Shown here in pieces: positions 1 to 64,000 of a stretch of 64,000 bases of DNA. This DNA comes from Anthoceros angustus (lineage: Eukaryota; Plantae; Anthocerotophyta): contig MU008161.1 of the NCBI GenBank assembly GCA_010909165.1, positions 496,001 through 560,000 on the forward strand. Reading direction: 5' to 3'. The notes below the pieces were generated by a model. The model was not told the origin of the DNA, ran no database searches, and worked only from the letters and a program-made list of their open reading frames with translations. The position numbers were made by a program, and so were the translations under genes. Numbering within the stretch: the first letter of the stretch is position 1; every line of letters starts with the position of its first letter.

Positions 1-1384
1 CCAAGCTTCGGGGTGCCTTGAACATTCTGTTTCAGCTCTTCATCACCATTGGGATTTTGATTGCCAACTTGGTGAACTACGGCACGGCCAAGATCGACCC
101 CTGGGGATGGCGCTTGTCCTTCGCAGGAGCCGGCGTGCCGGCTCTTATCCTCGGGATCGGTGGCATCGTCTTGCCTGACACTCCCAACTCCTTGATCGAA
201 AGAGGGAAGGTGGAGGAAGGGAGGCGAGTGCTGAAGAAAGTTCGGGGGACGGACGATGTGGAGGAGGAAATAGCGGAGCTCATCGAAGCCAGTGAAGCAG
301 CGAAGCAGGTACAGCTGGCTCGCAAACATTTGAAGCAAATGCGCATGTCGGTTCATTTTGTCTGAGGCTGTTTGTTTTCTCTCGTCCCTGCCCTGGCCAG
401 GTGACGAATCCATGGAAGAATATCTTGCTGAGAAGGAATCGACCGCAGCTGGTCATCACCGTTCTGTTTCAGCTGTTCCAGCAGATGACTGGGATCAACG
501 CCATCATGTTCTACGCTCCTCCCTTGTTCCAGACGCTTGGCTTCAAGTCGGATGCTGCGCTTTACTCCGCCATCATCACAGGAGTGGTGAACGTGTTTTC
601 AACCGTGGTGTCGGTGGTGAGTGTTGACCGCCTGGGCCGCAGAAAGCTGCTGTTGGAGTCCGGGTTTCAGATGTTCATTTCCATGGTAAGCACATGCTGA
701 AACACATGCTACGCCTTGATATTCCTGCTGTTCCATTTGATACTCGCCGAGTTGGTTGATGGTGAACTGGTGTTGCCTCCCTGTGCTCTGCAGGTGGCTA
801 TCGCTGTCCTCCTTGGTACCGGTATCAAAGATGGGCAATCCCTGCCCCACGGATCAGCCATCGCCGTGGTGCTGTTTATCTGCGTGTTTGTGTCGGGTTT
901 TGCGTGGTCATGGGGCCCCCTGGGTTGGCTTGTGCCATCCGAGATTTTCCCTCTGGAAACCCGATCTGCAGGCCAAAGCATCACAGTCTCCTTCAACCTC
1001 TTCTTCACCGGCGCCATTGCTCAGGCTTTTCTTTCCATGCTGTGCGCCATGAAGTATGGTATTTTCCTCTTCTTTGCGGGGTGGGTTGTGGTGATGACCA
1101 TTTTTGTCTATTGGTTTCTACCTGAGACCAAGGGAGTGCCCATCGATGAGATGAAGTACGTGTGGAGGAAGCACTGGTTCTGGAAGAGAGTCGTCCCCAG
1201 CACCGAAGACTCTGATTTCCCTCTTCCCACCATCAAGGGCGCCCAGAATGGAGACCATAAAAAGGACGGGGAAGTGGAGAATGAGGGCATCAAGAGCCCG
1301 CTTCGCAGCCCGCAGAACGGAGTGAAGAGCGACCAAAAGCAACCGCAACCCCGAACTCAGCTCCCAGCGATCCGTGGGAGGTGA
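1..1384 (+). CDS. STP: Sugar transport protein (STP/MST hexose:H+ symporter), 3' part; exons <1-308, 401-685, 794-1384
   Basis: Motifs [82 protein letters not shown]; GT-AG introns 309-400 and 686-793 join the three ORFs in frame. Confidence 0.95.
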
Positions 1385-1619
1385 CACCTTTTTTCAGGCT
1401 CTGGAAGCTGTACAAAACCCTATTTAATTTTTCATGCGTGATTTTAACTGTGTGAGAGTAGTTTTACAAATAGGTAGCACCCGCGATATGTAGACACAGG
1501 CTTTTGACTAATCTTGGGCTCCGTCAGTCGCAGCGGCTTAGCGAGACTTTGCTGTGAGACGTGTTGCCCCAAGTGTACAATAGAGAACTAATAATCACTC
1601 TTGCAAAGATGCCATAGTA

Positions 1620-2875
1620 CAGTCAGACCCCTCTAATTGGGAACAATTGGGAGTAGCAAAAATCGTCCCATTTAGAGGGGTTCCCGATTAGGCATTTTCA
1701 TCTTTTTTTTGAAAATAAAAATATTTAAAAAAAATCAAAAATCCTTTAAATCAAAAATTCGAAAGAGCTTAAAAGCTTCCAAAAAATCCAAAACAATCCA
1801 AAAAAATCCAAAATGCTCCCTCATACTACATAGCTGCCAACCTAATTCTAGTTTGCCGGGTTAAAATAATCATCAATCCTTGATTGATCTTTGAGTTACT
1901 TTCATCCAATGACTAGCAATATGTTTTTCCAAGCGAGAATGCAACTTCAAAGCATCAAGAGTGTTATGTGGCATCTCTTCCAAAACATCTTCACTATCCT
2001 CATAGCATTATCTGACATCCTTTGTCGACGGTCTTGGCGCTATGGTCTCCACGACGTATCATTCTCCTCACCACCGCTCATTGTGACAGGAGGGATTAAT
2101 GCTTGCCATATTTCGTCCTCTGTAGGAATATCGTAGTCTCAATCCTTCATCCTCCTCAAAGTTCGAGATACTCTTGGTCATCGTTGGATATCCAACATCG
2201 GCAATGGCAGGGTCCAACCATTTGTCTTTGTCATTCACAATCCTAGACAATGCACTTTTGGAAGCTGCTATTGAAAACTTCTATGTTGTCCATCTAGTCA
2301 ACTCCTTAAGTGTGCAAGAGTGTTGGACATAATATTCACAAACCTCTTTCTTTTGTTGCTTTGTTAGGGTAGCATGCTTGCGCGGCGGCCGTTCTTCGGT
2401 TATTCTTTGGCCTTCTCTCTGCACAAGCCTTCTGCTGTTCTTTGGCTATTCTTTGGCCTTTAACACCATAACACAACTTACAACACCATAAGACAACTTT
2501 TACAAATGAAACAACTTATGTACTAGGAACAATGCTTGATCACAAAGCATAGTGTCTGAACTACTACGGATATAGGCCCAATCTCGATGATCTATGTTTT
2601 ATGATATAATCTCGATAGCCTTTAACTTGACATAATCTCAATAACTCATGGTTTAATCTCGATAAGACGATTTCCTCAATTTTTTTAATTTTTTTAAATA
2701 TGTATTTTCCCTTTTACAGAGGTGTATTTGCATTGAATGTTTGGGAGATATGTTCCCATTTACAAATTAGAGGGGTTTCCCATTTAGCATGTAGCACATT
2801 CAAGGGAGTAAGCCCGGGCGTCCCATTTAAAGGGGGTTCCCATTTATAGGGGTCCCAATTAGAGGGGTTTGACTG
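1620..2875 (-). mobile_element. pogo/Tigger-like (Tc1-mariner superfamily) non-autonomous DNA transposon
   Basis: TIRs CAGTCAGACCCCTCTAATTGGGA (1620) and TCCCAATTAGAGGGGTTTGACTG (2875), TA on both sides, subterminal CCCATTTAGAGGGG-like repeats; minus strand ~2400-2070 reads RKHATLTKQQKKEVCEYY...SKSALSRIVNDKDKWL (CENP-B/psq-type HTH) with a stop codon. Confidence 0.85.
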
Positions 2876-3384
2876 TAATCACTCTTGCAAAGTGCATCTC
2901 TATTGTCTTGGCTGAGTTCCAAATTTATGGCATGCTGCATGCTCGTTTGCCGTGGGTTTGTAAGTCATAAGAAGACTTACTGCAACAATACAAATATGTA
3001 CTCCAAGAATTATAGGATAAATTTTCTTTTTGAATGTAATTTTCAATTAAACTATTAAAAAAATATGCTACAAGGTTATAAAAAAGTGTATTATTAAAGT
3101 CCGTGATTCTTGCATCCCTTTCTTTGATCGCAATCAAAGCTTTGTCACACGTTTCAGCTAACCATGTATGACATACCGTAAAGACTTTAGAATACTTTGT
3201 GGTATTTTTCTTTAAATATTTTATATTATAAAATTATTTATAAAATATTCTTGTCATACCAAAAGATCATAACATCATGACTTCCTCGACGCTCGACGGC
3301 TGGCTCACTTATCGATGCAAAAATTCCTAGGAAATCCCTCCTTTAATCTAGGGTTAAGGATTAATGTAGTATCGTGGCCAGTAA

Positions 3385-6300
3385 GCGTTGGCACAACAAC
3401 ATGGTGGCCTCGGGCATGGGTAAGGACTGCCACATCAACACGCACCAACGATGCAAGCGCGCCCACAAGGAGGGCATCGATAAGATGTAAACCGAATGCA
3501 ATCTCATCAACATCTTCAGCAATTGTGCACCCGCCCGCAGCACCTATGTAGACCTCAACTCGAGGTAGGCAATTCTTTGCGTCACCGCAATATTGAATCT
3601 ATGATCCAAAGAAGGATATAGAAGTATATACCGATACGTCAGATATTGCATTTGGAGGAGTGCTCATGTAAGAAAATAGGCTAGTGGTTTACGAGTGAAG
3701 GAAGTTGCATGAACCTAAAAGGAAGTACCCCATTGAAGATGATTGTTGTCAGCAATTGTCTCAAGCTTTGAAGACTTTATCTTCTAAGAAGATCTTTTGT
3801 GCTATACACAAACAATGTAAGCACGAGCTTTTTACTAATCGATTCACGACTAAATCTTTGGACAAGCTAGATGGCAAGATTTCTTAGCAATGTATGATGT
3901 GGCTATCAAGTACAAGCTACGGAAAGAGAGTCTCGTGGCGGATGCTTTAAGTTACACGGAGAGTTTATATTTGATTACTTCTTTTACGCTAAAGAGACCT
4001 AAACTAGCTGCAACATAGATGGTGATTGAGCCAAGGGACACTCACGCGCATATCAAAGAAGCTTATCTGCGAGATCCATTGATACAAGACTAGATCAATG
4101 AAGTCGAGCAACCGCCTACCTTGGCATAAAGAGTTGGTGGCCAAAGAATGTGCGATGTGCATATGTTTTGGGATTGGCTAGCATGTACAAGAGATTTGTA
4201 TCGATGTTTAGTAAGATTCGCCCCATTAAGCGATCTCTTGAGGATCCATCCTGATACATCTACAGAGACAATGAATTCTAGGAAGTCTATCTCTTTCTTA
4301 ACAAAGTCACACTTTGTTATAGCTAAGAACAAAGAATTTGCTCTTAACTTTTCTAACACTTTTCTCAAGTGTTGGACATGCTCTTCTAAGGAAGAACTAC
4401 TAGAAAATGACATTTTGTGATGGCATAGGTGCATTTGAACATGACAGTGTCCAGGCAATCAACAATGGCATAAACATGACTTTGAAGACCAACGTCAACA
4501 AGTTTGAAGGGGTACAGGGTGGCAACAAGCCTAAATGTGTGCCACTGCCTGAAAAGTCTTGTCTCGAGACATTTTTGATGGATTGGAGGTGATAACTATT
4601 GAGGATGGTGTGATACAAACCAACGTAAACATAACTACATACATTGGTAAGGTGTTTGTGCACGATAGCTTTAAGCAGTTTGGTGATCATAATGTAGGTT
4701 CAGCTTCCGGAAATAGGAGACCTTTAAATCAGCATTATGATAAGAATACAAAAGAGAGAATGAAAGTATTCTTGTTGATTTTGTATTACTAAGAATATAA
4801 TAGGTCTATAGAGCATAAAAAGAGAAGAGCGAAAAGGTCGCATATTATTAAGAGAAGATCGAAAAGGTCACGTGAAAAGAGCACTTACTAAGATCATGGC
4901 ATAAGAGAAAAGTCCACAAAAGTGGCAAAAGTCCACAAAGGTGGCACCAAAGATCGAAATGGTTGCATATATAATCAAAGACCACCGCAGATGGCAATAG
5001 GAGACCGAAAAGGTCGCATAACATAAAAATGCACTATAAGTTATAAAGCATATGGTACCATAATTAGGAATTGATCACCCCAATGTAATTAGATAAGATA
5101 TCTTAAAGCAAGATTTGCTAAACCACGACAACAATTAGGCCTTCGTCACCATGAGCAGTCAATGACATAACGAATTGAGTGGCCATGGAAGTTCATCCCC
5201 TTGTATTTCGGGAACACATATCCCTTAGTAAGTATCGCGCCTATAGCTTATGTTGGTGCCACAGCAATGGCGTGATTGAAGATGCTCGCTCGCTTGAAAT
5301 ACTAGGCGAAGGGAGAATGGGGAGTAAAAGCGATGGCGTTGGCACAACAACATGGTGGCCTCGGGCATGGGTAAGGGCGCCACATCAACACGCACCAACG
5401 ATGCAAGCGCCCACAAGGAGGGCATCGATAAGATGTAAACCGAATGCAATCTCATCAACATCTTGACAATTGTGCACCCGCGGCACCTATGTAGACCTCA
5501 ACTCGGGGTAGGCAATTCTTTGCGTCACCGCAATATTGAATCTATGATCCAAAGAAGGATATAGAAGTATATACCGATCGTCGGATATTGCATTTGGAGG
5601 AGTGCTCATGTAAGAAAATAGGCTAGTGGTTTACGAGTGAAGGAAGTTGCATGAACCTAAAAGGAAGTACCCCATTGAAGATGATTGTTGTCAGCAATTG
5701 TCTCAAGCTTTGAAGACTTTATCTTCTAAGAAGATCTTTTGTGCTATACACAAACAATGTAAGCACGAGCTTTTTTACTAATCAGTTACGACTAAATGCT
5801 GGACAAGCTAGATGGCAAGATTTCTTAGCAATGTATGATGTGGCTATCAAGTACAAGCTACGGAAAGAGAGTCTCGTGGCGGATGCTTTAAGTTACACGG
5901 AGAGTTTATATTTGATTACTTCTTTTACGCTAAAGAGACCTAAACTAGCTGCAACATAGATGGTGATTGAGCCAAGGGACACTCACGCGCATATCAAAGA
6001 AGCTTATCTGCGAGATCCATTGATACAAGACTAGATCAATGAAGTCGAGCAACCGCCTACCTTGGCATAAAGAGTTGGCTGCCGCCAAAGAATGTGCACG
6101 ATGTGCATATGTTTTTGGGATTGGCTAGCATGTACAAGAGATTTGTATCGATGTTTAGTAAGATTACTGCCCCATTAACTGATCTCTTGAGGATCCATCC
6201 TGATACATCTACAGAGACAATGAATTCTAGGAAGTCTATCTCTTTCTTAACAAAGTCACACTTTGTTATAGCTAAGAACAAAGAATTTGCTCTTAACTTT

Positions 6301-7289
6301 TCTAACACTTTTCTCAAGTGTTGGACATGCTCTTCTAAGATAGAACTACTAGAAAATGACATTTTGTGATGGCATAGGTGCATTTGAACATGACAGTGTC
6401 CAGGCAATCAACAATGGCATAAACATGACTTTGAAGACCAACGTCAACAAGTTTGAAGGGGTACAGGGTGGCAACAAGCCTAAATGTGTGCCAGCAGCCA
6501 GTGCGAGTGCTGTCTCAGACATTTTTGATGGATTGGAGGTGATAACTATTGAGGATGGTGTGATACAAACCAACGTAAACATAACTACATACATTGGTAA
6601 GGTGTTTGTGCACGATAGCTTTAAGCAGTTTGGTGATCATAATGTAGGTTCAGCTTCTGGAAATAGGAGACCTTTAAATCAGCATTATGATAAGAATACA
6701 AAAAGAGAGAATGAAAGTATTCTTGTTGATTTTGTATTACTAAGAATATAATAGGTCTATAGAGCATAAAAAGAGAAGAACGAAAAGGTCGCATATTATT
6801 AAGAGAAGATCGAAAAGGTCACGTAAGAAAAGAGCACTTACTAAGATCATGGCATAAGAGAAAAAGTCCACAAAAGTGGCAAAAGTCCACAAAGGTGGCA
6901 CCAAAAGATCGAAATGGTTGCATATATAATCAAAGACCACTGCAGATGGCAATAGGAGACCGAAAAGGTCGCATAACATAAAAATGCACTATAAGTTATA
7001 AAGCATATGGTACCATAATTAGGAATTGATCACCCCAATGTAATTAGATAAGATATCTTAAAGCAAGATTTGCTAAACCACGACAACAATTAGGCCTTCG
7101 TCACCATGAACAGGTCAACTGACATAACGAATTGAGTGGCCATGGAAGTTCATCCCCCTTGTATTTCGGGAACACATATCCCTTAGTAAGTATGCTGCCT
7201 ATAGCTTATGTTGGTGCCCTGGCAATGGCAGTGATTGAAGATGCTCGCTCGCTTGAAATACTAGGCGAAGGGAGAATGGGGAGTAAAAA
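3385..7289. mobile_element. Two tandem ~1.95 kb units (3385-5329, 5336-7289) carrying degenerate Ty3/gypsy pol fragments
   Basis: Near-identical direct repeat; + strand ARWQDFLAMYDVAIKYKLRKESLVADALS (RNase H end) and FLGLASMYKRFVSMFSKITAPLTDLL (RT/RNase H junction); - strand LEEHVQHLRKVLEKLRANSLFLAITKCDF (RT core). Confidence 0.8.
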
Positions 7290-7690
7290 CGTGGCGCATG
7301 GCAGAGTGTCCAAAACTGCACCTTTTGTTGCAATTAACGGTTGGACAAGGCTAATAGGGAACTAGGATGGTAGATGTAATATTGCGCATTTCTATGGGAG
7401 GATTCTGACGGCGTACGGTAAGACAACTTGAGAATCGTAGTCTAATGTGCATTCGAGGCCACACGTAATGTGGCGTACTCGAGCATGCATGCATCATGAG
7501 CTTGCAAGTGATAGAACATATGGTATGGCACCTGAAATGCCATTAATATAATACACAAAAAAAAGGCCCCAGATATAATGCAAATGGAACATAAATAAAA
7601 GTAGTAAGAGTGATTAAAAGAGTGTCCTAATAAGCGGAGAGGACACGAGACACATAGGGTGGAATGTCATAGGATCTTTTACATGATGCA

Positions 7691-7764
7691 ATTGATACAC
7701 AAAAATATCCTTACGAAACTATAATATTGATACACAAAAATATCCTTACGAAACTATAATATTG
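7691..7764. repeat. 35-bp tandem duplication
   Basis: ATTGATACACAAAAATATCCTTACGAAACTATAAT twice. Confidence 0.85.
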
Positions 7765-8436
7765 CCGTAAAAAATGACTGACTATCATGTACAGGATCTC
7801 ATATTGGCGCTCGAACGAAGCTCGGGAGAAATGGAATATTCCAATCGTCCATCTGGTCTATGGAGAAATAAAACATCTTAAAACAGAGTGAGGACAAGCC
7901 TGCAGGTTGCATAGGCTCGTCGTTCATACAAAATACAAACCAGGACGAAATTCTCGCCAAAGCAGTAAGACGTAAGAAAGTACGTATTTCCACCCGAGGG
8001 TCGTACACCGAGCCTAGTCATGGGCCACAAACGACCGGCCGAGCCAACTCACAAAGAACGTGGCAAACGGGGGCAGTATAAACACGATGGGCGTGCTCCG
8101 CTTCAGCAATCCGACAGAAAACAGAGGCACTGTTTTAGAGAGCGCTGTCTCCGATTGGTGCTTTACCTCGAATCCTCGATGTACCGCATCAGGTGTGGAA
8201 TTGCGGATTTGGCTTGCTGGCAGCTGCCACCTACAACTCAATCCCTCGACAGCGCTGGTGTCTTGGAGGCGCAAGGAAACGATCCTGTTGTGCATGCTTC
8301 AAAAGCTGAGCAGACGCTTTGGAACAAGTCGTGGAGCTCTCGACTGCTTTGATCCAGCCTTGTCTGGGTTTGTGACTCAGACTGGAAGTAGGTGGGGATC
8401 GGATAGCGAGCAGGCGCCTCGATGAGCTGAAACTGC

Positions 8437-10742
8437 ATGGCTGCCGTGGCGAGCGCGCGATCTGCTGTGGGAGCGTCTGGATTCCCTCAGGCTTCCGGTG
8501 CGGTAACGTTTGCGGCTGGCCGCAGATCTGAGGAGGATGAAGTTGACAAGGCAGTAGTTTCCACCGGCTCGGTGGGCGGTGGATTGGCAGGGGAGAGGAG
8601 GGATGAGGGCTTCTCCAATCTCCAGTACCAGAGCGGCTTCGGGAACCATTTTGCCTCCGAGGCGCTCGTGGGCGCGTTGGTGGTGGGGCAGAACAGCCCG
8701 CTGGTTTGCCCCTACGGCTTGTACGCCGAGCAAATTTCTGGCACTGCCTTCACTGCCCCTCGGAAAGTGAATCAGAGGACGTACGAGGAATTCCTTCCTT
8801 GAAGTTTGTGCGTCAATTTGATGGAAGCGGGAGTCTGATGGTGGCTGAATTTTGCTGGTTATGTGTTGCGCTTTTCGTGTTGTGAAGGTGGCTGTATCGG
8901 ATTAAGCCTTCGGTCACCCACGAGCCGTTTACCCCTCGCTTGCCGGAGCACAAGTATTTGGTGGGGGACTTTAGCGGAGCTTCAGGATACGTGAATCCTA
9001 CTCAGCTGCGCTGGAAGCCTGGTGATTTTCCCGAGGCTCCTACAGATTTCATAGACGGGTTGATTACCGTTTGTGGGGCTGGGAGTCCTGCTCTTCGGCA
9101 TGGTTATGCTGTGCATCTGTAAGTGAAATGATGGCTTTGTGGAGGAGGAATTGGGGGCTTTGTGGAGTTCTTGTTGTTTGACTTGACAATGTGCTGCTCA
9201 GGTACGTGGCTAATAAATCGATGGAGGACTCAGCCTTCGCAAATGCCGATGGTGACTTTCTCATCGTTCCACAACAAGGAAGTAAGGGCCGTGACTCTCT
9301 GTGGCAGGATTGTACGAGATGAAGGCTGAGGCTGTGAGCATGCAAGTCATTGTCATCTGCAGGGTAAGCGCAGTCTTAACAAGCTTGTGTTGCCATCAGG
9401 GCTGTGGATCACGACAGAAGTAGGGAAGCTGGAAGTCCTCCCAGGTGAGGTGGCTGTGATCCAGCAGGGTTTCCGGTTTGCTGTTGACTTGCCTGATGGA
9501 CCCTCCCGAGGCTACATAGTGGATGTGTACAGCGGACACTTCCAGCTGCCAGATCTTGGTCCTATAGGTGAGACCCTTTTTTCTCTGTCCGTCTTGGATT
9601 TCTTGCTAGGCTGTCTCTTGATGCAGCTGGTGAGGACTGGTTTGATTCTTGTGTCACAGGAGCTAATGGACTCGCTCAACCCCGGGACTTTTTGACGCCC
9701 GTAGCTTGGTACGAGGTCAAAACACGTCCAGGGTATAAAGTGGTTCACAAGTTTGGAGGCCTTCTATTCCAAGCTCACCAGGATTTCTCCCCTTTCAATG
9801 TGGTTGCCTGGCATGGAAACTACGCTCCATACAAGGTGATTCTTCCTTGGCATACCTCTGTCTTTCTGTCCAGCGCATTGATCTGGTCGTTCGTTTGACC
9901 TTCAGCGGAAGATTTCTTGTTTGGTCCTGTTCAGTATGACCTCCGTAAGTTCTGTCCCTACAGCACGGCCTTATTCGACCATTCAGATCCTTCCATTCAC
10001 ACAGGTAGCTTGGCAACCTTGTCTCACTTCACTGGCCATCTAAGTCACGTTAAAAGTTAACCGAGGTGCTTCTAACACAACCCATCTCGCTGCCCCTATC
10101 CCAGTCTTGACGGTACCATCAGAGAGGCCAGGAGTGGCTGTCGTCGACTTCGTGGTTTTCCCTCCTCGTTGGTCTGTCGCTGAGCACACCTTTCGTCCAC
10201 CCTACTTTCACCGCAACTGCATGAGCGAGTTCATGGGCCTCATCACAGGAACGTACGAGGTAGTGCTCAGCCTTCTCTACCCAAGGTCCTGCTATCACCC
10301 TAAACTCACAGGCTTCATAACTCTCTTACTCTTTTGTCCCCTGTGGGATTGGCACTGGCGATTGACCAGGGAAAGGCGGAAGGATTTCTCCCAGGAGGTG
10401 CGAGTCTCCACAATTGCATGACCCCACATGGCGTGGACGCAGCAACATACGAGGTGGGCAGACCAGACCATCTTCCAACCTTCACTCACCGCTCGTCCTT
10501 CCTGTTCTCTCCTGAAACCGGAAACCTTCTCATGTCTCGGTTTCCCGCAGAACACCATATCAGGGGGATTGGAGCCCACCAAAATTCAAGAGGACACCCT
10601 GGCCTTCATGTTCGAGTCATCCTTGGTTCCTCGAGTGACACCTTGGGCACTCAACTCCCCAACCCTTGATGTAGATTATTACAAGGGCTGGATTGGACTT
10701 CGGTCCCACTTTGATGCAAGCAGCAAGGAGTTTCTCTCTTAG
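8437..10742 (+). CDS. HGO: Homogentisate 1,2-dioxygenase; exons 8437-8780, 8888-9118, 9202-9281, 9400-9567, 9660-9835, 9935-10004, 10105-10259, 10370-10453, 10551-10742
   Basis: [116 protein letters not shown]; all introns GT-AG and in phase. Confidence 0.96.
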
Positions 10743-11516
10743 GAGTTTCTCATCAAGCTGCTCATCACAGGCCGCTGTAAATAGGCACAAGAAACCGAGA
10801 TCGTGAAGCTCCTTTCTGAGGCCATGCCTTACTGTGATTGGAACAATTTCATGATGTCAGTGCCAAAATTCTTCCCGTCTCCACGCCGTTCTGGTGTTTT
10901 AGAATCGTGACCCTCAAGTTTCGGCGCACAGCTCAAAGAGATCGTGGTTACGCACGTCTGCCTTGGATATTCGAGCCGTCAACGGTAACGGGGTGTGGTT
11001 GCGTTTGTATAAACGGGGCGGGCTGGAAAGAGCGTACGCGTACAGGAGCGCTCCCTCTTCGAAACGAAACGGAACTATATTTGAAGAGGCGGAGAATGAG
11101 CAGGGAGCGGAAGGTGCGTCTGTATATACTGTGAGCGGCTGTTCCGGCTACCATCTTGGGCAGCCCGGTTGCATTTGGGACTACACGGAGAGCCCACTGC
11201 GCGCTGGAAAGGCGGTAGAAGCCATAGCTTCCGGCGGCCGCGATTTTTCCTGAACACGCAACCTCTTTGTCAGTTGTCGCTGTGTTGCACAACGTCCATT
11301 GTCAGTGTTCGCGGCGGGCGTCGTTTTTTCCCAGCTTCACGACCGGATCATGTCGGCTGGAGTGATCGATTGAGAAAGCTCACGCGCCGGGTGAAGGAAA
11401 GGGAGAAGGGAGGCGAGGGAGGTTTTGCAAGGTGGGAGTGTTGCTGCCGCGGCCATAGCGTGGGGAGGACCTTCGTGGCGGCGGCGGGCTCAGCGGCGGC
11501 TGCGGCGGCCTACGCC

Positions 11517-12465
11517 ATGGCTTCCGAGGCGGGCTCAGCCGCCGCCTCGCCGCTGCTGCCGCCGCCGGAGGCGTCCACCTCCCGGCCAAGCTGGATGGCT
11601 TCTGGAGCAGCTTTGCGAAGCGGGCCAAGGCGGTGCTGCTGGAGGACGGGATCCCGGGGCCGGCCTCAGGTCTGCCGTCTCCCCGCCGCAGGGGAATCCG
11701 CGGAAGGAGTCTCCGCTGAAGCCGAAGCCGGAGCGGGAGGAGGATGGGGAGGCGGCCAAGCCTAGGCCGGGGGAGACGGCGGTGTTGCAGAAGGGGCTGG
11801 ACGCCATCGCCTCCTCCCTGGCGCTGCTCGGGGACACCATCGGGTCTGCCATTGAGGACGGGCTGAATCTGGCCAAGGCCGCGGAGTTCCGCACCACGGA
11901 CCGGAAGGCGGCCACGCGGAGCTCGGTGACGAGGAAGTCGCACGAGGTGATCGCGGCGTTGCAGCAGCAGCGGCTGTCCACCATGGGGCTCACCGGGGGG
12001 GAGGCGGGGTTCAGTGCCGAGACGCAGCTCAAGGCGTCGCGGGATGTGGCCATGGCCATGGCGTCCAAGGCCAAGGTGCTGTTCCGGGAGCTCAAGACGG
12101 TGAAAGCGGACCTCACCTTCCTGCGGGAGCGCTGTTCGCAGCTGGAGGAGGAGAACAGGCGGCTGAGGGAGAGCGCCGTCACCGGGGTCAGGGCTGAGGA
12201 AGATGACCTCGTCCGGCTGCAGCTGGAGACGCTGCTGGCGGAGAAGGCCCGCCTCGCGCAGGAGAACGCCAACTACTGCCGAGAGAACCAGTTCCTCAGA
12301 GAAGTTGTGGAGTACCACCAGCTGTCTTTGCAGGATGATCTCCCGCTGGTGGACGACAACGTGGTTGAGGATATCAGTGACGATGACCAACCCGCTGCCG
12401 GAGATGAGTCCAACTTCATCACGCCTCTCAAGGGAATCAGCCACCAGCTGGCTCCTGTTTCCTGA
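11517..12465 (+). CDS. Plant-specific coiled-coil protein of unknown function (ETQLKASRDVAMAMA family); two apparent 1-nt deletions in the 5' part
   Basis: C-terminal ETQLKASRDVAMAMASKAKVLFRELKTVKADL...DDLVRLQLETLLAEKARLAQEN...FLREVVEYHQL; family N-terminal motif GFWSSFAKRAKAVLLED lies in a third frame at ~11582-11650; ATG at 11517. Confidence 0.8.
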
Positions 12466-13656
12466 GCTCACTCCTTCGCCTCAAGATCCTGGGCCTCATC
12501 TCATAGGGATTGCTTAACAACTACATTCTAATTATTTTGCGTGCTCTACTGTTGACACACAGCCATTATTCCAGCCATAGGGAGGTGTGACCGATGTCTG
12601 CCCTCTTGGTTCTTGGTCTCCGATCCGGAGACGTAGTATTGGGAGAGCAGTGTGTGCCAGGATCTTATCCCCCGAGATCTAACTTCACCCCAGTCTTAAG
12701 TCTCATTTGCTCGTTTTGTGTATATGCAAGCCTCTTTGGAAAGTTGAGCGTCTTGGGGGATGAGCTAGTTTCCTTTAGTCTTATGTACATTAATAGCCCC
12801 AATATGACTACTAAACTGAAGAGTGGGAGGAGTTTACTCACTTAGAAGGTGGATGAAGCATTTGATCAATCAAGCAGAGCAGCTAAGAGGAGGTCTTCAG
12901 TATTCTTCTGCATCCAGGTATTTTTTCTGCGCCCCGTGGCTGGCTGGTTACAATTATTGTTGTGTAAAGCATTGTCATGATCAAACTGACATGGTTCTAG
13001 CTGTCTTACTGCAGTAGGACGAAGTCGTCTTCGACGGAAATGCATCGTTCTTGCTGACAAGGAGGTCGAGTCTCAACTGGTTGTATCGAATGCTTCATGG
13101 ATAAAGCTTGGCATCTGGCACGGTTCTTGAAATAAAAACAGCGAGGCAAAAAAGGGCTCCACTCTCCGCTTCCCTCGGATTTATGAAAGGTTTCGTGCGG
13201 TCGGTTTGGACCTCGCCGTTTCTTCACTCTGGTGTCCCGATTCAGAGTCATCTGTCCTACCCGAGCGCGCGTCTCTCATACCTCTCACACCCACGCACAG
13301 CAGATGCGGAATACTCGTGAACGGCGAACCACTTCGAGGAACGAGACAAACGCAACAGACGAACCTTGTACGGTTATGCACAGTATCGCGTTACAGAAGG
13401 AATATACAATACAAGCGGCAGCATCTATTCTTTACCACTAACGCAAATTGCCTGCGGCATTCAGCCATCCTGAAGTAAAACACCGGAAACTGCTGCGCCA
13501 GCAAACAGACAGTGGAACATTTAGCCACACACTCTAAGTCCTAAGAGCGCAAAAGCATCGAGCCCGCGTGTGCCAACACCTCCACGGCAAAGTGTAACAA
13601 CGTCGCCTGAAGGCACTCACAGACTCAGCCACCTAACCTGAACCACAACCCCACAT

Positions 13657-14211
13657 TCAACTCTCAGTAGCGTCTCCGTCGGGAGCAGCGATAGGTTCGA
13701 TCGGCACCTCGTCTCCCTTGCCGGCTGCACCTGGCTCCACAATCTGGCCTACTTTCATGTACTTGCTCTGGAACTTGAACTCCCAGTCACTCAAAGCATC
13801 CAATTCGTAAGCTGACAGCCCCTCGGTGTTGGAGGTAAGGTCAGCCTGATCGAACGACATCTTGGCCAAAGCTCGGCTGGCATCCCTCCCTGCGAACAAG
13901 GAGTAGGGCCCTCCGGGACCGTAGAAGGCCCTGGAGTAGGACACGTCGTAGATTTGCCCCTTGATGGCCATGAGGAGAGGCTTGTTGGGGTCAGTCCCAT
14001 CGTACGAGAGCAGCTCCTCAGCTGTGATGTCCCCAAGCTGGACGGGAGGAGGAGGCGGCTTCACGCGCACATATTCCGGAGTGGGAGGCGCCAGAATTCC
14101 CCTCACCAGATAATAAAGAGCGAACAGCAGCGCTACAATGGTGAAAAACGTCACCTGAGACAACCCGGTGTACTCCGGTATGGCAGCATACAGATCCGTC
14201 AACACCCCCAT
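13657..14211 (-). CDS. MSBP: Membrane steroid-binding protein (MAPR family, cytochrome b5-like domain), intronless
   Basis: N-terminal TM helix; VQLGDITAEELLSYDGTDPNKPLLMAIKGQIYDVS, FYGPGGPYSLFAGRDASRALAKMSF, WEFKFQSKY. Confidence 0.95.
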   Translation of the reverse strand: MGVLTDLYAAIPEYTGLSQVTFFTIVALLFALYYLVRGILAPPTPEYVRVKPPPPPVQLGDITAEELLSYDGTDPNKPLLMAIKGQIYDVSYSRAFYGPGGPYSLFAGRDASRALAKMSFDQADLTSNTEGLSAYELDALSDWEFKFQSKYMKVGQIVEPGAAGKGDEVPIEPIAAPDGDATES

Positions 14212-14716
14212 CGCACCCGCAGCTCCGGCTACCCTTCGATTTGCACACTCCCGACGGCCGGCTTCTAAGGCAAATCAATCCGGGGCACCGGAGATTCGCA
14301 GTTGAAGGGAAGGGAAGGGAAGTGAAGGGGAAGGAAGAGGAGGAAGACGCACAAAGACAGACCTCGGGCGGTAAGCCCTAATACGTGGGGTACGCCTTTA
14401 TTCCAGGAGGAGGAATTCACGATGCCAGGCCTAAACGGGCCAGCCATGGTGTGAACCCTAGGCGAGGAGTAATTACCGGGCTGTGGGAAAGATTAGCAGC
14501 AAGAGCATGGGTCATCGTGCCAGGCCACGGTAGGTTTGTTTGTTGCTGGTCTCCGTCCGCAGAGCCTCGGCCTTGGGGGTTGGTGGGATGTAACGCATTC
14601 ATTCCTTCTTCTGGTGAAGGGAAGTGGTGGGGAAGTCGAGTGGAAAGTCGGGGGCACTATATAGATATGTGCGGAGTAGTTGAGCGGCCCGAGTCCGACT
14701 CCTGCCTGGTTGTGAG

Positions 14717-16189
14717 ATGTTGAACAAGCGTGGTCTAGACAGATTCAAGAAAGCTCAAGCTGCGGAGCCGTTTTCCGTGAATGCCGGCACACCTCAGTCC
14801 CAGGTGAGCTTGCAGCGTCCGTCTCTCAAGCCTGAACCGCAGCAGCAGTCGCAGCAGGGATTTGCGGTGCCCAAGGTTGCAGCCCCAGCGGCGTCTGCGT
14901 GCGCTGCTGGTGGGGGAGCGTCGTCTTGGCAGGCTCCGGAGTGGGCTGTCGAGCCCAAGCCAGGTTCCTTTTGGCTGGACGTTGTCAAGGATGGATCTGT
15001 GCTCGACAAGATTCCCATGGAAAGGCGGCGGACGATCTTTGGACGTCAGGCTGTGATGTGCGACTACATTTTGGACCATCCGTCTGTGTCAAGGCAACAT
15101 GCTGCAGTGGTGCAGCACAAGAATGGCAGGTTGGCCTGTATGCAGAGTTTTTACATTTCGTGAGTGAGTGGGATGGATTTGTTCCCGGTGACCCTTGCTG
15201 CCGCATCTTTTCGTCTACGTTCAGAGGCTGATATGACACTTCGTATTATGTGAAGTGGTTCTTGTGATGACCGAGCTTGTGAATTGTGCTTGTTGACCTC
15301 ACACTGGCCATGCTGAGTTGGTGGGCTTTTTGGTTGATGCAACAGCATATATGTCATCGACCTTGGCTCTGTACATGGTACCTTTGTCGCAAACGAGCGT
15401 CTCACAAAGGATCTTCCCGTGGAATTGGAAGCAGGACAGTCATTGCGTTTTGCTGCTTCGACCAGGAGCTATGTTTTGAGAAAGGCTAGCGCACCTGTTC
15501 AAAAAGATAAACCACCTCCTGGCTGCACACAGGATAAGGATGTTATTGATGTGGAAACAGATTCGCCTCGGCTTAAGCGGGTGCGGACAGGGAAGCGGGT
15601 TACCTTCAGGGACGATTATGGTGGACTCCTTGTGGAGGTCGTAGGTATATCTGATGGTGCCGACGTCTGCGCTGGACCTGGTCCTATTGGGGTGAAGGAA
15701 GGAAGTCTTGTGGGCAAGTATGAATCACTAGTTCAGGTAACGGTGATTCCCAAAAGCCAGCAGGAGAAGGATAAGCAAAACCCACCATCCAGCTCCACGA
15801 GTAGCCAAAACTCACTTCATGGGGTGACACAAAGTCTGAAACAGTATCTGGATAAGGTCAAGTCGCCAGTCAAAGGTGGTCTGTATGGTGATCTTGAAGG
15901 AGAGTCGTTGGCAGAGATCAAGGAGGGTGCTTGGGCAGAGACCAACAGGCACGATGTGGACTCTGCTCCCTCGACAAGCGAGCACGGTTATGCCTCCAAA
16001 GACAGTGACTTCGTCAAGGCCGCTGATGGCACCTCTACCATTCCTGCTGACGCCAAGGTCGATGGTGGCTCTTCTTCGAGAGCACCCGGCATAAGATCCC
16101 ACATGGAAAACGAAGAGGAGGACTTGTTCACTGAGGCTAGGACATCGAATGTCCAGCAGATTGCAGACGGCTTGTCATTGACCGGCTGA
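14717..16189 (+). CDS. FHA-domain protein, NIPP1/PPP1R8-like PP1 regulator; exons 14717-15129, 15346-16189
   Basis: GLDRFKKAQ start; FHA motifs IFGRQ..CD..LDHPSVSRQHAAVVQH and YVIDLGSVHGTFV joined by GT-AG intron 15130-15345; RVxF PP1-docking motif KRVTF. Confidence 0.9.
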
Positions 16190-16908
16190 GGAGCTTGCAA
16201 GCGGGCTGTAGTTCAGACTTCAGGCTGATGCTGTTCCGGGCGAGCGAAGTTGTTGCAGGTGCACAACTCTCCTCTTTCGCCTGTTGACACGGAAAGGGCA
16301 AGTTCTAGTTCATCAGTTTACTATGTTAATCAGGGATTTCTCTCCCGGGTTGTTTCTCTTGTGTTGCCCTTTTGACTTGCCCCCGCTTCCTGTTTATTTA
16401 ACATTTTCTGTGAATGGACAGGAACATTGGAAGACTGCCAGCGAGAAGACTAAAAGTTGGGTAGTTTTTCGTCATACGGGCTTGGCATGGACCTTACCAA
16501 TTCAATCATATCTTGTATAAAGCGCAATTTGGTGTCTGTGTTACCTCAATAGAATCTAAGGTCTATATCATAGATTTGGGTTTTTCCCAAGGTTCATAAA
16601 GCATTGCTGCCAAGAAGAAAGCTCTTGCGCATCCGAAAATCCAGCCTAATGGAAACACGTGTACCGGAAAGTTGGCCTCCGTTGCTGAAGGAAAGCAATA
16701 CCGTGGAGCTTGCGATTCCATTTATGAGCGTCAATGGAGACTTTGTTAAAAAAAGAAGTGATGGAAAACCCATTTACCTGAAACCCATGGGGACAACCCA
16801 CTAAAGGGGTCACTTATGAGCCGTTGGTGGGACTGTCTGTACCAACAATTTTATAATCGAAAAAATGATATGAGAAAAACTTTCGGAGATTTATCAAGAA
16901 GTGTGTTA

Positions 16909-19900
16909 GGGTGGTTTTACATACGGCACCGGTGGTGGAGCCACGGTGCCTCTGACGACCGCCGACGTGTGCTAGTCTACCCACCGCCGACGTGTGCTAG
17001 TCTGGCTAGTTTCGGCTTCTACAGGCATCCGTCAGTTGCACACTACACGCTTTCGACCGCCGGTTGCCAGGGCCCACAATGTCACCCTAAACGTCCTAAC
17101 CACGGGTGAGGTTGTGTTTCAGCAAGTGCCCACGAGTACATTGCTAGCCTTCCGGAGTCTGGATCGTTCAGCTTGGTGGCGAGATTGTTGAGGCAGCTTG
17201 TGGCGGGAACAAAGAGGCGGCCTACCAGAAATAACAGAACTATTGATGACATTTTGTGATTACATTTCACCATGGACAACGTAAGTGTGAAACTAATATT
17301 TGTCATGGTTTATACCAGAGATGCCTTTGCTACATAGCTCAATTTTAATTTCATGTGTGGCTGGTTTTAGTAGAAACCCTAGGAGGGCTTGTTAATATAT
17401 TTCTTCTTGCCCATGCCAGCCAGATTAAGTGTGGGATACAATGGTCCAAGGGTTAATATTGTTCATTGCAGTGGAATGTTTGAGTTCCACATATCAGCAA
17501 GCATTGATTCAAATATCATTGTTGCTCTTGATTTCTTCTATGAAGAAAAAGGCAACAAGGAAGCCTGCCAAGAAACGGAAGTTTGCTTGGACAAAACAAC
17601 AACATCAAGGATATCATGACCAACAACTTACGGTGTCATATTCCGATAAAATGTTTTGGCAATGTCTTCGCATTTGTAGAAATACATTTCTGTACATATA
17701 TGGTGAAGTAGGTCCGCTACTTTTCACTTCTGACACTTGATTCTGCAAAAATGTTCTTGTTGAGGTAAAAGTTGCCATGGACCTTTATCGTCTAGCTTTT
17801 GGAGACAAGCTTTAAACTATTGGTAATATCCTTGGATACAACACTCCTACCGTTGGTTTGGCAACACATGCTTTTTATGATGCTCTTGTCACTAAAGTGC
17901 ATGCATTGTATATTTCTTGGCCAGGAGAAGACATGTTGTTGAAACACTCTCAAGAACTTGAGGCGCTGCAAAGCATTGTGTATATGGTTGAAGCAGTGGA
18001 TGGCTCCCATATCCCTATTTCGGGACCCTTTGAAGCCGAGTGCTTCATATTATGGTAATAGCACCTTGCTTAATATGGGATTACGATTTTGGCTCGGCAG
18101 GTAGCCTTAATGACTGGAACTTGCCCTACTAGAAATGGCAGCCCATGTTACACTTTATGTTAAGATTTGGACCCTTGGATGTAACACTTATGTTGCAATT
18201 TTGGGGTCATGTAACACTTTTTGGGCCTCTTGTTACACTTTGGCTTGGAAACCAAACCGGAGCGTTTGTTGCAACCATATTGCAATGGTGTTGCAATTAT
18301 GTTGAGATGAAGTGAAAGGTGCTTTTGTCCTCTCTCAAGATTGCAATAAGATTGCAACATATAAAGTGTTACAAGAAAAGTCTTGTAACACTTTTGGAGG
18401 CTTGGTACCGAACCTCCTCCCCATCTACCTTCCTCCTTTTACTACTATTACCCTATAGAATACCTAGTTTTACTTAGTAATAGGGTAATACCTAGTTTTA
18501 CTTAATAGTTCCACTGATACTCGTATGAATACACATATATATAAATACATGTACGAATATATTCTTCATAAAATATATGTATTGTTCATGGCAACATATA
18601 CTATACAGTAATTTCCTGTGATATACGGTCATATTTCATTTTGTATAAAATAAGCATATACGTCACACGGATAACGTACATACTTTGTATACGTCCAAGA
18701 TACGTTTACCAGTTTGTCCTTGAGCACTCAGTGCCTTTTGTGCCTACGAGTTTGTGCTATGCGGACCCATGTTTGCTATGCGCCGGCGTGAGGTTGTTTG
18801 TCTCCAAGTCCTCCCTTCTTCTCTCTCCCCCTAGATAACTACCTCATGTCCGTTACGCGCCTTTTTGCCCCTGTCTCGACCATGGCTGTTGTTGGTTGCT
18901 CCACTCCTATCCTCCCTCTGCCACCCGCCTCTCGGAGGGTATAAAGCGGCTGCAATCAATATCGGCTGCAATGTTTGTTGCACGCAGCCAACACCTAGTT
19001 CGAAGAGTTTTTCCTAATGACAATACATTAGAGTAGATAGCATTCAAAACACAAGGCCCTGAAAGCCATAGTTTAGGTTTTACATCACTTTTTAGTGATT
19101 AAAATTTTGTACATGTAATTAGATATCTCGCCTCCTACCACCCCCAGACAGGAAGGCAATCAAAGACTATAGCAAGCCTACTTTCAAGGCTTCTATGCTC
19201 TATATGGGTCAATTAACTTTTGTATGGCCTGAATAACAGCTGCTATTTGAGGATCTTCAGAAATAACACCAGATTTCTTTGACTTACCTGGTGTTGCAAC
19301 TTGGCTGGTTGATGTTTTGTCTAAAGCAAAGGCATCAATGTCTTGTCCTATGTGGTTGGAACCACCAGGTTGCAGGGCATGTGAGTCCGCATGTGCCTGC
19401 CATACAACGTGGGCACGATTGTGCATTTACTGATCCACGATATCATACCACACACATGAGACAGATCTCGCACGTCTTGAAGTTGAATTTGCAAACTTGT
19501 CCACTTTGTAATCGTTATACATAGTCTTCCACTTTTGCCTGTATGCTTCTAAGGATTTGTCAAAATCATGACATATGGCCGCAATTTTGAGGGTCATCTT
19601 GCTCTATATGTCAATTCATGTGCAATCCTAAAGGTCCACAGTCAGAGCATGAAAGTTGTGATGCACTCTGCCAGAAAGTGAACATTCTTAAGTGAAGAGT
19701 GCCGCACTTGTTTCCTAGATTTGTCAAAATCACTATTCATGGAACCACAAACATGGATGAGTTTCATAATATGATAGTCCTTCCAAGCTTGATCAGTCTT
19801 CTTACTAAGGATGTCGGCGACTTCAGAGCTACTCCGGGCTTTCTTTGACGTTCAGGCTCTCATCTTTTGATGACTGCTGGCAGGTCTTATTGGGCTAGGT

Positions 19901-20862
19901 CTTGATTCTAAGTCTATGAGTGGAATGACACTGATAAATGATGGTGTATGAGAAGTTGGTACAGGTGTGTCAGTAGTCATAGGCATAGGGGGCACCAAGG
20001 AAACGAGAGGGGAAAAGGCCGGGTGGGTGCGGCCAGGCATGGGCAAAGGATAATGAAAAGTAAAACCTTGAACAGACTGGTTGAGAGTGGGAGGCATATC
20101 TAGATTGGAAATCCCAGCAGATTGGAGAGAAGCATTGAGGTATGATAAAAAGGACTCATTAGACAACCTTGCATATGGATCCATACTACAATTTGTGGAA
20201 GAGACTACAAATACCAGATGAATGTCGTTGCCTAAAGTGGACTTTGAAGCCGCTTTCTAGTAGCAAAATAGCAACGAAGGCTTCAAAGGCACTTGCCTGC
20301 AGGCTTTGCGTTTTGACATGTTGAATGTATCCGAGATGCTTGAACCCGGATTGGATGCTCTGTGATGGCGCATTGATCTCCAGAGCTGCGAGATTGTGGC
20401 CTACCTAGTATGCCTTTGCAGCTGCCAAATTGGTGCTTGCTTGTAGCCTAGCAGTTGCAAGATTGGTATCTATGTACTCCCTTATAGCTGCCAATTTGAT
20501 GTCTGCTTGTTCACCTTGATGGTCTCTACCGCTTTATTTTCAATACCATTGTTCGCTCCTACCAACATCGCTGTCGTGACTCACAAAACACAAAGTGCCT
20601 ACCCTTTTGGTAATGCATGTTTATCACGGTTGATTACAGTTTTGCGTGGCTTTTTGTTATTGGTGCAATCGGTGCATGGCAGTGTGTGCAGACACCACCG
20701 ACCCTCGAAAGTAGGTGGTGCTCCGACACCACTGCCACAGCCACATTGGCGCCACAGTGGTACAGCCACCTCAGTACCACCGGCAAATGTAAAATACATA
20801 CGAAGGTGTCTACCAATAAGAAAGCGCCATGTTACCACTAGCGGTATGATGTAAAACCACCC
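16909..20862 (+). mobile_element. PIF/Harbinger DNA transposon, degenerate but delimited at both ends
   Basis: TIR GGGTGGTTTTACAT (16909) / ATGTAAAACCACCC (20862) with TTA on both flanks; + strand HARBI1-type transposase remnant ~17600-18060 (FWQCLRICRNTF, KVAMDLYRLAFG, YISWP, EAVDGSHIPI); convergent Myb/SANT-like ORF remnant on - strand ~19190-20184. Confidence 0.88.
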
Positions 20863-21833
20863 TTATTAGGCTACCACAGATTTCACATTGTTTGAATTCA
20901 AAATCAATTTAACTTTTCTAAGATGGTCAGATACAAGATATGCTTTTAGTATTCACTAGGATAGTTTTAACCCATAGATATAGCTTTCTGTCTATGGTAA
21001 CTTTTAGTGACAGATTGACTTTTGCAATGGCTCATACCATGTACATATTCACATATTCATGTTTGAGGCCTTGGCAAGTTTTGTGGTTCTTTTGTGATTG
21101 TCTTGGGGTTTATACCACACCGGTCTGTCAGTGCCACGAAGCACTAACGACAGGCTAGATATGGCTCTAACATATGGTAAACACTCTTTACGATTCATGG
21201 TAAAGTTCTCCCATCTTGAGTTTATCGTGCTCCATGATGTGAACTCATTATATAATCCGGGCCCTGGCAAGCTTGCCACTCTATGCCCGGGTGCGGCCAT
21301 TCTCCTTCAGAATGTGCTTTTACACATTGCTGGCGTTTAGGCCCGTCGAGGCTTTGCAATGTGGTCACCATGCAGTCTATTGACATCAACCCCCCATGAA
21401 AGGGGATAACAGTGGAACGATTCCACACACTTTCATATGAGGAATTAGGGTTACATGTTCAAGAGTGTGTTTCCTCAAGGCTGTTGAAGGTCTGTTGAAG
21501 GCCACTAAATGTCTACTCAAGGGTGCTAAACGCGTGCTCAAGGTTGCTCAAGGGTTGCATATAGATGCTGCAAGGGCTTATGGGTCCCATACTTCATGGT
21601 TCAGGTTCATGCTCGCGAGGTTAGTCAGATGGCTGCTTGCGCGACCATGCTTGCAAGCGCCAATGTTCGCACAACACAACCCTGAGAAAACATGTGTATC
21701 GCACGCAAGAAGAGCGAACATGCTTGCAAGCACCAATGTTCCCACAGCCCTAAGAAAAACATGTGTATCGCACGCAAAAAGATTCTTGACACCTCGTGAC
21801 AACATCGGTATACAGGGAGAACCCTAAACTCCG

Positions 21834-21985
21834 GCCGATGTCGTCAAGTGTGTGACCTAAGAAGTTTTCACGGCTGATGTCGTCAAGTGTGTGACCCAAG
21901 AAGTTTTGACGACCGATGTCATCAAGTGTATGGCCTAAAAAGTTTTCACTGCTGATGTCGTCAAGTGGGTGAGCTAAGAAGTTTT
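21834..21985. repeat. ~39-bp tandem repeat x4, likely a TE subterminal array; a ~70-bp duplication lies just upstream at 21647-21780
   Basis: GATGTCGTCAAGTGTGTGACCTAAGAAGTTTT units with point differences and no unique spacers. Confidence 0.8.
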
Positions 21986-22554
21986 ATGTAACCCTTGAAA
22001 AAACCCTTGGTATAATGGTGACAATATCGCCATTCCATATGGGTGACAGATGAATGATAATGTTTCCAACAGCACTTGAGACTATTTTCTTCATGGTATC
22101 TCACCGAAAAGAATAACTAATGTTGAAATGCTCATTTGGGTGCACTCTTTATGTCTATATTTCTTATTTCAATGTTATACACTTCTTATGAAAACAATCA
22201 CCGAAAGGTAAGGCCCTATCTATGATTTTCAACGAGAGAAACTTTTCAATGAACTACAGATCTTTCATAAGTCCTGAATCCTTGCCCAATTTGGTAATGC
22301 TAGTTAGGGCGAACTTGTAACACGACAAGCGGATGTTGTCTCAAAAATCGCCTTTGATTAGTGTGGTCATACACAGTACCTGGACATGCTGCCGTAGTCT
22401 GTTGTTAATTCGCTCATCTTCCGATAGCAGCCCCTGAACGATGGCCGTAGTAGGGCAACCGGACCCGTTGTCGACTCAACAAATTGGTCCTGCACAGGGA
22501 GCTACACCTGACCTCACTACATATAGGGAGTCCACCCCCGGCAAACGGCCAGGC

Positions 22555-23243
22555 CTCCAGGTGCAGCAGTGTAAGGAGTCCAACACTTCCGCTTCCGAGA
22601 AAATGTGCAGGTAGGAACGGGTTTTCCAGCGATGGTCGTCGCCAGGAGCAAGAGCACTTGTGCAACAATCTTTTCTGGACCCTACCATGTGTGGGATTAG
22701 AGACGAGTTAAGAAAAGCTCCCGCGCCTGACTTCCAGCCTGCAGGGCACGGGGGCACGGCGAGGTCCTGTGGGGTCAAGTCAGCTTGGGTTGATGAGCAG
22801 CTTGTTTCCTTGGATACGCAGATGGGTCCTGGTGCCTCTCCTTCCAAGACCAGCTGTCGGGATAAGCCTTAACCTCGCGGGCGTGCAGGATCGGAAATGG
22901 GCTCTAGGTGCAGCAGTCTAAGTATCTCAGCACTTCCACTGCCGAGGAAGTGTGTGGGTGGGAACGAGTTTTCCAGCGATGGCAGTTGCCAGGAGCAGGA
23001 GCATTTGTGGCAACAAATTTTTCTAAACCCTATCATGTGGTGGGACAACAGACGAGATAAGACGAGCTCCCGTTTGCCTGACTTCCGGCGTAAAGAGCTG
23101 CTCATCAACCCAAGCTGGCTTCAAGCCAGCTTGGGTTGGTAAGCAGCTCCTTTCCTTGGATATGCAGACGGGTCCTGGTGCCTCTCGTTCCAAGTCGGGC
23201 CCTGTGGATAAGCCTGAACCTGGCAGGCGTGCAGGATCGGAAA
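22555..23243 (+). pseudogene. Two tandem ~346-bp units encoding OSB-type PDF motifs (organellar ssDNA-binding protein family); frameshifted gene or pseudogene
   Basis: Unit 2 translates EHLWQQIFLNPIMWWDNRRDKTSSRLPDFRRK, followed in another frame by PAWVGKQLLSLD; unit 1 has the same motif with indels and a stop (SAWVDEQLVSLD). Confidence 0.7.
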
Positions 23244-24073
23244 GGGACGTGATAGCGACTGGTGCAGTGAGCATGTTATGTTAGCATGGAAGCTTTCCGA
23301 GGCCGTTGGAGCCCTGGAATCTTTGGCGCAGACAGACTCTGCTATTTCTCGGTCTCTGTTCTACTCTATGCTAATACTGTGTACTGTGCTAAGAAGGATT
23401 TGGTTGTGGGGCGACGAGTTCTTGATCTCAATATGAAACTTGAGTACGAGTCAAACTACGTACTTGGGCATGTATGCAGGTGGAGGCAGGCTACAAGAGG
23501 CTGGATGTGCCCACCAGGGTGGGCTAACCAAATGCCTTGATGTGGCTCTGCAGACAGATGGAATTGGTTCAGCCAGTAGCCAACCTTCATGTCACAGGGA
23601 TGGTTTGCCAGGCAGTCCACCACAGTCCAAGGGGGTTCTTGTTGTGACGAAAGACACGCAACCAAAGAGCTTGAACGCGCACGCACACACACTGTTATGA
23701 AGACATGGAAGAGACCAAGGGCCATGCCCAAGCTTCTCGATTGATCGTTGTGTGTTTAACGATTTGGCCTGTCCTTAGCATGCCTGCCATTGCTAAAAAT
23801 CTCCTATGCAATAACACGCCCATTCCCGGGTTACTTGTCGTTCCGAAAAAATCCGTTGTAAGTTGACAGAGTCAATCCCTCAAACCCTCAAAGCGAGCCG
23901 TCACTCTAGATCCACTGCTGACAAAACCTGCCCTTGCACAAAGCCGTTCCTTGCCCTAACCGTACCCTGTTCGAAAAATAGGGAAACTGGGTTTATGCTC
24001 TTAGGCATTAATGGAGCTGGACACTTCATGATCTTTGTCAGAACAGTTTCCTCGAAAGCCTTCCGCTAGCTTA

Positions 24074-26390
24074 GGGTGGTTTCATACTCGACCGCCGGGG
24101 TGAACGGCATCGGACAGAGACTTGAATTAGGTTTTACACCTACGCCGGTCGCTTCAACATGGCGGATGAGTGGCGTCGATGTGGCCTATGTGGCACTCTG
24201 ACATCCAGGCCCAATCAAAACGAGCCATTGGCCCCGAAATTTTAGGCACGTAATGGATGCCATTCGGATAATTGATACCAAGTGTGTTGATCGGGCATGT
24301 GCGCGTTTGCTCTGGGGGAGGGAGACGGTAAGGGACGCGGCAAGCGGTCGGATCGTGGAGGCCGGCAGGCAATTCAAGCGGGCAGGGTGGGGAGCGGGCA
24401 CGGGTTCACCTTTGTGAGCGGGTATCCGCGAGAAAGCGATTCAGCGGGCTGGGGCTGCATTCAGCGAGCAGGGGCTGCATTCTGCGGGCAGGGGCAGCGA
24501 TTCTGGTGTAGAACTTGTGATCGCCTGGTGAGCGTGGCGTGCGAGCTGAGCTGCTGAGCGGGGTGGCATGGCCGCAGCTACACTGGTTTCTAAAATGCAC
24601 AGAACCTCCTCGAGAATGGGAACGCCGATGTGCAGGCATTACATGTTAGACTTCGCACAACAGCGTGAGGCTGCAAAATCGAGCTTGAATCGCCCGCATC
24701 ACCTAGGAAGCAGAAACAAGGCTGCAAAATCGAGCTTGAAATCGCCCGCTCACCAGGCTGACACGCCTGAGGCACGCCACGCTCAGCTCGCACGCCCAGC
24801 TCGCACCTTTCCATGATCATTTCGGCCCAGTGATTGTTGTCACCCTGAGCCATCGGCCATGCCAGCCCCTCAACAAATTGTTTCAGCATTGCGGCTCTGT
24901 TCCCACACTGAACCATGCCTTCCTACTTGATCCAGACAAAGTCCGGTTTTCTGCGTTTCAGCCGTTCATGGAAAGTCGGGAAACAAGTTCAAATTCAAAT
25001 ATGCAGGTGTGGCTCCAGTTCCTGATGTTTCCTCGCTCCAGTTCCTGATGTTTCTTTTCAGTCCCTGGTGGTTCTTTTTGCATCAGTTCCCCACTCCAGT
25101 TTCTTTTTGCATCGTGTTCCCCACTCCAGTTTCTGACGTTTCTGATGTCTAACTCTTGTTCATTTTGTATTGTAGGAGAGGGGCCACTCTAGCCAAGACA
25201 CATGGATACTTTTGGCCTGCCACCCTCCGATAGCTTTGTGAATTATCTCACCGCACCTTTGTCTGGGCATACTGTGGAATCATAGCCACCTTTACCATCT
25301 TCCACCTTCCCCTCCCTGCATCCCTTTCCACCAGCTTCTCAATTACCACCTTTTCCACATGCCGGACAATAGCCATCAGTGTTCAGTAACTCATGTATCA
25401 CTACTAGGAAATTGAGTGTGTTGTCACAGCTTTCATCACGGCCTTGGCATACATTTACAACGCTCTATGGCGCACGTCACACTTTTGGTTTGAGTGCGCC
25501 ATAGGATACGAACCACTTTGTGTAACGCCGGTTATTACTTACCTACCAAAACCGTGTAAATCAGGGTGAATCTATTAGTGTTACAAACGGTTCCAGGTTC
25601 ATTACATATAATAGACCTCGAAGCTCCTTCCTACACTCCGGTAAATCGTTTGGCAGATCCAGGAAGAGATCGAACACTTCATAAGCTGGTAATAGCTCAA
25701 CACAAGCCGAAGCTGTCGGAAACAAGAAATTCGAGGGGTGGAAGAACCATCACAATCATTTGAAACCTAATAGTGGTCCGAGGATTAATGGATGCTGAAT
25801 TTGACAAGACCCACAAACAAGGTTGTCTGTCTAATGCATCGAGTTTTGAGTCATGGAGGATGATGTCTAATGCATCGAGTTTTGAGTCATGGAGGATGAT
25901 CCGTGTATTTTGTTTTGTTGGTATTCCACCAGGTATGAACATTTAGAATAAGGTGGCCGCGAAGGTGGCTATGGTTTGTGCAGACTTTGACAAGTCTGCT
26001 GAGGCTTGTCATAAAAAATTGAGATCAATTTACAACGAACACAAGACAGACAAGGCAGCAAATTCTGTTTCTGGTAATGCTAGCACAGAGTGTTGGGCAT
26101 GGAATGACCTTGTTGATCAATTCATACAACACAGGTTGGTACATGAGGCTCATGCTGACTCACACTAGGCTTCGGAGTCAATGGACAAGTCATTAGAGTC
26201 TAAGGTTGACACCTCGGAGAAGGTGTCAAAAGGTAGTTCAAAATAAGATAGGAAAGGCAAGAAGGTTGGAGGTGTAGGTGATATGCATAGATTGTTATTG
26301 CCATTGATGTTATACAACAAATGATCAAGATATGAAGGCTATGAAGGAGAAGAAGAATAGTCTTTTAGAAAGTCTAGTTGTTACTATTGT
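24074..26390 (+). mobile_element. Second PIF/Harbinger element, truncated, retaining the Myb/SANT (trihelix) ORF remnant
   Basis: TTA + GGGTGGTTTCATAC at 24071-24087 resembles the first element's TIR; remnant KVAAKVAMVCADFDKSAEACHKKLRSIYNEHKTDK...SG...WNDLVDQF...AHADSH shares IDLE and AHADSH motifs with the 19190-20184 remnant; right TIR not found. Confidence 0.7.
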
Positions 26391-26597
26391 AGCCGCAATC
26401 GTTGATAGGGGATCGGGTTCTTGAAGTCCATTTTTGAAAATAAGTAATATTTTAAAATAAGAGTGATAACACTCCACAACTACTCAACACTCACTCCACT
26501 CCTCTAATCCTACTCAACCCTCACGATGTATCATCATCTTCACCAAACATTGTAGTCACAAGGTGCTGGTTTGGAGCTGCATACTTAGCAATGGATA

Positions 26598-26837
26598 TGG
26601 AGTGGGAGACGCTTCATGCCTTTTCGAAAACCAACTCTATCAAACTTTGGCTGTTGTTCTTAAATGTTGTCCTCTTCAAGTATTGATGCAGCAGTATTTG
26701 TTCGCACAAATACTGCTGCATCAATACTTGCAGAGGGAGTGGGAGACGCTTCATGCCTTTTCGAAAACCAACTCTATCAAACTTTGGCTGTTGTTCTTAA
26801 ATGTTGTCCTCTTCAAGTATTGATGCAGCAGTATTTG
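26598..26837. repeat. ~100-bp direct duplication with a 25-bp perfect inverted repeat at the junction
   Basis: GGAGTGGGAGACGCTTCATG...GCAGCAGTATTTG twice; stem 26677-26701 / 26706-26730. Confidence 0.85.
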
Positions 26838-27000
26838 TGCGCACTGTCATGCCGTGTGATACTAATATCTGCACTTGGGTTTAGTGTTTGATTGGCATTA
26901 ATTAATCTAATTACTTATCTTTAAGTAAGTAATTAGTGTTAATTAGGATAAGGTGCTTATGTTAAAAAGCATTTATTAGTGTTGATTAAACATGGTTAGC

Positions 27001-27147
27001 AATAGCTAAGTGGATAAGCTCAAGTAATATGCTTTGGCATATTCCTTGCATATTATAGTGTATTCTTAGGATACAATAGCGAAGTGGATAAGCTCAAGTA
27101 ATATGCTTTAGCATATTCCTTGCATATTACAGTGTATTCTTAGGATA
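27001..27147. repeat. ~74-bp tandem duplication in an AT-rich TE-like sequence
   Basis: AATAGCTAAGTGGATAAGCTCAAGTAATATGCTTT...TATTCTTAGGATA twice. Confidence 0.75.
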
Positions 27148-28205
27148 TTTCCGGCACATGCTGATGCCAATAGGATATCTTAGGAATATGCCGATACTAA
27201 GGGCTAGTATATATAGACCCTTCCATTGAGGACAAGCTCAGATCATAGTTTGTCCTCTAGATATGCAATTCAAGGGTGTTGTAAGGAGGCCAAAGCTATG
27301 ACTCTGAGAGCGATGTGTGAGGAATTTGTGTGTTCTTCTCGTGGGGAGAGTGTGTTTGTGCCACGACGGGCGAGCTACTCCCTCTTGTTGTTGATTGGTT
27401 TGCACCTATATATCTGCGTATTAGATTTGTTTGCTTGGTTGTTGGTCGAGGAAGTGCTTATATGAATTCAAGTGCTTACCTCGTGCGACAACACCCTAAA
27501 ATCCGCTTCGGCTTCCTCCTCTTCCGTCTATTTCTTTGTCATTTTAAAATTAAAATTATATATATATAATTTGTAGGATATGATTATATCACGGTTTGTC
27601 TAGATAATCTAGGACTAAAGAGTTTAGTTCAAGCTGTATTTACTTCATTCGCCCCCAAGACAATCGATGTGGCGCCAGCATGCCGGTCGGAAATCCATCG
27701 TCATGCGGCTAATTGATCGGTAGTAAGGTAGATGGAGTCTTGTGACCAAGCCAATATTGCAATAAACCTGAAGCATATTCTCAATTTCATACTCTGGGAG
27801 GAGACCTAGGGCCGGCCTTTGGGGCAAGATACCATGCCTGCTGTTCGCAGATCTTAGATAAAGAAAGAATTAGTTTTGCTAGTGGCATAACAGTCCTTAG
27901 ATCTGTTTTTCATGCAATATTGCGTGGGACGAAGGTGCGGGTTAACACATAAGCTGGCACTCTACCTACTAAGGTTAAGGTAGGGTAAAGTTTTGAGCAA
28001 GTCTTTAGCTTCATAATTAAAATATTGATATGGTAAGTTTAAATCTAACTCCCGTCACCATGTTGCCAGATCCCACACGAAAACTCTTTCATTAACATGA
28101 AAAATGCCTCTTTCGATCTTAAGAAAGCTTACATATATCTCCATCATCTCATATATATATATGATATTCTATCTCTTGTCGTGGCTAGATGCAAGCAAAG
28201 CTTGC

Positions 28206-28317
28206 TCCTAGTCTCAACCATAAACGATGCCACTAGGGATTGGCAGATGTTAATTTGATGATGTCACCAACACCTTATGAGAAATCAAAGTTTTTGGATT
28301 CCGGGGGGAGTATGATT

Positions 28318-28359
<42 letters not shown>

Positions 28360-28446
28360 AGAATGGAGCCTACGGCTTAATTTAACTCAACACAGAGAAA
28401 CTTACCAAGTCCATACATAGTAAGGATTGACAGATTGAGAGCTTTC
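28206..28446 (+). pseudogene. Degenerate fragment of the nuclear 18S rRNA gene (~240 bp)
   Basis: TCCTAGTCTCAACCATAAACGATGCC, CTTATGAGAAATCAAAGTTTTTGG, GCTGAAACTTAAAGGAATTGACGGAAGGGCACCACCA, AGGATTGACAGATTGAGAGCT match eukaryotic SSU rRNA with many transitions; no flanking rDNA. Confidence 0.92.
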
Positions 28447-28456
28447 CTCTTAGCGC

Positions 28457-31272
28457 TAGTTTTATGGGAGGAGGATATTAGAAGTAAATACTATTCTAAA
28501 ATCTCTCGAGTAGAAATATGATACAATTTTAGGATATAGAGTGTGGGAAGCTTCTATATTACAATAAACTCCTTTTAGGGAGGTGACTCCCCTACATAAG
28601 GACCCTTGGCTTAGTACTCAATTGTTGGAGGATTTTCTCTAATCTTTTTTGTTACGCTTGATGCTCACCTTCTTGTGCGATCCTAGTTTAACCCAGGTGT
28701 TGCAACATGGATGTATTAATATTGATGGTGTTAGCATTAGCATACCGTTTAGTCTTGATCTATGTAATCAAGGTATTGCAACATGAGTATTGAATGTGAA
28801 ATTAAAGAATGGTTATTCCTTCTGTTGAGTCTGAAGCTTCTTTGGTCTTAGATCCATTTTATCAAATACATGCAGCTATCTAGGATGGTTAATTTGTACG
28901 CAATTGTATATCTTAATCTGAGACATAATAACATTGTTTAAAATTTGTTGCGAACTCTTTCAAGGCCATCAATCACATGAGGAGTAGAGTCCATCACACG
29001 GTGCCTCTTGATGTTGAGGAGGCCATGTCGGATCCTGAAAATCTCAAATATCTCGAAACATCATTCACTTCTTTTATTGGACACTTTATACTATATATAA
29101 TATTATGTATTTCATTTATGAGTTCGATATTCGGGATAGTGATTATTTTCATCGTTTACTTAATTGTAATCATAATCTATATCTTAAAGGCCTTCATCCT
29201 ATATCTTATATCTCTTGAGGATTCTATGGCACGAAACATTAGACGTACTATCATGAGGGAGCACCTCGCGAAGAGGGAGCACCTCGTGGAGAGGGAGCCG
29301 CAAGATGGGAGGAGAGAGCACCTCGTGGAGAGGAGCCACACGATGCAAAGAGGGAGCACCTCGCGAAGAGGGAGCCTAGAGAGAGAACAATATGGATGTA
29401 GACGAAGATTCGTCTATGGATGAGGAGGAGTGGGTTATGATATAAAACCTATTGAAGGTTTTAGAAATCTCGATTGCTAGAGCGATCACTTGAACTCGGA
29501 TCTCATTGTGAAGGATATCTTTTAACCACATCAATTATTGGGGTTGGGTTATTGGGTGAACCAAGTTCGCAATAATCGTCATAGAAAGGCAATGAGATCG
29601 AAATGAAGGAGGAACATGGAGAAGAGGGAGCCTAGAGAGAGAACAATATGGATGTAGACGAAGATTCGTCTATGGATGAGGAGGAGTGGGTTATGATATA
29701 AAACCTATTGAAGGTTTTAGAAATCTCGATTGCTAGAGCGATCACTTGAACTCGGATCTCATTGTGAAGGATATCTTTTAACCACATCAATTATTGGGGT
29801 TATTGGGTGAACCAAGTTCGCAATAATCGTCATAGAAAGGCAATGACTACGTGCCCGCTTAGTTTTATGGGAGGAGGATATTAGAAGTAAATACTATTCT
29901 AAAATCTCGAGTAGAAATATGATACAATTTTAGGATATAGAGTGTGGAAGCTTCTATATTACAATAAACTCCTTTTAGGAGGTGACTCTACATAAGGACC
30001 CTTGGCTTAGTACTCAATTGTTGGAGGATTTTCTCTAATCTTTTTTGTTACGCTTGATGCTCACCTTCTTGTGCGATCCTAGTTTAACCCAGGTGTTGCA
30101 ACATGGATGTATTAATATTGATGGTGTTAGCATTAGCATACCGTTTAGTCTTGATCTATGTAATCAAGGTATTGCAACATGAGTATTGAATGTGAAATTA
30201 AAGAATGGTTATTCCTTCTGTTGAGTCTGAAGCTTCTTTGGTCTTAGATCCATTTTATCAAATACATGCAGCTATCTAGGATGGTTAATTTGTACGCAAT
30301 TGTATATCTTAATCTGAGACATAATAACATTGTTTAAAATTTGTTGCAGAACTCTTTCAAGGCCATCAATCACATGAGGAGTAGAGTCCATCACACGGTG
30401 CCTCTTGATGTTGAGGAGGCCATGTCGGATCCTGAAAATCTCAAATATCTCGAAACATCATTCACTTCTTTTATTGGACACTTTATACTATATATAATAT
30501 TATGTATTTCATTTATGAGTTCGATATTCGGGATAGTGATTATTTTCATCGTTTACTTAATTGTAATCATAATCTATATCTTAAAGGCCTTCATCCTATA
30601 TCTTATATCTCTTGAGGATTCTATGGCACGAAACATTAGACGTACTATCATGAGGGAGCAGGGCACTGAGATGGAGAACCTCGTGGAGAGGGAGCCGCAA
30701 GATGGGAGGAGAGAGCACCTCGTGGAGAGGGAGCCACACGATGCAAAGAGGGAGCACCTCGCGAAGAGGGAGCCACACGATGGGAACAGCGAGCAGTGCA
30801 ATGAGATCGAAATGAAGGAGGAACATGCGGAGAAGAAAGATCTAGAGGAGCCGCGCGAGGGGAAGAGAGCGCAACACAATGAGACGGAAATGAAGAGGGA
30901 GGAACATGCAGAGAATAGGGATCTAGAGCAGCTCGAGGAGACGGAGATGAATTCAAGGGAGACACACACGGAGCATAGGGAACCTAGTGAGAGGGAGATG
31001 AAGACAAAGGAACACATGGAGAAGAGGGAGCCTAGAGAGAGAGAACAATATGCGGATGTAGACGAAGATTCGTCTATGGATGAGGAGGAGTGGGTTATGA
31101 TATAAAACCTATTGAAGGTTTTAGAAATCTCGATTGCTAGAGCGATCACTTGAACCTGGATCTCATTGTGAAGGATATCTTTTAACCACATCAATTATTG
31201 GGGTTGGGTTATTGGGTGAACCAAGTTCGCAATAATCAGTCATAGCTGAAAGGCAATGACTACGTGCCCGCT
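28457..31272 (+). repeat. Tandem duplication of a ~1.4 kb AT-rich unit (28457-29859, 29860-31272); copy 1 has internal deletions and a re-duplicated 3' part
   Basis: Identical blocks starting TAGTTTTATGGGAGGAGGATATTAG and ending GGCAATGACTACGTGCCCGC. Confidence 0.85.
30374..31105 (+). CDS. Hypothetical TE-associated ORF with a long hydrophobic segment and Glu/Arg-rich REP/REH repeats
   Basis: Open frame within the duplicated unit; no recognised family; broken copy at 28977-29445. Confidence 0.3.
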   Translation: MRSRVHHTVPLDVEEAMSDPENLKYLETSFTSFIGHFILYIILCISFMSSIFGIVIIFIVYLIVIIIYILKAFILYLISLEDSMARNIRRTIMREQGTEMENLVEREPQDGRREHLVEREPHDAKREHLAKREPHDGNSEQCNEIEMKEEHAEKKDLEEPREGKRAQHNETEMKREEHAENRDLEQLEETEMNSRETHTEHREPSEREMKTKEHMEKREPREREQYADVDEDSSMDEEEWVMI

Positions 31273-32254
31273 TAGTTTTTCTTCTTGTGCATGTGACTGT
31301 CAAGTTTAAATAAAATTATTTTTGACTGAGAGGTATAAATTGATACCCAATCTATTATGGTGTACGAAATGCTCACTTTTTGAAAACTCTCTAGATTATA
31401 CGTTCCCACAAAAAACGTTCCTGAGCTTGTTGAAAACTTTGTAGAACATACGATCGCACTAAAACGTTGTTCTGGAGTGTCGCAAGTATCAAAACGGTCC
31501 CCAAATCCTCCTTCCAGTGTACTTGAATGCATAAATTTCAAAATATTTCCTCCTTCCAGTGTATTGAATGCACAAATTTAAATATATTTTTGGGTTAAGG
31601 ATTAGGGTTTGCACGGTCGTCATCAATTTTGTTTGGTCATGCTCTGGACTGGACAAGGGCTTGCTTGCGGGAGGTCTTAGGGTCTATTCTAGGTACCTAA
31701 GTCCTTCAAATGTGCGGAAAGAGAACTTTTGGCCATGTATACCATACAAAACTGCATGTATAGTGAAGATGTGTATTTGGGTGTCACATGGAAGGAAATA
31801 CGTTTAACAGAATACCATAGGGAATCACATAAACTTTTTGAATACGTATGCCGAAAGAGAACTTTTGATTGGGGGCAGCCAGGGAATGGAGGCGAGAGAG
31901 AGAAATGAGACATCTGTAGCTGTAACCACGCCAACTGCGACGCCTGGATAGACCTAACCGCGACAAGACGAAGTGCAACTGCGAAGTGACGATGCAGTAT
32001 TCGCGAAATGTGGTAACCTATGGGTGACGGAGGGGGAGGGTGAGAGAAGGGAACAATTAACAGACCCTGGAGAGCACTAATAATTTACAAACCCCTAACG
32101 GCCCCGGCACTAATAACTTACATAGCCTGTAGGGCAATAACAATTAACGGACCTTGGAGAGCACGAATAATTTACAAACCCCGCCTAACAACCCACGGCC
32201 GTGCACTCTGTGGAGACGAGGTGGCTCCGTAGGGCCACGAAGCTGGGATGGGTG

Positions 32255-32303
32255 GCACCCCATCTAAGTATTGATCCATCCAAAGCATGCTTAACTGCGG
32301 AGC
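32255..32303 (-). pseudogene. Degenerate 5S rRNA-derived segment covering the internal control region
   Basis: Reverse complement CTCCGCAGTTAAGCATGCTTTGGATGGATCAATACTTAGATGGGGTG aligns with plant 5S CTCCGCAGTTAAGCGTGCTTGGGCGAGAGTAGTACTAGGATGGGTG (A box and C box). Confidence 0.6.
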
Positions 32304-33121
32304 TACAATGAAGTCATGTGTAGATAACTAAAGGGTGCTTTGGGCATTGTCATAAAGTGGTTGAGAAATGCAAACAAACCGGTTAAAGCTATTTGTTTGA
32401 ACACATAAACTAGATACACAAAATAGCATGGAAAAATGAAGGCTTGTAAGTTTGTTGGGATTTGTATCATGGTAGGTAGGTCGAAGCTTGATGCGATTTG
32501 TTAACATTAGAGCTTGAAGAGAAACCACAATTATGGCTTCATAGAGCAAGGCGCTCCGAATCCTATTTTTGTAGCCATCTCACAAATTAATCTGAATGTT
32601 TTTTCATGCTAAAAGAATCCCATTCTCTCACATGGAGTAACATCCATCTTACAGACCACTAATCACTAAGAGTCCTCTTTAGGTAGCTCTTCATTTGTGG
32701 CTGTAGCAATTCCTTTCTAACAAGAGATTGCATGAAGCATGCAACACATGCATCTTCTTAACAGGGCAGCTACTAACTTAATTTTTTACCTTTTCAACTT
32801 TTTACTTTTCTACCTTATTTCACCAGTACCGTTACTCATGGCCCATTTTCCCGAGCTTACTTATCCTTCCCCTTACACTTAGTGAGTAAAATTCGCACAT
32901 CATTGCAAAGTGCTCCTTCTCCGTGTTGAGAAAATCCACTAGCCTCTCCGTCCGTCGCGCGCAATACACGGGCCTATCGATGGACACAGGGGCCGAAACG
33001 AATGCGGGCACTACTTCAACGTTTCTCCATTTTCTTCTTATTGATTCTTTGGCCAAGACCTTGAGGGAAACGTTTTTCTACAAGCGTGAACGGGTACAAC
33101 ACCAAATTCTAAATCGGCCGC

Positions 33122-33265
33122 GAGCAGAGATGAAGAGGCTCAATTTGTGGAACAGAGATCAAAAGGCTCAATTTGATGAGCAGAGATCATAAGGCTCAAT
33201 TTGAGGAGCAGAGATCAAAGCGTTGAATTTGAGGAGCAGGGATCAAAAAGGATCAATTTGAAGGA
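33122..33265. repeat. ~28-bp degenerate tandem repeat, about 5 copies
   Basis: AAGGCTCAATTTGAGGAGCAGAGATCA-like units. Confidence 0.75.
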
Positions 33266-33520
33266 GCTTGGTAGTTCTGGGTTTAAGCTAAGTCATTCGG
33301 GTACCTAGGCCAATTCTAATTTTAGTCTCGAGCTCACTGCTTTCGCGTGCTATACAATTTCTAGACAGCTCTTTAACACTTTCGAGCAAGGTGACCTCAA
33401 AACGAATTAAAAGTTGGCAGACCTACGGCAGTCGACACTTTAAAAGAAAACTCTTGTGCCTGAAAAGCATGTCTACATGTCCGATAGATCAATTCTTCTT
33501 TTTTCGGGCAGGATAACAAC

Positions 33521-35191
33521 TCACTTCCTGCCGCTGGTTGTCACCCGTGCTTTGGCTTTCACTTCAATTTCCTGAGTTGGGTGGAGAAAGATGTGGTTTG
33601 TCGCAGTTGAGGGGTTGTGATTTTCAGCACCCTTACTCCAATCGTAGCTTACCGCATATGCAAAAATGGTGCCGTCGTTGTTGAAACAACTGGCTGGTAT
33701 TGGCTGAGGGCATCTTGCCAGGGCCTGCATATACCTTACAGGCTTAGAAGGAGGAGAAGGCAAAAGCAAGTTGCCAGTGAATAGGACCTTGTGTCTACCT
33801 TGAGTCTCTGTTTGCTGTCCTTGTCCCAGAAGTTATAACCACCGTCAGAGCCTGAAGTGGCAAAAGTGCCATGGACCTACAGGACAACAAATAAGCATAA
33901 GCACTGGGATGCCATGGAGCAGAATGGGGGACAAGGAGGACAGCCATGACAGGCACTCACAGGATGGAAGTTCATTGCATTCACAGCATAAATGTCGTTG
34001 TTGTCTCTGTGACACTTGAAGGTAAAGTTCTTGCTCTGCTGTGCCTCGTCAATGTGGTTCACAGCAACTCGCCCTTCGATTGAACCTACTAGAAACCCCT
34101 GCTTGTCAGGAAAGGTGGCAACACACCTCGTCTGAAACTTCAGGGGAGATTGCAGCCTCTTGTATTCTGTCTGCACAAAGCCTCAAGAGTAACTTATGAT
34201 GCTGCGATACACTCCAGGCTGCAAGGCTGGCAACCAAAGATCAAAAACAGCTACGACTGTGGTAGATGAGAATCCTTACCTGAGGAGATGCGAGATTGTA
34301 GACAACTATATTTCGATCAGCACAAGCAACCACCATCAGAGGATGCCTTACACTCATGGAATAGCACCTCTCCGGGAGTGTTTGTGTATGAGCGGGAGTT
34401 TGCGAGCGAAGGTCCCAATACCTGGACATAGGACGTTAAGAAAGCCGCGGAAGTCCACGATGTAAATTACCGAAGTCCAAATAACAGACAGTACAGCAGC
34501 GAGCAACACACTTGACAGTCTTGTCCCAGCTCCCAGTGACCAGTAAATTCATCTCTGGAATCCAAGACAGCTCCTTGATGGGTGCGTCGTGCATGCCAAC
34601 TGTAACTGGTGGGCCACCTGTGACTAACGGCCACATTTTTGCCTGCTTGTCACAGCCTCCCGAGAATACATGCATACCATCGTCCTTCCAAGCTGAGCAA
34701 AGGACCTGCATACCACAGGTACAAATTAAGCTCCGTGACTCAAAACCGTATGCCTACTGCCCCCTCAGTTCCGAGCAACTCACTGGCTGGTCATGACTAA
34801 TGGCGGCTTTTGGCACGCTCGTTCCATTCTGCTGGATCTCCCAACATCGTACCTGCAAACTTCATTCCGCAAAACTCAGCTCCTCTCCACCATGAACTTC
34901 AAGAAGACCTCAACAGCAGGCACAGAAGACTACCTCATACCTGATTATCCCACGAAGTAGCAACAAGATGGTTTGCCTTGGGGCTGAAACATAAACTGGA
35001 TATTCCGTCAGTCGGTGGTTGTACAACCTGCTCAAGCCGCCACACGACAATCCAGGATCATCTTCTGGCAGTTCCAAAGGGTGAGCACACCGAAGAACCA
35101 GCCTGACACATACCTCAAAGGACTTGTTTGGGTTGTGCGGTGAGGCAGCCCCGGACGCGCCGCCCATCGAGATACCGCTGAAGCTGGACAT
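33521..35191 (-). CDS. RAE1: mRNA export factor RAE1 (WD40), multi-exon
   Basis: [92 protein letters not shown]; ATG at 35191, TGA at 33521. Confidence 0.95.
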
Positions 35192-36099
35192 TGTCGGCCC
35201 TGGCAGCAACCCTTGGATGCCTTGATATCACGGTGGAGCAAGCTGGAACCAGATCAAACCGAGACGTGAACAAAGATTCAAACGACCCATGTCACCCGCA
35301 GTGGCCGTAAATTGGCTCGTTTCGACTGACCATTTGCTGCATCGGATACCCTAATCCCGCTTACAAATGTACACAGTAACAACGCGCTCTTACCTTTTCC
35401 CTTTTACTTTTCGTGGTGAAGAGAAGTCCTGGGAGCTATTCACTGCAAAACCCTTAAACCCGAGTAACAAAGGGCATGTAGGGAACACTTGTCCTCAAGG
35501 CTTCTCACCTAGTCGTTAGGATATAAAGACTTTAGGTAGGGCATTATAGGTACATATGTATAGGTATAGAAGATCCGACAAACATAGACCTCTAGACCCT
35601 TAGCATACCCTTTTTGTGTATTATATATGAATGGATTGACAATCTGTATTTGCTATATTCTGTATTGCTGTATTGACTATTCTAACCTGTTATGTACATA
35701 TCTATAAGTAGATCTATTTCTTGCTTTAAAAAACTAGTATTTTTAAATATCAAATAATATAATTGTAAACCTTTAATAATATAAAAAATTTAGTTATTTT
35801 CCTACTCTAAAAGGTAATTTTCTTAAGCCTCAAGTAGTAAAGTTTGTTAGTCTCACAATAAACCTCATTTTATTTATCGATATTAAATAATTTAAGTTAG
35901 TTTAATTTAATTTAATTGTTTTATTATGACTTATTACTTTCTTTCTCACTCTACCACAAACAAATCCCTATCCTGATCTTAGGTCCTTTTGCACTCTCAC
36001 TTTAACTATCTACCTAATCTTCGTGGCAATCTCATGTCAAATCCTAATCTCCCATATGTCACAAATTAAATAGCTGGATGTATAAATGACCGTAAAGTA

Positions 36100-37485
36100 A
36101 GTGTATGAGTTTGACGTGTCTTGTAGCGTAGTGGTGCTTTCTAGTTTTTGTAAAGCCAAGGGTCTCACTGTCAATATGCACAAGACCCCAAGATCATGCG
36201 ATTCAACTCTAAGGATTACAAGGGTGATTGCGTATTCTATTATGATGGACAAGAGGTGGAGATGGTCCGCTCCCATACGTACCTAGGTATTACGATTTTT
36301 GGTCCAAAGTTCAATTGGACTTTTTCCGCCTCTTCCCGTGCCACCAAGGGGATGGGTGCTACTGCTGCTCTGCGCCGGGTTTTATTCAGGATGAATATTC
36401 TGGATATCAACCTCCGGAAGCAGCTTTTCAACACACTAGTCATACCCTCCATTATTTATGGTGATGAGGTTTGGGGCCCGGGTCTTTCCTCTTCCTCTCG
36501 GGATAAGGTGGAAAAAGTACAAACCTCCTTTCTCCGTGCTCACATTGCCTGTAAGTGTTCGACCCCCTTACCTATCCTCCTTTCTGAATTTGCAGCCTTC
36601 CCCCTTAAACTTAATGGCCTCTTTCGCCTCTCTTGTTTCCTTTACCGTCTCGTCCTCCTTGACATTGTTAACCCTTCCCCCCCCTACCATCTCCTCGCCT
36701 TCAGGTCTTCCCACTCCCTTAGGTCAATTCTGATTCCCAAGGTTCTTTTTCTTGGCTCTCCCAAGCAGCTACTTGGCTTAAACGGCTTGACGTTGCTCCC
36801 CCTAGGCTCCCGACTTGGCCAACTCCCCATTCCCACTCTCCCCTTTCTCATCTCCCTCCCAACCACCTCATCCGGCGGGACCTTAAATTAAGATACCTTC
36901 GTCTCACTTGGTTCCCCCTTTCATTTGCCCCTCCCTTTACGTCCAAACTGCGTTTCTACAAGGAGGAGTTCCGGGTCAATCCCCCTTCTGGGTTCCCTGC
37001 CCTACCACGTTACCTCAGTTCCCCTCTCTCCTTCAAGCTCCATACTCTCATCGGTCAATTTTGTGTTAGCTCCCACCACCTCGAATCGAGACCGACCGTT
37101 GGCTTAAGCCCACACCTCCCCAAGCTGCTCGTATTTGCAAGCTCTGCTCCCTTGACCCTGAATCTGACTCCTATTCGGGCTCGATACTCTCTTCTTTTTG
37201 AGTGTGTTGGTTTTTCCTTGCGCAAATTCTTCTCGTTTCATATTCCGAAGCTCACTGGTCTATGTCTCTCCGAGCTTCTTGATTTTCAGCAAACCAGTTG
37301 GATTTCTTTATAGCTCCTTTGCCTCTTTTAGCTTTCCTTCCCTTTTTCCATCTTACACCATCGTTGTCTCTCAAGTTCAGTATGTGTATGCAGTGTTTTG
37401 CCTCTTTTTACGCTATACTATCTCTGTCCTACGATGATCCTTCATTCTTAGGGGACATAAATAAAGTTGTTGTTATGGTTGAATA
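36100..37485 (+). mobile_element. 5'-truncated non-LTR retrotransposon (RTE/RTEX/CR1-like ORF2 C-terminus)
   Basis: GLTVNMHKT, VRSHTYLGI, LFNTLVIPSIIYGDEVWG, KVEKVQTSFLR, Cys motif RICKLC; ends with AATAAA and a GTT-repeat tail at ~37460-37480. Confidence 0.8.
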
Positions 37486-38280
37486 ATGTCGCCTTTGATA
37501 AAGTCAGCACGAGTTCGGCCCTCTGCTAGGACATTTTCTCCACAATGCTGAGTAACGTTTTCCGGCTTGTTGTTGGTGCAATACAACACCGTCCACTACA
37601 AAAAAATAGGTGAGTCCTCGAATCTTCCCTGCCCAGTCCATGGATGCAAACTTCACCGCGCTTCAGCGTCACCATTCCCAGTACAGGTTGTCCCCAGCGT
37701 GAAAATCCTCCCTCGGCTGCGCGGCCGAAGAAACAGGAGACACAACAAACACCGAGACCTACGAGGAAGGGCAAGGCTGCGATTGTAGGCACTGGAGGCT
37801 ATGATCGTGTGAGAAGGAACCTGTGAAATCCTCCATCAGGGTCCGGGAATGAAACTCGACAGGCAGCAATACTCCTAAACTTGCGGAGGAGAAGGCAGCA
37901 AAATGTGCTGACTAACAAGGTTTGCTATCCGTGATGAGAATCCTTGCGGTAGCAGAACGTCAGATAGCTTATCCCCGCCAAGGAACGGTCCCCGCCGGGC
38001 AGCGGGCAAGGCGAACGTGCTTCTTTCCAGACAAAGCAGCCGTCATTCAGGTAAAGGTTGATGTCAGAGGCTCTCCAGCCTTCAAATTTTGAACGCGGCA
38101 AAAGTTCGAATGTCACGGCGTTTAAAAAGAGGCGCGCATTTGGCTTCTATACCTCGAGTCTGCGCGCACTTGCAGCTCATTTCGCTTGAGGAGCTTGCGC
38201 TGTGTCCGGTGTTGCTGTGCGGAGTCGTAGGGTTGTGTCCGCACTTGCGCTTGTGTGAGAGTGAGGCTTAGTGTGGCATC

Positions 38281-38745
38281 ATGTCGGGACGAGGCAAGGG
38301 GCCGAAATCCAAGTCGGTCACCAAGAGCACGAAAGCAGGGCTGCAGTTCCCTGTGGGGCGAATAGCCCGGTATCTCAAAGCCGGGAGGTATGCCAAGAGG
38401 GTGGGGGCCGGAGCGCCGGTCTATATGGCTGCCGTGTTGGAGTACCTGGCTGCGGAGGTGCTCGAGTTGGCTGGTAACGCGTCCCGGGACAATAAGAAGT
38501 CGAGGATCATCCCTCGGCACATTCTGCTGGCCATCAGAAACGACGAGGAGTTGAGCAAGCTGCTCAAGGGAGTTACAATTGCTGACGGTGGTGTGCTGCC
38601 GAACATCCAGGCGGTGCTGCTGCCGAAGAAGACTGGTGCCGGCGTTGTCGCGGACTCGAAGGATGGGGCTGCTAAGGCAACTCCTTCCCCTAAGAAGGCC
38701 ACGCCGAAGAAGGCCAAGGCTGCTGCTGCCACCCCTGAGAAGTGA
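38281..38745 (+). CDS. H2A: Histone H2A variant with an extended SPKK/TPKK C-terminal tail (H2A.W/H2A.M-like), intronless
   Basis: [54 protein letters not shown]; tail [12 protein letters not shown]. Confidence 0.97.
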
Positions 38746-39717
38746 TATCTCAACGCCTCACGGCTTATGGTGTTTGTCAACACCACCTGCTCCTGAAATT
38801 TGTTTGCCCTTTGCAGCTGAGGCTCACGAAGAGGAGGGCTTTTGGAATGTGGGATATTCCGATGATGTCCCACTTTACTCCCAGATTGAACGAGTTTAGG
38901 GATACCAAGGCGTATTACGTGTTGGCTGACTTTGAGTGCAGGACTGTCAAAATTCGTAGGACGTTTTATTGAAATCAGGACGCATCTGTAGATTTTGATC
39001 CGTATGCAAATTGTTGTAGGCTGAAGTACAAGGATTGAGGTTTCACCTTTTGATGGGAGCCATCAAATGCTGTCCCTCAGCATGCCACCTTAGTGGATCT
39101 AAAAGCTTGTCCAGTGACCCCTTTTCCAGTTTGTTAGGCTGCAATTGATGACTGCCGCATCCAAGGTAACTACGCCCTAGCCCCTGGGGCTCCCTTTCAT
39201 GCTTCCATGAAGTAGCCCGGGCTGCATCTCCCATTGATGCCGTTCAGTGAAGTAGTTTCCCAGTGTGTTGCCAGGGTCATCCAACCCTTGCACAGACCGG
39301 CAGTAGGGCATTGTACGACCAGTGTGCTTGTTAGATACAACTGGCATAGATAGTTACTCTCACCTGACAGGTGTACACAGCAGCAGATCAGGTTGTACTC
39401 ATTACCAGTTAACCGAAAATTGCAGACTGTAACCAGCTCTTTGTCTCCTTCATGATTGCTTCAACTCCCTTAAAGTGGATATGAGAATATTACCAGAAAC
39501 TGTAGTATGTGGACAAGTTGTCCTAGAAAAGACGCACCCGATTGTTGTTCCAAACAGCCGTGGGAGAAATCTTGAACAAACCCTGGGTGTAAGATATCTT
39601 TCCAACAGCTCAGACCCATTCCTCAGGATGTCATATAAAGGGAGTTGATGACACCCACCTTACGCAAGAGCGAGATCGTGCCAAAGAAAATTACACCTGT
39701 GGTTCACCAGTAGACTA

Positions 39718-41339
39718 TCATCTGCGTCGTCGAGCTTTCCGTCTACACTCGAAACAAGCAGCAGAGCGCTTATCTGTGACACAATCCAATCGAACATCTG
39801 GATCTGGCTCAATATTCTGGCCACCGGACTTGAGAGAACGAAGTATAACAGCATGCTCGTCCTTCAAGTCTTCAATTTGCTTCTGATGTCTGAGAAGCTG
39901 CACAGAGTAAAGTTAAAATCTGCTGCAGATAATGGCTTGGCCAAGTACCATGACATCTTGATACTCACTGTGCGAAGGATCTCATTCTCTGTTCGCAATG
40001 CCTCCATCTGAAAGATAAACAACAAGGGGTTGGTGCTTCGTCTGGCGAAACTAGGCCAAAAATGTCCAACTGTTAGACAGGAACAGACACCCACCTGGGA
40101 AATGTCAGTCTTGGTTTCAGAAACTTTTGAAGTCTCCTCGAGGCTGCTTCTGCTGGAACTTCTACTGAGCAAGCTGCTGGGGCTCGTATGCTCTCTCTCT
40201 GACTCTGGTGTAGCTGAGAAGGCTTGGACCAGTGGAGAAGATTGTAGGTTGCTGATCACAGCATTGTGTGCATTTCTTGGACTATCCTCCCCAGATACAT
40301 GGAGATTCCCATCCACTCGGAACCGACTGGCTAGCGCTTCAAGTCTGTTCTGAAAGAGGAAAGACCACAGCAATCTCGTTGATAAGGTGTATTTTCTAGA
40401 CGCATGCGCCCAGGTGCTGGACACACAAATTGAACTGGGCAAGACCGCAGCAGCAGGCTGTGCAACACAAAAGGAGACCTGAAGAAACAGCATAAGTTGT
40501 TGCGACACTCCAGGTTTCAAGGCTATACCTGTCAGCAATAGAAGTGTCCTGTCAAACATTCTCCTCAACTTCCCAACGTCTATGCATGAAGTGGAGGAAC
40601 TCGAGAACAGCTCAGACAACACCATCAGTAGGGCAACTGTCCATTGCCACAGCAAAGATGAGCGCATTGACTAAATGCTGCACGCTCATTCACTTACAGT
40701 CTAGTAGACAAAGCTCAAGTACATCGCTTACCAGCACCAAAACCATATCCAACTCCTACTCCACATCCAACACCAGCTTCCAGGTTCTTGATTCCTGACC
40801 GCTTTATCTGCCACAGCTCAGAAGCAGCGACAACGACATTGTCACGTACCCACAGTCTGCAGAATAGAAGCAGTCAAAAAAATAGAGAAACCTATCCATG
40901 CTGCCCCCACCAGTCTCTGGACTTGGTAGCCAGTGTTTCCAAATGAGCTAGTGAGGCCCCCGCTGCCGGACAAGGCTTGCCCAATAACCGGTACTTGCCC
41001 TGGGATTGAATGCAAGAAAAATAAGGCAAGAAAGAGGGCACCCAACAAATTACCGTATCCAAGGTTCACGCAGCTACCAGCATCAAGCATCAACCAAGCG
41101 TCGACTAAGCATCATCCACCATGCAGCTACCACCATCAAGCATCGACCAACCACCAGCATCAAGTAGTACCTAAGTTGATAGGTCGGCCTACACCGATAC
41201 CAACACCACAACCAATTCCGAAACCGGTCATGACCTGCCCAATTCGTAGCACGAATGGATTGCGGAAATGTAGCCTGAAAGTGTTAGGCTCCACGACCGC
41301 CACGGCCGCTGGCGGCTGGGTGGCCCCGTCAGCCGCCAT
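39718..41339 (-). CDS. Conserved plant Gly-rich protein of unknown function with C-terminal coiled coil and CxxC; multi-exon
   Basis: Spliced minus-strand reading MAADGATQ...NPFVLRIGQVMTGFGIGCGVGIGVGRPINLG...KNLEAGVGCGVGVGYGFGAGIALKPG...LRTENEILRT...LRHQKQIEDL...CFECRRKARRRR; GT-AG boundaries. Confidence 0.8.
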
Positions 41340-41607
41340 GCTGTGGCGCTCGTAACGGGAGTGAAACTTTAACAGACGATGTCCCCAAGATGGAACAGCT
41401 CAGTCTACCACGCTACCGTTTCGGAACTTGACACTACCGACACGTACACGGAATACCCGTTTCAGCGTTGTCCTTACCGACGCGTGTTGCTGGTCTGGGC
41501 CAGCCAAGCGAGCAGTCGCCACCTCAGCCCTCCCTTACATATCTTCGCGTCAATTGCACAACGCTGGCGCGGTGAGGACACCAAAATCTAGATAACACGA
41601 TCTCATC

Positions 41608-42294
41608 ATGCATCTGCAGGGTGGAAGGAGGGCGCTGGGTGCAGGGGTTTTTTCCGTCTTCTTGTTGCTGCAATTGCATGCGGCGATGGCGGAAAACCTG
41701 GTGGGAGGCAGAGCCCCGGTGTCGAATGCGGAGAACAGTTTGGAGATGGAGGATCTAGCCGAATTCGCGGTGGCGGAGCACAATCTCAAGGGCGTGGGGA
41801 GGCTGTGCTTCTCCAAGGTATTGTCGGCGCAGCAGCAAGTGGTGCAAGGCATCATGTACTACCTGACGTTGGAGGCGGTGCCGGAAGGGAAGAACGGTGA
41901 GCACGAGGTGTGGGAGGCCAAGGTGTGGTGCAAGCCCTGGGAGAAGTCGAGGCAGTTGCAGGACTTCAAGTTCCTGCGCAAGCGGAGCGGCAACGGGGGA
42001 GCGTGCGTCCCGGAGGAGAACAGGCACGGTCTGCGCCGGGTTCGCAACGACGATCCTGCAGTGCAGGAGGCCGCCGAGCAGGCGCTCAAGTCCTTGCAGC
42101 AGAGGTCCAACTCTCTGGTACCTTACGAACTGCAGCATGTGGTGTCGGCCCATGCTGAGGCAGGCGAGAATCTCACCAAATTTGAATTGCTACTTAGAGT
42201 GAAGAGGTCTTTCGAGCAAAATGTCAGGGCGGAGCTACAGAGAACTGCAGAAGGAGTGTGGAGCGTAAAGGCCCTAACCGAGAATCCTCATTGA
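41608..42294 (+). CDS. C-terminally extended two-domain phytocystatin with signal peptide, intronless
   Basis: LAEFAVAEHN, QQVVQG, KPW in domain 1; SNSL legumain-inhibitory motif in domain 2. Confidence 0.93.
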   Translation: MHLQGGRRALGAGVFSVFLLLQLHAAMAENLVGGRAPVSNAENSLEMEDLAEFAVAEHNLKGVGRLCFSKVLSAQQQVVQGIMYYLTLEAVPEGKNGEHEVWEAKVWCKPWEKSRQLQDFKFLRKRSGNGGACVPEENRHGLRRVRNDDPAVQEAAEQALKSLQQRSNSLVPYELQHVVSAHAEAGENLTKFELLLRVKRSFEQNVRAELQRTAEGVWSVKALTENPH

Positions 42295-43372
42295 GAGGAT
42301 CATCTCCAGCTAGACAGGGTTTCGGTCTCAGACTAATGCAATTTGCACTCTGATGTACATACTGAGTCAGAAATTCTAGGCTCATTTTGGTAGGGTTCAA
42401 CGACAGCATTGTGAGGGGATACTAGAGAGTTGTCACCCTAACCAGACTACCTGTCACTCCTCGCCTCTGTAGGAAGCTTTGAAATTTGAATAAGGTAGAG
42501 GTGTGGAATACACGTCAGTGGTGGCCGCAGCTAGCTGGTTACCGGCGCGGTCGACGACTCTCTGCAGGACGTTGGCGCGCCTGAACCGGCTAGTAATGCT
42601 CTCATAGACGAGTGCCGGTCACATAAGGGCCTGCACGGATGCAGTTTTAAATTGCAAAATAAAAGGCAGTTACATTCTTACAAATCTCACAAGGTTTTAG
42701 AGGTCCCCGGGCACAATGCAGTCCGGGAATGTCACGGATGCCGCCTCACGGCGGACTAAAACGAGAACGTTCTGCAACCACATGCAAAACAGTTTCATGT
42801 AGATTGCATAGTGGGGTCTTTTTAGCGTACACCTATCCCAATCATCACCGTCGCGGCAGACTGGCAGCCCTCGTCAGTGAATTCTCCCTTTGCCGAGTGT
42901 CTGTTAGCTGCTGGGCAACAGAAGATGATGGTCTGTGTCTCTCCTCTTTGCCCGGGGGACCTGAGATATTCGACCTTGACTTCCTGTCCGATTTTGGAGA
43001 AAGGGGACGGCCACTTCGCCCCTCGCTGGTGGTCGGAGGTGCGACACTTTGTTGGCTGACGTACATCTTCCTTGAACCTGGTACAAAGAAACCGCTCTTT
43101 GGATCATAAGCCATACAAACACAAAAATCGTTCTTGGTATCATCCATCAACTGTCATAGTCGGGGTTCCCAAGTGTCATACGCATGCACCTACATACGAA
43201 GGATACTCAAGCAGTCTGACTCGCATTTAGTGTCCTCTCACTAACCCTGCGCTGTGCTCAAGCATTGTCACCGATCGTTGGAATCTCCAAAAGAGTTTCA
43301 TGACTCACACACACCTTCATTGTGGCTCATAATTCCTGAAAATGAGACTCTCCTCTGGAAAAACCAACAACT

Positions 43373-46300
43373 TCATTGAGCATTGAGACCTTCTCTTCCG
43401 GCTGAGGAGCAATTCACATCTGTACTTCGTTCACGCCAGCCATTTTCCAAACCTCACTTTGCTGCGTACATCAAGATTTGGAATTGTAGACAATATGTCT
43501 TACAATGGGGGCCGTAAAGTGACTTACCCATGCTGTCGTCAGGCCTGCTGGTGAAAATAGGTTTCAGAAAATTCTCGTCGATCACAGTGAAGGAAGTGCT
43601 GCCATCAAGAAAGCAGTCCGCTAGTAATGAGTATCAAGTGCACAAATACAGCATCTGGAGACCAAGGAAACCTCTCAGGATCACTACAAGGAGCATCCAG
43701 CTACCTCCGCCGAAGCTCCTGAAACTTCTTATGTAAAGCATGAGGAGGGCTGGCCCCGTCACTTTCGTTATCATAGGAGCTCAAAGGTAAGCTTTCCTCG
43801 TGTAGACCCTGTTACGTAACATGAGACAGCTCAGCTCACTTAAGCCAGCTTCCCTTTGGATTCGTACTGCAAACCAGCTTTGCATTAGAGCACATCAGAG
43901 GAAAAGCACTTGCAAAGGACCAAACCTCTCCACCTCCCATATTTTGACCCTCCCCGGTGGCCACTTCCAGCTTCTCCAGCATTGTGGATGTCGAACCGCC
44001 AATGGCAAGAACCTAAAGTGACCACCATATATCAGAGATTGAACAGATCCTCAGGAAAATTGGATCAGAAAGAAGTCAACAGACATCTGACCGTCAAAAT
44101 GACTACAGATGTTGTCGTGGTGAAGATTGTCCCTCCAGGACCTAAACCTAGGTCATGCTTTGACTGCAAAGCTAGTGCGAATGCCATAGCACCTCTCAAT
44201 CCTGTCCATTGAATCACAACACATTACTAGTACTTCCATTAATGAAACGCAAACAGGTAAATTCGACAAAAACGTAGAAGACTTCACAAATCATTGGACA
44301 TAACATTCCCACTGTGCGTGCTTACCACTAAACCACAGAGCCTTCTGATGTTTCAAGGGAATTCGCCTGGATGCGGGGCGTAGCAAGTTCACAAGGTATG
44401 CAGACGGGAATACATTTGCAGCCCTGAAAACCAAACCAACACCACATCACGTATCTTTTTAGCAAAAACTGCACCGGCTAGCTGCGTCACCATGGCTGCA
44501 ACCACCCCACATACACATGCTAAACAAACACCACCCAATGCTCAGATCACTTGCAGAACGACGGTGTCTTCATACCTTGCTACGAGGATTGCAACCTGAA
44601 CATCACGATATTCTGTCAAAGAGACAAAATCGGTACTTTTGAGAGTTGAGCTGAAAGAAATGACAAACATAACTTGATAGCAAAGGATACCATGGCAAAG
44701 AGAATAAATCCAACATGTGACCAGCTGTGCTTTTCAATTGCTATATCAGCACCCATGTATATAAAGCTGCAAAAAGTAAAACAACTCTTTGGTTCAAAAG
44801 GCATCATGCTTGTATTAAAGCAGTTATAACCCAGCAAATAACCACCGGAACATTTGAAAGAGTTGAAGGACCCCCAGGACGCACACAAACGTTTCAGCCA
44901 GTGATGATATAAGCTGGAAAAACCCTGCTGTGAATACTTGCGCGTTTTCAGAGAGATTTGGTAGCGTGTAATGTTTCATTGTCTGCAGAGATAGCAGCTT
45001 AACTCAGGACCAAGACCATCACACCTCATCATGGAAAATGGAATTGCAGAACCTTGCAACAAGAGGTGCACTGTAGTTCGTGACTCACAATTCCACAAAA
45101 GAGTATGGAAACTATTCCTGAAAGACCAACCGATTCGGCAACCATGTATCTGCAGTCACAGAGCCTGCTAGTGAGTCCCAAAAATGCAAGAAACACCTCC
45201 TATGATTCTTAATAGCTTTTATGATCAAAAGACCAGCGTTAATAGGTGTTCCAAGTTGCTTGCTGGCTTACGAGAAGTAAGGGAAGAGCACAATTAGACA
45301 GCATTCCAGATTCTGAAGGCTGCACACAAAAAGCACATCTTCCACTTAGCACGGCGCTCACTTCAGCGGAACAAGAACTGAATTAGATTCCAGGACACTG
45401 CATCATGAGCAGTCTATAGCACCAAATTTCTTCTGGCTTCAAAGCATATGCATGTAGAAGAGAGGCAAATGGAAGTGGAACAGCACCTACTTGTTCACAG
45501 CCAGCCCCGCATACTTGAACAAGTGCTCTTTAGTCAAGGCTTTCAAATTGTGGTAAGTACAACCACCTCAGCCCAAGGTATAAATGAAACGGAAGGTACA
45601 GCTATTAGCTTAGAAGGATATTAGAGCACAGATCAGCGCAACTCCAACACCTACACAATTCAGGTACAGACGATTAGCTACTACTCGAACTTGGAGGTCA
45701 TAGCAGCAGGACAGTTCCACCCTATTGAGTTCCACCAAACCATAGAAGGACCCACACCGACAAACAATGCTGGCTGAAATCAACACAAAAACATTTGAAC
45801 AGTAGAGTTTTAGGACCTGCAGACATTGATCCGACAAAAGTTTCCATAAATCTCCAAATCAACAAAGGTATCCCATGGGACGCACTGGGTTGCTTGTGGA
45901 CCAACATCAAGGTTCTGCAATATCACAGAATGGTGAACAAGTCAGGCAGCACAATCGAAAGCAAGAATTGAATGTGCTGCGCAGACAGTCCACCTTCTTC
46001 ACTGAGGCAAATGAGGAAGTACACATGATTCTCTTGAGGAGATTCTGAGATAATCACCTGTACAATGACATTGCCACCTGCAGAAAGAAGCACACCACCA
46101 TCAGCTTGTGAGAAGTGCGTTTCAACTTACATTCTACCTAAGAGCAAGTCCTGATAACAGAGGCAACCAATCAGATTAGTATACATACCGCATCGTTCAA
46201 AACAGACTCGCCGAATACCAACGCATAAAGATTAGTGTCGATTCCTAGCTCCTGGAAAAAAAATTCATGGGGTCAACTGCAAATTCCAGATCAACCTCAA

Positions 46301-47487
46301 GCCACAGGACAACTTTTGAGGCTACATTGCCAGCATAAAGAAACGTCCTCCACAGAAAAGGTAAGGCACCTGGAAAATAGCAAGGACTGTAACAGGGTCT
46401 GTTGCTGATATGATAGATCCAAAGATCATGCTTTCAAAAAATGTCAGCTTGTAGATGAGATACAACACGCCTCCCAACCAGCTGGAATTGAAACCGTATA
46501 ACACGATTACAAACTGCAAGCCACGCTGCTACAGACAAATTTCTTCTCCTGTGGAACTTCCCATGCAAGCCACAACGCATTCAAACCGGCATCCACTAAA
46601 GTTGCAATTTCTTACACTAAGATCCCTGTCACCATTGCAGCGACAAAAGTGCCCAGAATGGCGATAACACATATGGCTCCAAAGTTGGAAAAAAATGGTT
46701 TCTGCACACATGTTCACATGTAGGTGAGACCTTCAGAGAACAGATCAAATACGCAGGTTCTCACATCAGATGTAAGAATCTCACAACCGTACAAAAACAA
46801 TCATACCGGTCGAAGGCTAAAGCCAGATTCGGTGCCACATTGCTTGTCAAGGCCACAACATATTTTTCGAAACCCGGTCCCGGACTTCAACAGCTCAGGA
46901 GCAAGAAAATTCAGCTAGCACATTTTATGCTCAAAGGATATAATATAATCGGAGGAAGTAGAAAAAAGAAGAAGAAATCCTCGTGGAAGTTGAACCAATC
47001 TCTGCCAATCCAGGACAGCGGTAAGACACGTGAATGCCGCTGATCCTCTAATGCAGACCAGAACCGGATGCCGGTGTCACAACCTGAAACGGTCCTCTGT
47101 ATTCGAGAAATTCGCTAGCATACCCGCACAAAGGCCTGCGACAACACAGGAAGGACAATGAAGCACGTGCCTACTAGTCGCACGCTCCAACTCTCCACTT
47201 CTCCGGCAAATCTAACCACTAAAGCTACAGAGACTGTTCCCAATTCCCCCACGGTAACCCAGACACAGCGTCCGAACTTGGCAAAGGTAGCGAACCACAC
47301 CAATGATAAGAGCCGCGCTGGCTTCGTGAAGATAGTGAAACTTATGCCGCCTTAAAACGTGGCCCATCACAAATGCCAGCACCAGCATCAATATCTGCAA
47401 CAAAATGCTGACACTCGCAATCTGCTGCGGGTCGACCAACTTTGCGACAGGCTCAATTCCCGTCCGAATCAACGTCTCTTCTTCCAT
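43373..47487 (-). CDS. NHX6: Endosomal Na+/H+ antiporter, NHX5/6-like, ~20 exons including three U12-type introns; last exon tentative
   Basis: [118 protein letters not shown]. Confidence 0.93.
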
Positions 47488-48939
47488 TCCCTGCCCCCGG
47501 AACTCCTGCTGCAGTGAGACAGAAAAGGCGAAAAACCTCATGACCAACTCTTCCCCGCCACACATCCTGCTCCATGGCAAGCTCCAAGAATAAGCACAAA
47601 TCTGACCACACCGTACGCTAATTCTCCAGCTTCGAGCATTCAACGGCTCCCACTTCCCGTCCCCAGCTTCTCAGCTGCCGGATACCGAGATTGACTATTC
47701 TGACTTGCTGTGACCGCAGAATTGCGCAATTCTGACGTTACAAGGCACCCCTAACAGCCGGATCGCACCGCTCCAAGATGCCGCCTGAGATTGAAGCAAA
47801 CAGCGCCGTCTCCAGCACAGACCATCACCTTACGGCATCCGGGGATGCACGGGACTTGAAAAGCCGGCGCTTGTCTGGTGGCCGGCCTCGGCCAGCTTCC
47901 CTGCTTTCGTGCTCCCCTTCCGCTTCGACATCTGTGTCTTGTTAGATGTGAATTCCGTAACGGACTGCCTATTTGTCTTTTAACTGTGATCAGTGGCAGT
48001 GGCGTGTTATGCACAGATTATATCAAGCTATCCAGACGTATGTAGTTTATATTGGCCAATAATCTTGGCTGGTGTACGGACAGTCCAGCATGTACGCATG
48101 TAGTTGGCCTGTAATGTATGGAATACTAATGTCGTCAGAATGGATATGAAATTCATCAGCGGGCCACTTTTGTACGATAACGTTTTTTAACATTTTTTTT
48201 GAGTATATTGTATACTTAATGCCTCACATCTTCAAGATTCCTCATATTATACATGCCACATCATCCCATATGTGATAGAAAAATTTTTATCACACAACTT
48301 GGTCTCTTGGTGTTGGGATGTTATCACCTCATCCCTATTTTATCTAACATTTATGGTTTTTCTTACATAAATACACATGTTTTTACATAACATGGAACAT
48401 ATTTATGTTTGTTGGACATGTTGGGACCCAGGCATCCGGATCCTCACTCCCATTCGTCGTAAGGTCCAAGTAGACTTCCTGGATGAATGCGATGAATACT
48501 GGCTTCAGCTTGCCATCAGCTTACATGTTCAAGAATGTGTCACCTATACCGGGTACGGGTACGTGAGTCTCCGGTGTGTGTGCCAACAAGATGGCCAACC
48601 AAGATTATGTATTATGTATGAGGGTGCAAACAGAAGAGCAGGCATGCGGGTTTTGCGATCATGCAAGACTTAGATGCATTCAGACCTCGCACAAATATCC
48701 AGGCCTTGCACATGCATCCAACACTACTAGAAAGGGTAGCAGTCATTGTTGAAATTTTATGTGCAATGCTTTGTAGCCATTGTTGGAATTTTATGTTACA
48801 CAGAGTCATGGTTGTCTTGAGTGTTCCATGATTAGAATCAGCCCGGGGATCAACATTTCCGCGAAAGCCAGCCAGTGCTGTTGAAAATGGATTTTCTAGC
48901 GAGGGTCGTGGCTAAGGGACGTTGTGGTCGGAGATCAGG

Positions 48940-49598
48940 CAAAAATGTCAGCTTGTAGATGAGATACAACACGCCTCCCAACCAGCTGGAATTGAAACCG
49001 TATAACACGATTACAAACTGCAAGCCACGCTGCTACAGACAAATTTCTTCTCCTGTGGAACTTCCCATGCAAGCCACAACGCATTCAAACCGGCATCCAC
49101 TAAAGTTGCAATTTCTTACACTAAGATCCCTGTCACCATTGCAGCGACAAAAGTGCCCAGAATGGCGATAACACATATGGCTCCAAAGTTGGAAAAATGG
49201 TTTCTGCACACATGTTCACATGTAGGTGAGACCTTCAGAGAACAGATCAAATACGCAGGTTCTCACATCAGATGTAAGAATCTCACAACCGTACAAAACA
49301 ATCATACCGGTCGAAGGCTAAAGCCAGATTCGGTGCCACATTGCTTGTCAAGGCCACAACATATTTTCGAAACCCGGTCCCGGACTTCAACAGCTCAGGA
49401 GCAAGAAAATTCAGCTAGCACATTTTATGCTCAAAGGATATAATATAATCGGAGGAAGTAGAAAAAGAAGAAGAAATCCTCGTGGAAGTTGAACCAATCT
49501 CTGCCAATCCAGGACAGCGGTAAGACACGTGAATGCCGCTGATCCTCTAATGCAGACCAGAACCGGATGCCGGTGTCACAACCTGAAACGGTCCTCTG
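48940..49598 (-). pseudogene. Duplicated fragment of the NHX gene (copy of 46435-47099, exons plus introns)
   Basis: Near-identical sequence that differs mainly in homopolymer lengths; includes the AT-AC intron. Confidence 0.9.
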
Positions 49599-52500
49599 GT
49601 TGAGCAATTTAAGCAAGCCAGCGCAGTCTGCTGCTCTGGATATGGGGATGGGAACTTTTGTTCCCGACGGGAGATTACTTGGTGAGCTTGACCCAGGAAG
49701 ACTTGCAGCTGAAACCGTGAGCGAGCTATGTCGTGATGGCCATCTTACTGGGGCTGTGGAGGCTTTGGGGGTTCTGGTGCAGACAGACAGTTCTGTTTCC
49801 AAATCTCTGGTGTATGATGTGCTGAAGAAATGTGTAGCTCAGAAGAATGTGGCTCTGGGTCGGCGTGTCCATGCTTTTGCGGTGAGAAAGGGATATGAAT
49901 CAGACACGTTCCTGGGCTTCCACATTCTGCGAATGTATGCTTCTCATGGCAGGTTGCAAGACGCGATGGATGTGTTCGCAGGGGTGGCCAAACCGAATGC
50001 CTTCACGTGGACTGCCATAATTTCTGCAAATGTTCAGCATGGGCAAGAAATTCAGGCTATAGAGTTGTATCATCGGATGCGCAGGTCAGGTGTGGAGCCA
50101 GATGGGCATGTGTTTGTGGCAGCGCTTCAGGCTTGCGCAAGGGGATCAGACTTGAAAACGGGGCAGCAGGTGCATGCTGATATTTTGGCCACTGGGGTTG
50201 AGCCGGAGTTGGTTGTTTGGAATTGCTTGGTGAGCATGTATGCGAAGTGTGGCAGCTTGGAGGATGCTCAGAGAGTGTTTGACGGACTTCGTCATAAAAA
50301 TGCAGTGACGTGGAATGCCTTGATAGCAGGGTATTCCCAGCAGGGCTTGGGGCAGGAGGCTCTGCGTCTCTACAGTGCCATGCGAGAAGAAGGGATCGCT
50401 GTACCCGATTCTGTGACATTTGTGTGCCTCCTGCAGGCATGTGGAAGTATGGGCAGCCCGGCTCTGGGCTGGGGGAAGCAGCTTCATGCACAAATTAGGG
50501 AACAAGGACATCAAGCTGATGTTTTTGTAGGCAGCAGTTTGGTGAACATGTATGCAAAGTGTGGCAGCTTGCAAGATGCTCAGACTGTGTTTGACGGTCT
50601 TGATAAAAAAGGTGTGGTGACTTGGAATGCCCTGATAGCAGGGTATTCGCAGCAGGGCAAGGGCCAGGAAGCCCTTCGCCTGTACAGTGCAATGCAAGAA
50701 GGAGGTGTGGCTGTACCAGATTCAGTGACATTTGTGTCTCTCCTGCAGGCGTGTGCAAGTGTAGGCACCCTAGCTTTGGAGACGGGGAAGCAGCTTCATG
50801 CCCAAATTAGAGAACAAGGACATCAAGCTGATGTATTTGTAGCCAGCAGTTTGGTGAACATGTATGCAAAGTGTGGCAGCTTGGAAGATGCTGGGAGAGT
50901 CTTTGACAGACTTGGTCCAAAAGATGTGGTGACATGGAATGCTATGATTGCAGGGTATTCCCAGCAGGCATGGGGCAGGAAGCCCTTCATCTCTACAGTG
51001 ATATGCAAGACGATGGCTTGGCTGCACCCAATTCTGTGACGTATGTGTGCCTCCTGCAGGCGTGTGCAAGTGTGGTCAGCCCAGCTTTGGAGGTGGGGAA
51101 GCAGCTTCATAGAGAAATTAAAGAACGAGGATATGAATCTGATGTATTTATTGGTAACAGTCTAGTAAACATGTACTCTAAGTGTGGCAGCTTAGAAGAT
51201 GCCCGCAGAGCGTTTGATGGACTTGGTCAAAAGATGTGGTGACATGGACTGCTCTAATTGCAGGGTATTCCCAGCAGGGCAAGGGCCAAAAAGTGTTTAG
51301 TCTCCACAGAGCTATGCAAGAAGAAGGAATCGCTGTACCAAATTCCGTGACATTTGTCTGCCTCCTACAGGCATGTGCGAATTTGGGCAACCCAGCTCTG
51401 GAGAAGGGAAGGGAGCTTCATGCGCAAATTAGAGAACAAGGGCATCAAGCTGATGTTTCTGTAGCCAATTGCTTGGTGAACATGTACGCGAAGTGTGGCA
51501 GTTTAGAAGATGCGCAGAAAGTGTTTGACGAAATTGGTCAAAAAAATGTGGTGACGTGGAATGCCATGATAGCAGGGTATTCCCAGCATGGCATGGGCCT
51601 GGAAGCCCTGGATCTGTACAGTGCTATGCTAGAAGAAGGAATCACCACACCTGATTCTGTTTCATTGATGTGCCTCGTACAGGCATGTGCAAGTGTGGGC
51701 ACCCCAGCTTTGGAGAAAGGGAAGCAGCTTCATGCCAAAATAAGAGAACAAGGACTTCAAGCTGATTCATTTGTAGCTAGCAGTTTGGTGAACATGTATG
51801 CGAAGTGTGGCAGCTTGGAAGATGCCCAGAAAGTGTTTAACGGTCTTGGTCAGAAGGATGTTGTGACGTGGACTGCTCTAATTGCGGGGTATTCGCAGCA
51901 GGCATGGGCCAGGAAGCCCTTTCTCTCTACAGTGATATGCAAGACGATGGCTTGGCTGCACCCAATTCTGTGACATTTGTGTGCCTACAGGCATGTGCAA
52001 GTGTGGGCACCCCAGCTTTGGAGGTGGGAAGCAGCTTCATGCACAAATTAGGGAACAAGGACATCAAGCTGATGTTTTTGTAGGCAGCAGTTTGGTGAAC
52101 ATGTATGCAAAGTGTGGCAGCTTGCAAGATGCTCAGACTGTGTTTGACGGTCTTGATAAAAAAGGTGTGGTGACTTGGAATGCCCTGATAGCAGGGTATT
52201 CCCAGCAGGGCATGGGCCAGGAAGCCCTTCATCTCTACAGTGATATGCAAGACGATGGCTTGGCTGCACCCAATTCTGTGACATTTGTGTGCCTCCTGCA
52301 GGCATGTGCCATTGTGGGCACCCCTGCTTTGGAGATAGGGGATCAGCTTCATATGCTAATCAGAGAACGAGGGTATCAAGCTGATGTGTTTGTATCCAGC
52401 AGTTTGGTGAACATGTATGCGAAGTGTGGCAGCTTGGAAAACGCTCAGAAAGTGTTTGAGGGACTTGGTCAGAAAAATGTGGTAACGTATAATGCTATGA

Positions 52501-55232
52501 TAGCAGGGTATTCCCAGCAGGGCATGGGCCAGGAAGCCCTTCATCTCTACAGTGCCATGCGAGAAGAAGGGATCGCTGTACCCGATTCTGTGACGTATGT
52601 GTGCCTCCTACAGGCATGTGCGAATTTGGGCAACCCAGCTCTGGAGAAGGGAAGGGAGCTTCATGCGCAAATTAGAGAACAAGGGCATCAAGCTGATGTT
52701 TCTGTAGCCAATTGCTTGGTGAACATGTACGCGAAGTGTGGCAGTTTAGAAGATGCGCAGAAAGTGTTTGACGAAATTGGTCAAAAAAATGTGGTGACGT
52801 GGAATGCCATGATAGCAGGGTATTCCCAGCATGGCATGGGCCTGGAAGCCCTGGATCTGTACAGTGCTATGCTAGAAGAAGGAATCACCACACCTGATTC
52901 TGTTTCATTGATGTGCCTCGTACAGGCATGTGCAAGTGTGGGCACCCCAGCTTTGGAGACGGGGAAGCAGCTTCATGCCCAAATTAGAGAACAAGGACAT
53001 CAAGCTGATGTATTTGTAGCCAGCAGTTTGGTGAACATGTATGCAAAGTGTGGCAGCTTGGAAGATGCTGGGAGAGTCTTTGACAGACTTGGTCCAAAAG
53101 ATGTGGTGACATGGAATGCTATGATTGCAGGGTATTCCCAGCAGGGCAAGGGCCAAAAAGTGTTTAGTCTCCACAGAGCTATGCAAGAAGAAGGAATCGC
53201 TGTACCAAATTCCGTGACATTTGTCTGCCTCCTACAGGCATGTGCGAATTTGGGCAACCCAGCTCTGGAGAAGGGAAGGGAGCTTCATGCGCAAATTAGA
53301 GAACAAGGGCATCAAGCTGATGTTTCTGTAGCCAATTGCTTGGTGAACATGTACGCGAAGTGTGGCAGTTTAGAAGATGCGCAGAAAGTGTTTGACGAAA
53401 TTGGTCAAAAAAATGTGGTGACGTGGAATGCCATGATAGCAGGGTATTCCCAGCATGGCATGGGCCTGGAAGCCCTGGATCTGTACAGTGCTATGCTAGA
53501 AGAAGGAATCACCACACCTGATTCTGTTTCATTGATGTGCCTCGTACAGGCATGTGCAAGTGTGGGCACCCCAGCTTTGGAGAAAGGGAAGCAGCTTCAT
53601 GCCAAAATAAGAGAACAAGGACTTCAAGCTGATTCATTTGTAGCTAGCAGTTTGGTGAACATGTATGCGAAGTGTGGCAGCTTGGAAGATGCCCAGAAAG
53701 TGTTTAACGGTCTTGGTCAGAAGGATGTTGTGACGTGGACTGCTCTAATTGCGGGGTATGCACAGCAGGGCATGGGCCAGGAAGCCCTTTCTCTCTACAG
53801 TGATATGCAAGACGATGGCTTGGCTGCACCCAATTCTGTGACGTATGTGTGCCTCCTGCAGGCGTGTGCAAGTGTGGTCAGCCCAGCTTTGGAGGTGGGG
53901 AAGCAGCTTCATGCCAAAATAAGAGAACAAGGACTTGAAGCTGATGTATTTATTGGTAACAGTCTAGTAAACATGTACTCTAAGTGTGGCAGCTTAGAAG
54001 ATGCCCGCAGAGCGTTTGATGGACTTGGTCAGAAGGATGTGGTGTCATGGAATGCCATGATCACAGGATATTCCCAGCAGGGTCTTGGCGAGGAAGCCCT
54101 TCATCTCTACAGTGCTATGCACGAAGAAGCCATCAGTATGCCTGATTCTGTGTCATTTGCATGCCTCTTGCAGGCATGTGCAACTATAGGCACCCGAGCT
54201 TTGGAGAAAGGGAAGCACCTTCATGCACAAATTAGAGAACAAGGACTTGAAGCTGATGCGTTTGTAAGCAGCAGTTTAGTGAACATGTATGCAAAGTGTG
54301 GGAGCTTGGAAGATGCCCAGAGGGTGTTTGAGGCACTTGGTCACAAAGGCCTGGTAACTTGGAACGCCATGATAGCAGGCTATTCCCAGGAGGGCATGGG
54401 TCTGGAAGCCCTTCGGCTGTACCGTGGTATGCAAGAAGAAGGCGTCGCGGCACCCGATTCCGTGACATTTGTGTGCCTCCTACAGGCATGCGCAAATGTG
54501 GCCGCTTTGTCCCTGGGACGGCAGCTACATGCACAGATTCAAGAACAAGGGCTTCAAGCTGATGTGTACGTCGCTGGCAGTTTGATAAACATGTACGCGA
54601 AGTGTGGGGACATGGTAAATGCACACCAGGTTTTTGCTGCTTTGGAAGCGAGAGACACTGTTATGTGGAATGCACTTATTGCTGGCTATACCTCTCAAGG
54701 AGACAGTGAAGCGGTCTTTGACTCACTCCGGAGAATGAGAGAGGACGACATAACCCCAGACGGCATCACATTCCTCAGTGTTTTAACAGTGTGCTGTCAT
54801 GCGGGTCTAGTGAACAAGGGCCGGGAATACTTCGAGTCTATGAGAAGACAACATGGCATCGCTCCCACTGAAGACCACTATACATGCATGGTGGATCTCC
54901 TGGGCCGTGCAGGAGAAGTACAAGAAGCACTAGCTTTCGCAACGACAATGCCTCTCCAGCCCACTCCCGCACTCTGGCACACTCTACTGGCTGCTTGTCA
55001 AAAATGGAGGAATGTGGAGGTCGGTGTTCATGCTTTCGACCAAGCCTTGAAGCTAGACAAGGAAGATGCTGCAGCATATGTTTTGATGTCGAACGTATAC
55101 ACCAATGCCCAGATGTGGGAACAGGCAGAGAGAATGCAGGCAAGGAGAAAACAAATAAGGGCATGGAAGCAGCCGGGTCAGAGCTGGTGGACCGACGAGG
55201 ATGGACTGGTGCATAGTTTCGTGGTTGGGTGA
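49567..55232 (+). CDS. Very long PLS-class PPR protein (~16-17 P-L-S triplets) with E domains and PG box but no DYW domain; RNA-editing-factor-like; four apparent 1-nt frameshifts (~50968, ~51230, ~51901, ~52027)
   Basis: Repeating 105-aa units VVTWNALIAGYSQQG / VTFVCLLQACA / VFVGSSLVNMYAKCGSLEDA; terminal HYTCMVDLLGRAG, WHTLLAAC, AAYVLMSNVY, KQPGQSWW..VHSFVVG then stop. Confidence 0.92.
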
Positions 55233-55445
55233 GCAGCAAGTTCTGTGCAAGTGGAACCATCTAGTCTAAAGCAAGTCGGTGGGGTATGGTGCTGGGACGA
55301 CGAGTCCGAAGACGTACCAGTGAAGTCATCCCAACCACACTGTAGAATTGGCAAGCAGCTCTTAGTCAGAGCGTTGCGGCAATCAGGGCATGCACAACTG
55401 TTGGACATTTTCTACATGTGCAAGGCAAGGAAATAAGCCAGTGTG

Positions 55446-56123
55446 ATGGCGGCAGTGCCGGTGAGGACGCTCTTCGACAGCTTCATTGAGGTGCACTATG
55501 GCTTCTTCTCTCTGCTGGCTAAAGGGGATGAGCACGGGGACCTCATCGACGCCAGAGTAGGGCAGGCAAACGGCTTGTGCGGCACCCGGGTGCCGCACCA
55601 GGTTTGGCTGGTCACAGGGCTGCACACGGGACCTGTCCCAGTCCGCGTGGAGTGGCTGCCAAAGGAGCCCCCCGAAGCGCCCAGTGAGTGGGAGGACGTG
55701 GTGGAGGCCTCTGTGGAGTTTCCCACCACCGAGACCTCGCTCATGGGCTTCGACTGGAACGGAGCCGTGGACATCAGTCTTCCTCATGCCGGGTGGCATC
55801 GGGCTCGCTTTTCGGTCTGTGGGATGGACCGTGGGCAGGAGTTGGACACCGCAGATGGCGACGAATTCGTCGCTCCCGATCGCTACCTGCTGCAGCTGTG
55901 GCTGGCCCCTGACGCACCTGACCGAGTGATCCGGCAGGGCAGTGAGATTGGTGCTTACTGGCACCGCGTCGCGCAGGGCTGGGATCGTGGAGAAAGTCGT
56001 GACGTCGGCAGAGAGGAGGAAGGGAGAGGAGACGAGGGGGGAGATGGGGAAGGGGAAGAGGGGGCAAAGGCGAAAGAGAGGAAAGGAGCGAAAGAGGGAG
56101 AAGAGGGGAAACAAAGGGACTAG
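55446..56123 (+). CDS. Intronless hypothetical protein resembling actinobacterial proteins (candidate horizontal transfer), with a low-complexity charged tail
   Basis: GQANGLCG, LVTGLHTGPVPVRVE, EPP...WEDVVEASV, HRARFSVCGMD, DRYLLQLWLAPDAPDRVIRQGSEIGAYWH; motif order recalled from Streptomyces/Micromonospora hypothetical proteins; GC-rich third codon positions. Confidence 0.7.
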   Translation: MAAVPVRTLFDSFIEVHYGFFSLLAKGDEHGDLIDARVGQANGLCGTRVPHQVWLVTGLHTGPVPVRVEWLPKEPPEAPSEWEDVVEASVEFPTTETSLMGFDWNGAVDISLPHAGWHRARFSVCGMDRGQELDTADGDEFVAPDRYLLQLWLAPDAPDRVIRQGSEIGAYWHRVAQGWDRGESRDVGREEEGRGDEGGDGEGEEGAKAKERKGAKEGEEGKQRD

Positions 56124-56174
56124 GAGGAAGGGGAGAAAAGCGAAAGGAGAGAAGAGAGGCACGAGGGGACGAGA

Positions 56175-56360
56175 GGCTTGTCCAGATTCAGCATGCCATT
56201 GCTCATCCAAGACACCACATGTAGTTCATATACAGAAACCTGAACTATTGCTCGCTTGTCCACATTCAGCATATGCCATTCCTCAATCAAGACAATGTAT
56301 GTAGTTCTTATACAGAAACCTGAACTATTGCCCGCTTGTCCACATTCAGCATGCCATTCC
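56175..56360. repeat. ~80-bp tandem repeat, about 2.3 copies, following a purine-rich tract
   Basis: GCTTGTCCACATTCAGCAT...ATGTAGTTC.TATACAGAAACCTGAACTATTGC units. Confidence 0.8.
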
Positions 56361-56689
56361 CCAACAAAGAGTTGTTTCTGCGCTTTGTCCTCCACCTCCC
56401 TGCTAGGTGATGCTAAGCACCTTGCGAACGAGCTTTGAGGGAGGCAATAACAACAATAAGCTCCAGAATAACAAAGCAAGACGAGGCAACTGAAAGAAAA
56501 ACTAAGCGAGCAAAGAAAGCATCCCCTGCATTTCTTCGTCAGACACTTCACCTATTGAGGCACTGGTTCGTGACCATGACAAGTAAAACGAGGAAGTTCA
56601 GTGCTCTACTCTACCAACGGAGCTACTGTCTGAGCGAGCTCTCGGTGGTTGTTCTTGCGTGGCCGATAGGTACAACAACGGCTTACCAT

Positions 56690-57226
56690 TCACGCAGCGG
56701 GTTCTTGAGGTTGACAGCCCAGAGTGAGCCGACAAACGCGCCACTGAGGCAACACACTGGCTCCCATGGCCTGGTAGAATTTGATGGCATTTACGTTCCA
56801 GTCGAGAATGCACCAGTCCAGGCTGCTGGCCCCCTGCGTGGCTGCGTGGTGTGCCACAGTGCGCAGGAGCTCGGTGCCCAGGCCCTTCTTCCGGTGCGCC
56901 TCCCGCACGTACAGGTCCTCTATGAAGAAGCCACGCTTTCCCGAGAAGCTAGAGAAGTTGGGGAAGAAGAGAATGTAGCCTGCCACCACGCGATCCGGGT
57001 AGAGCGGTGAGCGGAACGAGTCCTCAGACTCCGGGTCATCGCTCACCTCCAGTAGCAATGCCGTGGGACCCTGGAAGGGAGGCAGCTTGAACAAAGCCTC
57101 CTCCATCTCCTCATCTTTCAGCAAGCATTCCTCGGTCATTTTCACATACACGGCGAACTCCCGAACTAGGCTACAAATGACGTTCACGTCTTGCTTCGTT
57201 GCAAGCCGGACTTGGGGCTCTGCCAT
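56690..57226 (-). CDS. GNAT N-acetyltransferase (SSAT/NATA1/tyramine feruloyltransferase-like), intronless
   Basis: VRLATKQDV, PPFQGPT, AGYILFFPNFSSFSGKRGFFIEDLYVREAHRKKGLGTELL, WCILDWNVNAIKFYQAMGA, WRVCRL. Confidence 0.93.
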   Translation of the reverse strand: MAEPQVRLATKQDVNVICSLVREFAVYVKMTEECLLKDEEMEEALFKLPPFQGPTALLLEVSDDPESEDSFRSPLYPDRVVAGYILFFPNFSSFSGKRGFFIEDLYVREAHRKKGLGTELLRTVAHHAATQGASSLDWCILDWNVNAIKFYQAMGASVLPQWRVCRLTLGCQPQEPAA

Positions 57227-57552
57227 TGCAGCCTGCGGAGGAGGAGGAATGCGGGTTCTGGACTGTGGGATTTCTCGTTTCCATAAATTATGACAAGAAA
57301 ATTACTTCTTTATTCAGGCTCGCGTCCAAATGTAGGACACCAACACCTCTCTCCTCACACTTGCCTGCTTCTTCGGACTACACTCTCAACGACATTGTGT
57401 CTGGCACTCGACATGGAGTGCAAAAAATTGTGACGCAAAACTTTCTCCGTCTGTCAGCTCCAATGAGGCAGCCAGGGGCGCGGTTGCTCCTACGGAACCT
57501 GACACGGCACTGCATGACTTAGGACTGGTCATGGAACTCGGAACTGTGTAAT

Positions 57553-59555
57553 CTACAAGGTCAGATCCTTAGGGTCCTCAATGATGCCCGCCAATGTTTG
57601 CAAGAAAGCTGCTAACTCGGCACCGTAGATGATTCGGTGGTCTGCTGTTACGTTCACCTGCAACCTCTGTTGAGTTAGTAAGCTCGCCTAAGAAAAGTAC
57701 GATGCTTGCAACAAGTTTTGGAGGACAAGCAGATGCAGGGTTTTGGGCTTTGTCATCACCTGCATCTGGCTCTTTACACCGAAAAGGCCTCCAGGAGCTG
57801 CCACCACTGTTGGTCGAGACGCGCCGACGGCCATAATCGCACCCTGTAACAAGCAAGCCCGGTTAGGGATATCCTGCTACAACCAACAGCAATAAGTGAG
57901 CTAGGGTGCGCCACAGTTGGAGGTACTCACGGCACCCGGCGGAAGAATAGCATCAAATCTGTCTACACCAAACATCCCCAGATTCGACAGAAAGAAAGTC
58001 CCTGCGGGCCAAGACACAGACACAGGCAGCATCAGCTTCATGTCATGGCTATGAACTGGAAGCATGACAGGTAAAGGCATGCCTAATCTCGTACCAGAGT
58101 TGTATTCTTGAGGCTGCAGCTGCTTAGCACGGGCCTTGTCCACCAGCTCTTTCCACTTGCGGGACAGAGAGTAGATATCGATCTGCAGTTGCGTCACATC
58201 CACTGTTCAGGCTACGAAGGGAGCAGCGATAGACATCTTCCTCGCCAAGTGCTCCACCATGCGGGACCAGATTCAGAGTTCAAGTTACCTTGTCCGCATC
58301 CTGAAGAACTGGTGTCAAAAGGCCTCCATCCATGGCCACAGCCACAGCAACATTAATGTTGCTGTTGTATGTGAAGCTCTTACCATCCTTGCAACTGGCA
58401 TTCACCACCGGGTGCTTGGCCAGGGCCAGGGCAGTGGCCTTGGCCAAGAGAGCGGTCATGGTGACACCCTTGGACTTGATCTGCTCACATGCAGAAAAAC
58501 GAAAGCCCGTCACTCCATGTGCGGTTCAGAGCTAGCAAAGTCAGACAGCAAACTGGTGGTATACTCACCTTCTTGTACAAGGCGTCCAAGGCGTCCGTCT
58601 GAATGGTGTACCCGACTCGGAAAACAGGGACTGCTAAACTGTCCACCATGTTCCGGCTCACAGCACCTTGCATGGCGGTAAACGGTACAGTGGTGCCTGG
58701 AACCACGGCGGCCGCGGCGGGAGCGGGAGCAGGTGCGGACTTGACAGCAGCAGCAGGAACAGGCGCAGCCGGAGCCGCAGCCGGGGTAACCAGAGCAGCA
58801 ACCGGAGACGTCTCAGCGGACGGCGTCCTCCCTGCCGCAATCTCCACATCCGAGGCCACAATTCTTCCCAACGGGCCGGAGCCGGCCACAGTCGCCAAAT
58901 CCACCTTGAACTGCTTGGCCAGCTTTTTGGCATACGGCGTGGCAACGATTCTCCTCCCGCCCTCGGCCGCGGGGTGCGCGGACACCACCACGGGCGCGGC
59001 AGGCGCAGCAGCAGACGCGGCGGGGGGAGGCGGGGGCGGGGCCACAGCCTCCTCCTTCACCGCCGGAGCGGGAGCAGCAGCAGCAGCAGCAGCGGCAGGG
59101 GCAGAGGATTTGGCACCCTTGGCCTTGGCCTCTGCAATCTCCTCCTCGCTCTCGGCCAGCAATCCTATGGCCGTGCCGACGGCGGCCACCTCGCCCTCCC
59201 CGACCACAATGGCAGCCAGGTAGCCGTCGTAGAACGTCTCTACGTCCATGTCCGCCTTGTCGGACTCCACCACCACCACGCTCTCGCCCTTGCTCAGCTT
59301 CTCGCCCTCCGACTTCACCCAGGACACGATCTTGCCCTCCGTCATGGTGCTGCTCAGCGCAGGCATGAAAATCTCGCGGATCTTGGACTCCACCACCAGC
59401 GCCGAGCTCCTGCGGCTGGCCCTCCGGACAGGCACCACGGCTGCATGCCCCGGCCTGAGGCCGAGGAAGGGAGACTGCGCAGACGCGCCAGCCGCGCTAG
59501 CCGCGCCGGCATTGCTGCCTGCCAGGGCCTGCATGCAACCGAGCGAGGCCGCCAT
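57553..59555 (-). CDS. LTA2: Plastid pyruvate dehydrogenase E2 (dihydrolipoamide acetyltransferase), multi-exon
   Basis: Transit peptide; lipoyl domain IREIFMPALSSTMTEGKIVSW...ESDKADMDVE; VATPYAKKLAK; NIAVAV-type motif DGGLLTPVL; GTFFLSNLGMFGVDRFDAILPPG; DHRIIYGA; stop at 57553. Confidence 0.95.
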
Positions 59556-60076
59556 GGCGAGCTGTGCAAGCGAGCAAGCGAGCTGCCGAGCGGCCGAGCT
59601 GCCGGGCAGGCGAGCGAGCGAGGAGCTGGTTGGCAGGAGACGCGTACCAGCCCCTCACATAAATGCTGCCTCCGCTCTGCTACCTCCGCCTACTCAATCG
59701 GGTCGGGCAGGTAAGTGAGCTCTCCTGCCAATAAGGAAAACAGGCCTTGGGCCCGCCGTCACTCGCATCGTTGTTTCAACCCCTGCATTTTTCGATTCGG
59801 ATCACCACCAATTTCTGACGCCTGGCGCCTGCCTCCTTGGCACTCTGCACCTCGGATGGCCAATTCAACGGAACCGTAACTAGACCTACGATTTGCGTTA
59901 CCGTTTTCGTTATCCGACATAGAATGCTCCAAACAGAAGAATCTAGGGTGGACTACACTTCGTCGTCCCCGGACACAATCATATATTACACAATAGGTAC
60001 CACAATAAATTATGTTCCACACCAACTTCATAGTATCACAAGACTATAGATGAGCTTCAATTCCTCATAGCTTTTA

Positions 60077-61744
60077 TCAATACTGACCGGTATTCCACAA
60101 CCAGCCCACTGTCTTCTCGGCTTCCATGGAGCCATGATCTCTAGCTATTTTGAACCTGCAACGTCGGGCTTCAGGTCAGATCCATACGCAACTCTATCTA
60201 CAATACACACGCCTTAACTTCCATTGGTGATTGAGATTAACCCACCATTTCACAGCTTCAGAGTTGTCGGCACCATCTATGCCTTCTCCGTCCAAGTACA
60301 TGTAGCCCAGCATCATCTGCACGAGTCACCGGTTAGGACCAGAGACACGAGTCGCTGACCAGCCAGTGTTAATGAAAGCTTACGCTGAAGGAAACGGAGA
60401 TAAACGTACCGCAGCCGCCCCACATATCGAGGCATCAGGCTCATCTTCATGCTTGGCAGCCCTCTGCAACCACTTCAGCGCCTCTTGACAGTCACGCTGC
60501 CAGACATATGACCCACGGTAGTAGCTCTCACCCAGCTTGTATTGGCTTGCCTGTGCGAGAAGGAAAAAAACATTTAGAGGAGAGTTTCTTCCCCAAAAAT
60601 AATGGGTAATGTTGTCCCGGAGGAGCACATTTCTGCTGCTATGTACAAGGATTGAGACTTCACACAAGCACCTGGTGGCCCTTTCTAGCAGCCTGCTTGT
60701 ACCATGTGAGGGCTTTTCCCTTCTCTCCACATATCTCCAGCTCTTGCGCAACAAGGACGATGGCACCCAGATTTCCTGCGTCAGCAGCACACTGGAGAAC
60801 AAAGGGGATTCGTTGCTCTGTCTTGGATAGGCTCGCGTGGGCACGAGGTGGAGCTTTCATATGGCTTGCCAGAGACCGATACCGGATAGTAAGTGAACGA
60901 AGAGTGATCTGCACAGCAGCAGATGCTTGGCAGCTTGAGACTAGACCATGGCTTGCCGCCAAAGCTCCTCATGCCTCGAAAATAAAAGTCTCACAACCGT
61001 GACAATCCATCCAGAAGCTGATGTTACCTGATCCTCACCAATGAGCAGCTTCCAGTGACGACAAACCGCAGCACATGAGCTCAGATCTGTGAAGGATAAA
61101 AAGGCAAAGATGTTCTGCAGTAATCCTCCTGGAAGGCAGTCCATGCCGGAAAGACCAAACTCCTCCTCCATTAACTCAGTGCCTACGGCACTTCCTGTGG
61201 CTTCCAGCTTCAGCCTCTTCGAGTCCGTGAAATCTGCAGATTCTGGCAGGGACACTGGCACCGCATCTGTTGCCAGGGTTTCGTGCAACTGCAAGTTCTC
61301 CTGCACATGCTCTTGAAAGGCGTGCTCTTCACAAAATCCATCCTCATGCAATCCTTGTCCTCTAAAAGATTGAAGCACATTCTCAGCCTCCTCTAGCTTG
61401 GGCTCAATCACACGGTCTCCAGCATCCCCCACTGCTTGGAAATTATTCGCTACATCAGCAACCTGGGCAGCATTCGATTCCCGCAGCTTCCTTTGGAAGT
61501 TCAAAACAGTCCTGGGACTGATCTTGAGACCACCCCTGCCTACGAGCCTCGGGCCGGAATGCTTCCTCCCCTGCTGGTTCTCAGGTTTACCGGTCTCACA
61601 TTTCTTTACAGTAAGCACTTTGTGCTGATACTTTGGGCGAACAACACAGCAAAACCCCACGCAGGCGGCCTTGCTCCCTTGATCTACATGAGACGTCTTG
61701 CCCACTCCTGCAGCGGCAACGTTCGAGGTCACAAAGCGCCTCAC
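60077..61744 (-). CDS. F-box protein with Sel1-like repeats; 5' end uncertain, may extend to ~62500
   Basis: F-box LPGGLLQNIFAFLSFTDLSSCAAVCRHW; Sel1 repeats KALTWYKQAARKGH, SQYKLGESYYRG, EALKWLQRAA, LGYMYLDGEG, EAVKWFKIARDHG; TGA at 60077-60079. Confidence 0.8.
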
Positions 61745-63099
61745 GATTAAAAAAAAAACACCAAGACAATGGCAGAAGACTCCTTACCGTGCCTAACACG
61801 AGCACCACCGGAAGTTACAGGCCATCGTTTTCTCTCTACACTCACTTCCTCCAAACATGCCCCGTGCTTAAAAGTGTCAATCCGGAAGCTAACCTTCCCG
61901 ACCGGAGATCGAACCGTGACATCCCGGGATTCACACGAAGAATCGCTCACCAAAACCTTGCACACCGCACTCCCACACCCCGAGGCTGCTGACTGCGACA
62001 AAGCATAGTCGGACACGACGAGCGCGTCACCCCGCACATCCGGAACCCCAGCCATCTCTGCTGCTCTTTCATTCACCTGCAAGCGCGGGAACCAATTTCA
62101 GTCCCCGCGCTGCGCAGATCTGTTGTCTGCGCCGGTTTCCAGCATCCCACTCGAAATTCCAGCGCAAAAAACGGACTCACATGCAGCTGAAGATGCGCCA
62201 TCCAAAAAAGAGTGGAGGAAGAGCCCCCGATGTGGCGAAACGCCATGCTGAAAAGCGGCGCTCCAGGAGTGCCTTCGATCATGTCCAGTACCCATGCCCC
62301 CATGGCTTGCGTCATCCAAGCCTGTCCATGCTCCGCAGCGCAGCCCCATTCCACCTGCTGCGGCACCTGCAGCTTCAGGAGCGGCTGGTGAGGTGCCGCA
62401 GGTATCAGAGTGGCCCGCATGGCGTCCAAAGGCGCAAAATCATAGCCACCGCTGTTGTTGTAGCCCTCCCGCACGCTCAATTCCACACACCATTGCACAC
62501 CATGGAGTCCGCTTCACAGCAGACAGGCAAACACGATCCGCGGGCGCCAGGCCCTACCACTTCACCCGGCTCCCAGTAGGGAGCCCAAATGCGACTGATG
62601 CCACAGCCCACTCTCTCACAGCACACCGGGCTCGGCCGTGCTGAGATAGCGTGTGCTCCATTGCATCATCCAGACGGGCACGATTAACAATCGAAAGAGA
62701 AAATACTTAACATGTAGACACTGATGAGTAGGTACGACGGGCCTAAAGGCATAAAGAATCGTTCGACGACAAGGATGCGCGTAACGTCACTACCTACGTA
62801 CGAAGGGCAGAGTCTGAAAATTGCCCTTGCGAACCAAAATTGTCCATGCTTTCGGTTTCATATCCGTCGTTTGCACAAAGACATGCGACGCAGCCGTTGC
62901 TGCTGGACCCGATTCACTGAAGGAAGAACACCCACGGGCCGATGGCCAACGGATAAGACACAAGAGGCTCTGAACCGCGGGTTTCGACGACGAGCACCTC
63001 GGACCTACATGTCATTGTGGACAAAAAGCTTTAGATGCGGAGGGCAAGGGCAAACAACCATCTGCTAGCTTCGAAGGGGTTGCGGAGGAGGGCCTTACA

Positions 63100-64000
63100 G
63101 TAGGAGGAAGCCACACTTGCCAAGCTCATGCTCCTCGGCTGCCAACTAGGTTCGACAGGATGGACTGGCTGACTTCGCTTCTAGCGTAACCGCAGGATCA
63201 ACGAGATCGATAGGGCAAATCCGCATGGGCAAACCAGTGGTGGAATAACAGTCTCTTCCTGCCCCAAAGCCACCATCTAGGTCCGCCTACGGCCTTTCTG
63301 GTTCGCAACAATCCTGCCAGAGTCCCAGGAGGGAGGATCAGTGAGGATGCGACCTTCCTCATAACAGAAACTCCAGCATGAAACAATTTAAGAAGGACAG
63401 CCACAACCGTGGCTGGGAATCAATGTTAGCAGTATTGCCACCTACCGCATAGGGAAAACTAGAAAGTCCTAGAGGCTTAACCCAGGATGAACTAACAATT
63501 CTTGGCAGAATGGATGTACAATGATCCACTTAATGCTCCGTCACTTACAATACCCAAAAAGCACTAACGCATTAGCTCTTCCGCTTTTCTGAAGAACTAA
63601 CACACCCAGGATATACTAGCAGCCCAAGCCGAAGAGGTCAGAACTCACTGGTCTGCTAGCTGCCCCACCCCACATGGAATACAGACACCACCCTTTGATC
63701 GCAATCTCTCCCAGGGGCACAGTCTCGACCAGGCAATCAAGCACCAATCCCAAAAGAACGACACTGCACCCTTTCTTTCAAAGCACATTCATGACACTAC
63801 GAAGAGGAGAAAAGGGAGCAGACATCAACAGGTCAGAAGAGAGCTAAAGTTCTATACCTCCTACAGCATCAGCAGGCTACATGTGCAAAGTGTGACAAAG
63901 AGCAAAGCTTTTAATGTCCATCAAATGGACAAAGAGAACATAGCTAGGCTTCAAGAAACCCAATCACAACACATCTGCTAATCGGGCTCTAGCATTTGCT
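63100..64000 (-). mobile_element. Degenerate L1-type LINE ORF2 remnant, runs off the window end
   Basis: Broken frames with FFWDW, LIAWSRLCP, RSKGVV resembling the post-RT L1 region (FFW...VAWDKLC.PK..GGLG); many stops. Confidence 0.5.

What the first reader, a model, noticed from the sequence alone, without database searches (positions are those of the whole stretch)
55446..56123. Candidate horizontally acquired actinobacterial gene embedded among plant genes
Seen: an intronless GC-rich ORF lying between a plant PPR gene and a plant GNAT gene. Its ~180-aa globular part has the ordered motifs HYGFF, GQANGLCG, TGLHTG.V...VE, EPP, WEDVVEAS, RARF..GMD, DRYLLQLW.AP.APDRVIRQ.S....YWH. From memory, this motif order matches a family of uncharacterised Actinobacteria proteins (Streptomyces, Micromonospora, Nocardioides), and I know no plant family like it. 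Contiguity with intron-bearing plant genes argues against contamination. The charged tail translated from a GA-rich tract looks like a secondary extension. Function is unknown; a toxin-immunity-like role is speculation.
Basis: partly seen in the sequence, partly recalled or inferred. Interest (0 to 1): 0.85.

Follow-up and report, generated by a model that had tools for sequence, protein, structure and literature searches.

The report
Plant gene for bacterial DNase inhibitor
A small land plant carries, between ordinary plant genes, an intact gene closely related to soil actinobacterial genes, and its protein is predicted to be a Nin/ComJ-like blocker of secreted microbial DNA-cutting enzymes; the transfer was probably already listed in print without a function, and the gene may be decaying.

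Summary
The 678-nt intronless ORF and its motifs are real. Its 182-aa domain is up to 61% identical to actinobacterial proteins and nests among them in a tree. It is not contamination: reassembled contigs join it to plant genes, three other organisms carry orthologues, and its GC3 matches the host. A published hornwort HGT table lists a 678-bp, intronless, Actinobacteria-derived hypothetical gene that is probably this one; a 2025 reassessment rates that gene HGT in one row and possible contamination in another. What is new is a function. The model (pLDDT 95) matches only ComJ/Nin and CgnJ (Z 15 and 13, next 4). Distant relatives sit beside NucA/NucB DNase genes (9 of 20 and 9 of 20 loci); the plant gene's own subfamily does not (0 of 80). 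A predicted complex with such a DNase scores 0.90 against 0.01 for controls, through the family's most conserved residues. It is probably an orphan anti-DNase immunity protein. Against a current role: selection is weak (dN/dS about 0.3-0.7), one organism's copy has lost a core strand, and the charged tail is not conserved.

The parts
55446..55991 (+). ComJ/Nin-like beta-sandwich domain (residues 1-182) of actinobacterial origin; predicted NucA/NucB DNase inhibitor. Predicted interface: H17-F20, 30-34, H60-G62, 102-105, 131-137, 167-175
55992..56123 (+). 43-aa charged tail read from a GA-rich tract; not conserved (stop at codon 183 in D, 1-nt deletion at 55991 in C, 6-nt insertion in B)
55472..56031 (.). 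Stretch covered by a separate 560-nt contig of run X2, which is probably RNA; strand unknown
   Evidence: table 8 record 21
51993..55232 (+). Upstream neighbour (context): plant PLS-type PPR frame with E motif
56690..57226 (-). Downstream convergent neighbour (context): plant NATA1-like GNAT acetyltransferase; on one contig with the ORF's 3' part in organism D
58485..59555 (-). First exon frame of an intron-bearing dihydrolipoamide acyltransferase (E2) gene (context); its 3' exons lie on the same X1 contig as the ORF

Best explanation
This is an intact nuclear plant gene, likely transcribed and likely acquired from a soil actinobacterium, whose protein is predicted to have the ComJ/Nin fold and would block NucA/NucB-type secreted DNases by capping their DNA-binding cleft. 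Shown: the frame, its linkage to plant genes, orthologues in three other organisms, and distant relatives encoded beside NucA/NucB DNase genes. Predicted: the fold, and binding through H17/Y18/G19, H60/T61/G62 and W172 to the nuclease surface next to the catalytic Asp-Glu pair and the metal-ligand helix. Inferred: the donor subfamily consists of orphan immunity genes, which protect against other microbes' DNases rather than the cell's own. The plant protein has no evident signal peptide, so it would act in the cytosol or nucleus against DNases of associated microbes, and it is kept only under weak selection. My step odds: real transfer 0.95; ComJ fold 0.97; family acts as anti-DNase 0.8; the plant protein still binds such a DNase 0.6; this benefits the plant 0.3.
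For: Origin: the 13 hits with an organism name among 112 are all Actinomycetota. All 80 genome loci kept are actinobacterial. The plant row is sister to two unnamed metagenome proteins (100/95) inside a standalone-form clade (98/87). Integration: one 3196-nt contig of X1 covers 55163-58326 with 0 other letters, at depth 10, the same depth as the neighbouring genes. In organism D one 1424-nt contig holds both the GNAT gene and the ORF's 3' part. B and C each have one contig over 55750-56077/56100 with the domain frame intact. GC3 is at host level. Fold: pLDDT 94.9. The only Foldseek hits at E<=1e-3 are ComJ 4MQD and CgnJ 6I86. VIA Z 15.1 (rmsd 3.1, 131 aligned) and 13.0 (rmsd 3.3, 143 aligned), next 4.0. 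An Atlas cluster with PF11033 on 22% of members scores 0.92. Context: a NucA/NucB gene lies in 9 of 20 loci of distant homologues (8 directly upstream on the same strand) and in 9 of 20 loci of the L086-type subfamily. These homologues align through the same motifs; L117 is 29% identical. Complex: 0.90 in three runs, best of 3 controls 0.01, runs agree in at least 90% of contacts, partner pLDDT 91; the mark was reached by 51 of 78 solved and 2 of 108 mismatched pairs. H17, Y18, G19, H60, T61, G62 and W172 are 93-100% conserved in the close family. No solved NucA/NucB-inhibitor complex was found by sequence. Selection: codons 9-116 against D give dN/dS 0.32, p 0.014.
Against: The plant gene's own subfamily never had a NucA/NucB neighbour (0 of 80 loci, 789 kb), so its function may have drifted before the transfer. 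No Pfam, NCBIfam or PADLOC match; identity to ComJ is 8-9%. The complex is a model's own confidence; close cousins of a true partner pass too (10 of 12), and it was tested with one foreign nuclease that has Ser where NucB has its metal-binding Asn. Interface residues are not more conserved than the rest in the wider alignment (0.27 against 0.28). Selection is weak: pooled dN/dS against D is 0.46 (p 0.046); the C-terminal half against B and C gives 0.61 and 0.67, not significant. The window has L153 and G169 where 97% of the family, and organisms B and C, have P and A. In run X12 (D) the GNAT-linked copy lacks about residues 141-166, including the DRYLLQLW strand. Contigs give no strand, so the RNA cover could be read-through from the convergent GNAT gene. 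Known NucA/NucB DNases are secreted, and no route into a plant cell was shown.
Confidence: 0.55

Rival explanations
1. A real transfer of an anti-DNase gene that now does little or nothing in the plant: a relic under relaxed selection, transcribed passively between two active genes and being lost lineage by lineage.
For: In-frame loss of a core strand and a second, partial copy in D; dN/dS of 0.6-0.7 in the C-terminal half; changes at two 97%-conserved sites in the window; three different C-termini in B, C and D; X8's single contig joins the ORF to the GNAT side.
Against: The domain frame is intact in the window and, over the part laid, in B and C, while the tail beside it takes stops and frameshifts. 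Codons 38-92 show 9 synonymous changes and 1 replacement against D. The predicted interface core is unchanged in the window. dS of about 0.1 gives little power either way.
Confidence: 0.25
2. The fold is ComJ-like, but the orphan subfamily binds a partner other than a NucA/NucB DNase (as may hold for CgnJ in its peptide-biosynthesis cluster), and the plant uses that other activity.
For: 0 of 80 close-family loci have a NucA/NucB neighbour, and their neighbours are mixed housekeeping genes. The subfamily has its own conserved extras (GQxNGLCG, C-terminal YWH helix). 49 of 80 loci extend well beyond the domain, about half of them with a shared helical domain. CgnJ matches almost as well as ComJ.
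Against: The predicted DNase complex uses exactly the subfamily's most conserved residues. The fused helical domain's best matches are DUF416 proteins and 7JTU chain B (Z 6.9-7.2, next 4.6), which fits a two-immunity fusion, though that Z is weak for a helical domain.
Confidence: 0.16
3. Bacterial contamination or a chimeric assembly.
For: Intronless; 61% identical to metagenome proteins; no homologue named as a eukaryote; one row of PMC12711439 Table S4 rates the probably matching gene as potential contamination. X1 may be the window's own sample, and no long reads were available.
Against: Orthologues at roughly 90-94% nucleotide identity in three other organisms from other studies, joined to the same plant flank; same depth as plant neighbours in X1 and X12; host-like GC3; no other bacterial-type gene beside it.
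Confidence: 0.02
4. Ancient vertical inheritance with loss in other plants.
For: PMC3482391 Table 3 lists 'viridiplantae' for Imm-ComJ; which plant was not visible. My tree is unrooted and has one plant row.
Against: 61% identity to bacterial-type proteins and nesting in one actinobacterial subclade. No plant-named hit among 112 or the best 120 of 460, in a database that does hold moss, liverwort, lycophyte and seed-plant proteins.
Confidence: 0.02

Closest known systems
Bacillus subtilis ComJ/Nin (PDB 4MQD, Pfam PF11033), inhibitor of NucA/NucB; Imm-ComJ of polymorphic toxin systems (PMC3482391, PMC5758888)
   Same: Same fold (Z 15.1, 131 of 133 residues aligned); acidic protein with no evident signal peptide; relatives encoded directly behind secreted NucA/NucB DNases; predicted to bind such a DNase.
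   Different: 8-9% identity and no PF11033 match; extra C-terminal strand and YWH helix; its subfamily is orphan; encoded in a plant nucleus with no nuclease gene in the window. PMC3482391 Table 3 does not list actinobacteria for Imm-ComJ.
CgnJ of the crocagin cluster (PDB 6I86)
   Same: Same fold (Z 13.0, 143 aligned).
   Different: 8-11% identity; no peptide-biosynthesis context among the neighbours scanned; its function was not established in anything I read.
AANG002567, hornwort-specific HGT candidate (PMC7027989 Supplementary Table 31; re-rated in PMC12711439 Table S4)
   Same: 678 bp, + strand, no intron, transcript-supported, donor Actinobacteria, hypothetical, no Pfam: all as here. It is the only 678-bp row of that table. 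Probably the same gene.
   Different: The tables hold no sequence, so identity was not tested by alignment. They give no fold or function. The re-rating is split between HGT and potential contamination.
Orphan and poly-immunity proteins of bacterial toxin systems (PMC3482391, section on polyimmunity loci)
   Same: Immunity domain without an adjacent toxin; fusions with a second domain; a tandem two-domain form (P0126).
   Different: Close-family loci are single genes among housekeeping genes, not immunity arrays.

Membership tests
Pfam ComJ (PF11033) | Match to the family HMM | tested here: not met
   No match for the protein or for any of 41 aligned members at E<=1; not filed as PF11033.
ComJ/Nin-like fold | Structural match over the whole domain | tested here: met
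   Foldseek E 3.4e-6, probability 1.00; VIA Z 15.1, rmsd 3.1, 131 aligned, next unrelated row 4.0; on a predicted model.
Imm-ComJ immunity proteins | Encoded next to a ComI/NucA/NucB nuclease: the plant gene and its close subfamily | tested here: not met
   0 of 80 close-family loci; none in the 64-kb window.
Imm-ComJ immunity proteins | Encoded next to a ComI/NucA/NucB nuclease: detectable distant homologues | tested here: met
   9 of 20 and 9 of 20 loci, all from one bacterial genus.
Imm-ComJ immunity proteins | Binds a NucA/NucB nuclease | tested here: inconclusive
   Predicted only: 0.90 against best control 0.01; 51 of 78 solved and 2 of 108 mismatched pairs reach the mark.
Imm-ComJ immunity proteins | Inhibits DNase activity | not testable with these tools
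   Needs an assay.
Bacterium-to-plant HGT | Physically linked to host genes, also in other species | tested here: met
   Contigs of X1 and X12 bridge to plant genes; X3 and X8 run on into the same flank. No long reads.
Bacterium-to-plant HGT | Nested in a bacterial clade | tested here: met
   unrooted, one plant row, no one-clade test run; 4 of 80 loci were dropped for a stop in my slice.
Bacterium-to-plant HGT | Absent from other plant and eukaryote lineages | tested here: inconclusive
   No eukaryote-named hit, but most hits are unnamed and no plant genomes could be searched.
Functional (domesticated) HGT gene | Sense transcription and purifying selection | tested here: inconclusive
   Unstranded contig in a probable RNA run; dN/dS 0.32-0.67 on listed sites only; broken copy in D.

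The most novel reading that the evidence does not exclude
A land plant took an orphan immunity gene from bacterial warfare and uses it as an intracellular shield against NucA/NucB-type DNases of the microbes that live on and in it. The modelled complex also shows how Nin/ComJ-type proteins block these nucleases, which PMC5758888 called an open question.
Probability: 0.25. Interest if true: 0.85.

Novelty: new variant of a known kind. Interest (0 to 1): 0.58.

Why it matters
It supports, with orthologues and synteny, a published but contested plant HGT candidate, and gives that hypothetical gene a precise, cheaply testable function. It links a large unannotated actinobacterial family (1033 cluster representatives, no Pfam) to NucA/NucB immunity and offers a residue-level model of Nin-type inhibition. 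If the plant protein inhibits microbial DNases in vivo, it would be a bacterial antitoxin recruited into plant defence. If it is decaying, it is a clean snapshot of the fate of a recent transfer.

Tried and rejected
No whole genome was held, so paralogues and any host NucA/NucB gene outside the window are untested. Pfam, NCBIfam, PADLOC and PDB sequence searches gave nothing usable for the domain (one NCBIfam row far below its cut-off). Of 63 longer relatives, 2 had a Pfam match. Close-family neighbourhoods showed no conserved operon; of 136 nearest neighbours picked I scanned 79, and the only nuclease-type hits were one HNH, one Mrr, one 5'-3' exonuclease and transposases. The fused helical domain had no Foldseek hit at E<=1e-3, no usable Atlas hit and no PDB sequence hit. 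GC content as an HGT sign was rejected. Run X16 had no cover, which proves nothing. No RNA holder is on record; X2 and X8 are guesses. X10 has no cover at 55826-56110, which is a hole and not evidence. A 301-genome phylum sample matched in only 5 genomes. Earlier scan notes: nothing by sequence or place, two unrelated notes by words. Literature: AANG002567 is in no main text. ComJ with hornwort gave 4 papers with one mention each, seen as listings only and apparently unrelated. The New Phytologist paper 10.1111/nph.20040 is not held, the Molecular Plant 2022 paper was not read, Supplementary Fig. 75 and Note 7.1 of PMC7027989 were not among the files held, and the additional file of PMC3482391 had no usable text. 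Any of these could hold a functional remark or name the plant ComJ entry.

Full report
OBSERVATION. 55446-56123 (+) is an intronless 225-aa frame with all listed motifs. Residues 1-182 form the domain; the last 43 are a charged tail from an 88% purine tract. Upstream lies a PLS-type PPR frame. Downstream lie a convergent GNAT gene, whose organism-named relatives are all plant NATA1-like proteins (best named about 44-47%), and an intron-bearing E2 gene. The domain's GC3 (74.7%) equals that of four host frames (72-75%; the PPR frame is 48.5%) and is below the 25 best bacterial loci (mean 90.5%, range 69-98%). GC therefore shows adjustment to the host, not foreignness.

ORIGIN. 112 homologues were found at E<=1e-3, best 61% identical; the 13 with an organism name are all Actinomycetota. 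The exhaustive search gave 1033 representatives. A motif scan of bacterial genomes confirmed 169 of 185 stretches, and the 80 kept are all actinobacterial (one motif, so biased). In a 101-row tree (76 of the 80 loci, 24 proteins, the plant row) the plant protein is sister to two unnamed metagenome proteins (100/95) inside a clade of standalone forms from Nocardioides, Pedococcus, Promicromonosporaceae and others (98/87) (unrooted, no clade test). The family is patchy: 5 of 301 phylum genomes and 31 of 101 genomes of one genus.

INTEGRATION. In run X1 one 3196-nt contig covers 55163-58326 with no other letters (15 gap letters), joining the PPR end, the ORF, the GNAT gene and E2 introns; X1 may be the window's own sample. 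Independent support comes from three other organism labels. In D (X12) a 643-nt contig lies on 55437-55824 with 27 differences and no gap, and a 1424-nt contig holds both the GNAT gene and the ORF's 3' part. In B (X3) one 2004-nt contig and in C (X8) one 1573-nt contig carry the domain's second half in frame and run on into the same downstream flank (for B and C only 55750-56300 was laid). Run X2 (same sample as X1) looks like RNA: one contig lies on separated E2 exons, and places between the PPR end and the ORF have no cover. It has a separate contig on 55472-56031. Strand is unknown, so read-through from the GNAT gene is not excluded.

TAIL AND SELECTION. The tail is secondary: D has a stop at codon 183, C a 1-nt deletion at codon 182, B a 6-nt insertion. 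On the differences that the tool listed (21 of 27 for D's first contig, part of the rest), codons 9-116 against D give 10 synonymous and 11 replacement changes (dN/dS 0.32, p 0.014), with 9 to 1 in codons 38-92. Pooled D gives 0.46 (p 0.046); the C-terminal half against B and C gives 0.61 and 0.67, not significant. The window has L153 and G169 at sites where 97% of the family, and B and C, keep P and A. D's GNAT-linked contig skips 55866-55942 with two letters between, an in-frame loss of about residues 141-166 including a core strand, and D has pieces of a second copy. Constraint is present but weak, and at least one sampled copy is probably dead.

FOLD. The model has pLDDT 94.9 and pTM 0.91. 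The only clear matches are B. subtilis ComJ/Nin (4MQD; Foldseek E 3.4e-6; Z 15.1, rmsd 3.1, 131 aligned) and CgnJ (6I86; Z 13.0, rmsd 3.3, 143 aligned); the next row has Z 4.0. The Atlas gave unnamed actinobacterial clusters and a ComJ-labelled cluster at 0.92. No Pfam model matches, so this is ComJ-like and not a PF11033 member.

CONTEXT IN BACTERIA. The close family has no conserved neighbour and no NucA/NucB gene in 80 loci (789 kb). The same profile also finds distant homologues (E 1e-23 to 1e-4). Of those 29 matches I fetched 20 regions covering 21. Nine regions hold a PF14040 NucA/NucB DNase: 8 directly upstream on the same strand, and one about 2 kb upstream in a frame that ends at the gene. 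A third subfamily (type L086; hhalign probability 97.7 to the close family) has the DNase in 9 of 20 loci, mostly tail to tail, with only 1.5-kb flanks. Six of eight DNase frames examined begin with signal-peptide-like stretches. All come from one genus and are not independent events. The motifs VHY, NGL, TGxHTG, WEDVVE, RxR and YLLQxWPA run through the distant forms. The layout matches nucA-nin and the ComI/Imm-ComJ pairs of PMC3482391 (passages and section 24 read). 49 of 80 close loci extend beyond the domain. The shared helical extension folds well but matches only weakly, to DUF416 proteins and 7JTU chain B (Z 6.9-7.2); that chain B is the immunity chain is my recollection.

PREDICTED MECHANISM. 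Residues 4-180 folded with the DNase domain of L117, whose own neighbour is 29% identical to the plant protein, score 0.90 in three runs against a best control of 0.01. The runs agree in at least 90% of contacts and the partner's pLDDT is 91; the mark was reached by 51 of 78 solved and 2 of 108 mismatched pairs; alignments were not used. The closest contacts join H17, Y18, G19, F20, H60, T61, G62 and residues 134-135 to nuclease residues 56-67, 85-86 and 108-115. These flank the Asp80-Glu81 pair and include the position of the metal-binding Asn; in NucB these are Asp93, Glu94 and Asn117 (PMC5758888, passages). This reads as a cap on the substrate cleft. PMC5758888 states that how Nin inhibits is open, and I found no solved complex by sequence or in one paper search. 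Limits: one foreign nuclease, with Ser at the Asn position; close cousins of true partners also pass; it is a model and not a measurement. The plant protein has no strongly hydrophobic stretch (best 19-residue mean 0.88), so a cytosolic or nuclear site is inferred. No nuclease gene or second copy lies in the window.

WHAT IS KNOWN. PMC7027989 Supplementary Table 31 (read whole; main-text passages) lists AANG002567 as a hornwort-specific transfer: 678 bp, + strand, no intron, transcript, Actinobacteria, hypothetical, no Pfam. I take it as probably this gene; no sequence was available to align. PMC12711439 (passages and supplement rows) shows that two later surveys also listed it, and rates it HGT in one row and potential contamination in the other. 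The host is therefore probably a hornwort. PMC3482391 lists viridiplantae for Imm-ComJ without a species that I could see. My searches found no paper linking this gene or hornworts to ComJ, but two survey papers and several supplements were not seen.

VERDICT. A real transfer, probably already listed in print; the functional assignment is new, well supported by computation and untested at the bench; its use to the plant is uncertain. New variant of a known kind; interest 0.58.

Noticed in passing
window 49567-55232 (+): One very long PPR array is split into several frames (49567-51039, 50934-51242, 51314-51973, 51993-55232) with near-identical repeated blocks; this could be frameshifts or assembly slips.
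   Followed up: partly
window 55230-55436 (+): The PPR frame stops at HSFVVG, while many other contigs continue VGDxKHP (loose ends). The same frame stays open for 67 more codons after the stop, ending just before the ORF; possibly a decayed PPR C-terminus at the insertion site.
   Followed up: partly
window 56176-56370: An 80-nt repeat (two full copies at 89%, a partial third) between the ORF and the GNAT gene; the copy layout differs in C and D.
   Followed up: partly
run X12 on window 55753-55840 and 56157: Organism D has pieces of a second, partly deleted copy of the gene (contigs of 512 and 522 nt, joint skipping 316 bases).
   Followed up: no
L086-L089, L093, L095, L099, L102: A subfamily in one actinobacterial genus in which the ComJ-like gene lies tail to tail with a secreted DNase of about 470 aa instead of behind it.
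   Followed up: partly
L021:5586-6107 and 22 like loci: An unannotated helical domain fused behind the ComJ-like domain, confidently modelled (pLDDT 97) and weakly DUF416-like.
   Followed up: partly
window 28932-29423 and 30338-31105 (+): A duplicated coding-like block followed by short charged tandem repeats; not identified.
   Followed up: no
window 36154-37313 (+): Two overlapping frames that look to me like the decayed end of a LINE-type reverse transcriptase (recalled resemblance, not tested).
   Followed up: no
window 46621-47043 and 49006-49443 (+): Near-identical stretches in two places, probably a local duplication next to a Na+/H+ exchanger-like exon at 47212-47670 (recalled resemblance).
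   Followed up: no
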